A DNA stretch of 64,000 nucleotides from Entomortierella parvispora E1425 (Eukaryota; Fungi; Mortierellomycota): positions 1,984,001 to 2,048,000 of the forward strand of contig BQFW01000015.1 of NCBI GenBank assembly GCA_020891255.1, in the 5' to 3' direction. Below are positions 1-64,000 of the stretch, in pieces. Within the stretch, counting starts at the first letter, position 1. Each line of letters opens with the position of its first letter. Position numbers and translations under genes: made by a program. The notes under the pieces were generated by a model that was not told the DNA's origin, ran no database searches, and saw nothing but the letters and a program-made list of their open reading frames with translations.

Positions 1-1803
1 CAAAGTTGAAGAACTAAAGCAGAAACAGCAGGAACAGGGTCGAGCTTCATGGAAGGCAACCTCGAGTCTTGTTCATGCTAAAGCAGCAGAGTGGAAGGAA
101 CAGGGAGTGTTCCCAACCTTTACCGGATACCATCGCGAAAATCTCACTGGACAGTCATCTACGGTTTTAGCGTCTCAAAGCACGGATGACGGTACGGGAG
201 ATATGATCTTGTCTATCGAACCCTGCCCCTTTTATGGTCTTGGGGGTGGGCAGAGTCCCGATACAGGATTTGTAAGGCTAGCAAATGGGAGCGAGTGGAA
301 GGTTGTTGACGTTTTCTCACCCTACGAACGTGGATTGGCCATCAGGATCCAGCCAGCCTCCATGGAGCAAGAATCAGTGACAGAAGAGGATCTGCTGTGT
401 TTGCACAAGGGGTTCCAGCTCACGGCCTTTGTTGACACAAAGAGACGGGAGGGCGTGGCAGCTCATCACAGTGCCACCCATATGCTCAATGCGGCGTTGA
501 GAAAGACTCTTGGAAAGCCAATCATGCAGGCTGGTAAGAAAGCGAAAGTTGCCGTTCTTGCTATTGACACTTTTCTTCCCTTCACAGACCAATTACTTAT
601 TCATGTCCGCGTATTTGTTCTTTTTAGGATCCTTGGTCGAGCCTGATCGTCTTCGTTTTGACTTTACGCATGGCAAGCCAATCAGCCAAAACCAAATCCA
701 TGAAATTGAGAACTGGATTAATACCACCGCCTTGCAAAGTGTACAGCCCGTCATCCAGGTAACTTTTGTCATGTCTGATGATCTTCCTCCGTGGGAGAAG
801 GAAAAAAAAAACTAATATGGTGCATCTTGTCTATTATAGGAATACCCATTACAAAAAGCCATTGATATGGGATCAATAGCGGTATTTTCTGAGAAATACG
901 GCGATGTTGTGCGGGTTGTTGATGTAAGACTGATTGCATACCGAAATATTGACCCGCACTGCTTTCTTAAATGACCTGGAAGTAAGGTACCGACTTTAAT
1001 TGACGTTATCTCTGAATAGTTCCCCAAAGTGTCGATGGAATTGTGCGGAGGTACACATGTCGAGGATTTGTCTAAAATTTACCCTTTCAAGATTTTGTCC
1101 GAGGGATCTGTAGCTGCAGGTATGTCAATCTTCACCTTGATATACATATGAAAGGTACTGGTTGATTTTTCTTGAAAATGCCATGACTAATATCTTCAAC
1201 GCCCCGGACTCAAAAACAGGCACGCGCAGAATTGAGGCCGCAGTTGGAAAATCAGCATCTCAGTTCCTAATTGAACAGGACCGCATGGTGACGCGATTAA
1301 ATCAGGATCTGAAGGCCTACGCCACCAGCGCAGGCAATGGCTTGGATCTGAAAGTGAACAAGATAAAGGACCAGGTTGCGGATTTGTCGAAGCAGTACAG
1401 TCGTCTTTTGGAAAAGATGGTCAAGTCTCCAGCCGCTGCTCCAGTGCAAAAAGGGGCTCTGAGGGGATTGGAGGCAGATGCAGTACCGGTCCAGATCCAC
1501 GAGCTCGATGGAGAGATTCTGGACCAGGATTACTTTTCAAAGAAGGCCAACTTTTTGAAGGAACAGGAGCCTAATGCGGTCCACATTCTGATCTGGAAAG
1601 AGAACATGATGGTGGCCTTGGTCCAAAAGCAGTTCCCAACTTTGCATGCCGGAAAGGTGCTCAAAGCGGTCTTGGAAAAGGCAGGAGGAGGAAAGGGTGG
1701 AGGACAGGCCCAAGTTGCTCGTGGAAAACTCTCCAACGGAGAAGAGGGACTCCGCAAGCTGATCCAGCTCTCCACTCAGTCATCGTCGTCGTCGTCAACA
1801 TGA
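1..1803 (+). CDS. ALA1: Alanyl-tRNA synthetase, C-terminal part (editing/SAD and DHHA1 domains); multi-exon, 5' end outside the window
   Basis: Spliced translation gives [27 protein letters not shown] (HxxxH), [48 protein letters not shown] and [18 protein letters not shown] introns include 535-627 and 759-839. Confidence 0.93.
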
Positions 1804-1974
1804 TAGAGAGCAAAACAGCAATTAAAAAAAATTATATAGAAGAGAAATAGATTCTTTTTCTCATGATTTTTATGTTTTGAAGTTGGTGTGATGCGAAAAG
1901 GGTTGAGTTGTAATGAAATATGATGCAAAGAAAAACAAGTTGGGATAATAAAAACAACAGGGTGGTTGTTTGTT

Positions 1975-3395
1975 TTAGTTGTAATCTCCATTTCCATCAT
2001 CGTCGCCATCATCATCATCGCCTTCTCCGTTATCGAAATGATCATCACCATAATCGTTATCATCATCATCATCTTCATCCTCCATTTCTTCATCCTCCAT
2101 TGCCTCCTCGCCATCTCCCTATAAGTTTAGAAAAAGAAAAATGAAAGGAGCGTGAGATAATATTGTCATTGGAAGTTGCCTGTCATATCCTGTCTACTCC
2201 AGAAAATACAACGAAAGAGCCAGCTGGCACTTACAGATTTCTTGACGGGAAGTCCGGTTTCTGGGTCAATTTCGACTTCTTCGTCATCCTCGTTGTCGTT
2301 AATCTTGTCCAAGTCCACAGTACGCTTGAAAACCTTGCGCTCTGTAGAGTCAAAATGACCATGAACGGTAAAATGAAAAGGAAAAGAAGTCAGATGATGA
2401 ATAGAAACAACCAGTTGATATCCATGATGACAATCCAAACAAAGAAGGAGCCGTACTCTTGACGGCCTTGGGATCCAGAATGGAATGCAGTTCTTCAGGG
2501 AAAAAGGCCTTGTCTAGAATCCACACAAAACCAGAGAAAGAGATTAGTTTTGCAATCCCAAGCCAATTGAGAAGGTCTCTGGTTACAAAAATACATAACG
2601 TACTGGCTTTGATGGTATCGAGTTTTGCTCTGGTTGCAGCATAGTCCTGGTGGTATCTATCCGTGTATCTCACAATGGCTAAATAATTCAAAAACAAACA
2701 AATGCAGAATACAGAAAAAGTGTTAGGAGTCTGCTCTTTGCAAAGTTTCTTGCATCAAGTGCACACGAAGCGTGTTGTCTCCTCGGACATGTCCTGTTGC
2801 TATCCTCTTTGTAACTGCCGATCAAAGACTTCTCCTTGCTCATCTTTGAAATTCCCAGCCCTCAGTGAAAAAGGTAGAGTGCAGAGGCAATGGTCCATCT
2901 CTTCCTGCGCCTGTCCTGGTAGTACTCTCTTCCTCTGATCCGCTTTTCCATGGTTCCTGATGATCCAGTGAGTTTGCCACAAAATTTCTCTCTGTTCGTT
3001 GTATTACCACTGGGCTTTCTTGGTTCCGTCCAATAATAAGCGCTGGAGTATAACGTGTTCTTCAAGTCGAGCATAGCCAGATGCATACGCTTTTCTTCTG
3101 TCGTCAGCTTTTCAGCTGTAGGCACTATGATATCCTATTCACCGTTATCAAAAACACGATGTATCATAAAGAGATGTCAGTCCTTCCTTAGTCTGATCAG
3201 CTCTGGTCGGCAAAACAAGCCAAGCCAAAAGTCGTGGCTGGCCGAAAAAAAACAAGAAACAAAAGGACTCTTTACGGGATAAGTTTCACCAGGGTTGGTG
3301 AATGTAGCTTGGATAGCGTCGGGTCCAAACATGGGAATGCCGGGTGCTCCACCACGTCCGCCTCCACGTCCACCGCCGCGACCTCCACGAGACAT
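1975..3395 (-). CDS. RPC31: RNA polymerase III subunit C31 (RPC31/POLR3G family), 5 exons
   Basis: RG-rich N-terminus MSRGGRGGGRGG, then IVRYTDRY and FFPEELHSIL, and a highly acidic tail ending DDNDYGDDHFDNGEGDDDDGDDDGNGDYN*. Canonical introns were traced. Confidence 0.85.
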
Positions 3396-3773
3396 TGTGA
3401 GGTGTAGAAAAAGTTAAATGAGAATGAGAGAAGAGGGTGAATGGATTTGCGCTGAGGCAGCAAACAAGAGGCAGGATGGATGGATGAAGAAAAGAGTGCA
3501 GGTAAGGCGGAAGACGAGATTGATGCAGACTGCGGGTGAATTGGGCACCAATGAAAAGGATGCGAGAAAGAAGGAGAATTGGGACAAAGAAGGCCAACAG
3601 GGGTTCTGCGGTGTATATGTATGTGTGCAGAGACAAAGGTCATTTTGCCACCAAAAAAAAATGAAAACATTTTATTGCGAGCAGGACTGTGCTCAGCCAC
3701 CAGTGAGTATGGTCCCCTCTCGATTTTCACGCCCAACGTGGTGTCTGTTACGGTGAACAATCTACGGACTCTC

Positions 3774-6599
3774 TTACGGATCGTTGCTCATCCCTTCCTC
3801 GGCAGCCTCACTCTGCGCCGAGTAGAGGGCCTCGAGCGCAGGAATGTACCTAGAAAGCGTCCATATCTGGTCGAGTCGCACGCTCATCAAATCAAAACAG
3901 ATCCCCACCTCACCAGTCTCTCCTTCCACACCCAGCTGAGGGATCTTGGGATACCGTTGACTGAAGTGAGTCAAGAGCGTAGATCTGGCTCCCATTTGCT
4001 GTCCCATCTCTATAGCCTCCTTCGTGGTTGAGTGACTTTTTTTGATCGCATCCTCCTGCAGCTCATTCTCGAACGTCGCTTCGTGCAACAGCACCGAAAC
4101 AGGCACGGGTGTCTTCTGACTGGCCTGGGTCAAGGATTCAGTCGGGCGCGTGTCTCCAGAGTAAACTACTTTCCAACCATCCTGGTGAGTGATGCTAATC
4201 CCATACGAGTCGGGGCAGTGGATCACTATGGCTGTACAGACATCGCTGATTCCAGAGGCTTTGAACAGTCCATCAAGTTTGGACTGTGTAGAATTGCTTA
4301 GCGGAGGCAAAATATCCAACTCGGCAAGGGGATTGTGGTCATCGGGTTCATCCAAGGTAGTCTGTCCAGGATAGACAAGTTCATGAGAATTGATAAACTT
4401 GACATGGTCGTATCCAAAGGGTTGCGCCAACGACAGCTCATGGAGAAAGTTGTGGAACCGAGTTGGGGCGATCAAGTAGAGAGGTCGAGTCGAGTGTGGA
4501 TCTTGTAGCTGGTGCAGGAAACAAGTAAATTCAGTAAGATCAGATGCGCTTGGATGAACGGATTTCTCAAGAGCAGCGGTGCGCTAGATTACCTTGCTCC
4601 ATTGATCCACAATCGTGACAATGCCTAAATGATGGTCGGCATGCAGATGGGATATAAAAATCATCTTCAGGTTCTTTATACTCTGGCGCACTTCGTCTTT
4701 TCCGAAATGTCTAAACATTTGTCCATAGGTTCCTTCGCCTGCATCAAGTAGAATGCCTCCATGGCCAGGGACAGATACCAAGGTAGCGCTCACTAGACAA
4801 ATAAAAAAGAAGAGTCTTCCTTGGTCAGAAAACGAAGATAGAGACAGCGTTATAGGATTAGACACAGTTGCTGGGTTGTGCCTTACCGTTTCGATATTTC
4901 GAAGGATGAGATGATCCAGTGCCAAGTGAAGTCATGACAACATCCTTTCCGTGAATAGAAGCAATCATGTCTTGCTTCTGAAGAATCTCCCTGGAAACGG
5001 TCTCCCTCGCTTGATCTGCCAGACGACAATAGTCTCGCAAGAAGGGTAAATCGCTGGAAATCAAGGATGCATGACCGTCCTGGATGAATTCGACTGGGGG
5101 CAGGATCTCTGAGCGATCAAATCCTGTTATTGGCTCCAATGTGAAGATTAAGGACGGCTCCGCCGCAGTAATACTGATGCTATGGTCTTGCAGGGTGTGA
5201 GCTGGCTGGTTCTCAAGGTACGGCAATGGGAAGATTTGACTGCTCAGCTTCGATAGGTTGTAGCAGCTCTGCGATTGTCCTCTCCATACAATGCCTTGTC
5301 CGCAATAGTCTGCATGGACCACAATGTGCTGTGTGCCCAATCCAAACTTCCGCATCCAATCCTGGTAGAGTGGATTAGTGATCACTGCATGGTCCGCCAT
5401 ATGAACAACGCATGCCATAGTGACGGAAGCAGGCTCGCCAAAGTATCTCTGGAAATCAGGGGCCTGAACCAGGCTCGGAATGTATTCAGCCGAAGGGCAA
5501 TCAACCACGGCAAACACGCGTCCAGGACGAGATCCTTGAATGACTTGGTGTGGACGAACCCAGGTGACACCGTCGTTGGCAAGAACTGATTTTCCGTTGA
5601 CCAAGTCCCGAAAGAGGGCACCGGGTTTAACGCCGAGATCCACGGCCGCCTTCTTGTCAAATTTACCAGCGTAGTCCGGGGTCTGACAGATATAGCTGAT
5701 TGCCACAGGATTGGGTCGTATCCCTGGAAGATCTGCATCGCGAAGCGTATTCATCTTTTGGTTTGCCTCCCAAGAAATAGCGCGAGCAGCAAGCTCTATC
5801 TCGTCCAGCTCATCATCCAGCGATAAAAGTCCCTTAATGTCGTTGTTGTCGCTATCGTCACCATGATCATTGTCGTTATTTCCCAAGCTAGTATCATGTA
5901 CGCCGTTCTGTAGTCGTTTTGGCTCCAAGATATTCTTTGGGATCGCAATGCCTTGGGCCTTCATAGCTCGGAGACGCTCAAGAGCAAACGTGTAGTGGTT
6001 CAAATTGAACATGGTTGCAAGCGCATCCTTCCTGTAAGCGTCCTTTTCCATTTCTTCCTGTCGATCCAGCGGTAGTGCATCCGTGGGAGAATTATTTAAA
6101 GGATGAATCATGACTGCAGTGATTCGTAGGTTCCCATCGTCATACTGTTGGCAAGCAGAAGAATCGTCAAAGTCATCAAACTCAACGGCCTCAACAGCCA
6201 TCCGATGCCGATGCATAAAGTGTCTTGCGGAGAGCATCGAATGGATCATGTTCTTCGGACCCAAGAGCTTCAAGTTTCGGATGCCCACATCCGCGATGGT
6301 CAAGATCATGCCTGTGATGCAGGGATTGCTCAGCGATGTTAGACTTGGGACTTTTTAAGCTTGGTCCACCTTTCAAGTCCTTCAGAGTTTCACTCACCTG
6401 GTAAGCCTCCAATGCAATCCCAATGGTTGCGGGTCAACAGGACCGTCTTGAGTTTCCCGTATCGGAACTTTGACTCGAGACACAACCTCTGGATGCCCTC
6501 GCCACAGTTGATCATGTACCGTTGAGAATCAAAGTGGAGGACAACTGAAGGAGGGCAGTCTGCGGTGCCTGTGCTCAGGATTTGAAGGTAGGATTTCAT
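3774..6599 (-). CDS. TRZ1: tRNase Z (long form, ELAC2/Trz1), 4 exons
   Basis: RYMINCGEGIQR, LGTGSSHPSKYRNVS, LLDAGEGTYGQM, SHLHADHHLG (HxHxDH), YSGDTRP, LLHEATF, HSTTKEA, LTHFSQRYPKIP. Confidence 0.96.
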
Positions 6600-6840
6600 A
6601 ACGAGGTCTTATTTTTCGTGAAGCAAGGATGAATGAAGTTCGGAGGAAAGGGGGGTTACAGAAAAATAAATGCAGAGGGTCCCAAACTCCTATATAAGGT
6701 GATCACAAAATTCAAACTGCGGCACATGGACAATTGACACCTTGAGATGGACCTCATGTAGGAGAGCCGCAGCAAGTTGTATGTTGCACAAGACGTAAAG
6801 TACCTTTGCTCCGCCCCTTGGTCTAGATTCATCGTACATC

Positions 6841-7059
6841 GTGCAGAGACAGAGGAAGACCGATTCTTTTGGAGCTGGACGAATTGGATGTAGCCGTGAT
6901 GAGAGCCCTGGTGCCGAGAAGAAGGGTCCGCCAATGGTCACCAAGGTAGGAGACAAGCGCTTGGTGTCCCATCATATCTCCAACCCAGAGGAGATCCACT
7001 TTCTGGCAAAGAAGTATGAAGACATGGGGGACATTGACGAGATAATGGCGCTCTTGTAG
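6841..7059 (+). pseudogene. Short coding-like fragment of unknown identity, possibly a decayed gene or small ORF
   Basis: 72-codon frame ending EIHFLAKKYEDMGDIDEIMALL*. An overlapping frame reads GRPILLELDELDVAVMRAL. A TATATAAG lies upstream near 6691. No convincing ATG/splice model. Confidence 0.2.
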
Positions 7060-7820
7060 GAATAAATGACCTCTCATCCATCGTTTTTTTTTGTTCACTT
7101 TCTCTCTGCCTCTTTTGGTTCTGCATCACTGGGGTCAACAATGCAAGGGATGTGGGATGATGGGCTCTGGGAAAGTTATATTTATTTTCATGTCTTAGAA
7201 CTCACTACTGTATTGTGCCGATAGAATCAAATGTGCGGCAACAGCCGGAACAGGAGACCGTTGTCTGTATCCAAAAGTTCAGAAGGATGCCAGATGTGAT
7301 GGCTCTTAAACAATATCTTTGAATCTTGGAGGATGCAAGCTGTGCCTGAGTTTCTAGGTCATAGACACAAGATTGGACGGTGACGACGAGGGGATGAGAC
7401 AAGGAGCAACTCAGTTACCCATCAATGTACCTGTGGTCTCTCGGTTTCTGCTTTGGTAGCTCACTAGAGCCTTGCTTCGGGGCATGATCTTCTCGGATTC
7501 TGCTGTGGTGCGTGGTCTGTTCGTACGCTTCTTCGGTGCGCGCCGTGGTCTGCTTGCATGCCATAATCTTGGTGACGCCAATAGATCCGCTGAGAGCAGA
7601 AGGAAGACCCACCCGCCATCCCTAACCTCCTCCGCCCTAGCCAAACTGCTCTTGCATTGTCATGGCCACCAGATCAAGATGACCTGGCAGCCGCCCAGTG
7701 TACCTATCCAAAAGGATTCAGATGGTGAGTAATCCATAATATCCTGCCAGTCGTCAACAATCATTTACGTGTGCTGGAGTCAATGTGGCTCTAGCTCCAC
7801 TCAATCCCAACAATCATAGA

Positions 7821-8078
7821 TAAAGACCACGTTTCACTTCCCGTTGCCAGGATCGACGTAGCATCTGCTGATAGAGGTCTACAGGAGCTTCACCTTCTTC
7901 CTGTCCCAGACAAAAAGAAACAGATGCAGACCCACAACTCGTAGCCCGTCCTTCGAAATCAGCAACAAAAAACAAAAGGGATGACAAAGAGGTTGCTAGT
8001 TTTCTAGACCACACACTTCCTATCCCCGAGGGAAGAGCGCTTCACGATCTGGGGGGTAAAGACCACGTTTCACTTCCC
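7821..8078. repeat. Perfect 22-bp direct repeat TAAAGACCACGTTTCACTTCCC at 7821-7842 and 8057-8078
   Basis: Read directly from the sequence. Confidence 0.9.
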
Positions 8079-8319
8079 AAACTCCCAAGCGGAAAGACGT
8101 GAATCTTCAAGGTTACCTTGATAGAACAAAGAGCTCAAAGCAGGTCTGAACTACCAAGGATTTGAAAAAAGTACGGTCCACGGCTCTGTTGAGGAGCTTG
8201 GTGGACTCGAGGGAGTGAAAAGACCATATATACGCTTCGGTTTCTGGAACGGTAATCCAGTGCCAGAAAAAGGCTGCTAGTATATGGCTGTACGGTACGA
8301 CGCTTCGATTTCCGTTGCC

Positions 8320-8871
8320 GGCAAAGGGCTGCTGCACCGTACGGGGTTAGCCACGCTCATGATAGACGAACGAAGGACTAAAATGGTATTGCCAGGCTTT
8401 GCTCCCCGTTGCCAGGGAACGACGGCTCGGCTCGACCAACGAGACGACCTGACTTTTGACGGAAAGGGTTGCTTGTTGGTCCCGGATTGCACCAAATAGA
8501 GAACACCTTCAACCCGAAGGGAGGGTACTCTGCTATCACCAGCATTTCTCGCGGTGAGTGCCAAGACCCAAGGGTGGTTCCATGTTGAAGGATTCGCCTT
8601 GGGTCCCTTTCCCGCTTGCTATTAACACCCAAGGTACGTCCCCAAACGTCTTTAAACGAATGACAACCGCAAAGGGGGAGAACCATCAGCGTCGCAAAGG
8701 ACACCGGCGGCTGTGTGCCCGACACGATGCCATTACCCGGAGGCAAAGGTGTTGACGAACACACGGGGTTGATAGCCATAGTCATGATAGATGAACCCAT
8801 GGACTATAATGGGATAAAAAGGTTCGCCATGCTTTGTTTCCCCGTTGCCAGGAATACGACAGCACAGCTCG
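8320..8871. repeat. Degenerate direct duplication of a ~115-130 bp unit (8320-8434 and 8742-8871)
   Basis: Shared blocks in the same order: GGCAAAGG, ACGGGGTT, AGCCA, TCATGATAGA(C/T)GAAC, CCCCGTTGCCAGG, ACGAC, GCTCG. Confidence 0.8.
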
Positions 8872-9858
8872 CAAGCCTCCAGTCCACCTTCCGGATTCCG
8901 TCGCCAGAAAACGGCAGTTGGGCCATAAGTTGCAAATCACGCTTCCATCTCCCGTTGCCAGGATAAGAAACACGAAAAGCTCCCTTGAACCTCTCTCAGC
9001 AGACATAGGTCCGAAGGAGAGATCATAGAAAGAAAAGAGGTGGAAGAGTAAAAAGGGGGGACAACCACAGTAACTTAACTTGTTTAACGGCCAACGGCGA
9101 GAAAAGCGGCGCTGCGCAACGGAGCCAGCCGATGCGATGGGGTCTGCAGAGTGCTCAAGATGAAGTGAAAGAACAGCAGAGACTTGTGAGAAACACAAAT
9201 GTCGACCAGCTTACAGCCACAAAGAGGTAACACAGGGGGCAATAACTGAGCCACAACTTACCAAAAGAACCACAGCAAGCGCGCCATGCTTGTCAAAGGT
9301 AGATGCACTGGGCCAGGTCTGAAGCTACCGCTATGTGGAAGAAAAGAAAGTTGAAAGAAACAGAGAAATCAGCAATTTGAAGTGAATGGCGCAGTCGACA
9401 TGACGTGACATGTGTGGGAAAAAGGTGGAAATGAAGGGTGGTCATGAAAGCAAGAGAATCACAAGAAAGGAATGGAGGGGTGATGGCAGAGCAATAAAAC
9501 ATACAAAAGGAAACGACAACGAGAGGCAAAGTAAGGGTGATGGATGTTCAAAGAAAGGCACTTACCAGCCATGCTATCATCAGAAGTGAAGACAAAAAAA
9601 GGAAGAGGGGAGAGTGCTGAAAAAAGCGACGAACGAAATGCATGCATTTATGGATTTCATATATGGGCCCCTTAAAAAGCGGCCAATCCTCCTCTGCTTC
9701 GATGCCACCACCCGCAGCTGGATGGTTTTGTAGTAAGTGCTAAGGAGAAGGAGACACCCCTGAACAAGTGCCAAGGACCTGGGCCATCGATGGTGGATGG
9801 GAGGAACGGTAATATCACAAAGTAGATAGAAAATCATTGAAAGAGTCCTTCACAGTAC

Positions 9859-9927
<69 letters not shown>
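9859..9927. repeat. (TCTG)n microsatellite, about 17 units
   Basis: Perfect tetranucleotide run. Confidence 0.98.
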
Positions 9928-10375
9928 GCCAAAAGGCACTCTCCGCTGTTTGCATGTGTCTGTCAGCATGAAAAACAACTGAGACCTCTTTTTCCTTGAC
10001 CGCGTCATTGTTGACATGGTGTTGTTCTTCACGCACAAAAACGAGGACGCTGCTGATTCGCATGAGCCATGGTGGAATGCAACCCTCGCCATTTGATTCT
10101 CCATTCTGGCGCGGTCATGCAGCCATTCGCCGCTCATCGCTCCGACGCCCCGTCGCCGAGCACTTTGGAGACAGAGCTGACGGGTACATGGATGCCACTT
10201 CTTTCTGGCTCGCCCCTCAAGCCCAGAGTGCGCCCAGACATTTGCATGGCGAGAAAGACCCGATGGACACAGCTCCACTTCTTGTGCAAAGGGCAGCTTT
10301 TTATCTGCTTCGCTTTTCTCTCTTCCTTCACCTTCTTCCTTCACCCTCCTCCTTCACTTCATCACTCCTCCACTC

Positions 10376-10405
10376 CACATTGACATTCACATTGACATTC
10401 ACATT
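10376..10405. repeat. Tandem 12-mer CACATTGACATT, 2.5 copies
   Basis: Read directly from the sequence. Confidence 0.85.
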
Positions 10406-10505
10406 ACCATTCCATGACCCTGACCCTAAGGAAAGTTGCTCCACAACTCACCACTCATGTGCAACATTGACGCGAGAGCACAGCTCGCGTGTGTTTTAAG
10501 GTATT

Positions 10506-11244
10506 TTGAAATCCAGCCAAACAAACAAGGGTGCGCCCTTGGCTCATCATTTCCAGTCGCATTTCCACTCGCTGACACCCCCTGCAGGCCCACCTTCTCC
10601 ATACAACTTTGTAGCACCGCCGCCCATTCAGTGCTGGGAAAAGGAGTCTACCTACTACAGGCGCAAGCGCCCGAGCTTTTGTTTCTGCATCCCAAGAATG
10701 AAAGGATGACTGTCAACGCCGGACAACAAGAGTCACTCTCTCGACTACACCAGTCCTTTGAAGCCCTTGTCCAAGATCCAAACTCTACCCTATACCTTCC
10801 ACATCCTAGGCAAAGAAGAGTGCGCACAAAGCCAGATGTGGTGTGAGGATCGAAAGACTCTACGAGTCCTTCATCTTGTCCTCCTCTGCAAACTGGTGTG
10901 TACTTTTAGCTATTTTGATGGGTTGGATTTGCGTATGAGGGGTGATCTCGGCCTTTGGTGAGGTACTTGTCCCAGAGACGTTTCTTTTTTTTTTGTTGCT
11001 TGACGTTAACAGCTCTGTTCTTCTTTCTGCCGCCCATCGAGGCTACTTCCAATGCTGTGCCGAGCTCCGGTTACTTCCAGGCCCCGCTCTTGTCTATGAA
11101 CAATACCCACGTGTTTATGAATGGATCATGGATGCCGTCCTTCTCTTCCTGACCCAATCCGCGTGGAAATTCGATGCTTACAAAGCGCTTTATTCTACCT
11201 GGCCAGTTGCCAGCAGACATGTACAAGGTAATGGCAGCGGATAA
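10506..11244 (+). pseudogene. Decayed coding-like segment; strand and identity uncertain
   Basis: One + frame is open from 10506 to 10961 except for a single TGA at 10707-10709. An intron-like poly-T/TTAACAG acceptor lies near 11012, followed by further open frames. No recognisable domain. Confidence 0.2.
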
Positions 11245-11387
11245 AACCGCTTCAATGACAAGGCGTCTATTGTCGTCTGTGTGAATTTTCGATGAGGGGT
11301 TGCATTAGGGGTTGAAGATATTTTACAAGAGGGGAAGAGGGAAGTGTTGGTAATGGTGGGGGCTGAGGCTTAGGTGGAGGTTCCAGC

Positions 11388-11420
11388 GGTGAAGGTGAAG
11401 GTGAAGGTGAAGGTAGAGGT
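11388..11420. repeat. (GAAGGT)n hexamer run, encoding SPSPSP-like Pro/Ser sequence on the minus strand
   Basis: Four perfect units plus degenerate flanks. Confidence 0.8.
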
Positions 11421-12040
11421 GATGGAGGAGGTAGAGGCGACGGTTGAGAATCACCCTGAGAATCATCTCTGCGGCTGTCATCGTTACGGAAGACGTGGGA
11501 GCCCCTGCCCTGGAGCAGGATATTAGCCCAAAGAGGTCAACCGTGTCTTGACAGCGTCCACTGACCACTGCACAGCCTGATGTCCACATAGGGACTGCCC
11601 GCAACACAAGATCCATATCTGATTGACCAGCACGGGACTAGCAATGCCCATCTTGATCCGATACTCGAACTCGATCAGTGGCACCATCCAGGATGTCAAG
11701 GGCAAGAGCAACTGCAATTTGTCAAGGAGTTACCTTGAAATAAAGAAAAATGAACTATATTCACGTCTTGTCTGCTATAATCATGGAATGTGTAACTAAG
11801 CATTGCGAAGACTTGGGCACCAATACCAGAGGATGCAAGAACAAAGACAAAAGTAGCTGGGTCATACAGAACGGTTGTTATCGAGTCATAGGCGACAGCT
11901 GATGGAGTAATAAAGAGGACTAGACCATGTATGTTGATATCGGCGAAAGTGATGTCCCTTCACCCGCTCTCGGGTAGTCGAGTTATTTATTTCCAAGAAA
12001 AAGCTCCGGTCTATCAGGCGCAGGAAGCATCCTGCCACCG

Positions 12041-14741
12041 TTAGGGCTTTCCGCCGGCAGCAATCTTGACAGCAAGAGCGCCCCAGCGAGCGCTCAATTC
12101 CTGAACGACTTTCACTGGATCCTGACCGTTCGTCGTCTTTGTCTCGCCCTTTTGATGGCCCCAGATCTGAGCCTGCCAGATGGCCTCGCGGGCCAGATTC
12201 TTGGTAATGTAGTCATCTCTGTTCCATGGCTTCCTGTCCGCGGCAGCCTTCTCGAGCTGTTGGATGAACAATTGCCATCGAGGCAAGTAGAAAGAATTGA
12301 TCAAGCCACCCCACTGCTTGGAGGCGTAATCGGGCAAGGAACCTGGCGGTCCAGTCCCTTCAGGGCCCCACCAGGTCACAATATCGCGGGCATTCGATTC
12401 CAAAAACTGCTCATATCCTGCGACTCCAGGACCAGAGGACGAGTGATCGCTTTCAAAGCTCTCGAAGGATTGACGCGTTCGAAGAGGATTGCGCGAGTCT
12501 CTGGCAGCTTGGACCCAGGAGCCAAAAGAAAAGAGTTCGTGGGTGTTCAAGAGAAGATCTGCGTCATGGATCAAAGACACGAGTTGGCGACCATACGCCT
12601 GGACCTTGCTGACATCGTTGGACTGGTAACTGTCGACGAGAGCTCCGTGGATCGCAGGAAAGACGGTGGCCAGCAAAACCTCTCGGGTCGTGTCAACAAG
12701 ATCAAACTTGAAGGAGCTGGGGACCTTTGCGTGTTTCTTTGAGAAGAGGGCAGACTCTTGAACCAGCTGACTCCATGCCTGGACGACTGTCGTTTTGTCG
12801 TACCAAAAGATGGTTCCCAGCCATCCGTCGTCGGTCATGTTGAGGTTGGGCAACTTCTCGATATAAGATTTGCTCTGGGAGGGTTGACCAGTCTGGCAAT
12901 CCCAAACGGTTTTGCTCAACTTGTGGAACGCATCTTGGACAGAGGGTGTAGCCAGTGAGGCACCATAGCGACGGCGGACAAAGAGCTCGAGATGCCTTGT
13001 CTGATTAATGGTAGCCTTGGGATCGTGCCAGGGCAAATCCAAGAGGGTTTCGTAAAGGTATTCGTTGTTGTTGATGCCCTCAGCAGTGACTCCCATCCCT
13101 TTGAGGTTTCCAGGGTATTCGTTGTAAGCAGTGAATGGGAGGGTGAACAATTCGGGAAGTTTTCCAAACAGACCTTGGGCCGCTCCGTAGTTGTTTATCC
13201 TATTCTCATTAAAAAAAAGTGTTAGGTTTTGCAATGCTGACCAGTGATGAACGTCCTATCTTGACGATCCTTACAAACTCCATCCGAAATCAAATCCATA
13301 GAATCCTTCGTTCGTGTTCCAGACAGGAAGAGAGTCTGAAGCTAAATCAAAGATAAAAGGAGTACCGTCGGCATCGCGAATGCCTTGGAAGTACGCCTGA
13401 GTAGCCTCAGGAGTCCATATGGTGGTATCCTGCAAGAACCAGCCTTGCATGGTCCAAACAGCATCCTTGTCAACTCTCTGCAGAGCTTTGGTCACACTGA
13501 TGGTGATGGCCTTCAAGCACGTTGGCGTGGCGCACTCGGGGACAAGCTCATTGTAAAGATCCAAGAGATAATAGTGGGAAGTGTAGCCTCCGTTGAGCTT
13601 TTGCTGCAAATCCAAGAACTGTGCGGACAGGTCAGAAAACAGAGGATCCGTGGGACTCACATAGGTGACGTTGGTGTACTGCTCGGGGAAGAACGACCAG
13701 TCGCTCGAGTTTCCAAAGACGTTGTTGGGGTACTTTGCCACGAGCGAGTAAGGGACAAAGGCCTGGAAAGCAGGCAGAACAGCGGTGATGTCAAAGTCTT
13801 GAAGTCTAGCCAGGATCAACTTTTGCAAGTCCCATTGAGTATCGATCCATTTGTTTTTGTAAACGAGCTCATTGGCGGCCGAGGTATGTGTGAGCTCGTG
13901 GTTCCAGGATCCCTGGAGGTTGCCCATACGTTGCCAGGGCATGAACGCGGGGCCGGTTAGGAAAGGAAAGAGATCAGCATCCGTGAGATTAAGGTTGTAG
14001 AAGAACTGGCGAAAGACGTACTCCTGGCCAACCATGGCAGGCAACATGTTGATACCGTTGAGCATCATCCAATCTAAGTCACCACAAGAACAACGGCGGA
14101 ATAAATCAACACAAGGTTTTTTTATCAGACACGCCGTCCAAAAAAACAAAAAAGCTAAAAAACAAAGTGGGCTCAAAACTGGTGGGCACGGATTGGTTTT
14201 GCATTCTTCTTTTTCAAAGTTTCTTACCGATCTCGCGCTCCCATCGTTTCCAGTCCCAAAAGACAAACTGGTAACCGAACGAAACTACGTTGGTATAGTA
14301 TCTGTGAGGGACGATGCTGCCTCGGACATGTCCGGTGGTAACCACGTTACCAGTGTCCAATTCCAAATCAGGCACCTGTGGGGGCACACGGGGCAATTCA
14401 TCGAATCGGTTTCCAGACCAAGTCAACTCGACCTGACCAGCCTGGTCCAGATAATACTTGAGACCTGCACCCAGGGCTGACAAGGTGGCACCCTCGATCA
14501 AGATACTAGGTCCGTTCTTGACCTTCTTGTTGGAGACACGATACACATCATACTTGTTATCTGCGCTAGGCTGAGGAATGTCCGACACCAACTGAAAGTC
14601 AAAGGCGTTGTGATATGATTTGGGGAGAAGGCGCTGCACGAGACCCTGGAGAGAGGCTGTTTCAGACGGAGCCGCACTGATGATAGCCACGGTTTGGACC
14701 AACACAACGACCAGACCGATAAACGTCTTTCTGGTCACCAT
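12041..14741 (-). CDS. NAGLU: Secreted/vacuolar alpha-N-acetylglucosaminidase, glycoside hydrolase family 89 (NAGLU-like), 3 exons
   Basis: Signal peptide MVTRKTFIGLVVVLVQTVAIISA. Motifs WDWKRWEREIDWMMLNGIN, GPAFMPWQRMGNL, WTMQGWFL, DYASKQWGGL and FYLPRW. Both catalytic-Glu motifs are present (DLYNE, AEGINNNE). Introns 14074-14227 and about 13200-13277. Confidence 0.95.
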
Positions 14742-15648
14742 GGTGAGAGATTAAAGTCGGGGGTAGGAGGGAAGATAAGGGTGGAAATGCAAAAGTCGAA
14801 AAAAGAAAAAAACGGTGCCAACAGAGTCAATGACTGGTATTTATAACCGTCAGTCAGGTCCCGCACGGAGAACCAAGGCGATGAGCGGACGAAAAAAGGA
14901 TTTCCTTCATCGGGCACTGCCATGGAGGCTCATTCTTTACTCTAGGAAGGGTTCTTTATTTTTTGTGACCAAAGTGCGTTTGATAATGGTGTGCATAGAG
15001 GAGCCTTACGAAGACGGCCCCACGGACAATGGTCCAAATAGTCTAGTCGTTATAGTCGCTTTACCTAAAAAAAACAAACAGAGAGACGGCGCGTCAACGA
15101 TTCACTTGCTGCTCACAACGGTTCATGTCAAGATCCTGCACGATAAGAAATCGATGGCGTACTTTCTACAATCCAAAGAAAGCATCGCCTTGACCCTTTT
15201 GGTTGCACAAAATTGTAGACAGAGTGAAGAACATACGTTTTTTTACGTCCAAACCGATGAAGGCTGCTTTCATGGGCTATGAACTGGAACCTCCACGGGC
15301 ATACCACAAACAGCACATGCAGGATGCAGGGTGCATCCACTGCGGAATGCTAAGAAGGAAGAATAAAAAAGAAGAATGAAAAAGTCTGCCCCTCGTTCAG
15401 TCAGAGTCGATTGTTTTACAAAAATGGGACGCGATTGTGATCCAGGGTAGGAAACTAGGGCCATTCTTGATGTGGCCATGTGGATAATAATATGAAGATC
15501 AACACGATCTCGGCGGCTTTTATCCGCCGGCGACGATATAGCGGCGTCATTCGAGCGCGCTCTCAGGAACAACGGAAGAAGCAACATTGGTGCAATGGTA
15601 TATTTATGAAGAAATGCAGAAATATTTACAATGAATTGCGACTAAAAT

Positions 15649-16650
15649 TTACAAATATCCATACTTCTTCTTGGCCAGCCATCTTACGAGGCCTGGACTC
15701 ACAATCTGAAGAACAAGACTGACGTGGTAGAACCATGGCATGATCACTTCGTGTTGTCGCAAGTCTGATCCCCTGACGATGCCTTCTGCGCATGCTCGAG
15801 CTGTCATGGCTCCTTTCTTTGTTCCTGCGATAGGTTTAGTCTCTGATGGACCTGCTGAAGACGATGAGGACGAGGCAGCATTGTTCTTTGGAAGGTCCAC
15901 TGCGGATTGTCTAAGGTCTGTTGCGACGGTTCCTGGAGAGACAATACCAACATGGACTCCGGTCCTTTCCACCTCCATTCCCAGGGCCTCAAAAAATCCT
16001 TGCGCGGCGTGCTTACTAGCACAATAGATGGCTCTGGTGGGAGCACCAACTTTGCCAGCCATGGATGAAACGACCATGATATTTCCTGCAGAGCTGGACT
16101 TTGTCAGTGTGGGCAAGAAGTGTGTCGTGAGGTTGAGCGGCGCGTGGTAGTTGACATTCATGATCTTGATGGATGCCTCGAAGGCCTCCTGAGCCTTGGA
16201 GGGCAAAACGACCGAGTCTGATACAGTCGAGTTAATGCCTGCCAACTCGTCAAAAGGAAGAACAGAGATGATGCCGGCGCAGAGGATCAAAGTGTCGACT
16301 CTTCCCTGGAGCGCCTCCAAAGACTCGCGAGTTATCCTTTGCACTTCGTTTGGGAGGGTCACATCTCCCTGAACAGCATGGATCGCGCCTGCGACGGGAC
16401 TAAGCTCGTCCACCAGCTGTTGAAGGAGAGATTCCCTGCGAGCCACAATGACGATATGGGCACCGCGGTGGGCATAGATGCGGGCGAGCTCGGACCCGAT
16501 GCCAGAACTGGCACCAACGATGACAACGCGCTCCTGAGTAGGTGGAATGAGTTTCGTCCGTGATGTCGATCCAGTCTGGGTGAAGAGAGCCCTGGCAATC
16601 AGGACGGCAGCGACGGTGCCGGTGCCAATGGCGAGAGTGCTGAGGGACAT
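15649..16650 (-). CDS. Short-chain dehydrogenase/reductase with N-terminal membrane anchor (DHRS7/11beta-HSD-like), intronless
   Basis: VVIVGASSGIG cofactor motif, VVSSMAG, YCASK (YxxxK), hydrophobic N-terminus. Confidence 0.92.
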   Translation of the reverse strand: MSLSTLAIGTGTVAAVLIARALFTQTGSTSRTKLIPPTQERVVIVGASSGIGSELARIYAHRGAHIVIVARRESLLQQLVDELSPVAGAIHAVQGDVTLPNEVQRITRESLEALQGRVDTLILCAGIISVLPFDELAGINSTVSDSVVLPSKAQEAFEASIKIMNVNYHAPLNLTTHFLPTLTKSSSAGNIMVVSSMAGKVGAPTRAIYCASKHAAQGFFEALGMEVERTGVHVGIVSPGTVATDLRQSAVDLPKNNAASSSSSSAGPSETKPIAGTKKGAMTARACAEGIVRGSDLRQHEVIMPWFYHVSLVLQIVSPGLVRWLAKKKYGYL

Positions 16651-16943
16651 TCCTGAAAGGTCGGCGATACAGATAAAGTAAAAAGAAAGAAAGAGAGAGA
16701 GACGAACAGGAATGAGAAGGTGATGACGGGGCGAGGTGATGCAGTGACTTGGCGGAATGGGGCGTTGTTGGGAAGTGGGTGGGACGCGCATATTTCGAGA
16801 GTGATCAATCAATCATCTTGTGCACTTGCATCATCCCTTGCGTGTCATCATCATCATCTTCTACTCTTCTCGCTTCTTTCCCTCTTTCCCTCTTTCCTTC
16901 GTCCGCCTTCCTTCCCACTCTTCTTTCTCGCCTTACTCTCGCC

Positions 16944-19900
16944 ATGCCTGCTCCGGCCCGGCCTCTGCTGCATCCCGGCGCGTCCATCCAGAGCTCAGGG
17001 CCTGTTGTGGACCCCGCATTCACAGCCGCTGAATTCGACGTCAAGGCCTGGATCAATGCCGCCCTCGAAGCCGTTCCTCAGCAACAGCAAGGAGGCAATC
17101 TCGACAGCAACAACAAGAGTGGACCTTCACCTTCATCGGCTTCTCAGGGAGACCACAAAACCTCGGCATCGGTGGATGCTTCGTTGGATGCTTCCTTGGA
17201 CCTGCTTCAAACGCCCGCGCTCGACCCTGTTCTCGGTACATACCACACGACCTAAAATGCACTTATTGTCCATTGAATTTCATCCATGTGCTGACTCGGT
17301 TGGGGGTTTCTTTCCTATCTGTTATAGATGGAAAGGATCGGGACGATGCAGACTCACTTGTAGGAACTCCTCCGACACTGGGTTCCTCAGGAACTAACCA
17401 GCAGCAGCAGCAGGCGACAGCTACAACTACGACAAAGAGTCAGACTAGCCTTTTGACCCAGCATGCGACAACCCATCTTACAAAGCTTCATTTACTGGCC
17501 AGCCAGACCTCTGCTGCCCTTGCATCCACCACACAGGACATGGTAAAGCTTCTCCCACGATTGACTCACGAGCTTGATCAACTTCGCCAAGAAACCAAGG
17601 TCCTTCAGGAAGGTATTCGACTTGTTCGCTCAGACGTTGGTACGGTCGAATCATCTGATACAGTTCAGGCTTTGGATCGACTCAAATACCTGGATCTCGT
17701 CAAAACTCGGATGGAGGCCACCCATTCCGCCCTCCGAGAAGCCGAAAACTGGCGGAATCTCGAAGCTGAAGCACAGGAGATTTTGGCAAAGGGCGATTTC
17801 TCTCGCGCTGCCACCCGTCTGTCTGAGGCCGAGAGGTCCTTAGTCGTGTACAAAAACACCAATGTAGAAGGCGATCGTATGGCTCTCTTGCGCGTACTCA
17901 AGGATCAATTAGAGCAGCAAGTCATGGGCAAGGTCAAAGAGGCCTTGGAACAAAAGGACACGGTGGCTTGCCAGTCTTTGATGGCCGTGTTTGGACTCAT
18001 TGGGCGACAGGAAAAGTTTCAAGAGTATTACATCTCCCAAAGGCGCGCACCTTTGATTGCACATTGGAAAGAGCTGTTCAAAAACATCCACCAGGGGCCA
18101 CGGACCGGCGCCACTGCACCTGCTCCCCAAAGCGCAGGAGACTCAAAGGACTTTGTCAATGCCTTGCCAAAGTTCTATATGGACGCCTCCAACTTGCTCC
18201 ACGACGAGTTTGCATGGATCACTAGTATCTTTTCCGACCCTTCTGCGACTATTCATAACCTGGTGCACGACGTTTTTACGCACCTTGACCCAACCATGCA
18301 AACTGCATTACGGGATGTTGCTAGATCCCAAGGCGACGAGGGCAGCCTACCACTCTTGATTGCTGCCTTTGTGGCAACAGAATCGTTTGGTGTCAGGATG
18401 GAGCGGATTGTCTCGCAACCCTTGGTCGGCAACTTGCGTGAACACAGCCCAGGCAGTGGTGGCTTCTCTGGGCGATCAAGATCAGGAACTCTAGTTCAGG
18501 ATGCTGCACAAAGAGACGGCAGAGGTGTACATTTGGGACGATCCTCATTTAGCCACGAGGGCCTTGATATTGGCTCTATCCACGATCCACATGAGTGGGC
18601 CTACATCCTTTATGAACCCTTCATGGTATACCAGCGCGACTATGGAAAGCTGGAAGGCGCACATTTGCGAGCACTGTTGACAACGGCCATCCCAGCCATG
18701 GCCACATACCCAACCAAAGCAGCAGGCAGTCGCGAGATCAGCAAAGCCAGTTCCCACCTTGTCAAGATCATCACCAACACCAACAACATTGCCTTTAGTC
18801 TTGCTGAAGGCGCCATTGGCCGGTGTATGCGACTCACGCATGGATTCGGTACCCCCGGATTGGTGGACTGCCTGAATGGATTCTTTAACAACATTATGGA
18901 CCGGTATACCGAGATTTTGATGGAGTGTCGACAGCGGTCTGGATTGCAGATCGATGGTGTTACTGGTGAAATCAAGAGACAAGAGGACTATGGACAGGAT
19001 TCGCGACCTAGCTCAAGACTCGGTAACAAACAATCGACACCTGACGATTCAGAGGATTCCGAGGGATGGGATGACGATGTGAATGAGCAAGACCAGAGGC
19101 TGCTGCATATGGGACTCCGACTTATTGTGCTTTGTCGTCAGCTCTGCCTGCGATTGGAACAGTTGGACATCAAGACTAAAAAGAGTCTTCGTGCGGTGGA
19201 GCATCTTATCAAGTCAGACGCCAACACCCATGCTGGCACAAGCCCGGACCAAGGGTCTTCAGGAAGTGGTTTGAAGATGACTGCTCAGCCGCCTAATGCG
19301 TCGATTGCATTGCTGCAACAGTCCAACTTGAACAGCTACCGACTATCCGAGATTTTGGAGATGGTCAAGAAGTCTGCGGCTCTTGAAGGACAGTCAGGAG
19401 CAACAATGACGAACCTGGGTTTGATCAGTGATGGCGTCTCTACGTTGGATCGACTTTCAGCAGAAACGGACTTGGGATTGGAACCAAAAGCTCATCACCT
19501 CTTCCGACAGAGTCACCAGCGTGCTGTACAACTCACCAAGCTTTGCCAACGATTTATTTTCGACACGCTCTATATTCCACTTGTCCGACCTTTGGCTGAC
19601 GTGGCCCTTCTCCCATGCTGGACCGAGGAACAAGGAACTCCCAGTGATGATTTGATGGGACCTCGCCGTATTCATCAGAGTACGTTGGGGGGAACGAGGA
19701 CTGATGTTTTCCGATTCAGATCAGGTCCAAGCGAATACATGGAGGAGCTGTTGAAGCAGGTTGTTGGTTTGCCACTCACACTGGAGACCTATGAGGGAGA
19801 TGCTGGTCTGAGGTTCGGTATCCACGCTCTGCCTTATGCAGACAGGCCTGCTGATCAACGCGAGCAGTCGGAAGAGGCGACAAGAGCTGAGGAAACAGCC

Positions 19901-20650
19901 CTGAATTCCAAAGAGGATAACTCTGAAGGTCTGGGTGTTGGAGAGTCTGAGCTGGAATCAGGATCTTTGACGCATGGAGGCCAGAGTCCTGAGGGCCAGA
20001 CTTATGAGGAAGAAGACGACGTTGCAATCATGCACCGATGGATCACCTCCCTCTTGCGTGCGGCTATGCATACCCTTGTTGAACGTCTGTACGATCCCAA
20101 TTTGGGTCAGGTCAAATCATCCCCAGCGACATCCACACCCCCTACAAGTCAGCGCAGTCGCTTTGGCTCTCCTGTCCCGGCGTCTTCCTCACCTAGCGGA
20201 CTCTCTGGCCCGTCTTTTGGAGGCAACGCTCGCTCAGCTTCTGCAAAGGAGCGCCATTACTTGACACGCTTGTCGGACTCGGGTGCCAAGCAGTTGGAGC
20301 TGGATCTTGGACATTTTGTCAATACCTGTTTGAGCTCCCTGGCCATTGAACCCACGCCAAGCATCCAGTCGTTGATCAAAGCCCTGGGTATGAGCGAGGC
20401 AGGTCTTTTGATGGCGATGCAGCAACAGCGAGAATACCTTGACAACCGTCCACCCCAACACAAGGAAAGTGGAGAGTCAAGTCCTTCCTCATCAGCAGAA
20501 CCAAGTTCAATCGTCATCCCTGGAGGACCGGTCTTGCCCACTGTACTGGCCATTGGAGACGAGGAAAGCGAAGAGAAGCAGATGGAACAGGAGCACAAGA
20601 TCTTTACATGGGTTGCTCAACTGAAAGGAATTGCCACCCCACAGCCATAA
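16944..20650 (+). CDS. COG7: Conserved oligomeric Golgi complex subunit 7 (long form), 2 exons
   Basis: FDVKAWINAAL, LPRLTHELDQL, LDLVKTRMEATHSALREAENWRNLE. Intron 17236-17327 joins the two ORFs in frame. Confidence 0.85.
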
Positions 20651-20860
20651 AAAGCAGTATTTGGTATAGTAAAGAACGTTTTTTTTTTGTTTTTTTTTTC
20701 AATGAAGAATACATGTCATGTTTGTTATTGATTTGACTCTGGATATGAAGATGATACAGGAAAGAGATGTTACATGGTAATGGTACAGGGCGTAAAGGTC
20801 AGTCCTACGCTGGGGAATGTGGTAAGGGGTTTGAAGGGGGTAATAAGGTAGGAAGGCTTT

Positions 20861-22225
20861 TTAGAGCTCCTTCATGCTTCCAAGAGGCTCCCGGGCAGTG
20901 CGTACACGTTTCGGCACAGACCCCACACTGTCTACCATCTTGCCTTTGCCCTTGCCGGAAGTTATTGTCGTTGCCGTTGCCGTCGTGGCAGCCGTGGCCA
21001 TTGGTCCTTGAGTGGCCGCCGTGGTATCTGGATCCTTGAAGACCTCAAACTTCCACTCACTTGGCCAGTTCTGGCGCTCCTTCTCGTCGACGAGTCTGTA
21101 CTCGCCTTGGTGCCAATGAAAGATCTGCCCAGCGACTTGCTGGGCCTGTCTATTGAAGGCCACCCTTTGTGGTTCAATCTCGCATTCGATCACGCGCCGA
21201 ATGGCCGCAGCGTCCTCGTCTGAAATATGAGTATTGTCGTTGCTACCACCTGCACCCGAGGCGACAGAAGACGAGCCAGCATCGGGCTTGGCCTTGGCGG
21301 AGAAGGCACCCAGGGCAGCCTTCTTGAGACTTTCCTTTGAGAGAAGCAGACTGGGATCGGGTCCGTAGGTATTCCAAAGACGGGGGGAAATGGCACCCAA
21401 GGCTGCTCTTCTGGACCGGGTAATAGGGCCAGCTCTGCACACGGGTTGAGGGGCCAGTGAAGAATGACCTTCTGTCCTCTGGAGACCAGCGTTGTCGTGG
21501 ATGGCCTTGGGGGTGAGATTTTCCTTTTCGGACCCTGGTGAACACAGGGCCAAATTGATAGCATCCTCGTCTTCCAGCATGGCCATATCTTCTTGTGCCT
21601 GGAAAGGGTCCATCATGTCTGCTGCCGTTGGTGTTTTGGGGGCTGGTGCCGTGGTCATGAACGGGTTCTCGTCCTCGTCCACCACCATAGTAGGACGGGC
21701 CATGAGGGCAGGGCGACTACTACTATTGCTACCACCACTACCACTACTGATACTACTTGAAGAGAGTGGTACCCTTGGACGGGTTGCAGCTGTGGTTGGA
21801 GCAGGACGGACTGCGTGTCGCCTATCAGACTTGACCCTCGGTGGATAGGGGGCAGAAGAAGGGTTACTGCTGCTTCGGGGGCTGTTGCTCCTGGCAAGGA
21901 GACCCAGACGCTCAAAGGGAAGACTCGAGTTGGGGGCAACGTGTTTGCGCGAGTCGACCATGCGGATAGAAGGGGTTCCTGGAGTTGTTCGACGTGTGCC
22001 ACTGGAGAGACCCAGCAGGTTCATGTCCCTGGAGAGGAGCTTTGAAGGTGTGCAGTCATCGATGGACATTGCTCTTTCTGTGGAGGGGGTGGTCTGTTGG
22101 AAAGGAGTGGTGGCAGAGGCAGAGGCAGAGGCTTGAGGTGTTCGAGGGGTGCGGAGGGTGCGGAGGATACGAGAGGGAGCCGGGGAAGGAGGAAGAGAAG
22201 GTGAAGAGTTGCGCTCGCGCCCCAT
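20861..22225 (-). CDS. Orphan 454-aa, mostly disordered protein with KEN, D-box and ABBA motifs; candidate APC/C regulator
   Basis: Intronless ATG-to-stop ORF rich in S/T/P, with motifs EKENLTP, RAALGAI, KFEVFKD and REPLGSM. The ORF is well supported; the function is inferred. Confidence 0.75.
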   Translation of the reverse strand: MGRERNSSPSLPPSPAPSRILRTLRTPRTPQASASASATTPFQQTTPSTERAMSIDDCTPSKLLSRDMNLLGLSSGTRRTTPGTPSIRMVDSRKHVAPNSSLPFERLGLLARSNSPRSSSNPSSAPYPPRVKSDRRHAVRPAPTTAATRPRVPLSSSSISSGSGGSNSSSRPALMARPTMVVDEDENPFMTTAPAPKTPTAADMMDPFQAQEDMAMLEDEDAINLALCSPGSEKENLTPKAIHDNAGLQRTEGHSSLAPQPVCRAGPITRSRRAALGAISPRLWNTYGPDPSLLLSKESLKKAALGAFSAKAKPDAGSSSVASGAGGSNDNTHISDEDAAAIRRVIECEIEPQRVAFNRQAQQVAGQIFHWHQGEYRLVDEKERQNWPSEWKFEVFKDPDTTAATQGPMATAATTATATTITSGKGKGKMVDSVGSVPKRVRTAREPLGSMKEL

Positions 22226-22320
22226 GGTGAATTGGCTGACTTTAAGTCAAATGAGAGTATGTGTGAGGGACAGCGAGGGTTGACAGGGGACGGAGATGTG
22301 GATTCAGCGGATGTGTGGGA

Positions 22321-22366
22321 GTAGAATAGTAGAATAGTAGAAGAGTAGAATCAGTAATAGTAGAAT
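22321..22366. repeat. Degenerate (GTAGAATA)n octamer repeat upstream of the 454-aa gene
   Basis: About five imperfect units. Confidence 0.8.
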
Positions 22367-22632
22367 GTGGGTTGTGTAATGAAGGATGTGGATGGGGATG
22401 AAGAGATGAAGGGAAGGGCGCAAGATCGGAATCAATATCAACAATAATCGGTCAATCCATGGGAGCAAGGGGAAAAGGAGGGAGGATGATGGTGGTGACG
22501 AAGCGGTCTTTTTTTTTTTTTTTTTTTTTTTCTTTCTTTTCTCTCTCTCCTTGCGTGCATTGGGGCCAATGATGGGTCACGGGACGGGGAATGAAATTGA
22601 AAATGAGGGTGCACCCTTAATAAGGAGGAGTC

Positions 22633-22640
22633 GTCACGTG
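22633..22640. promoter_or_regulatory. GTCACGTG E-box (Cbf1/USF-type bHLH site) in a divergent intergenic region
   Basis: Exact RTCACGTG match. The same motif occurs in other intergenic regions of the window (46868-46875, 30415-30430). Confidence 0.35.
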
Positions 22641-22949
22641 CTGATCGCTGCGCGTTTGTTCGAAAAGGACAAGGACAACTTTGGCCAAGCGTGTACTTTT
22701 CTGGTGCAGTCTTGACCCATTGCTTTATTGGTGTTACTGGCATTACGAAGTAAAAAAACTATCATGTCCAAGAGCTGCGTTCCGAAAATTCCACCCAAGG
22801 GGATCGACGCGAGGGATATTCCTCTGAGCCTGTATCCGACTGTGTCTTTGATCAATCAAGAAGGGACATGTTTACACCACCACGTACAGCAGAGGGGTAC
22901 TTCGTTCCTCAGTTGCTTCGCCCATATCTATCCTGTCAGCAGAGCTGTG

Positions 22950-23084
22950 CTGATGGACATCCATGGCCTTCTACCCTGTGATGGCGCCATGGGGTGCCAT
23001 TAGGGGACACTCTAGACGCAATTGATGACTGTACTCCTCGTGGTGTCCGTCCCAGCCCATCACAGCGATCATGGATGGCCCTGA
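22950..23084. ncRNA. Candidate structured RNA or cis-element (long nested imperfect hairpin)
   Basis: Nested helices: 22958-22966/23069-23077, 22976-22984/23057-23065, 22990-22993/23051-23054, 23005-23010/23043-23048. Flanked by a weak C-box-like TGATGG and a CTGA. Confidence 0.25.
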
Positions 23085-23189
23085 CCTGTGCACCGGCAGG
23101 AGAAGTCTGTGTTGTTTGCAAGGGGAGAAAGAGAAAGCAGAGGTCCGTTCGTTTTGTCGCACAGTTCTCTTCCGTCTCCTTCCTTCTCT

Positions 23190-23263
23190 CCTTCCTTCCT
23201 TCCTTCCTTCCTTCCTTCCTTCCTTCCTTCCTTCCTTCCTTCCTTCCTTCCTTCCTTCCTTCC
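23190..23263. repeat. (CTTC)n microsatellite, about 18 units
   Basis: Perfect tetranucleotide run. Confidence 0.98.
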
Positions 23264-23460
23264 CTGTCTGTTTCCTTCTCTCTTGTTTGTCTGCTCCATC
23301 CATTCGCTGTTGTCCATTCTCCATTCCTCAAACTCATTCCTTCCTCCATTCTGTCTAATCTTTAAAATCTCTGCTGTCGCGCGAACAACTCTCTATTCAT
23401 CGCCTTCTGCTCTTAAAAGAACAAACGTAGAACGCGCCTCTTCCTCTTCGCTACAACGCC

Positions 23461-26185
23461 ATGCTCAGAGGCAACCCAAACTACCAGAGGTCGACAGCTG
23501 GTGGCGGCTCCACCGCTGGAACCCCTAATACAAAGCGTAACTCGGGCGTCCCTTCACCCTCAAGTCAACAGCAACCCCAAATCCTAGAGGCCGGTCTCTC
23601 GGCCTCTGAGCTTGCAAGAAAGCGTCAAGTTCGCAAGGATGATGCCATCCGCAAGAAACTGGACCAGGAGCTGGGACGTAAAAAGCCATCGACGCGTGCC
23701 CATGGGTCCACACGACCTGTCCAAGGAACCGTGGGATCTCTTCGGTAAGGAAATAATCCAATAACAAAGCAGAGCCAACAGAAAAAAAAGGAGAGTTGCA
23801 ACTTTGATTGAAAAAGGATAAGAGGACCCATTGTTTTCTGATAACAATGTCCATGTCTTATGTACGGTGTGCCTTCTCACGATAGCCCTTCTCCCGCGTT
23901 GACTCTGCTCGATTCTGCAATGATTGTCGACGCCGCAAGGTAAATGGACCTTTGAGTTCAAGCACAGAGAAACACGTTGCTGACCTTGTGGCCAATGTTG
24001 ATTCCACTGCTGACCTCTTGTCTGGTGTAAATGTTCATCTTGCTTGCGCTCAACAGAATTATGGCGGCAAAAAGGTACGCGGAATGGTGCCAACCAACCA
24101 AGAAAGGAAACTTTTTATTGTGGGATTCGCGCATTCAGCTCACAGTCGGACAACTAATCGCGACTCAATAGGGCTGATGCTGTCCTGGTGATTGACCGCG
24201 ACTCGAATCTTGTCGGTAAAGTGTCTGGGTCGGTCCAGAATATCTGGGGTCTGAGTGGCTATCAGAAGACTAACGATTTGGGTGTTGTGGTTGTTTTTGT
24301 CAGGTATCATGACGGATAAAGACCTGGCCTTCAGAGTCGTATCAGAGGGATTGGATATCCGCAGCACCCTCATCTCCCAGGTCATGACAAAGGTAAAGCC
24401 GGATCGGAATCAAGGACAGAAATTTAAAAAAAAAATGAGGATATCCTCATCTGACAGGAGGTTGCTTGTCCCGTCTTCTTTAGAATCCGTTTTGCGTGAC
24501 TACAGAGACCAATGCCACAGAGGCACTGAACAAGATGGTCAACGGGGGGTTCCGTCATCTCCCTTGCCTGAATGCTGATGGCAAGTGTTGCCTTTCTTTG
24601 AATGGTGTTGATGACATTTGTTGAATCGCTTTTAACGTCTCACTGCTAATAATAATTGTAGGCGATGTTGTTGGACTGCTGGACATCACAAAGTGCCTTT
24701 ATGAGGCTCTAGAAAAGCTTGAAAAGGCTCATCAATCATCGCAAATCATTGCAGATGCGTTTCACGGGTTGCAATCTGAATGGTCCCAATCCACCAACCC
24801 AGACTTGCAAAACATTGTTGATGCTGTAAGTCGAGCACAATCTACAGCACAATGGATGGGCTATGTTGAAGACTAAATGAAAATCAAGTATGCTGATCAA
24901 CTAAAACTGACCACTTCTCTGGGCTGTGACCACAGATGCGAGAAAGGATGGCATCTCCTGATCTCAACACGATCTTGGATCAACAACACGGAGTGGCAGA
25001 GATTCAGTCCAAAACATCTGTCCGTGAGGCATCCAGGATCATGAAGCAGCAGCACTCTACCGCATGTTTGATTACAGAGGAAGGCAGGGTCACTGGAATC
25101 TTTACAACCAAGGTACAGCCGAGATGGCAGATTCCAAGACCAGGGTACTCTGCTCTGAATTAAATCTCACGCACAGTGTCTTTACCTTCTTACTCTAGGA
25201 TATCGTGGTTCGAGTTTTGGCTGCAGGACTGGAACCAGATCGTACCTCGGTCATCAGGGTTATGACGCCTCACCCCGATACTGTCCCCTCGACTATGACA
25301 ATCCTAGAGGCTCTCAAGAAGATGCATGTGAATCATTATCTGCATCTTCCAGTAGTAGACGATCAGGATCAGATGGCAGGGCTTGTGGATGTCCTTCAAG
25401 TCTCGTTTGCCATGTTGAATCAGATGAACAGCATCCAAGGCGAGAATGTCTCTGCATCCGAGGGACCCGTCTGGAACAAATTCTGGGAATCGAGCTTTAC
25501 TCGTGAAGAAACTGGCTCAGAGGTTTCCGCTTCTGAATACCGTTCTGGAGGAGGTGGTGGTGGCATCCCCGGATCGGCCTCAGAGATGCAATTCGGAGCA
25601 AGTTTGATCGGCTCTGGTGTTCGCCTCAGTTCAGCCCTTGGAGTGGGAATATTGGATCAGGTAGCCGCTGCATTTACGTTCAAGTTCAAGGAGCAGAGTG
25701 GTCAAGTTCACCGATTCGCCTCGAGTTCAACATCGTTTACTGAACTACACGATCGTATCATGGAAAAACTTGGCATTACCGAGGCAAATGACGGAAGCAA
25801 CGTGGTCTTGAGCTATTGCGATGAAGAAAACGATCAGGTCCTCATCCTGCAGGACTCTGACGTGGTGGATGCTGTTCAGATGGCAATGCGACACCAATGG
25901 CCCCTCATTCGATTAACTGTCACGGTCTCCACAAAGGGGCAGATCGCGAGTAAGAGTTCCAGTCCCCCAAATAGCAATGCTGCCAGTGTGAAGGATGATC
26001 AGACCCCTGCTGTTAAAGAGCCAGTGAAGGAGGAATCAGTGGTAGCTACTCCAATCAAGAGTGTCACCAACAGTGGCATCGGTGGACTTAATCTGGCAGG
26101 ACTAGACCCAACACTGGTCGTCGGAGGCATTGGACTTGGACTGGGCCTTGGTATTGCATTGGTGTTTGCGCTGATGAAGAAATGA
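23461..26185 (+). CDS. CBS-pair + PB1 domain protein with C-terminal TM anchor (Mug70/CBSCBSPB-like), about 9 exons
   Basis: RKDDAIRKKLDQEL, IMAAKRADAVLV, IMTDKDLAFRVV, GFRHLP, LLDITKCLYEALEKLE, GIFTTKDIVVRVLAAGLEP, YLHLPVVD, PB1 FTFKFK...LSYCDEENDQV, hydrophobic C-terminus. Confidence 0.88.
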
Positions 26186-26361
26186 GTAGTTCAAGTCAAT
26201 AATAAAATGCTCCACAGACCGAACTGCGCAGAGATCACCCGAATTGCTTCTGAGCAGTGAGAGGAGAGGAGAGATCTTCCATGCATGCTCACACGCACAG
26301 GTAACGAACAGGGACAGGGACAGGCACAGGCACATGGCCTGAGACTCAAGATTGAAGGCCA

Positions 26362-26417
26362 GACAGCGCGCAGTGCCCCTCTGCGACAGCGCGGAGTGCC
26401 CCTCTGCGACAGCGCGG
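26362..26417. repeat. Tandem 23-bp repeat AGTGCCCCTCTGCGACAGCGCGG (2 copies plus a partial) upstream of HEM12
   Basis: Copies at 26372-26394 and 26395-26417. An ACAGG(G/C) hexamer run lies at 26308-26337. Confidence 0.9.
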
Positions 26418-26563
26418 CAAAGCCCCGAGGGCTGACGATGGGGGAACGGAAAGAGAGCCATTGACCCTTCACTCTTTCCCTTCCTTCCCTCCCGTCCTTC
26501 CTCCTTTCCTTTCCGCTCACTCTCTCCTTCTCTCTTATCCTCCCTCCAGACCAAGCTGCTCCA

Positions 26564-28052
26564 ATGATGCGCACAAGCATCGCATCCCTGGCGCTCGTTG
26601 TCGCTCTCCTTGCCAGCAATACCTCAGCTCTGCCCACCAGGTCTCAGCATTCATTCAGCACCCTTGCTTCGCACATGACAAACACTTCATTCCCTGCATT
26701 GCAGAATGATCTCATCCTCCGAGCTGCCCGCGGTGAAAAGACCGAGCGAGCACCTGTCTGGGTGATGCGTCAGGCTGGACGCTACCTTCCTGGTATGAAT
26801 GCTTTCTTTATTCCTCTCTACTCATTCAGAGATCTGATCACGATCACTTCTCTGGAAAGGAAAAAAAAAACGTGGACGCACCGACCTCCCAGCGTGTTTG
26901 TTCCATCCCATCCTCACTTGTCCTAACGTTCGTCGCCGTTTGTTTTCTTTCTACAAAAACAACAGAGTTCCGTGAAGTGAGTGCAGAGCACGACTTTTTC
27001 TCCATTTGCAGGACGCCTGAGCTGGCCACCAAAGTGACACTGCAGCCGATCGATCGGTACGACGGACTGTTGGATGCCTCCATCATCTTCTCGGATATTC
27101 TGGTGATCCCTCAAGCTTTGGGCATGGATGTCCAGATGATTCCTGGAAAGGGGCCTCACTTCCCCGAGCCCTTGGTCCAGCCTTCTGATATGTCCAGACT
27201 CAGAGAGAAGGTGGATGTCCACGAGGAACTTCAGTATGTCTTTGATGCCATCACCATGACTCGCCATGCCCTCGAAGGACGTGTTCCCCTCATTGGATTT
27301 GTCGGCTCCCCCTGGACATTGATGGTAAGTGTGTGTTGTTTGTGCAGTTGCAACGCTCGACAGATGGTATGTCTAATGATGCGGTGAATGGCCGCCATTG
27401 ACCGCTTTATCCTTATCGTTAGGCTTATATGATCGAGGGCGGTGGATCGAAAACACTCTCGAAAGCAAAGTCCTGGCTCTTCATGTACCCAGCCGAGAGT
27501 CAACAGTTGCTTCAGCGGATCACAGATGTCTGTGTTGACTTCCTGGTGGGTCAAGTCCACGCAGGCGCCCAGCTGCTTCAGGTCTTTGACTCTTGGGGTG
27601 GAGAACTCGGTCCTGCCGATTTCGAAAAGTTCTCGCGTCCCTACCTTCAGCAGATCGCCACCCGAGTCAAGGCTAGACTGGGACCAGAGGCTGCTGTTCC
27701 CATTATCATCTTTGCTAAGGGGTCTTGGTATGCTCTGGACAGCCTCTCGGAGAGTGGCTACGATGTTGTGTCGGTCGATTGGACCTTTGACCCCGCGCTG
27801 GCCAAGGCCATCACTCAGGGACGTGTCACTCTTCAGGGCAACTTGGATCCGAACGTTCTCTTGGGAGGTGACAAGGCCATCGTGGCCGAGACTGAAAAGA
27901 TGATCCGGGCTTTTGGAAGTACTGGAAAGTATATCGCCAATTTGGGCCACGGTATCCTTCCCGGTGTCCCTGTGGACGCTATGGGGTTGTTTTTGAAGAC
28001 GGTCCACCGCGTTGGCCGTGAGGTCGCAGCGGAGCAGGATGGCGAGCACTAG
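26564..28052 (+). CDS. HEM12: Uroporphyrinogen decarboxylase, 3 exons; alternative in-frame start at 26675
   Basis: [73 protein letters not shown]. Confidence 0.97.
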
Positions 28053-28112
28053 AAAGAGTCATGTGGACCCACATTTGTACAATAGCACCGAAACTGATTT
28101 AATGAATCATGG

Positions 28113-30099
28113 CTACTTTTTATCGTCTGTAGACTTTGTGCGAAGGTGCAGAAAGAAGGATTCAAAGAGATTGCGGTCCTGACCTAACGTCCAAGTCATC
28201 TCGACAGCACATGCAGCATTGGGGGTCGACGGAGGCAAAGATGAAGATGATGGTGATGGTGCAGTAGAAGAATTGGTCCCCTCTGATATCCTGATTTCCA
28301 CTTCCATTAGCACGGGCGCCTCGACTTTAGTAGAAGAGGAACTATCACCATCTTGGGATTCTTGAGCTACTCGTGCAATTGCTCTTCGGGCAGCACGAGA
28401 CCAAGTGTTTCGAGTGACTTCTGCCAGGATAACAGACCTGACCTTGGGTGATGAATGCTTCACAGTGAGTTGATCCAGCAAAGAGCATATCCGATCTATA
28501 GCCATCTCCACCGATATTCCGATATTCTCAAAAGATAGCTTTGTTTTAGGTGCCGACAGCTTTGCCAGCTTCGTTGAAGTCTGCTGCATAGATGCCTATG
28601 AGGACAGTTAGAAGTGGGATGAGTTGGTGCTCAAAGACATGGGTCTGGCCATAGACTTCGAAGAGTTTACCCAGGGAGCTCGTTCGTCTCCAAATGACCA
28701 AGCAACAGCCCATCTATTCGTCCTGCCTTGACGGAATGTGGTGAGGGTGTAGTTGAGAATCTATCAGACGCGAGGAGTTAGTTCAAATGAGATATGTAAT
28801 GTTCTCCTTGAAGCCACTGTGAGTTGTTGGTGATCATATACCTTGTTTTTCTTCAAATGCTCCACAACCTTATCGACCGAACTGCGTTTACCAAGCATGC
28901 TGGTATACCATCTAATGAATGGACAAAACGGGTGAGATGACGAAAGCTCGGGCCTTTCGTCTGCCTAGCATGAGCGTTCTTGTCTTACTGTATCCTAGCC
29001 TTTAGCTCGACACTTTCATCCACCATCTTTATCACAAATTGAGCGTCGCCGCCAGCAGTGATCATCTCATTGGGGGTTCCGAGACACAATGCAGAAGGCT
29101 TGTCGTCCTTTGCATCCGCACTTTCCTGGATATCCTGTTCGTCTTCGTAGAACGGGGGGTTACACATGCAAAAGGAATAGCTGTGGTCATGCCAATAAAC
29201 AGATGACGGCCGTTAGTACATCTATCCACCATCTACATCGAACGGATTAGACTAGTCCTCAACGACCCATTTTCTAATGTTACCTCTTCAGGGGCTCATC
29301 AAAGAGTGCATCAGGAAAAATTTTGTCCGACGGATTCTTAAGGATGGTGACGACTTCTTGTAATTTGTTTCGACTGACATTCTTGCTTGCAAACGAGATG
29401 GACCTATCGTTGATATCTGTACACATCCACAATAAGAGTCGATTAGTAATTTATTCTCTTCCTTCTCCTTTGTTTGACATTGGTCGCCGAACCAAGCTGA
29501 AAAAGCAACAAAAGAGAAAGGAGGTAAACAAGAGATTCACACCTGTGCCGATCATCCTCCAGTTCTTGTTCCTGACGCAACCGAGTAATGGATATATGCA
29601 TGAAGCACCTGTGCCACTATCAGGTGGAACGCGAGGTTGTCAGAGATACAAATCGGAATAGTTGCCCTTGTATGGAACAACTGGGTGGAAACTTTACATG
29701 TCTATGCCTGTAATTTCTCGCTTCGAGTCGTTATGTAATAGGTCTTCGATCCAGCAGATGTAATTCATTCGATTTGGGATCTAATGTCGCGAGAGAGTTA
29801 CCCAACCTGTTAGGGTAAAAGTTACCGGCTGACCCCATCCAAGATAACACCACTTACTGTTGGACAAAGAGAATCCAGAGGGATGTCAAGATCGATTGAA
29901 AAGTCCCGCTTCAAGAGACAATACGTGAGCTCCCTGAAAATGAAAATGACGCGTCTGTTAGTCGCGTCCCTTGGCATCCTTTTTTTTTCTCGTACAAGAA
30001 ATGTAACTACCTTAGCGCTTCTGGATCCCGAAAATTAATAGAGCCACGCGGTAATACCTCAGGGTCACCATCGCTCTTTTCTTGAGAAACATGGACCAT
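28113..30099 (-). CDS. METTL16: METTL16/RlmF-family (U6 snRNA m6A) RNA methyltransferase, about 9 exons
   Basis: Spliced: INFRDPEALRELT, LCPTIPNRMNYICWIEDLL, GIDIGTGASCIYPLLG, FCMCNPPFY, WYTSMLGK, FRQGRTNRWAVAWSF, NTWSRAARR. Confidence 0.9.
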
Positions 30100-30402
30100 G
30101 ACACTATTAGAACCGTCAATCGAATAGTTAAATCAAGGTCCCCCCAAGTTGACCAAGAAAAAATATTGGTCCAAAAAATAAAAATAAAAAATGAAATAAC
30201 ATACTAGGGCTCGAGTGAAGGGTAGAGTCCTGCCAAACTCAAAAAGTCTGGAGGGTTGTTGAAGTAAGGGTTGGAGGGATGCATCCCTGTTGCGGATTCC
30301 AGCTTTCGTTTCGCCATTCCTTTGCGGCCAAGAGTCCAGAGGAAGGAGTCGCAAGAGAACGAGAAAGGGGCCAAACTGTGCCAATATATAAAAAAAAATT
30401 GA

Positions 30403-30440
30403 TGACGTCACGCTTCACGTGCTTCACGTGGGGGTATAAA
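30403..30440. promoter_or_regulatory. Motif cluster in the METTL16-SWC4 divergent promoter: TGACGTCA, two CACGTG, TATAAA
   Basis: TGACGTCA 30403-30410, CACGTG 30416-30421 and 30425-30430, TATAAA 30435-30440, 77 bp upstream of the SWC4 ATG. Confidence 0.6.
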
Positions 30441-30516
30441 TACCTGCAGCCAGGCTGCATCCATCCGTCTGCAGTTAATCCTCTTCTTGAATCCTTCGCT
30501 GCATCTCACCCTCGGC

Positions 30517-32697
30517 ATGGCCACAGGCAACGACGTCCGTGAGATCTTTCAGCTCTCAAAGTCTGACCAGGTCAAGCGTGTGCACAAGACTGAAAAGAAG
30601 CCAGGTAAATTCTCGATGAATGGACTGTGCGTCTCTGTTTGTCTCTCATATAGACCTTGCAACTAAACAAAACAATCGTGCTGTGCATTTCCTCATGTAG
30701 ATGGCATCAGTCGCGAGCTCTATGGCCTCATTGGAAACAATGTCTCGACAGTCGCATTCAACAATCCAACTTATAAACCAAAGCTAAATCTCAGCACAAA
30801 GGCCGTCAATTGGTACTTGTCTCTTTGCATTACTGTGCCTGCTGCAACCATCGTATGGCTGTCGCTCTTTTCCCTCCTTACTGACTGTTGCATGACTCTA
30901 TAGGACATGGCGCCCATTTGTCAACCCCTCAAGAGACGATGATTTGATTTTGCATCACTGGGAAAAGACTCGGACAGACCCCAACGAGGAATATCGCTTT
31001 TACAAGTTCAACAAAGCCATCAACTTGAACGAGTTCACTGCAGAGGAATACAGGTCGCATTTGCAGGACCCGGACTGGACATTGGAGGAGACCAATTATC
31101 TCTGGGACCTTTGTCGACGATTCGATCTGCGCTGGGTAGTCATTCAGGATCGGTACGAGTGGCCACCTCAGGAAGTGGATCGGATAGCGCTTCAGTACTA
31201 CAATGGAAACAAGCTTGTGGGAAAGAACGGAGCAGATGCTTCGACTGAAAGTTCTGTAGCGGCAATCACTGCTCCTACAGGAACTGACACCATTTCGCCT
31301 AGCTTGCTGCAACCATCAGCTATTTCATCCGACTCTACATTAGCGGGCACCTCTACGACAACAACACCGGCGGCTCCAACACCGACCGATGTCTCCATTA
31401 GTAAACCTCAGGAAGGCTCCGAGAGCGCTGCTCCCACACCTTCTACAGATGTTGTGGCTTTTACCCCAGCAAAGACTAGAACCATGGAGGATCTTAAAAA
31501 TCGCTACTACACTGTCAACCGGATACTTATCAAGGCTAGGATGACAGACGGGTCACAAGCCATGGAGAAGGCACACTTGTTGTCGTCCATGAACTATGAC
31601 CAGTCTAGAGAAGTCGAGCGAAAGAAGAACCTCGAAATTTTGAACACCAGGACACCAGAGCAAATTGAGGTAATGTGGTCATATTGTCTTTTATAAAAGA
31701 CCCTCTTGCCATTGAGGAGTATGCTATATCCTAACATCTGTTTGTTTTCCTGGGCTCGTAATAGGAAGAGGAGGCGTTGTATCTGGAAGCTAGGAGAATT
31801 GATCAGAACGAGAAAAAGATTTCGAGGGAGAGGGAGAACCTGCTTCGATTGCTCAACACCAGAGACATTTACGGACCAGGAGGACCAGCATCTGCAGGAT
31901 TGACGCCTGGAGGCTCGCTGGCAGCAGGCGGACCAGGGAGCGGCATCATTATACCCAGCAACTCGATCACAATCCCGTCCTCGGGCCCAGCCAACAATGG
32001 AGCCAACGGCCCCATTTCGCCTTCTTCCAGCAAACCAGCTCTCTCGAATTCAGCTTCTGGAGCATCTGTCAAGAAAAAGAAGAGACCACCAAAGGGCTCA
32101 ACTCAGGCAGAGGAAGCTGCTGCCGCTGCTGCCGCTGCGGCCTCTGCAGCTTCTTCAGCCAAGGGATCCTCCAACAACCGTCGACTCTCAAATTCCTCTG
32201 TCGATGGGTCTTCTTCAAATTTGCCTCAGGGCGTGCAGGTCAAGAAGGAAAAGTTGACGCCAGGCGCATATCTTCGTTCTCAAAAGATGACGCCTATTGT
32301 CTCGACAAAGCAGCAACGACTTCAGGCGACCTTGGTGCAGCTCGGGTTGCCACTCAAACCAGCCATGCCCACTGTGAACGTGATGGCCAAGTGGGACCAA
32401 CTCCAGAACAACATTGTGACTCTTTTGGATCTGAAGAAGCAAGTCGACAAGCTGGAATCCGACTTGAAGGTAGTCAAAATCAGACGTGGCAGCGGATCTG
32501 GAGTCAACCTCTTCCCAGCTTCATCCAGTGCGTCAGCAGGAGGTGGCAGTGGTTCCAACTCAAGTTCGGCCCTCTCCTCTGCAGCAGGATCTGCCACCTC
32601 TCTTACAGGCCTGGATGGAAGCCATAGCGTGAAGCGCGAGGGCACCGTGGATGATGCCTTGCCAGGTCAAGTCAAGAAAAAGAAGAGAAAAGAGTAA
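30517..32697 (+). CDS. SWC4: SWR1/NuA4 subunit Swc4/Eaf2 (DMAP1 family), 4 exons
   Basis: KPDGISRELYGL, WTWRPFVNPSR, LILHHW, YKFNK, SANT-domain WTLEETNYLWDLCRRFDLRWVVIQDRY, RTMEDLKNRYY, PAMPT. Confidence 0.95.
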
Positions 32698-33000
32698 AGG
32701 CGTGTCTTTGTTTTTTTTTTCTCTATCATTTCCATTTTTTTGTATAATAATATAAATCGCATCATCCACCCTTCTTCTTTGTTCCTCCTCCGTCATCGCC
32801 CTCTTGTGGTCAAAGTTGTGGATGAGATTGAAATCAAAATATATTTTTTTTTAGAATGGATAATAAGCTATGAAGATGCAAAAAAGAAGTCTAGAAAATG
32901 AAATTGTGTGGTTGTGTTATACAAAGTGATGAGAATGGATGAGGAGACAGAGAAGAGGAAAGAAAAAAAGAGTTGCTTTTTGTCCTTGCTCTTTTTGTTT

Positions 33001-36000
33001 TTACTCGACTCTGCGCTTCTTGATGGTGGTCAAGCGGATCTTGTCCTTTGCAAACTCCTTGGTCTTGAGCTGACGCTTGCGAGACTTCATCTCGTTCTTC
33101 TGGATACGTCTGCGAGCACGGGCCTCGGGGTCGTTGATGGCCTGCATGACACGCTTCTGCTTACGCTCCCGACGGACCTCCAGAACGTGCTGACGGACAT
33201 TGTTGTAGGCCGCAAAGTAGTCGGTGGTACCCGCACGCTTCTGGACCAGATCCAACACCTCGGATCCCAACTTCTTGAGTTCCTCTACAAAATCATCAAA
33301 AAAAAAAAAAAAAAAAAAAAAAAAGGGGGGAGAGAACATGTTAGATATCTATTCAACACTGCAGTCATGTTCCATTCACAAATCCACATTGAAAATAATT
33401 TCTTACCAATTTCGTCACCCTTGGCCGTCTCGTCATTCACAATGCGGTAGATGGGTGCGATGATGGGGATCAAGTAGGGCTTGAGCTCCTGGGTATGGAT
33501 ATGGGTGGTGATGGCGGCCATGGCCTGGAAGATACAGGTCTGCTGGATCACCGACCTGTTGTTGTTGTTTCTCATGGCAGCACCACGCGAAAGGAAGGAC
33601 AGGCGCTTGATCAACCAGTACAGAGATCTCTTCACGGGCAACTTCTCCTTGGTCTTCTTGTCCTCGTCCTCTCCTTCTTCCTCTTCCTCCTCTTCCTCCT
33701 CTTCCTCCTCGTCGTCTTCCTCCTCCTGCTTATCTTGAGCAATTTCGAGCTCATCAGGAAGGGCATAGAAGCACTTTGCGATAAAGAACAAGTTCTTGAC
33801 AATCTGACCACCCAGGTCCTTGGACAAGAACTCACTCTTCAATTGCTCGCACAACTTTTGAGCCACAGCCTTCAACATCTCGGGCGACAAGACAAGTTCG
33901 GGCGAAGAGCCGTCCTGAGGGGATCGGGTAGCAGGGTCAATGCCAGCAAAGAAGACACCAAAGAGGCGTGTAGCCGACAGACGAACCCAAGCGTGAGGGT
34001 GCAACATGTGCTCACGGATCAAGGGCCACAAGGTCGTGACCTCGGTCGAGTTGATCACCGAGGGGAATTGCTTGACCAGCTTGGTAAAAGTGTTGAGGGC
34101 ATAGTAACCAACCTCCCACTCGGCATCCAAATCCATGGCATCCTGTCCCTGGTCCTCAAACTTGTCCACCTCGGCCGCTTGCTCCTGAGCTTCCTCCATG
34201 ATCTGCAAGCTCGACTCGAGCGCAAATCGGAGACGGGGCACCAAAGATGGAATCTGCTTCTTGAACGCAGGACCAAAGGCCTCGATCGCGAGACCATAGA
34301 CCTGAGAGGCTGCACGCTGGAGGGTGCGCTGCTCCGTCTGATCGAACCACTTGGCCAAAAGCACATACGAGTTGTCCAGCTTCTGTCGGTTCATTCTCTG
34401 CAGCAAAGACTTGATCAATGCACCGGCCATCTCGCGACACTTGCTAGAGTCATCGTTGACGAGCTGCATCACCAACGCCAAGAAGAAGAGCTCGGCGTAC
34501 TCCATCAAGACCTCATCCGCAAACTTTTGGATAATAACGTGCATCATCTCCATCACGGACTGACGACCGCTCTCAAAGACATAGCTCAAGTTCTTGACCA
34601 AGAAGTTCATCTGGTTCTTCAGACGACCACGACCATGTGGGTAATCCAACAAGAACTGAAGAAGAGCACGACGGCACTCCTCGCGGGCCTGGTGAGACTG
34701 GGAGGTGACCATGATGCTTGCAATGTTCTCCATGATATCGTACATCTCAGGAACCACAAATTGGCGCGAGACAATGGCACGAATCAACGAGAACGTGGTG
34801 GTCTGTCTCTCGGGCTCCTCGAGATCGGGCTTGATCATCTCCAACAGGAAAGTCAATTGGTTCGATTTGAGCTCCGTCTCCTTGACTTCACGAATGGCAA
34901 TGGCCAACATGCGGAAACAGTTCTGGGCCAGCTCGGACTTGGACGAGTTTTGAGCCTTGAGGAGAACAAACGTCTGCTTGAGGACCACAGGCAAGTTCTT
35001 GGTGAGGGAAGGCAGCTTGAGTTTGGCCAGGATACACATAATCCTGAGGGACTGCTGGATAACGTCGGGGTGCTTGGCAAACACACCGTTACCAACAATC
35101 TCAACAAAAGGATCAAGCAACGACAGCTGCTCAGGTGAGCGCACATCAAACTTGTTGCGGGTCAAGGACGCACGGAAAATACCCAGACCAAAAGCGACAA
35201 AACGGTGAGCGTTGGCGGGGAAGCAGTCCATGGTCATCTGAGTAGGGCGTCGAGTGTCGACCGTGTAGTTGATCTCCTGGCGCGACTTTTCCTTCTTGAC
35301 TTCCTCCTTGGTCTTGGAGAGAGCGAGATTCTGGGAAATGAGTCCGTGACAGAAGATGAGCATCTCCTTGGTCTCAAAACGAGGGTTGTTGTTGAGGCCT
35401 GTTGCCAAGCGACGCATCACTTCGTCGACCTTGCGCATGACCTTCACAGCCTCTGACTCGCTCAAGAGTTCCTTGATAGGGATCATGATAAGACCCATGT
35501 TCTTGAACTCGATGATTCCGGCCATGAGCTCGAAAGAGTGGAAACTGAGGTTGCTCTTGGCTTCCTTCATCTTGCCAGTGATCTCCTCAGTCTCTTTTTC
35601 CACACCGGTTTCTCCAAAGATATCGTTGATGAGAACATCGACAATCTCCTTCAGGCAGTAGTCGAGGTCTCCAACCTGAAGCGTGGGCACCAAGTGGGTC
35701 AACATCGAGTGCAGGGTGAAACCGAGCACATGGAGTTGGTAACCTCGAAGGAGAGCACCCTTCATTTCCTTGAGAATGAAGTTGAAGTAACCAGCTCCGA
35801 GGAACATGGTGATCTTGACCAGGGTATCGCGGGTGGTATCACGGGCCTCTTGCTGGCGACTCTTAAGAATCTGGCAGACAGAGGTCAAAAGACCGGGGAG
35901 GTTGGTCCGAAGAGAGATGTCAGGGAGGGCCTTGAGCAACTTTGTAATGGCCAAAGCGACAGGGACACGGATCATGACACTAGCGTCGTCACGGTTGGTC

Positions 36001-39000
36001 AAGTAACGATGAAGTTCAGGCAACAACTTCTTGATGACAGTGTCATGGATGCGACCAGCGAGAGCAGCAGCAGATTCTTCCGCCGACAGCTCAACCTCCA
36101 TAGCGTCCTCGTCCTCAACATCATCGTCAGCTTCCTCCTCTTCCTCCTCCTCAGCCTCAGGTGCCTCCTCCTCTTCCTCGGTAGCCTTGCTGCTAGAGAT
36201 TTCGGGCATGGGGGCTTCCTCCATCTCAACATCACCGTCCGCTTGTCCGCGTCTGGACTTTGTTCCCTCCACATCGGGTCTCTCGTTATCCTCTTCGGAC
36301 GCCTTCTTGCGATCAGCCTTGGGCTTCTGGACTCTGACCTTCTTGCGAACAATGGCAACAGCATCCTCGGCCGAGACTTCAACATTCTTGATATCAAAGT
36401 GGAAGTTGTCGAGGACGGTGATGACGGTACGGACCAAAATCTTCTCCATCTCAGCCTTGCGTGGGATAAGTTTCAAATAACTCTTCAACAACGCGTAGTA
36501 AGATCCCCAGGGCAGTTGCGAAGTAATCACACCCAAGGTGGCGATGGTCTCGTTCACCAAGTTATGGTCTGTGCTCTTGTCAGCCTCAAAGATGAAATGG
36601 GCAATCAGAGGAGCAAAAACTTGAGTAAGCGATGTGGGTCGGAATGTTCCCTTGGCGCACTCTTCCGAGAAACGGTTCAGGGCACGAATACGACGATGCA
36701 ACTGGATGTGGTAAATGTTGGTGAAGAACGAAGCTTCCTCGTCACCTCCAACCAACAATGGAGTCATGTCCGAGAACTGGACCTGATCAGGACAGCGCTT
36801 GACGGCATGAGCCAACACGGCCACAAACTCGTATCGCACCAATTCGATAGGGGACTTGAATCCCTTCTTGAGTCCAGGGTAGACGACATGAGCCAACAGA
36901 CCACGGAAAGCCTCGAACTGAGGATCCTCCTTTGACAAGTCTGCACACTGGTCGATAAATCGGGTAAGAGCAAAGGTAGAGTTGCTGCGGATGGACATTT
37001 CTTCAGGGTCCCGGATATAGAACAGCATGTTGTGGAGGACAGGCAGCCACTGACGGTCATTAAGATCCTTGTAGAGAGAGTCCGTGAGGAGGTTGAAAGC
37101 ATCCATGCGGCGGTCAAAGTCGGGAGTGTCGATGCGAGTCGTAGAGAACGCGTTCAGCTCAGCCACCAGCTTCGAAACAGCTTCGAATGACGTGTCAATC
37201 TTGGCAAACTCTGACATGATGTCGACCAGCAACACACGACAGTCTCGGGCCATCAAGGTCGAGAAGAGAACCACCATATGGTTGAAGTACTTTGTGAACA
37301 GAGCACTCTCAGGCGTCAGATCAGGGATGATTGGCACAAAGTTGACAATGATACGAAGAATATCGGCCTTGGTCCTCTCGGGTACCAGTCTGTGGTTCTT
37401 CTTGAGGCTCGGCAACAAAAGATCGACGAGCTTGATGGCCTGAGGACCGTTCTTGACGTAGGCTGCGACTTGGGAAAGAATGGCAATCTCCCTCTTGGAG
37501 AAGCTGTCCTTGCCAAACTTGGCATCCTCACTGCCCTTGGAAAGGACAATCTCAAGATTATCCAGGAGGCAATCGGTGTATGGAATCAAAACCTGTGTGG
37601 TCAAGGGCTTGTCGACCTCCTCCTTTTCTTCGAAGCAGTGCGACAAAATGTCCTCGCAAATCTCGAGAACCATAGAGATGACAGGATCGCGGACCTTCTT
37701 GGCAGAGAGACATCCGTACAACCTCTCAAGGACCTGTTTGTTGTACTTGACAAGGAACAAAACATACTCCTTGCGAGCAGCCCAGGTTGAGAACAATTCC
37801 ATGATGGCGGAAGGCGCTTGAGTGCTCTCAATATCCAAACGAGGAATACGTCTGTCGAGGAATGACTTGAACATGGCGGGCACATAGGGCTCAAAGTCAA
37901 AAGTCGTAATGGGCAAGCTGAACATCTTGGTGATACGCTTGATACCGAACTGACGCACATCCTTGAGTTGCTTGATTTGCAAAGTCTCAATCATACCCTC
38001 CTCAGCGCCAAGCATGGATTGGTCGCCAGCATCCAAATCAATCCTCTCTTGAGCTTGGTTGACCATGCAGAGGACTGCGGTCAAGAGCTGGGTGATGAAG
38101 GGAGCAATGGTGGTTCCGAGCATCTTGATGACGTCCTCGAGAATGTTGAGGAAACCGACCTGCTTACGGAGTGGACCAACACTTCCACGCTCCGCCGTGC
38201 TGTCTTCGCCAAAGGCAAACTCGCCATCAAAGATTCCAGCCGTGCCAAAATCGAAGGGACTGAGCATGAGCGAGATGAAGAATCCAAGTTCCTTGGAAGC
38301 GCATCCTCCGAGAGCGGTCAAAACGGCCTTGCGTCTTGCAGACATACCAGCCTTAGCCGATCCCTTTCCTTTCCTGGCAATCATACATCCGTAGAGCAAG
38401 CGGATGATGATGGGCATGACCTCATCACGATGCAAAGAGCCGATACTGGAGCTCTCTCCTTCAGCAATGATAAAGGTCGAAAGTTCATCACGGAACTTGA
38501 CGTCGTCCAGCATGTTCTTGAGGTTATCCTGGTATGGGAGCAATGCAGGCGACTTGAAGGTGAAGAGACAGTTGAGGGCCAAGGTTTGCAGAGGGGCGTC
38601 TCCGATCGTCAACAAGCGGAGATATAATGAATGCATTGTCGAACTCTCAAAGGTCTGCTTAGGATTCTTAAACTTTGCGAACAAAGCCAAGAACAGATGA
38701 AGACGATCCTTGGTATCCTTGGCGGTTTTGGGCAGGATCTGTAGCTTCTCGTTGGCATCCTCCTCCTCCTCCTCATCCTCGTCGAGATCACGTTCATCCT
38801 TGCGGTTCCAGGCGGGCTCGTATTCGGTTTTGATAAACTTCAAAAAGACTTGGACAACTTGACGGTTGTGAACCTCGGCAATTTGAGGCACCTCTGCAAG
38901 GGCCTTCAAAATCAGGCCATAGTAGTTCCAGTAATCGAGACGGTCCGATCCAGGCGCGTAGATCCTGATAAAGTGCATGACCAAAGCCATTCTCTGTTTT

Positions 39001-42000
39001 GAAGGGTCGGTGAGTTCGAACGAGGCCTCGTTTGCGCGGCGCATCTTCTTGAAGTTGGGACAGTCAAAGTTGATGCCCTTCTTCTTTGCCTCCTTGTTCT
39101 CTCCACTCAATCCAAGTCGATCCTGGGCGTCGTGGTAGTCTGCAATGGCTTGTGCAGAGAGTCCACTCTCGACCAAGAGAGCTTCGTCCTCAAACCGCTG
39201 GATCTCTCCAAAGAGCAAGTCCCAGAATGCGTCCGAGTGAAGCTCTGCGGTCTTGATCAACAATGTTGTGGCATCGGCCCACAATGGCTGGAAGTTGATG
39301 GTCAGAATTCCGAGACAGAGACGCATGGCAACCGTCTTGTAAAAGTCGTTCACTCTTCCAGAGGCAATCATGGTGTGGAGTTTCCGGATTTGCATCGTCT
39401 TTTCTCTGTAAGTGTCGACTGTCACGTCGATATCCTCGATAGCCAAACACTGGAAAAAGATGTCATTCTGGGGAAGCGCATTCTGCTGAGCGTCCTGATC
39501 GACATAGGGGATGACATCAAAGCTTGAGAGAATTTGCAACGTATGAAGTCTCCGTCTGTGCTGCATCGAGTTGATGTTCTTTTCCAGCTTTGGGTACAGC
39601 TTTCTCAAAAGGGCCTCTGAGAACTTCTTTCCAGCAGCGTTGCTAAGGAAATGGGGCTGCAGATCAGTACATGCTATCTAGATTGTCATATTCACAGACG
39701 ACAACAACAAGCGACAATCCTTACCTGTCCTTCAGAATTGTGCAGTACTTGGCCACACCTCTTAGTACAACCTCGTTAGAGCCGTAGTTGAGAAGAGCAT
39801 CCTCAACAATGATGTCCCAGTGCTTCAAAAGCAAGTCTGTTCCTGCGGTACCATTGCGTTCGCTAGTGACAGCCAAGACCTCGATGGCCTCGCCGAGAAG
39901 GATGTGAAGTGTTGCCATAGATGAACCCTGGACAAATGGTCGTTTCTGGAGTGTGATGGTCTGATCTTCCTTTGACAATGCAGCAAGAAGAGATCCCAAA
40001 AGCTTCATGATGGCGGCCGAGGTGTTTTCGAATGACGAGGAGATCTGGGGAACGATGGACAAAGCTGCAGTGACGAGTGCAATGCGAGGAATAAGAGATT
40101 GGTCCTCATCATCAAATGAGAGGTTGCCGAGAGCGTCAGCCTCAGTCTTCCAGTCGCAGGGCTCGGACAAGATGCGCAAGATTCCATCCAGAATTGATTC
40201 AGAGCTTTCCTGCGCTGCCTTTGCTGACTTCTTTTTGCTGGGGGCGGCCTTTCCAGCGGGGAATTTAAGAAGACCATTCGAATCAACAGTCGCCGCGATC
40301 ATTCCTGGAGTCAACACCAGGACGTCTGAAGTGAGAAGAGTGGCGAGGAAGACGATGATCTGGCAAGAGTGCTCAGGTCCCCAATTGCTGGCGCAGTACT
40401 TGACGATATGGGGAAGCAAGATCTGGGTGTAGTGGCTCCACTTCAAATGAATAAGAGAAACCGAGAACGCCAAGACCGTAGACACATCCTATGAGACAGA
40501 AAAATATTAAATAAGCAACTGACTCAGTCAATACAACTCCACCTTTCATCTCATCATTTCATTCATACCTTGTGCTTGTAAATAGAATCCAATAAAAGTC
40601 CTCCTGGGAAGAGTACGCTCTCCAATGGCGAATATGCGAACAATGAGCTGGAGAGCTTCATCATTTCCTGGATGACCACTGAAGGAGCCTGCGAGTTCTC
40701 AGCCAAGGCTAATGAGGAGACCTTGATCGCCTTTTCGTAAATCTTGACAAAATCTAAACAAAATAAAGTCAGTCATAGGAAGATCTTCATATCTTTCAAT
40801 GAGAGTACAAAAGTTTGATGCCATACCTTCAATACGGTTGGCCTTTCTGACAGACACACAGACATGGATAAGTGCCAATGACTCGGCAATATTGAGCCAT
40901 CTCTGCTCTGCCTCCTTGGGGGTTTTGGCAACCTGGTCCACACTGGAAGTCAATTCTGACAAAAGCATTTCGCAGACTCCTTGGAAATGCTCCTTTGTCG
41001 AATAATGGACCATAAGGACAAGAGTCTTTGTCAAGGCTCTGAATGTAGCGTTTTGATGCAGTCCTTCCTCGGTAGCCTCCACATCGGTTTCCTGCTTCAA
41101 AGCTTGAATAACCTGACGAAGGACAATGTCCACTCCTCTGTGCTGGAACTGATTTCCGACAAGCTTGATGGTCTCAAAGAAAAGCTTTGCAACGCCCTCC
41201 ACAAATTCCTCTGTTGGTGAGTCGTGCAAAAGTGAGAGAATATAAGTCAGGATGACTTTGAGATGGTCGATAGGTGCTTTCCGGATGAGGTATGAGAATG
41301 ATTCTGCTGCAAAGTTGCGGATATATGGCTTTTGGATGTTGTCTTCTCCGAGGTAGGGTGCAAGGAGTCTAGAAAATAGCATAAAACTGTAAGAAGCTGA
41401 TAACCACAAAAATATGCCAATGTTGCGGCAGAGTCATTATTCATACTTGAAGACAGGGCACAGATCTGTCCTGAGCTGCTCAGAGTATTTCTTGAATAAG
41501 GATGCTATGCAGTTGAATGCCCACTAAAAAAAATCAAGAAAAAAACGTGAGAAAACTGTCGTATTCCTAGCAGCTATAGAGAGTACTCGGCATAAGTTGA
41601 TCAATTACCTCAATAACTTTGACATCCCGAAAGTCCACCAAGGGCAAGATGGCCGTAAGGAGCCTATCAACATATGGGAATAGTTCCTGGTCCAGATCCT
41701 TGGAAAGTTGTGTTGTCAGGTCCAGAATAGGCTCCAATGCTAGTACGTTCCCGTCCTTCAAGTTCTTGATCAAAAGCTCGACGACTTGGTCCTTATGATA
41801 CAAAAGTTGGGGTAAAGTCTGGCAATAGCTCTTGACGTCCAGGCCGAAGCGAACAAAGGGTGCTGACAAGTTCAGCTCCTTCCACTCCTCGAGGGCGTCA
41901 TTAAAATGAGATCCGGTCGCAACAGTCGCGCTTTCCTTCAGTCCCACTTGACGGGTGATCTTGATCTTGAGCTGATTGACACGGACATTGAAGCTTTGAT

Positions 42001-42182
42001 ACTAGGTGAGGTAATGATTTGTAGGCGAGGCATATCGAGTTAGTCTACACTGTCGCATCTAGCCGTCTTGATGAATATTGTGCCGGTAGCTGCTTTATCA
42101 AAGATGAGCAAGTGGACGGTACCCTGTATCGGTTTGCCCCCTGACCCTCATTCAGCTCCTTTGCCACTGAATTCTCCTGCAT
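33001..42182 (-). CDS. UTP20: U3 snoRNP/SSU processome component Utp20, large HEAT-repeat protein, about 8 exons
   Basis: N-terminal RYRYQSFNVRVNQLKI, SHFNDALEEWKELNLS, TLPQLLYHKD, RNFAAESFSYLIRK; IYHIQLHRRIRALNRF, LRGYQLHVLGFTLH, LLDYPHG, HPHAWVR; C-terminal KQKRVMQAINDPEARARRRIQKN. Confidence 0.96.
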
Positions 42183-43410
42183 TGTGTATGGATGGAGATG
42201 CAGCGGTGCTGTGAGGAGATGAAATTAGAGATGGATGGGATGGGCGGCAAGGAGAGAATGAATGATGCAAAGAGTGAATGGCCAAGAATGTCTTCTGCGC
42301 TTGTTGACCCCCATGGAAGGACCAAAAAAAAAAAAAAAAGAAAGTGGGTGACTGCTAATAGAGATTGTTTTCCTCTGTGGCTTTGATAACTGGCTGCCAG
42401 ACATGATCATGTGACTTTTTGATCAGGCGAGGATTGCTTGCCCGATTTGGACAAAGTCCACAACCATTACATCATTGCTCGCAGAAGGTCCTTTGGTCTG
42501 GGGTTCTCTTGCCCCTTGCACAAAGCAAAGCGGAAATGATGTCGATGATGACGATTGCCTTGCACTAACTCTCGCACCCCCTTTGGTGGATCGTGCCTCC
42601 TTCGTTTCTCCACTTCCCGCTCCTTCCAGATTACCCGTTCACGTCCATCGGTCAAACTCCCAAACCCCCCATCTTCCATTCCGCCATTTCACCGCGAAGG
42701 AAACTTTTTCACCGAGACCTCTTCGCGCCAGACTTTGTTGTACTGGACCGAGCGGTGAATGATTGTCCTCTCTTTTGCTTTTTTCAGAATCCGTGGTTCT
42801 TCCTTGGTCTTGTCCTTCTGCGCTTAATCGATCTGGTCTAACCCGTTTTCGACCTGAAATAGCCCCTGTACTTTCAATTGAACGATCGCATCGCATCGTC
42901 CTTTTTTCTATCCCACCTTGCATTGCCTCCATTGCTCCTTGCTTGGGTCCTGAGGTGCCCTGTAAGGCCCGCATCGCCGAGAGAAGTAAAGAGAAACCCT
43001 CCCACCCGAGCCAGCCCTCCATCCGCCCGCTTCATCTCTCCACACACCTATTTTCATCATTTCATGAGCTCACGATTTTTGGGATTGCTCAACCTTGTCT
43101 CTTAGTGCCGTTGTCGCACTTCCTTCCTTTTCACATCCAATACCATACATAGACAGTGACGGTGTAGCCATCCTTCGTGATAGGCACAGCGGCTCAAATA
43201 TTTGACTTGTTCTCTCTTCCCTTCTTCCTTTTCTTTCCCCTCCTCCCCTGATTATAACAACGGCTCGTTTTCCTATTCTTACGTCTGAGTTTGAGCGTCT
43301 GCTCTCTTTCAGCTGAAAACCTGCCTTGCATCTACTCCTGGCTCAAGTCAATTGATGCCCTACTCGTCATATTTAGCCCCCTTCATTCTTCCATCGCATC
43401 GCACGCACCA

Positions 43411-45664
43411 ATGAATCTCTCTTATCTTTTAAACCCTCTTGAGGCCAGTAAGGACAACAAAGATCCTTCGCAATCAGGGTCAGCCTCCGCATCAGCCTCT
43501 ACCAAAGATCACATTAGCAGCAGCACCACAGACATTCACCCGAGAAATAACAGAGATAAGGCATCTTCGACTGTCGACTCTGAGACCGATCTGACCGCAA
43601 ACAGAGCCCAATTCAAGAACAAGGGTAGGAATGTACAGAGTCTTACGGACGGCGATCTGACGGATAATCGACGGTCTTGTCACTCAGATTCATTCGACCT
43701 TGCACCTCTTGGCCTTGTTCAGGAAGGTGCTGCCCAAACCCCACCTCCGCCTCACTCAAGTATGGTGTTGACTTCGAAAGTTCATTTATCTGATATATGG
43801 TCATAAGGGAATGCAGTGTTTTTTTACCACTATGTCCCTCCCCTGCTTAGGTTCCAACCGAGATTCGCTCGCTCTTCCAAAAACCCCCTTGCTATGGGAT
43901 GACCACGAGCGCGGAAAGGAGTCTGTGGGTGTAAAAAGAAAACAATATAGATCCGCTAAACCACCCCGAGTTCCAATAACTGTGGACGGCGTCGGCAGTG
44001 ACAGCAACAGCAACAGTTATGACTACAGCGGCAAAAGTGGTGGCAGCGGTAGCAGCAGTACAAGCAATAGCACCGGGATGGCGGATATCCGACGTAGAGG
44101 TGACTCCTTCAAGCGAGGCAAGAAATCGCCCGAGCCTAAAGACGCTGATGTGGACTCTGCTCTGCAGCCAGATCTGGAGCGAACAGCAGATGGAAAGTAA
44201 GTTCACAAAGGGTCCAATGAACATTGCGGATAAAAACAAGTTGAGAAGCAGGCACGCACGATGTAGAGCAAGATAACGGACACATCACAGACATAGCACA
44301 GACAATCAAAATTGGTCAACAGCCCCCCCCCTTCCTCTCCCCAACTTTGGCATTCATGATGGCTCACATTTAACATTCCTCTCCCCTTTTCCCCTTTGTC
44401 CATCTACCTGTCAGGTTTCGCTGCAACTGGCCTCGATGTGGCAAGGAGTTCTCCGTGGCGGCGCGTCTCTCGACCCACTTTCGGATTCATTTGGGCAAGC
44501 CACCTTACCTTTGTGGTAAAGGGCGTTCAAGCTCAATTGGATATCCCTATCCTTTTATCAACAGCAACTGACGCCTACCAACTTTCTTTACTCAATCTTC
44601 TCTTTGGTAGGTTACAAGGGCTGTGAGAAAGCTTTCCACACTGTAAGCAGAGACATTCTTCCCCTTCGATTCTACCCAGCCTAGAACATATCCCACTCAC
44701 CGTACATCCATCTTCGTTGTCGTGATTGTGTAAATAGTCTTCATCTCTTTCCCACCATCGCGTCGTGCACACGGACCAGAGTCTTCGTCCCTATGTCTGC
44801 CGCCATGACCGCTGTGGCGCGACTTATACGCAGCTGGCCCGTCTGATTACCCATCAGCGCACAACGCACAGCGGCTCTATCCTCTTTATCTCTCCTGAAG
44901 CAGCCGCATCCACATCCTCCTCCCCAACCTCCCCTTTGTTTTCATCTTTGCCTCCAACGTCTGCTTCAATCTATGCCACTGCTGGAGATCGGCCCGCTCG
45001 GGAGTTTCCTTTTCACTTGTCTCGTACTCATTCTGATAGTTACCCTCAGGATGGAAGAGCGCGGCGGGCAGAGAGTGACTATCCAGATGAGAATGTCAAC
45101 GAGATGCGCTTGAGGGCCGAGGCGGCTCTGACCATGGCCAGTTTCAGCACTATGGCCACCATTCGCGATGCTTCTTCCCCTTGGTCCTCATCTGAGGAAA
45201 CCCCTCCTCGAGCCCGGGTCGGACCCACTGACTATCACCCACATTCCGCACCCTATGACAATCGCAGCTATTATCCCCAAGGGCCATCACAACCCACAAG
45301 CCCCGATGAACACCAACAGCAGCCTCATCCGCCAGGATGGTTCTCAAACCAGCCTCCAGCACGCTCAGGTCATGGATATCATCGTCATTCCCAAGGGACT
45401 TCACCCCTCTATGAAGGAGACAGTCCCAAAAATGACCGTCGTCGCTACTATCAAGGCTATTCACCCCAAGCTCAGCCTGTTAGTCCTGACCAAGACCGTA
45501 AATATCAAAGAGGGTGGAGTACCCAGCACAGCCCATCTGATAACAGTGAGGAATACTATCGTCTGGAGCGAGGGTATTTTGACAGCCTGTACCCGAGTGA
45601 AGGCTTTTCTCCGCCACAGGAGCCACCTCACGACAAAGAATCGTCCCCAGATAGTCCTCAATAG
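43411..45664 (+). CDS. C2H2 zinc-finger transcription factor (three fingers), 5 exons
   Basis: Spliced fingers: FRCNWPRCGKEFSVAARLSTHFRIH, YLCGYKGCEKAFHTSSSLSHHRVVH, YVCRHDRCGATYTQLARLITHQRTTH. N-terminus MNLSYLLNP; the start is tentative. Confidence 0.85.
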
Positions 45665-45961
45665 ACTGGCCCATGTTTTTTTTTGCATAGTTTCCACACA
45701 ATAAATCTAGTCTTATAGACTTGACACTGTCGTTTCTTTCAAGAGATATATATGTTGTATTGTACAAAGTTTGCTGGCATTAGTTCTTGCAGGACGGGAG
45801 AGAGATGGTCGGCACTGACAAAGAGACGATCAAAGAGCGTGGGGTTCCTTTAAAATTAGGAGTGAAATGTGAAAGAGCCGCGCCAGCAATTTTCACATTT
45901 GTCCATGCCCGAATAAAAAGGCCCGAGTGAGAAAAAAAAAAAAAAGGCTCCGAAAGACCAT

Positions 45962-46715
45962 TTAGTAATCATCCTCGTCGTCGTCATAGCGGTCGTAGGG
46001 TTTGCTTCTCCTTGAGCTGGAGCCACCGTCATCCCTGTCATCACGATCCCGACGACTGCTTCCACGATCATCCCTGTCTCTATCCTGCGCAGCTGACTTT
46101 GCGGCCTTTGCAGAGGCGTTAACGGTCTCGCAGGCGTCGATCCAGTCGTGGTAAACATCAACGGCGTGGCTAAGATCTAGAATGGTGACGAAACAAAGAA
46201 AACATAGAAACATAGTGAGTGCCTTGGATACTTTGGCCAGGTGTCTACAGTGGATCGGTGAATAATAAAAACAACAATACTGCAAGTGCAGCGAAACAAT
46301 AAACGGCATCTTACAGTTGATCGCACAAGTAAAGGTGACACCACACATGCGGCATTGCAGGTGGCCAACTTTTTGGTCGAAATCACTAAATAAAAGAGAG
46401 ATTTGGATTAATTACAGAGCCGAATCTCAAGTCAGCGTTGATGGTTGGATTCGGATCGTGCAACAGATTCCATTGCTGCGCTCCATTCAAGTCCTGATGC
46501 AATGAGCAAAGGAAGAAGTGCAGATTGACAGATCGAGATCATGGGGTGCATGGTCGAGATAAGAATATGGAGGTGAGCGGGGTGAGGGGGTCGACTCCTT
46601 ACAGCTTGCAGTTGATGGACTTTTCGTGGAAACAAGAGACGCAGTCGAACTGGGTGTCGAGGGTTTTCTTGACTCTGCCGGCGGGCTTGCGTGAACTGCT
46701 CTTTCTCTTTCCCAT
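45962..46715 (-). CDS. ELF1: Transcription elongation factor Elf1, 3 exons
   Basis: MGKRKSSSRKP...LDTQFDCVSCFHEKSINCKL, VGHLQCRMCG, INYLSHAVDVYHDWIDACE. Confidence 0.95.
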
Positions 46716-46743
46716 GGCTGATTGCTGATTGGATTCAAACGAT

Positions 46744-46934
46744 TAAAAAAAAAAAAAAAAAAAAAAGAGAGAGAGGGGAAGGGAGGGAAGAAAAGAGAGA
46801 GCCAATCTCGCCCATGCATCGGTCTGTCTGTAGGCGTGAGTGCATGCACCTTTGCCGCCCATTTGTGCACGTGACTCGAGCAAAGAAGCAAAGAAGGAAA
46901 AAATAAAAAAAAAAAAAAAAAAAAAAGAGAGAGA
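46744..46934. promoter_or_regulatory. ELF1-MIP1 bidirectional promoter: two identical T-A22-GAGAGAGA blocks 160 bp apart flanking a CACGTGAC site
   Basis: Blocks at 46744-46774 and 46904-46934; E-box at 46868-46875. Confidence 0.55.
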
Positions 46935-46967
46935 AAACCCCCTTTCTCGCCCCCTGCGAAGAGCGTG

Positions 46968-47026
46968 CACATACACACATTCACACACACACTCACACAC
47001 ACACACACACACTCACACAAACACAC
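46968..47026. repeat. Imperfect (CA)n microsatellite
   Basis: Read directly from the sequence. Confidence 0.9.
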
Positions 47027-47157
47027 GAACAAACAAAACACCGCTCTTCTGCTTCTTTTCTCCCATGGCCCTCCATTGATCTCTCTTCCTCGCAAGCCCC
47101 CGTCCTTCCTTTCTTCCTTCTTCTCCCCCCACACTTGCACTTGCACTCTGACTCGCA

Positions 47158-50100
47158 ATGGTGCAGCGCATCGTGCCGAGTCGTCCCTGGCATGCACCGA
47201 GCACCCTGCTGTCGCTCTGCTCGCCTTCCTCCACAGCCACAGTCCAGGCCCGCGCCTGCTCGCGCCTGTCCACGGTCAGGTCGGTGCCGTCGGTGGCCTC
47301 ACAGCAGAGAGCGATTCTCACCGCTGGGTCTCGTCTCTTGATCCAGCGCTCGGTCCTGGACAGACGTTCTTATTCGTCAAGCACGACTAGCCGTAAGCTT
47401 TAATTTTGTAGGATGATAGCATGGCCGTTGGAAATATTGACCCCACCTGACCATGCATGTTCCACAATGGCCTTTTGTAGCCCTTCGCAAGAACGAGGTC
47501 GATGTGCAGATGCTTCACCCAGAGCTGCACAAGCTCGTTTTCCCCGAGAGTAAATCCGCTTTGACAAAGGACCCCATAAAGCCCACCCCAGACATGGTCC
47601 GATGCGCAATATCACATCTCGAGAAGCAGAACCTTTGGGGCAAAGAGGCCATTTTGGTACCAGACACAGCGTTTTCCGTGCCAGAGCTGCGCGGACAAAC
47701 CATCGAGGACCATTTCTACAACATCGGACTCCAAGACGCTGCACCATATAGGGAAATCGCCGTCCAATTTGCACAGTCGTCGACAATTGCGCCACCAAAA
47801 AAATGGGTTCTAAAGGCTGGGTGGACCCGATACGGAAAAGATGGCTCTATTACCCAGGTCGCATATCCTCAAGAAAAGGCCCTGGCCTTTGATGTAGAAA
47901 CCGTCCCTGGACTGAGCAAATACCCGGTCATGGCCTGCGCTGTCTCTGCCGAAGCGTGGTACGGCTGGGTGTCACCCTGGTTGATTAAGCCAGTCAAGAA
48001 AGGATTGGCCAATGACCAACATCTCTTGCCTTTTGGAAAGAGTGAGAACCGACCTGGCCAAGAGAGGATATTGGTCGGACACAACGTTGGATACGACCGT
48101 GCCCGTGTGCTGGAAGAGTACTCGCTAGATCTGAGCGGAATTCGATATTTGGACACGATGAGTCTTCACATTGCTGGATCAGGACTTTGCACGCAACAAC
48201 GGCCCAGTTGGCTCAAGTACTCCAAGGCGGTTGAGAGCGAAAATGAGGCCTATGTGAAAGAGTTCAAGAATACGACAGGAAAATACTTTGACGTCAGTGC
48301 AATCAACAGCTTGATGCAGGTCGCCAAATTCCACTGTGATATCCGAATGGACAAGGCACCGCGAGACATTCTCATGGAGGCCACAGAGATCTCGACCATC
48401 CAAGAGAACTTTCAGGAACTTATGACGTATTGCGGTAGAGATGTCGCTGCCACACACGCCGTCTTCCAAAAGACCTTTCCCAAATTCTTGGAAACATGCC
48501 CCCATCCGGTCTCGCTTGCTGGCATTTTACAAATGGGATCCTCCTTCTTGACTGTGAATGAGGGATGGACAGCATACCTGAGCCGATGTAGCAAACTCTA
48601 CCAGGAGATGACAGAAAACGTAGAGTCCAAACTACTACTACTCGCCAACAACGCTCTGGAGAATTTTGAAAAGGATCCCAACTTCTATGCCGACGACCCA
48701 TGGCTGAGTCAGTTGGATTGGGAGATGCCTAAGCGTAGATGGAAGGAGGGCATACCTTTGAAGAAAGGCGATGGATGGAGGAAAGGACAAGAGCCTCGTT
48801 GGGTGTGCGGTACAAAGCTCCTCCCAGATAAGCCAGAATGGTATCGAGGTCTTTGGGATACCGGCTCAAAGCGCATCAAAATGACGACAAGACAGCGGAT
48901 AGCACCTCTACTTTTGAAGCTTCAGTGGCGTGGCTTTCCTCTCGTCCACTCCTCGCTTCACGGCTGGACTTTCCGCGTGCCAAAGGACAACGAAAGCTTT
49001 ATTACCAAGGCTGCACCGTTGACTTTCCCACCAGAGAATGAAGCTGGATATCAACCAAACATTCAACCGGATCACTACCGATATTACCGGTTACCACACA
49101 AATCTGGAGATGGCGCTAATGTCGGAAACCCATTAGCAAAGAACTATATCTCATATTTCGAGGAAAACGTGCTGAGCTCTTTTGCTGCAGAGGGCGAGTC
49201 AACAGACGACAGCAGTCGACTGGCGAGGCAAGCGTTAGACATGAATGCTCAGTGTGCATACTGGGTCAGCGCCAGAGAACGTATCGAGGAGCAATTTGTC
49301 GTTTGGGACAAGAGTGCTAAAGGCCCAGGACCAGCGATGGGACTACCAGACCGCGGTGAAGGTCGGCTGGGTGGCATGATCATGCCTCAGATTATCACCA
49401 TGGGCACCGTAACACGCCGCGCTGTGGAAAAGACCTGGATGACCGCTAGTAACGCCAAAAAGAACAGGATTGGATCAGAGCTAAAGTCGATGGTGGAGGC
49501 TCCTGCTGGCTACAAGATCGTAGGTGCCGATGTGGATTCTGAGGAGCTATGGATTTCGAGTTTGATGGGCGATGCTCAGTTCAGGATGCATGGTGCAACT
49601 GCCCTTGGTTGGATGACATTGCAAGGTACCAAAGCTGCCGGCACCGATCTTCACTCGAAAACTGCACAGATTCTTGGCATTTCACGCGATCAGGCAAAGG
49701 TTTTCAATTATGGGCGAATTTATGGAGCTGGACTGAAGTTTGCCGCCCGACTTTTGCAGCAGTTTAACACGACCATTGATGCGGCGGAGGCAAAGCTGCG
49801 TGCCAACAACCTGTACACGGCCACCAAAGGAACAAAGCAGCACAAAGAACCCGAGTACTCATTGGTCACAGATCGGCCGTTTTGGCATGGTGGCACGGAG
49901 AGTTATATGTTCAACAGTCTGGAGCGGACTGCTACCGCCGATGACCCTCGTACGCCTGCCCTGGGGTGTGGTATCACGGACGCACTAAAGCCCAAACACA
50001 CTGAGCAACAGTTCATGACGTCCCGCGTCAATTGGGTCGTTCAGTCATCTGGTGTGGATTATTTGCATCTTCTTCTGGTGTCGATGAACTACTTGATCAA

Positions 50101-51328
50101 GAAGTATGATATCCAAGCTAGGTTCATGCTCTGTGTCCACGATGAAGTTCGCTATATGGTCAAGGAAGAAGATACCGCCCGAGCTACCCTGGCACTCCAG
50201 ATCAGCAATCTCTGGACCCGTGCTCTTTTTTCGTACAAACTGGGTATCCACGATCTCCCACAGGTATTCAGATTTTTTTTTGTTAATGGACGAGTATTGA
50301 CAGATATTGTGTGTCAGGAAAGCGTATGTGGCTGATACTAATGTCGTCTCTGTCGATCCGATTAGTCCGTGGCGTTCTTTTCCTGCGTCGACGTTGATCA
50401 TGTGTTCCGCAAGGAGGTATTCATGGATTGCCTAACACCTACACAGCTGGTGCCCATCCCTCATGGAAAGAGTCTCACTATCGAAGATGTATTGCCTTTG
50501 ACAAATGGAGGAAAACTTGGGGATGTAGCTCCAGGATTCAAGGAAGCAGACGACGCTTCGTTTCCTTTTGAACTTCGTACAGCAGAGGAGCGCCTACGCA
50601 TTCAAAATGCCGAGCGTGGGCTCGAGGGAAGTGCTGTCCCGACGTCAAACATCCAAGAAGCAGATGAAAAGGCCCGATCAACATTCCTGGAAGTCCAGTC
50701 CCTGGCAACCATGAGAGAAATCAAAAAGTTCCTCAAGCAACAAAAGGCGGACGAATTGGCGGCGTTCAATGCAAAGATTGAGGCGGAAAAGCAGGCCGCT
50801 GCCGCTTCATCGGGTGATGGTGAGGGTTCTGGAAGCGGTAAAGCTGGTCCAGGTGGTGGATCTGGTGGCGTCCTGAGCTCTCCTGCGGCGAAATTGGCCA
50901 AGTTAAAGTCGGCACCCAAGCGTCAGATCAGGGATGCCACACCCGCCTCAAGAAATGGCAAAAAGACAATGGTTGGTTCGTGGGGCGTTGTCAAGTCTAC
51001 AAAGTCAAAGGAGAAAGTGACGACGACTGAAGGCAGTTCTAATTTCGACAATATTTCACCTCTGGACACCGCCTCACCAGAAGAACATTTGGATGAATCC
51101 GACGAGATGGATCTCGATGACTCTTTTCTCAAAGAGCCCCTGCCCAAGGTTCCATCTGAGCACCACATGACTCCCTCATTCCCGGACTTGTACATGATCC
51201 TCCGTCCCAAGGAGGACGAGGAGGAGTATATTGAACAAATGGACGTGAATCGTACGATTGACAAAAAGTCCCGCCTTCCTCTTCCCTTGGAACCAGTGCC
51301 AAGAAATGGAATGCACATGCAGTTTTAG
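47158..51328 (+). CDS. MIP1: Mitochondrial DNA polymerase gamma, 3 exons, with presequence and C-terminal extension
   Basis: Exo motifs LAFDVET, VGHNVGYDRARV, YCGRDV. Pol motifs VGADVDSEELW, RDQAKVFNYGRIYGAG, CVHDEVRY. Also SRVNWVVQSSGVDYLH. Confidence 0.98.
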
Positions 51329-51685
51329 CCCAGACCTTCAAGACGAATCGTCATGTCTACAAGCAACGTTCTGCTGCCTCCCCTGCTTCAGCCACGACTC
51401 TTGGACCCTCCCCCACCACTATCTGAGTATTGAAGAACGCGAGAACTTGATGGGATGTCGTTATTGAACTCTTTTATTTTTGTACATGTCTCTCGTTTGC
51501 TTCCCTGTTCTTGTACAGAATCCCTTCCCCATTTTCATGTGTTTTTCTTTTCTTTTCATTGTAGAGTATTGTACGTTACATCCCTCCCTTTTCATTCATT
51601 CACTCGGGAAAGTCTTTTTTTTCTCAATAAACATTCATCCAGACTCCAATCCATATTGTGCACTACTGTTTATTTGAGTTTTTTT

Positions 51686-53287
51686 CTAAAACTTTGCTTC
51701 CAATTTTGCTTGGAGCGTGGTTCTATACTTGTCCCGGAACATGTCCAGGTCGACATAGCAGCCCTTCAGATGTCTCTTTCCCTTGGTTGGATCAAAGGCC
51801 GTGCGGGCGTGGAGGACACGTCTGTTGGCAAAGATCATGCACTCGCCTGGACGCATGGTATGACGGTATTGGAGATCGGGTCGTTCAATGTAACCGGCAA
51901 AGTTCTTCAAGGCCTTATAAAACGCCTTCATCTCTTCCGTGGTAGCGAGCTCCAGAGGGCCCTGGAATGGTGGTGCGTAGTTGACGGTCAAGGTATCGTT
52001 GTAGGGGTCGAGAGCAATGGTGGGGCGGTTGAAATGAAGGTGATGATCGCCGTTCCTGTAGTGAAAAGTCGTCGAGGTCTTTGTGAGGATCTCGTAATCC
52101 TCAGGGTGCTCTTCCTTCAAGAGCTGAACGGCCTTGAAAGAATCCATGAAAATGGAGGTCCCTCCGGGAACACTGTTTTCGAGACTGTGCAACAATTGGA
52201 GGCCTGGTGGAGCTTCGAAATACCTAACATGAACAGGATGGCAGGGTTGTGTTAGTTGTTCATATCATGGTTCCGATTCCTTTTTTTTTTTTTTTTTTTT
52301 TTTTTGAAAAAAATGAAGAAAGGACTAAGACTTACAAGAGATCCATATGAAGTCCGAGGTTGAGATTGGTATAAGCAATGTTTTTGGCATCCGGTACACT
52401 CTTTACATCCCAGGTCCGCCCGTAGAACGTCTCTCTCAAATGTCCGATTCTCTCTGCGACTTTGACCACCTCCTGATCCTCTGTGGGGACGCCCCTCACA
52501 AAGACCAATCCATAATCCTGCAAATGTTTCAAGGCCTTCAACAGCCCTTCCTCGGTCTCGCTGTACTCTTTGTAATCCAACCACAGCACCTTTTCAGTCA
52601 TCAGTTTTTCGTCCCACAGGACGGGCGGGTGATTCATCCGGGTCTCTGAACGGTGTTGTTGAGGTGAGGATCCATAGGATCCCAAGACCATGTCCCAGCT
52701 ATACACGGACTGGTGACCCGGTTGACCCTTCTTGGGATCTTCCCAATCCCCCACATCCTCCAGACCTTTGGACCAAGTCAATTCCAGGCCTTGGGGCGTG
52801 GCCTTGAAAGAAGTGGCGTGAATGTCCAGGGGGATCTGAGAAGAAGCGTGCAGCTTTTGACGGGTCGAAGGGTGAATACATTCGTGGCAAGGGCAGTTGT
52901 CACGGAGCCAGATCGGGTTCAAAGTCGTGTCCTTGGACGCTCCCGCTGCAGAGATGACAATGTCGTGGTCTTTGGTCAACTGAACGGTGGGGAGGGATCC
53001 AATGGATCCAAGCGAGGGCTTGTCCTGTCCGATCTGCTGCAATTGACGACCGGTGGACGCGAAAAGTTGGGTCCTGGAGGTATGAAGGGTTCTGGCGGCA
53101 TGGTGAAGAGCGGTCCTTGCGGTGCGCTATTGCAAAAAAAGGATACAGGGCGTTAATTTCTCAGAGTTTCACAGCGTCGGAATACAGGACACAAAAAGAG
53201 ATGAATGAATGAATGTACCGAGGCTGCATGCCGTGTGACAGAGGCAGCCAGAGGAGCAGAGAGTTTGATGGCAGCCTGTCGCAACAT
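51686..53287 (-). CDS. Fe(II)/2-oxoglutarate dioxygenase of the gamma-butyrobetaine/trimethyllysine hydroxylase (TauD) family, mitochondrial presequence, 3 exons
   Basis: WLRDNCPCHECIHPSTRQK (N-terminal Zn domain), LRETFYG, LGLHMDLLY (HxD), FANRRVLHARTAF, RHLKGCYVD. Confidence 0.92.
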
Positions 53288-53553
53288 GATGGAGTGATGG
53301 CGAATGAGCAGTTGTGGAAGGAAGCAGTTGATCAGGTTGAAGCAGAAGAGAAAAAAGAAGAAAGAAGTGGGGCGCGTCCCAGCAGAGGAAGAAAGGCACA
53401 ACCCACCGGCAATGAAATCATGTGAAGTCGGGAACTCTTTTCATTTGCCCGCGCATGGAGGTGGATCGCCGTGTTCTTCCTTTTTTTTTTTTTTTTTTTT
53501 TTGTTCTTTATTCTTTTATTCTTCTGGTAGGCCATCCTTGTCTGCAGCTGCAT

Positions 53554-56500
53554 CTACGAGTACAGGTATAGGTCGCCCTCGTTGCACCCCAGGACCAGCA
53601 ACTGGTTCATGGGAAGGATGCCGATCGATGATATCGACGACCGGATGGCCGAGCTCTTGAACTTGGATGTGTACGCCAGGGACTAAAAAGGATATGAAAC
53701 CAAGCACCCACCAAAGAATGTTAGAACACAGGAAATGGACCATTGCGCCTCTTCTCGTGGATCGGGTAGCAATAAACAACACTTTCTTACATCGTCATTG
53801 ATTGGCGTGAACGAGATCGAGTTGTTGTGGTGCATCGTAATGATCTCGTCCTTGTAGATCTCAAGCGAGATGATTTCGGATGTGCCTCGGATGGATTTTA
53901 TCAGCGTCGACGTCTTGACATTCCAAATACACACCATATGGTCCGCTGGTGCCGACGTGATCAGGATATCGTTTGTATAAAACTTCATCTGTACCAAGAT
54001 GACAAGGCATATGAAAGTTAGAACATGTACCGACAACCAGGTTCATTTAACCAATGGGTCAGTCTCAACAGTACTGATGTGTTGCACATACCTGGGTAAT
54101 CTCGCTGTCGGAGGCTCGCCATTGACCTACCAAGGTGCCGGTCCGTGATTCAAGCAAAGAAACCGTTCCATTTGAAAAGCCAGTTGCGATTATTGTTTCT
54201 GCTGCGTTCGTCGTTACAGTTTTGATGGTCACGCCGAGGGAGGTGGTCGCCCTCCAGTTGTAGAGGTTCAAATGTGTATGACTATCCAAAAAGCTCAAAG
54301 CACCGTCGGCCATGCCAGCTACAATGTACCGAGATCTAAAGATCGGCACCATGGATACCACGGGTACCTTTCCAGTATTGAAGATATGTGACATCTTTCC
54401 AGTTTCTGGCTCCCAGAGCTGTGATTCCAATGAAGAAGAGAGAGCAAACATCTAATTAGTGTATCCTTGCGCAGTCTGCGATAGTTTCCTTAATTTTAAC
54501 TTACGTGGATCTGTCCGTCGCAGCTGGCGACAATGTCTCCAGTTCCATGAGATCCTCCTCCAGTTGCAAAATGAAGATCAAAGACTGCACCTCTTCGATG
54601 ACCATTATAAGTCATCAGGCAACCTGAACCAGAGTCGGCATAGTCCGGATTTTCAATCGTCCTATGAATATCCAGAGACCACAACTTGACAGTCCTGTCC
54701 TTTGATCCAGTTGCCAATATTCGTTGATACTCGTTTGATCCAATGACTTTGACACTCGATGTATGCCCTAAATGTGGATCCCCAACTGTTAGACTCACTT
54801 TCAGCATAGAAGTCGGGCATCTGCAGCTTGCGTTAACGTTTTTTTTTTTTTTTTACCTTCAAATCCTTGCAGCTTCCAGTCGTTAAATGCAAACTGCATA
54901 GACTTGGCCATCTCCTCTTGGTTCGTTGACAGAAAACGATTCCAATTGCTATCAAGCAGTAGATCGTATGTTGTGAGAAAGAGTCGTTGACCTTGTTCAT
55001 AGGCTGTTACCGCAATACCATGGATGTGGCCAATTACCTCAATTGCTCTAGCCTGGCCGCAGTTTTGGCCTTTCCTGGAGATCCAAAGTTTTGCCTGTTC
55101 TTTCTTGCAGGACCTGACCCCAAGACTGGCGACAATGAACCCGTTGAAAGAACCTCCGTAGGAGATTTAGAGGCTTCCTGGCCAATCGTTAAACTATCGT
55201 TGATTCTCTCACTTTGAACATAGACACTAGAGTCTCTCCCTGGGGCCACCAGTCCTCCTATGACAGGTGACGTGGTATTGGTCGAGGTTGCTGCCAGCGT
55301 GCTTACTGAGGCAGAAGTCGAGACAGAAGCCAGAGCAGACGCTGCTGATGGAAAGGGTGGGCCACCTTGTACCCCGCTCCCTAGATTACCGCTGTTACCG
55401 TTGGTTGCCCCAGTTGAGTTGGGCTTGTTCTTGGAATCAAAAAGAGACAAAGCCTTGGACATGCTTGCAGACGTGGCAGACCAGAGATCCTTTGTTGAAA
55501 AAGGCCCAGCCTTCTTTGCCTGCGCCATATCTTTGGCCTGCTGACTCTTCTGTTGTTGCCAAAAAGTCGAGTTGGAGCTCGCAAGCACAAACTTTCCTTG
55601 TGCTGTGATGCTTCCTAATGATCGCAGAGGCGAGTTCCCGAACTCTTTAGAATCCAATCTGGCCGCAATGAGTCTCTCGATGGCATCACTGGTGCGTTAA
55701 AGAAGACAGGGGGACATGTTAGTGCAAAATAATCCTCCATCCCAATTAGAGAATAGTTAGGGTGTATTATACCTCGCGGGGATCATGCTTTGCATGGCTT
55801 CTTGTCCTACGCATGAGCATAGCTGACCATAGGCATACATCATCTTCATGTAGCCAAAAAGAGCGATCAATTGATTAGTCCACAGTATCTCCTCACAAGG
55901 CCTTTCAGGCTACGCAAAGAGCACCCACCTGCTCGTTTCGTTGAGTTTCCTGTGCAGTCGCCGCCTTTGAACTCATCTCGTCAATGTCGGGCCCAAATCC
56001 AGAGAAATACTTTTGAAGGATAGGTGCAATCTTTGAATAATAATATCAGTGGAATAGGTTAGCGCACAGTTCAACCGGGCCCGGGCTGTATTCTTCCAGG
56101 AGAACTATGTGTTTTCGCGTACCTGCTTTTCCCAATCTTGCCGAGTCAGAGAAAAACTAAGTTGTAGAATAAGATCCAGAGCTGTCCGACTGACCGCCAG
56201 TCGAAGAGCAGCCTGTGCGTCTGACCTGTTGGAAGGTTTACTTGGGCTAGGCTCAATCAGTCGATACATGATCTCAGATCCTCCATTCTTCAGTTCTGTC
56301 ACCAATTGAGTGTCGTAAATGTGTGGAATAAGCTATACCAAATTCGATGTAGATTAGTACCAATGCCACTCAAGAGCTAGATAGGAATGGGTTAAGGTGC
56401 AATGTAAAAACTACTTACCGATCCAAGCAGTCCAAGCAAGTTCCTAAGCGTAAGACTGGATCGTGCAGTGATGTTGGATGATGTAGACTCCATGAGGTGC

Positions 56501-59500
56501 ATGATATGACTAAATTGCACCAACGCGAAAGTTGACCCAAACTCGTGTGCGATACCGCCCAGAGTTTCCTTCAGCAATGCCAAGGACACTGGGTCCTTGA
56601 AAGCCAGTCTAGAAAACGGCTTCATCACATGCTTTGAGGTCAGGATAGGCCCTATAGATCGACTGTAGGAGCAGAAATAATCAAAATCAGCGATGAAGAT
56701 GGAATAACTCAGAGGGCAGTAGGCACTGTAAAAAAAAAAAAAAAAAAAAAAAAATGGTGAAAGAGACGTACCATACACCGACAAAAGCTTCGCTGGCAAC
56801 CTTGGCAATGTTGGCCATCTTGGGAATACTCTCACTGCTTCGCTTCTTGATAGGTTCCTCCTCTACAACAGCAGACACAGCTGATGCTGAAGCACCATCC
56901 GCTGTTAATGATGATGTGGACGACTTGTCATCAGCCAGCAGTTCGACTTGGCTATAGTCTACAACAAGAGCATCCAAGTAGTATTGGAAAAGCTGCTTGA
57001 GGAATGTGCTGGTTCCAAATCGCCGCAAGAACTCATTGAACACGGTGATGTTGAAAAGTTCTGCGGGAAGGGTTGGTTTGGAGGTCTGTTGAAGAACACA
57101 GAGAACACTGGTTAATGGGGTTTCCTCATCAACACTCTCAACACAAACACACGTTCAAACTAAGCGAAGCTCCCTTTACCTCAAACAGATTAATGATAGG
57201 CTTGAGTAGATGTATCTTTGTCTTTTTGATACCGAGTCGTTGTCCGAGCTTTGGAAGGAGGCTCAAGGCACTAACCCTCGTGCCCTCTGTCGTAAAAAGA
57301 TGTATGAATACTGGCAAAGCAATCTCAAATGTCTCATCCTCGAATCCACATATTCTATCGACCCATCGGCTCGCGAGATCCATTTGCGTGCACTCGGAGC
57401 TATTGATGGTCCAACGAAACAAGTTTTGCGAGTCAGATTACATGTATCAACACAGTTGAATTCTTTTGTACAGACGATTTTAACATACCAGCTGTAAAAT
57501 CCCGCCAAAAAATCGTAAATCTCGGCCACTAGACTGGGTACAAACATAGATATTGTGGGAGATTGCGGTGCTAGCGCTGGCAATGCCTTTTGAAGGATGT
57601 CCTCAATTTTGGGCCTCGATTCCCAGTTTTCTCTGAGCATCGCCACAATTGTTCCACTGACTGCGTTGGGTATCTAAGGCAGGAAGAACAAGAGCCATAC
57701 GTCAGATTATCTCCAGCGTGCCAACATACACCAATCATGAATCCTACACTTACATGACGGGATGTCGTCAATTCGGTAACTGATACATGTGGCTTCATGG
57801 ACATTGCGATGCTGTTGTTGGGGATATCCTCAGCAAGGTAAATTTGCTTAAAGATCTCACCGAGGCAGTAAACATCCCAGCTTTGCATATACTCGAACGA
57901 GTCCTCCTTTTGTCCCAGGGACCCGTTCGTTTCTCGCTTTTGTATGTCCTTTGAAATCCTTGCCCGAGCTGCAGAACTGTCCAAAAAATGGTATTTTGAT
58001 CCAAACTGAAAGGTCTTTTCAAAATGATCCAGCTCTTCTACAAACGTCAAATCTTGTAGTTCCTTTGGAAGATCGATTGGCTCTGATTGCAGGAACTGAA
58101 CAAGGGCTTCAGGCCGAGTGGATGCCAAGGTCACGTTAGCGTCTTGAGCCAAAGCATTGATAGGCGAAATCATGTTGTTGGCCGAACTCGCCACTATAGC
58201 GGCCTGGGCTGCACTCGATTGCTCCCGCTCATGACCATTTGTAACAACAATAGACGACGGTCTAGACCCTGTTGGTTGCCGAATAGATTTGGACCGCGTC
58301 GGTCCAGCGGGCCTAAAGAGCAGATCAGAGACTTTTTCGACAAACTGTGGCCGCTCACTCTGGGGTCGATAGAAATTACGGCGCTTTGTAATTTTGGAAG
58401 CCCTCTCAAGATCAGTCTGAGATATTGACTGGGATCTGAGGTATTCACTATCGGAAGAAAGGAGTCAGCGGTTAGTCGAAAAAATACTGTCAGTGTGGAC
58501 CATTCTGGTTATAGAGCGACACAAAAAATCGCAGAAATACAACATACGCCTTCGATAGCGACCAGTTCTTGATCTTTTGCGGATGTGAGTCGGTGAATAA
58601 CTGGATGATGCCATGCTTCATAAAGGCACTCTGACCCGGAAACAATGAGAGCGCCACATTCTTGGACTCGATCGCGCCTTTGCCAGATAGTCTGTATCCA
58701 AAAGTCAAGTCAATCCACTCGTGAAGATGAGCCGAGACGTATTCACTTTCCAGCGCCTGCCTGTGAATCCGAATAAATTCCTCTGGTGTATCAGCCCATG
58801 TTGGTAGTGCCATGTCGGGCATGTCAGAATGGATGGATTTGAAAATACTGGGGTCCGTGTAGAACTCTGGTATACACTCATCAGGTGTCCACTCGTAGAG
58901 TCTCCGAATGGAGGAAGGATATTCGTTCGCCTCATATTTGGATCGCACAAACTGGCAGAGGACTGGGATCGGAATCTGGCGAGCCATGTACACGTAGTAG
59001 GTAATATCGGACAAAATATCTGTAATATGGTGAGGGATAGGTCCATCGAATGTGACATCCAGCTGCTCGTCGCCTTTGTTAAGACGGAACTTTGTTTTGG
59101 TGAAGTCTCTCCACCCGTGTTGAACTTTGGATCCTGTAAAATCGGTGACCCATGGGAAAATCGGATGGACATTGGGGTCGCCCTGTCGCCGACCTATTTT
59201 TTGTTAATATATTGGTAAGCAAGATATCCCTAGGAAAAAGGAAAAATGATAATAAATAATAAGGGGGCCAAAAAGGCCTTACCTGCAGCGTGATTCAGCA
59301 CCATGAGATATGTATAGTTTGATATCTCGCCCTTTGCCCATTTCATGACAGTCGATTCCTCCTGAACAACTACGAGTGTAGAAACAACGCTGTAAGCAAT
59401 TAAGTCATGTTTCCAAAAGAGTAGGATGCCCATGGTGAGAAGCGTCAGTACCTTTTGGTATACTAAGCTCCTGTGAATGGCGACGCGAGGATCCTTTTCC

Positions 59501-60784
59501 AGAAAGAGTGCTTTCGTACGGAACTGAGCACTTGATACCAGTCAAGGTAATCCAGAGGTTTTCGTCAATGTACACATTAGACGGCCTCAAGCATCCATGG
59601 ATAAGGCCATTCTCATGCAGACCCTTAACAGCCTTCAAGAGCTGGTATACGAGGAACCCCTTTTTGAGAGACGTATTAAGGTTGCCTGGATTGAATCGCA
59701 AAAGATCCTGAAGCGTCGTCAATCCTGTTGCGCCTCCAAGACGATGAGGCGACACACAAAAATAGGCTGAGTCTGACTCCAGAATCACAGTGGCTGAAGC
59801 AATGTTGGCAGGCGCAGGCGTTGGTCTTCCTCCAGAGTTGCGTTCCATAAGAACCAGCCGTGGGGGACGCTGGTCCTGCGAGGAGGGTACAACTCTGTAA
59901 CGAAGTGTATCTGGGTATATAATGTCAAGTACACGGGCGATAAGCTCCTTGTTCCGACTGCAGGCGCCATTCCTCATTGAACCATTGTGCGAATCCGAGT
60001 CCGTGTCCTCCGTCGAGTCGTCGCCCTCGAGGATGGCGGTGAATGCTTTGTAGTTGGGGGTAGGTTGTGAGGAAACATCGTCGGACTTGAATGCACTGCC
60101 TTCCTCTGAATCCAAAAGCTCTCTGATGTACGCTTTTGCCGTGATGTTCCAGTTGCCATTGTCGGGCACTGAGGTTCTGGTGATAAATGAATCCGGTACT
60201 TCGTTGATTTCCGCCAGTGCTTTTCCGAGAGACTCCTTGAAGATTCGTACCCTGATTTTTTGAAGGAAAGTATTGAGAAGTTCAGCTAGGCTGCGTGACA
60301 AACAATCATAATAAAGCAATGTCAAGCCCTCTGGATCGCACCTTGTCCATCCTTGCTGTCGAAGAGACTTTGTCTTTGAAATGACGTTGATGAAGGCATT
60401 CACTTCTCCAGAAGAGCTCTTTGTGTCAACAGGGGATGTGGGAGTTGTCAAAGAAGACGATTCTTTGGGGGCGTTGACCTCGAAAAGCGCCGTAGCTGTT
60501 CCTGCCAACAGTTGGTCGAGCCATGACTTTTGAAGCTGCATATTCGGATGGGCAAGGGCGAGAGAGGTTAGTCAAACTGAAGGCAATCAAACCACTGGGC
60601 TGAGCATGAGTCCCATAATGATCTGCCCGAGGAAAGCACAGCCATTCTTGCTCCTTCTTACCACGCAGCACGCAGTGTGGCCGAGGGAAGAGTCGAGTGA
60701 GAAAGAAGGAAAGGCAACTTTAAGATGCAGGTCCTGTTCAATGAGGGCTGTGAGCTCCTGCGCATCAAGTCCTGCGCCAAACAT
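53554..60784 (-). CDS. WDR81: WDR81-like protein: kinase-like region + BEACH + WD40, multi-exon
   Basis: KWAKGEISNYTYLMVLNHAAGRRQGDP, GWRDFTKTKFRLNKGDEQLD, SDITYYVYMAR, WTPDECIPEFYTDPSIF, LHEWIDLTFGY; WD40 ILATGSKDRTVKLW; end NQLLVLGCNEGDLYLYS*. Start and middle exons are approximate. Confidence 0.88.
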
Positions 60785-61068
60785 GTCGATGGGCTGTCTC
60801 CCTTGAGGCGGCTTGCTGGAGGAGTTGCAGATTGCGGTGATGGTCGCTGTGAGGATGTCGAGTGCAGGCTGAGGTTGGCAATCGCGTGTGGGCTCGAATG
60901 CATGTGTTCCCATGACGCGAAGAAATGTGACTGCTGACCACATGCATGCATGCCTTATTGAGCTGATGAATGGAAAGGACGTGCATGGCACAAAAGGACC
61001 TTTGTTCTTCTTGCTTTCATTCATTTACAGCAGACAAATAGACACATAGACGGACACACGATTCATTC

Positions 61069-62644
61069 ATGGACTTCCTTGCCGGGTATGCAAGCGACTC
61101 GGATTCCGAAAGCGAATTGGCTGGACCAACCCGCGGAGGATCTGATCCCAAGGATCAGGACGAGGAGAATATTCTTGCGGCCATGAAGGATCTTCAGTCC
61201 TTTGCCGCCATGGTTGACCCCACTTCGGCTTCCTCTTCAACCTCAGAACCTAAGAGTAATCCAACATCAAGGACTTCTCAGGCTCAGGGTAACGGTGTGC
61301 CAGGAATAGAAAATCCAGAGGATCAACAATTCCTGTCGTTCCTGAAAGAGATTGAGGCAATCCCAATTCCAGAAACTGATACAGAGCCACTGCCACCGCC
61401 ACCGCCACCGTCATCATCATTGCAGACCGAAAATGGTCTGGTGCCGCCACCTCCGCCGCCACCTCCGCCGATTTCAGACGATTCTCAATCAACAATAGCG
61501 TCTCTGTTGGATTCAGGAAAGGCCGTCCATGCTATCTACAATAGGCTACAGAACCTCAGTCTCTTGCCCTCACCAACGATAGACACAAAAGATTTAGAGC
61601 GCAGGTTGCTGGAGTTTGAGGTCCGGATAGAAGATTGGGAGAAGGATGGTCTGGAATCCTGGTACTTTTTGGGTGCTGATCGGTCGCAGGCTATTCATTC
61701 AGCTCAGGGACGACAAGCAAACGGCGTAGATCAACTAGAGATGACTGCCATACCGCCTTTTGGCGGGATCGTCGGTGCAATGGAGAAACGTGTTCAGGAC
61801 CTGGAACTCAAAGCGGCACCGTTTGGGTGGAGAGCTATATGGGATCCGGAAGAGGAGGCTTATGGATTTGAGCATGTACGGACGGTAAGCGTTGAACTTT
61901 TTTCACCTTAGCTTTAACTTTTTTTGAGGAAGGAAGAGTACCGAATGTGTGCGGACCAAATCTCTTGAACCTCTTTCACGAACACATGCTAATGTATTCT
62001 GACGACTACCTATTCTGGCATCATAGGGCACATACTCGCCAGTTTATCCGTCCTTAGAACAGTTATTGTACCTGGACCCTCCTGCGCCGCCACCACCCTC
62101 CACTTCCTCCAACTACAAAAGGACAAAGACCCCGTATACCTCTTCAGCATGGAGTGCGTCAGCATCGTCGTCAACACCGCCATCCAATTTCGTTTCGTCG
62201 ATATCAGCCTCTCCAACAACAAGTGCTGCACCCGCGTCAACACACAACCCCTGGACTTCTCCATCCACCTCCAGTACAGGCAACCCCGTCAACGCAATGG
62301 CAACCGATACCCCTCCAAACATCAAAAAGAAGAAGCGGAAACTTGCAGAGGAATCGACACCGCCCACCAATGACTTTGCTGATCAACATATTCATCCTTC
62401 TCGAAGAGCTGCACTGGGGCCGTCTCAGGCTGCTTCGTCCTCATCCACCTCGACTTCAAAACCCATGCCCAAGAAACTAGCCAGCTTGTTACAAAAATGG
62501 AACGAAAAAGACAAGGATCCTTCTGACGACGAAGAGGACGAGGATGAGGAAGAGGACCGTCAGGAACATGAAGGAGCAGGGGCAAGCGGAGCAAATACCG
62601 AGAGCCTTGGAGGTGATTGGCGTGAGCGAAGACTTCATAGGTGA
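61069..62644 (+). CDS. Proline-rich WW-domain protein, FNBP4-like architecture, 2 exons
   Basis: MDFLAGYASDSDSE start, poly-Pro tracts, intron-split degenerate WW (GWRAIWDPEEEAYGFEHVRT|GTYSPVYP), KKLASLLQKW, acidic tract, GGDWRERR end. Confidence 0.6.
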
Positions 62645-63095
62645 TCACAATAAGCTTTTCTAAAAAAAATAGAAAATGTTACGACGCGTGCATGTGTACA
62701 AATCAGTCCACATGGAGCCACAATGACAGAATGCAGCTAGCAGCGGCCGCGAATGCAGTGACAAAATGAATCTCACTCCTGAAACAGCGCAAGGGGGTGC
62801 GCTGGCCAACCCGAGCATGCAAAAGGGGCGTATGAAGATGGATGGGCCGAAGGAAGGGGTGGTTTTTTTTTTTTTTTTTTGGTAAAAAAAAAGGGCACAG
62901 CTAGGCAGCTTGGTTTTATTGAAAGAAATCCTTCCACCTCTATGTTCAAGGGAGCTTTTGCATGTGCTAGGTATTGATATGTTGCAATGAATGGGGAGTG
63001 TCGTAGTTCTTGTTTGTTTGTCGAACTTGAATGATATAATGAGGTTGTTGGGGTTGTTGTCGGATGATGTGGTGACGTTGATGAGAACAGCACAT

Positions 63096-64000
63096 TTATC
63101 CAGATCCACCAGAGTAGGCCTTTCCGAAGAAGATGACCTGGAGCTGATCGTATCCAGACAAGACACCGGCACCAGCGATGGCACGGAGAACGTTGGCACC
63201 AGCACCCTTGAAGAGGGACTTGTAACCCTCCTTCTGGACAATCTGTCTGAAGGCATCGGCCGAGGACTTGTACTTGACGGCCTCACCAGAGGTCATCATC
63301 ATTCTGCGGCGGACAGTATCAACGGGGTAAGAAGCAAGACCAGCCAAGTTGGTGACACCGAATCCGAGAATGAAAGAAGCGAGGAAAGAGCCCTGGAGGG
63401 ACTGGGGCAACAAGGGCTTGACGGAATCATAGAGACCAAAGTACCTGAGAAAGAAGAAAAAAGAAGACCAAAGAGACAGATCACGTTAGCGCAAGTTTGA
63501 TAAACAACCACAAGAGAAAACGTAAACAAAAATAACAGGGGGTGGCAAGCCAAGCGATGGAAGGGGATGGACCAAAAAAGCGACAGGACTGGCGAGCAAG
63601 TTCCATCAGCAATGATTGGGAACGAACGTGATGTCCGGATCAAATGAAAGGAGAAAGACACTTACAATCCACGGTAAATGATGATACCGAAAGCAGAGAG
63701 AGGGAAACCACGGTAAAGACCAGCAATACCATCGGTGGCAATGGTCTTCTTGTAGACATCAATGAGACCGTTGAACTGACGGGTACCACCGTTCTTGCCC
63801 TTGGCATCGTTGGCCAAACGGGTACGGGCGTAGTCCAAAGAGTAGACGAAGAGGAGGGAGCAGGCACCAGCGGCACCACCGGAGGCGATGTTACCGGCGA
63901 ACCACTTGGCATAGCCATCGCGCTCCTTCTTGAAGTTGAACATGGCCTTGAAGTAATCCTTGAAGGCAAAGTTCAAAGCCTGGGTGGGGAAGTAACGGAT
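63096..64000 (-). CDS. AAC: Mitochondrial ADP/ATP carrier, 3' part (5' end outside the window)
   Basis: [54 protein letters not shown] (RRRMMM signature), [10 protein letters not shown]. Confidence 0.98.

Follow-up and report, generated by a model that had tools for sequence, protein, structure and literature searches.

The window analysed here, a stretch of 64,000 nucleotides from Entomortierella parvispora E1425, contains on its reverse strand a complete single-exon gene, and the features of the encoded protein are listed in Table 1. The identical 454-aa protein is already present in the database (P0001), and two close relatives align with the window protein from the N-terminus to the C-terminus. 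Pfam finds no domain in the window protein at E<=1 and none in 13 family members at E<=5. The AlphaFold2 (AF2) model of the full-length window protein has a mean pLDDT of 42.9, and with 381 of its 454 residues below 50, among them the region of aa 190-290 carrying the KEN box and the D-box, the protein is classified as disordered. An earlier interpretation made from the letters of the DNA (here the sequence-only reading) had noted no catalytic domain in the protein. The ORF is intact, and a script recovered every element described in that interpretation at its place, i.e., KEN, RAALGAI, FEVFKD, the terminal REPL, a DEN variant and 14 S/T-P sites. A scan of the upstream promoter for MCB, SCB, forkhead and CHR elements revealed no significant enrichment (three MCB cores compared to approximately one expected). 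The convergent COG7 neighbour of the gene is retained in a close metagenomic relative and is absent from that place in Linnemannia hyalina.

Table 1. Gene and protein features in the window, ordered from the N-terminus to the C-terminus of the protein.
Feature	Residues	Position in the window	Strand	Remarks
Complete single-exon CDS	454 aa + stop	20861..22225	(-)	ORF uninterrupted; disordered protein, Mortierellaceae-restricted family
N-terminal T-P-R repeat cluster	aa 23-31	22133..22159	(-)	T26, P27, P30 near-invariant; conservation over the segment 0.76
T-P-S-x-L-L-S	aa 59-65	22031..22051	(-)	T59, P60, L64, S65 at least 90% conserved
D-E-D-E-N-P-F (DEN at aa 185)	aa 183-189	21659..21679	(-)	Conserved pattern D-E-x-x-N-x-F, most orthologues reading N-N-L-F
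KEN island E-K-E-N-L-T-P-K	aa 233-240	21506..21529	(-)	Conserved in the alignment; KEN aa 234-236 = 21518-21526
D-box island, core R273-A-A-L-G-A-I279, then S280-P281, W284-N285	aa 266-285	21371..21430	(-)	Defined by conservation; RAALGAI aa 273-279 = 21389-21409
Helix and beta-hairpin element, including A-F-N-R-x-A-Q	aa 336-385	21071..21220	(-)	AF2 prediction; dN/dS 0.01-0.04
E-I-E-P-Q-R	aa 349-354	21164..21181	(-)	Fits ExxR, the minimal consensus for separase cleavage, only in the window protein
Island W-P-x-E-W-K-F-E-V-F-K-D-P with ABBA-like F393-E-V-F-K-D398	aa 387-399	21029..21067	(-)	Defined by conservation; FEVFKD aa 393-398 = 21032-21049
Basic stretch G-K-G-K ... K-R-x-R	aa 424-442	20900..20956	(-)	G426, K427, G428, K429, K439, R440, R442 at least 90% conserved
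Terminal R-E-P-L-G-S-M	aa 445-451	20873..20893	(-)	Window clade and a few others only; REPL from aa 445 = 20882-20893

The protein had been called an orphan, which is too strong, since it belongs to an exclusively Mortierellaceae family with approximately 41 database entries, distributed over 10 named genera. The family genes are single-exon and can be described as single-copy and lineage-wide, and every member is labelled 'hypothetical'. A profile search in 1.84 billion (1.84e9) representative proteins returned 15 matches, all at E<1e-30, and a word search with a limit of E<=10, started from the KEN-to-ABBA region, gave 34 matches, all at <=8.5e-19 with none at weaker E; no match of either search lies outside the Mortierellaceae. 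Profiles of the whole family and of the C-terminal block yielded chance-level hits only among PDB sequences (an E2 N-terminal tail, designed proteins, cytochromes), and Foldseek with the model of the C-terminal block yielded no PDB match at E<=0.001. The feature and structure neighbours in the ESM Atlas, including SLD2-named and Scm3-containing clusters, were all below 0.85 and below a TM of 0.2, respectively, and were discarded as noise. Across Pfam, the PDB profile search and the protein databases, no homology was found to securin, Acm1, Mes1, Mad3 or another known substrate of the anaphase-promoting complex (APC/C). Scm3/HJURP was rejected, as there is no match to Pfam PF10384, no HJURP or Scm3 chain in the PDB profile search and an Atlas score of the clusters at chance level (0.76). 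Full-length orthologues mostly have a length of approximately 700 aa and carry their degrons typically at around aa 295-420. Most of them also possess a basic tail, R-Y-D-F-R-E-R-R...E-P-L, which is missing in the window clade and is not encoded in the DNA downstream of the stop codon either. This tail prompted the idea of a Shugoshin, which was rejected as Pfam gives no Shugoshin match, a long N-terminal helix or coiled coil is lacking and the window clade does not have the tail.

Conservation was determined from an alignment of 21 sequences covering 10 genera, and patterns were counted in the 41 family entries. The family shows an overall identity of approximately 33% and a mean column conservation of 0.55. 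The dN/dS ratio of approximately 0.14 overall (0.12-0.15), decreasing to 0.01-0.04 in the C-terminal block, identifies it as a functional coding gene under purifying selection. Among the most conserved segments of the family are islands with a KEN box, a D-box and an ABBA-like motif, and within these islands substitutions are confined to the positions left free by the consensus, i.e., KEN+1, D-box P2 and ABBA P2/P5 (consensus rules: PMC5717348). In the KEN island, K234, E235, N236, T238 and P239 are invariant in the 21 sequences, and E-KEN-L-T-P fits exactly the extended KEN consensus [DNE]KENxxP (PMC5717348). KEN-x-TP is found in 39 of the 41 entries, the exceptions being a C-terminal fragment and a partial M. 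alpina gene model from which this segment is missing, and T238-P239 constitutes a minimal CDK site two residues past KEN. The D-box island contains the most conserved nine-residue segment of the whole protein (0.92), with R270, S271, R273, L276, S280, P281, W284 and N285 invariant in the 21 sequences, and the pattern RxxL[GD]x[ILVM]SP is present in 40 of the 41 entries, which is every entry covering the region. Its core R-x-[A/T]-L-[G/D]-x-[I/L] fits RxxLxx[ILVM], whereas P9 is an invariant Pro instead of the preferred Asn, so that P8-P9 read S-P. The spacing from the KEN box to the D-box is approximately 37-85 residues in the family and approximately 50 in most orthologues.

The third motif lies C-terminal to both degrons, 120-220 residues from the D-box, where F[ED][ILV][FY]x[DE] is found in all 38 entries covering the region. 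In the island around it, W387, P388, E390, W391, K392, F393, D398 and P399 are each at least 90% conserved. In the AF2 model made from the alignment of the C-terminal block, aa 336-364 form a helix and aa 369-378 a hairpin (pLDDT up to approximately 80, pTM 0.24), and the ABBA-like stretch following it is modelled as coil with a pLDDT of approximately 55-63. The hexamer is located inside an invariant island of 13 residues that includes two Trp, directly after the predicted helix-hairpin, and may thus belong to a more extensive interface with a different partner. An additional ABBA-like motif, F-T-I-Y-x-D, is found upstream of KEN in the orthologues of Actinomortierella ambigua and Mortierella sp. 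AM989; most orthologues, the window protein among them, carry a degenerate form or none. Two further readings of short strings were rejected: the PP1 RVxF reading of Q-R-V-A-F, its Arg being confined to the window clade, and the reading of E-I-E-P-Q-R as a separase site, its Arg and Glu not being conserved. In the latter string only I350 and P352 are conserved, as the first Glu is replaced by V/T/I and R354 by S/Q/A/T elsewhere. At E351, in the I-[E/Q]-P patch, most orthologues have Gln and one has Lys. ExxR is the minimal separase site, and ExxR-like strings are ubiquitous (PMC6858450).

The expectation by chance was estimated from 20,000 composition-preserving shuffles of the window protein. 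A bare RxxL turns up in most shuffles (P = 0.93), KEN and a strict ABBA motif occur with P = 0.03 and P = 0.005, respectively, and KEN, RxxL and ABBA occur jointly at 2.5e-4. S/T-P sites number 9.5 on average in the shuffles, and the 14 of the window protein are only a modest excess. A full CDK consensus site occurs once in the window protein, as the T-P-S-K within aa 59-65, and the N-terminal T-P-R cluster would, judged from its sequence, offer further sites for proline-directed kinases. The conservation of the motifs in orthologues was one check put forward by the sequence-only reading, and KEN, D-box and ABBA-like motif are indeed conserved islands in a divergent and disordered family. Its proposal of an APC/C regulator is partly upheld in that these three motifs support a ligand of the APC/C co-activators, and it is weakened by two of the five motifs that it had listed. 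The terminal REPL is lost or altered in Linnemannia, Podila and other genera and is therefore not a conserved degron beyond the closest clade, and the conserved pattern behind the DEN variant is no DEN degron.

The occurrence of three motifs in islands that are among the most conserved of a disordered family with approximately 33% identity supports an APC/C co-activator ligand. The reading that we favour on balance is a CDK-gated ligand of this type, most likely a substrate, and the Mortierellaceae family probably represents a cell-cycle protein handled by the APC/C; substrate and inhibitor cannot be told apart by the sequence alone. From the motifs we infer binding to the APC/C, degradation, gating by CDK and nuclear localisation as follows. 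The gene product would be a nuclear, disordered cell-cycle protein and a direct ligand of Cdc20 and/or Cdh1, the basic stretch at aa 424-442 being likely, by its sequence, a nuclear localisation signal. The E-KEN-x-T-P island would bind to the top face of the WD40 propeller of the co-activator and the R-x-A-L-G-x-I island to the D-box receptor formed with Apc10, and the ligand would thereby be ubiquitinated and destroyed in mitosis/G1. Phosphorylation by CDK of the T-P at KEN+2/+3 and of the S-P at D-box positions 8-9 would postpone recognition to the time when CDK activity drops or a phosphatase intervenes, and degron-adjacent CDK sites gating APC/C recognition are described for the yeast securin Pds1, Cdc6 and Dbf4 (PMC5717348). 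The F-E-V-F-x-D stretch could provide a third, ABBA-type contact, and the remaining conserved islands, together with the helix-hairpin block near the C-terminus, would account for the cellular role of the protein itself. The Pro at D-box P9, the embedding of the ABBA-like hexamer in a longer island, the missing homology to any known APC/C substrate, the lack of significant enrichment of cell-cycle promoter motifs and the experience that short motifs are sometimes conserved for unrelated reasons count against the ligand reading.

These islands might instead serve partners other than the APC/C, for example a chromatin, centromere or replication factor under proline-directed kinases, so that the matches to degrons would be coincidental. 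This is quite unlikely, as all three degron classes reside in conserved islands that vary at consensus-free positions only, which by a rough estimate, based on the shuffles and the demand for conserved columns, has a chance probability of <1e-4, and Pfam, PDB sequences, Foldseek and the Atlas detect no other family to which the protein could belong. It draws support from at least seven islands without a degron reading, namely T-P-S-x-L-L-S, L-P-F, D-E-x-x-N-x-F, A-F-N-R-R-A-Q, W-P-x-E-W, G-K-G-K and, in most orthologues, the tail R-Y-D-F-R-E-R-R, and from the D-box island, which runs on to S-P-W-R-W-N and thereby includes more than a D-box requires. The nearest language-model clusters, SLD2-named and Scm3-containing ones at chance-level scores, likewise consist of disordered nuclear proteins.

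A more specific explanation, which appears rather unlikely to us, is that the family represents the securin of the Mortierellaceae. The KEN and D boxes would time its destruction, and the C-terminal block would run along separase with a Glu patch as pseudosubstrate, which could be I-[E/Q]-P-x-x or the invariant E390-W-K-F, and with D-P-[E/D] in the role of the LPE/VPE exosite element. As in the securins Pds1 of S. cerevisiae, Cut2 of S. pombe, PTTG1 of vertebrates and PATRONUS/RSS1 of plants, conserved KEN and D boxes with adjoining proline-directed sites are combined in a disordered, lineage-restricted protein, the degron-adjacent CDK sites recalling those of Pds1, and a conserved segment with an invariant Glu is located downstream of the degrons. 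No securin is annotated for the lineage. However, homology to securins was not found, and the Pfam securin model has no match in 13 members at E<=5. The family protein is also much longer, the window protein exceeding the size of known securins by a factor of 2-3. An absence of sequence similarity between lineages is common to securins, which are known by conserved KEN/D boxes, disorder and a Glu-containing patch (PMC6690013), hallmarks that are all found in the family. Their degrons are N-terminal (PMC6690013), whereas those of the window protein are central, at aa 234 and aa 273 of 454, as are those of the orthologues. The layout E390-W-K-F ... D398-P399-[E/D] resembles the pseudosubstrate and exosite elements of human securin, E-x-x-F-P and a subsequent LPE, which is VPE in yeast (PMC6858450), yet D-P-E differs from L/V-P-E. 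E390 is invariant and might act as the pseudosubstrate Glu, but I-[E/Q]-P has no invariant Glu to offer. In the ExxR of the window protein, moreover, P1 is a genuine Arg, a residue that turns known securins into separase substrates (PMC6858450).

Pseudosubstrate inhibitors such as Acm1, Mes1 and Mad3 offer a further comparison, in which KEN, D-box and ABBA motif would fill all three receptors of one Cdh1 or Cdc20 and block access of substrates. Three classes of receptor-binding motifs are conserved here in one disordered chain together with CDK sites, as in Acm1, the Cdh1 pseudosubstrate inhibitor of budding yeast. The family protein is 2-3.5 times longer than Acm1. In Acm1 the KEN box and D-box 3 are located downstream of the ABBA motif, whereas the order here is KEN, D-box, ABBA, with another spacing and with the ABBA-like motif embedded in the 13-residue island. 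The Acm1 ABBA motif is near residue 65 (PMC5717348). The combination of KEN, D-box and ABBA is typical of Acm1 and BubR1/Mad3 (PMC5717348), but the plain substrates cyclin A and Clb5 carry the same set (PMC5717348). With no homology to Acm1, Mes1 or Mad3 and no sequence sign of resistance to ubiquitination, we regard such an inhibitor as distinctly improbable. Owing to their additional ABBA-like motif, the A. ambigua and Mortierella sp. AM989 orthologues read ABBA, KEN, D-box, ABBA, an order reminiscent of the ABBA-KEN-ABBA cassette in BubR1; unlike BubR1/Mad3, the family has neither a TPR domain nor a GLEBS motif nor a Mad2-related context. With vertebrate cyclin A and yeast Clb5 the family shares a D-box and/or KEN box and the Fx[ILV][FY]x[DE] motif type that raises affinity for the co-activator, but it has no cyclin fold or other domain, and its ABBA-like motif is C-terminal to the degrons, in contrast to the N-terminal degron region of cyclin A.

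Securins, Acm1, Mes1 and similar regulators of anaphase evolve too fast to be found by homology searches, and to our knowledge none of this type has been described for Mortierellomycota. It is somewhat unlikely that the family is either the missing securin of Mortierellomycota or a new, independently evolved three-site co-activator inhibitor with KEN, D-box and ABBA. If this were true, another independent sequence solution to anaphase control would have been found, in an early-diverging fungal lineage, and in the case of a securin the W-P-x-E-W-K-F-E-V-[F/Y]-x-D-P-[E/D] island would be a separase pseudosubstrate and exosite element. The gain is a candidate and not a new concept: the family is a clean case in which the conservation of short motifs flags cell-cycle regulators, a principle that is already well known. 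Genetic tools are available for Mortierella alpina, which is used industrially to produce oil, and the family provides a testable entry point to APC/C-controlled events in Mortierellomycota.

The protein is encoded in the window by an uninterrupted ORF of 454 codons, and while the sequence-only reading had called it an orphan, database searches and dN/dS values identify a real gene that belongs to a family in the Mortierellaceae. A word-indexed search retrieved 13 relatives, a profile search of all 1.84 billion representatives retrieved 15 (all E < 1e-30), and a search with the KEN-to-ABBA region at a threshold of E = 10 yielded 34 matches, the weakest at 8.5e-19, with nothing between this value and 10. 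The named matches, all labelled 'hypothetical protein', come from ten genera (Mortierella, Linnemannia, Podila, Dissophora, Haplosporangium, Lobosporangium, Gryganskiella, Entomortierella, Actinomortierella, and Lunasporangiospora), and taxonomy look-up placed all ten in the Mortierellaceae. The border of the family is thus sharp and, as far as HMMER can see, the family is limited to the Mortierellaceae. A JGI metagenome and a Logan assembly supplied two close relatives, single-exon genes that are 74% identical to the window protein and begin and end at the same places; compared with these two, the protein has a Nei-Gojobori dN/dS of 0.12–0.15 overall and 0.01–0.04 in aa 340–400.

Script-based examination of the protein reproduced every motif position proposed from the sequence as well as the 14 S/T-P dipeptides, the latter being only a mild excess over a shuffle mean of 9.5. 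Among 20,000 composition-preserving shuffles, 3% contained a KEN box, 0.5% the strict ABBA pattern and 93% a bare RxxL, and all three occurred jointly in 0.025%. The claimed disorder is borne out by AlphaFold2 with the family alignment (mean pLDDT 42.9; 381 of 454 residues below 50), and Pfam matched no domain. Searches of PDB sequences, Foldseek, and Atlas likewise revealed no known family, and the features that define Shugoshin and Scm3/HJURP were not found.

Features of the protein and of its locus (window positions)
Feature	Residues	Position	Strand	Source
KEN box	aa 234-236	21518-21526	-	script
D-box R-A-A-L-G-A-I	aa 273-279	21389-21409	-	script
ABBA-like F-E-V-F-K-D	aa 393-398	21032-21049	-	script
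Terminal R-E-P-L	aa 445	20882-20893	-	script
DEN	aa 185		-	script
E-I-E-P-Q-R	aa 349-354	21164-21181	-	
454-codon ORF		20861-22225	-	
COG7 gene		17273-20650	+	
AGTAGAAT repeat		22320-22366		
Homopolymer run		22509-22540	T on +	
(TCCT)n microsatellite		23177-23263		
2107-codon ORF		33285-39608	-	

Among 21 aligned sequences, those from beyond the window protein's own clade are 26–37% identical to it (Gryganskiella, 49%), and column conservation averages 0.55. Against this divergent, disordered background the KEN box, the D-box, and the ABBA-like motif stand out as conserved islands; this was the check proposed by the sequence-only reading, and its refuting case, loss of the motifs in orthologues, does not apply to these three. 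The invariant columns are M1, K234, E235, N236, T238, P239, P259, R270, S271, R273, L276, S280, P281, W284, and N285, and the most conserved nine-residue windows are, in descending order, the D-box tail (0.92), Q-N-W-P-S-E-W-K-F (0.90), A-F-N-R-x-A-Q (0.87), and E-K-E-N-L-T-P-K (0.83). RxxL[G/D]x[ILVM]SP is found in 40 of 41 family entries, i.e., every entry covering the region, W-K-F-[E/D]-[ILV]-[FHY]-x-[D/E] in 38 of 38 covering entries, and KEN-x-TP in 39 of 41, the exceptions being a 150-aa C-terminal fragment and P0026, a partial Mortierella alpina model. In P0026, around aa 340–350, E-T-E-S-V-Q is joined straight to the D-box region without the KEN segment, probably a gene-model artefact caused by a mispredicted intron and less likely the result of alternative splicing with loss of the KEN box. 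The consensus sequences are [DNE]KENxxP, RxxLx[D/E][hydrophobic]xN[N/S], and Fx[ILV][FY]x[DE] (PMC5717348), and the islands vary only at consensus-free positions (KEN+1, D-box P2, ABBA P2 and P5), D-box P3 staying small (A/T). Two further proposals did not hold across orthologues: the terminal R-E-P-L is not conserved, and the putative DEN variant D-E-D-E-N-P-F is kept as D-E-x-x-N-x-F.

The best-supported reading of these motifs, to which we give slightly better than even chances, is that the protein is an APC/C co-activator ligand, by default a plain substrate. All of its steps are inferred from the conserved motifs: KEN would contact the Cdc20/Cdh1 propeller at its top, the D-box, typically ~50 residues downstream of KEN, would engage the co-activator/Apc10 receptor, the ABBA-like stretch may provide a third contact, and CDK phosphorylation of adjoining T-P and S-P sites would gate degron recognition, as has been shown for yeast securin, Cdc6, and Dbf4 (PMC5717348). 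Each of the two degrons bears a proline-directed site, T238-P239 at KEN+2/+3 and S280-P281 at D-box positions 8–9, which belong to the Apc10-contacting segment (PMC5717348). The three motifs would suit an Acm1-like pseudosubstrate inhibitor, a decidedly improbable role: they also suit substrates, cyclin A and Clb5 among them, and the protein is without homology to Acm1. That the motifs serve partners unrelated to APC/C is quite unlikely, although the D-box and ABBA islands both exceed the motif requirements in length and many other conserved islands have no degron reading. Further islands of conservation in the N-terminal half are a T-P-R cluster, T-P-S-x-L-L-S, L-P-F, and D-E-x-x-N-x-F.

The conserved C-terminal block is predicted by AlphaFold2 to form a helix (aa 336–364), a beta-hairpin (369–378), and otherwise only a short helix (pLDDT up to ~80, pTM 0.24), followed by W-P-x-E-W-K-F-E-V-F-K-D-P as coil. 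The sole defining features of securins are disorder, conserved KEN/D boxes, and a conserved patch with a Glu (PMC6690013), human securin using E-x-x-F-P plus LPE (PMC6858450). The invariant E390-W-K-F ... D-P-[E/D] could be read in this way, and E-I-E-P-Q-R of the window clade matches the pattern (acidic, aliphatic, E-x-x-R) of fungal-type separase cleavage. However, the protein is long, its degrons lie mid-protein, most orthologues have Gln in place of the Glu in the I-[E/Q]-P patch, and the Arg of E-I-E-P-Q-R is restricted to the window clade, so that a securin is an unlikely identity. The R-V-A-F that comes next in this clade fits the PP1 RVxF motif; both the separase-site and the PP1 reading were rejected, as the Arg they need is S/Q/A/T in other genera.

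C-terminal to the W-P-x-E-W island, G-K-G-K ... K-R-x-R is a probable nuclear localisation signal. Most orthologues extend ~100 residues further, ending R-Y-D-F-R-E-R-R-M-L-N-E-P-L-T-P-R-S-R-R, and in P0004–P0012, P0014, and P0016–P0020 the C-terminal 25 residues form a conserved basic tail with the added C-G-A. This tail is missing from the window protein and from the two relatives nearest to it, and it is not encoded in the DNA downstream of the stop. The likeness of its D-R-Y start to a C-box and of its E-P-L...R-R end to the shugoshin basic motif is loose and backed by no tool. P0020 (Actinomortierella ambigua) and P0024 (Mortierella sp. AM989) have an additional ABBA-like motif, F-T-I-Y-[Q/P]-D, at aa 440–445 and aa 274–279, 69 and 26 residues upstream of KEN, respectively, with degenerate forms (H-V-I-Y-P-D, S-I-Y-V-D) at the same place in several other orthologues.

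The gene is convergent with COG7 (conserved oligomeric Golgi complex subunit 7; 1125 codons; PF10191, E = 4.7e-62, aa 59–382), their stops being ~210 bp apart, and the JGI metagenome relative (L001) keeps this neighbour. The COG7 ORF is listed from TTG, and thus its true ATG lies further in. The Linnemannia hyalina orthologue is a single exon of 738 codons in a different neighbourhood. Upstream of the 454-aa gene are six copies of an 8-nt repeat, AGTAGAAT, likely in its 5' leader or promoter, a 32-nt homopolymer run (A on the gene strand) ~285 nt before the start codon, and an intergenic (TCCT)n microsatellite (~22 copies, 95% match) that generates long spurious ORFs in several frames with E-G-R-K and L-P-S-F repeats. 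Elsewhere, large opposite-strand ORFs (33495–35138 and 35538–36935) overlap the 2107-codon ORF.

Disordered APC/C-degron proteins are a well-known kind, while the family described here is an undescribed, lineage-specific candidate recognised by its motifs. Should it prove to be the securin of this lineage, or else a novel inhibitor with three sites, this would be useful but not field-changing.
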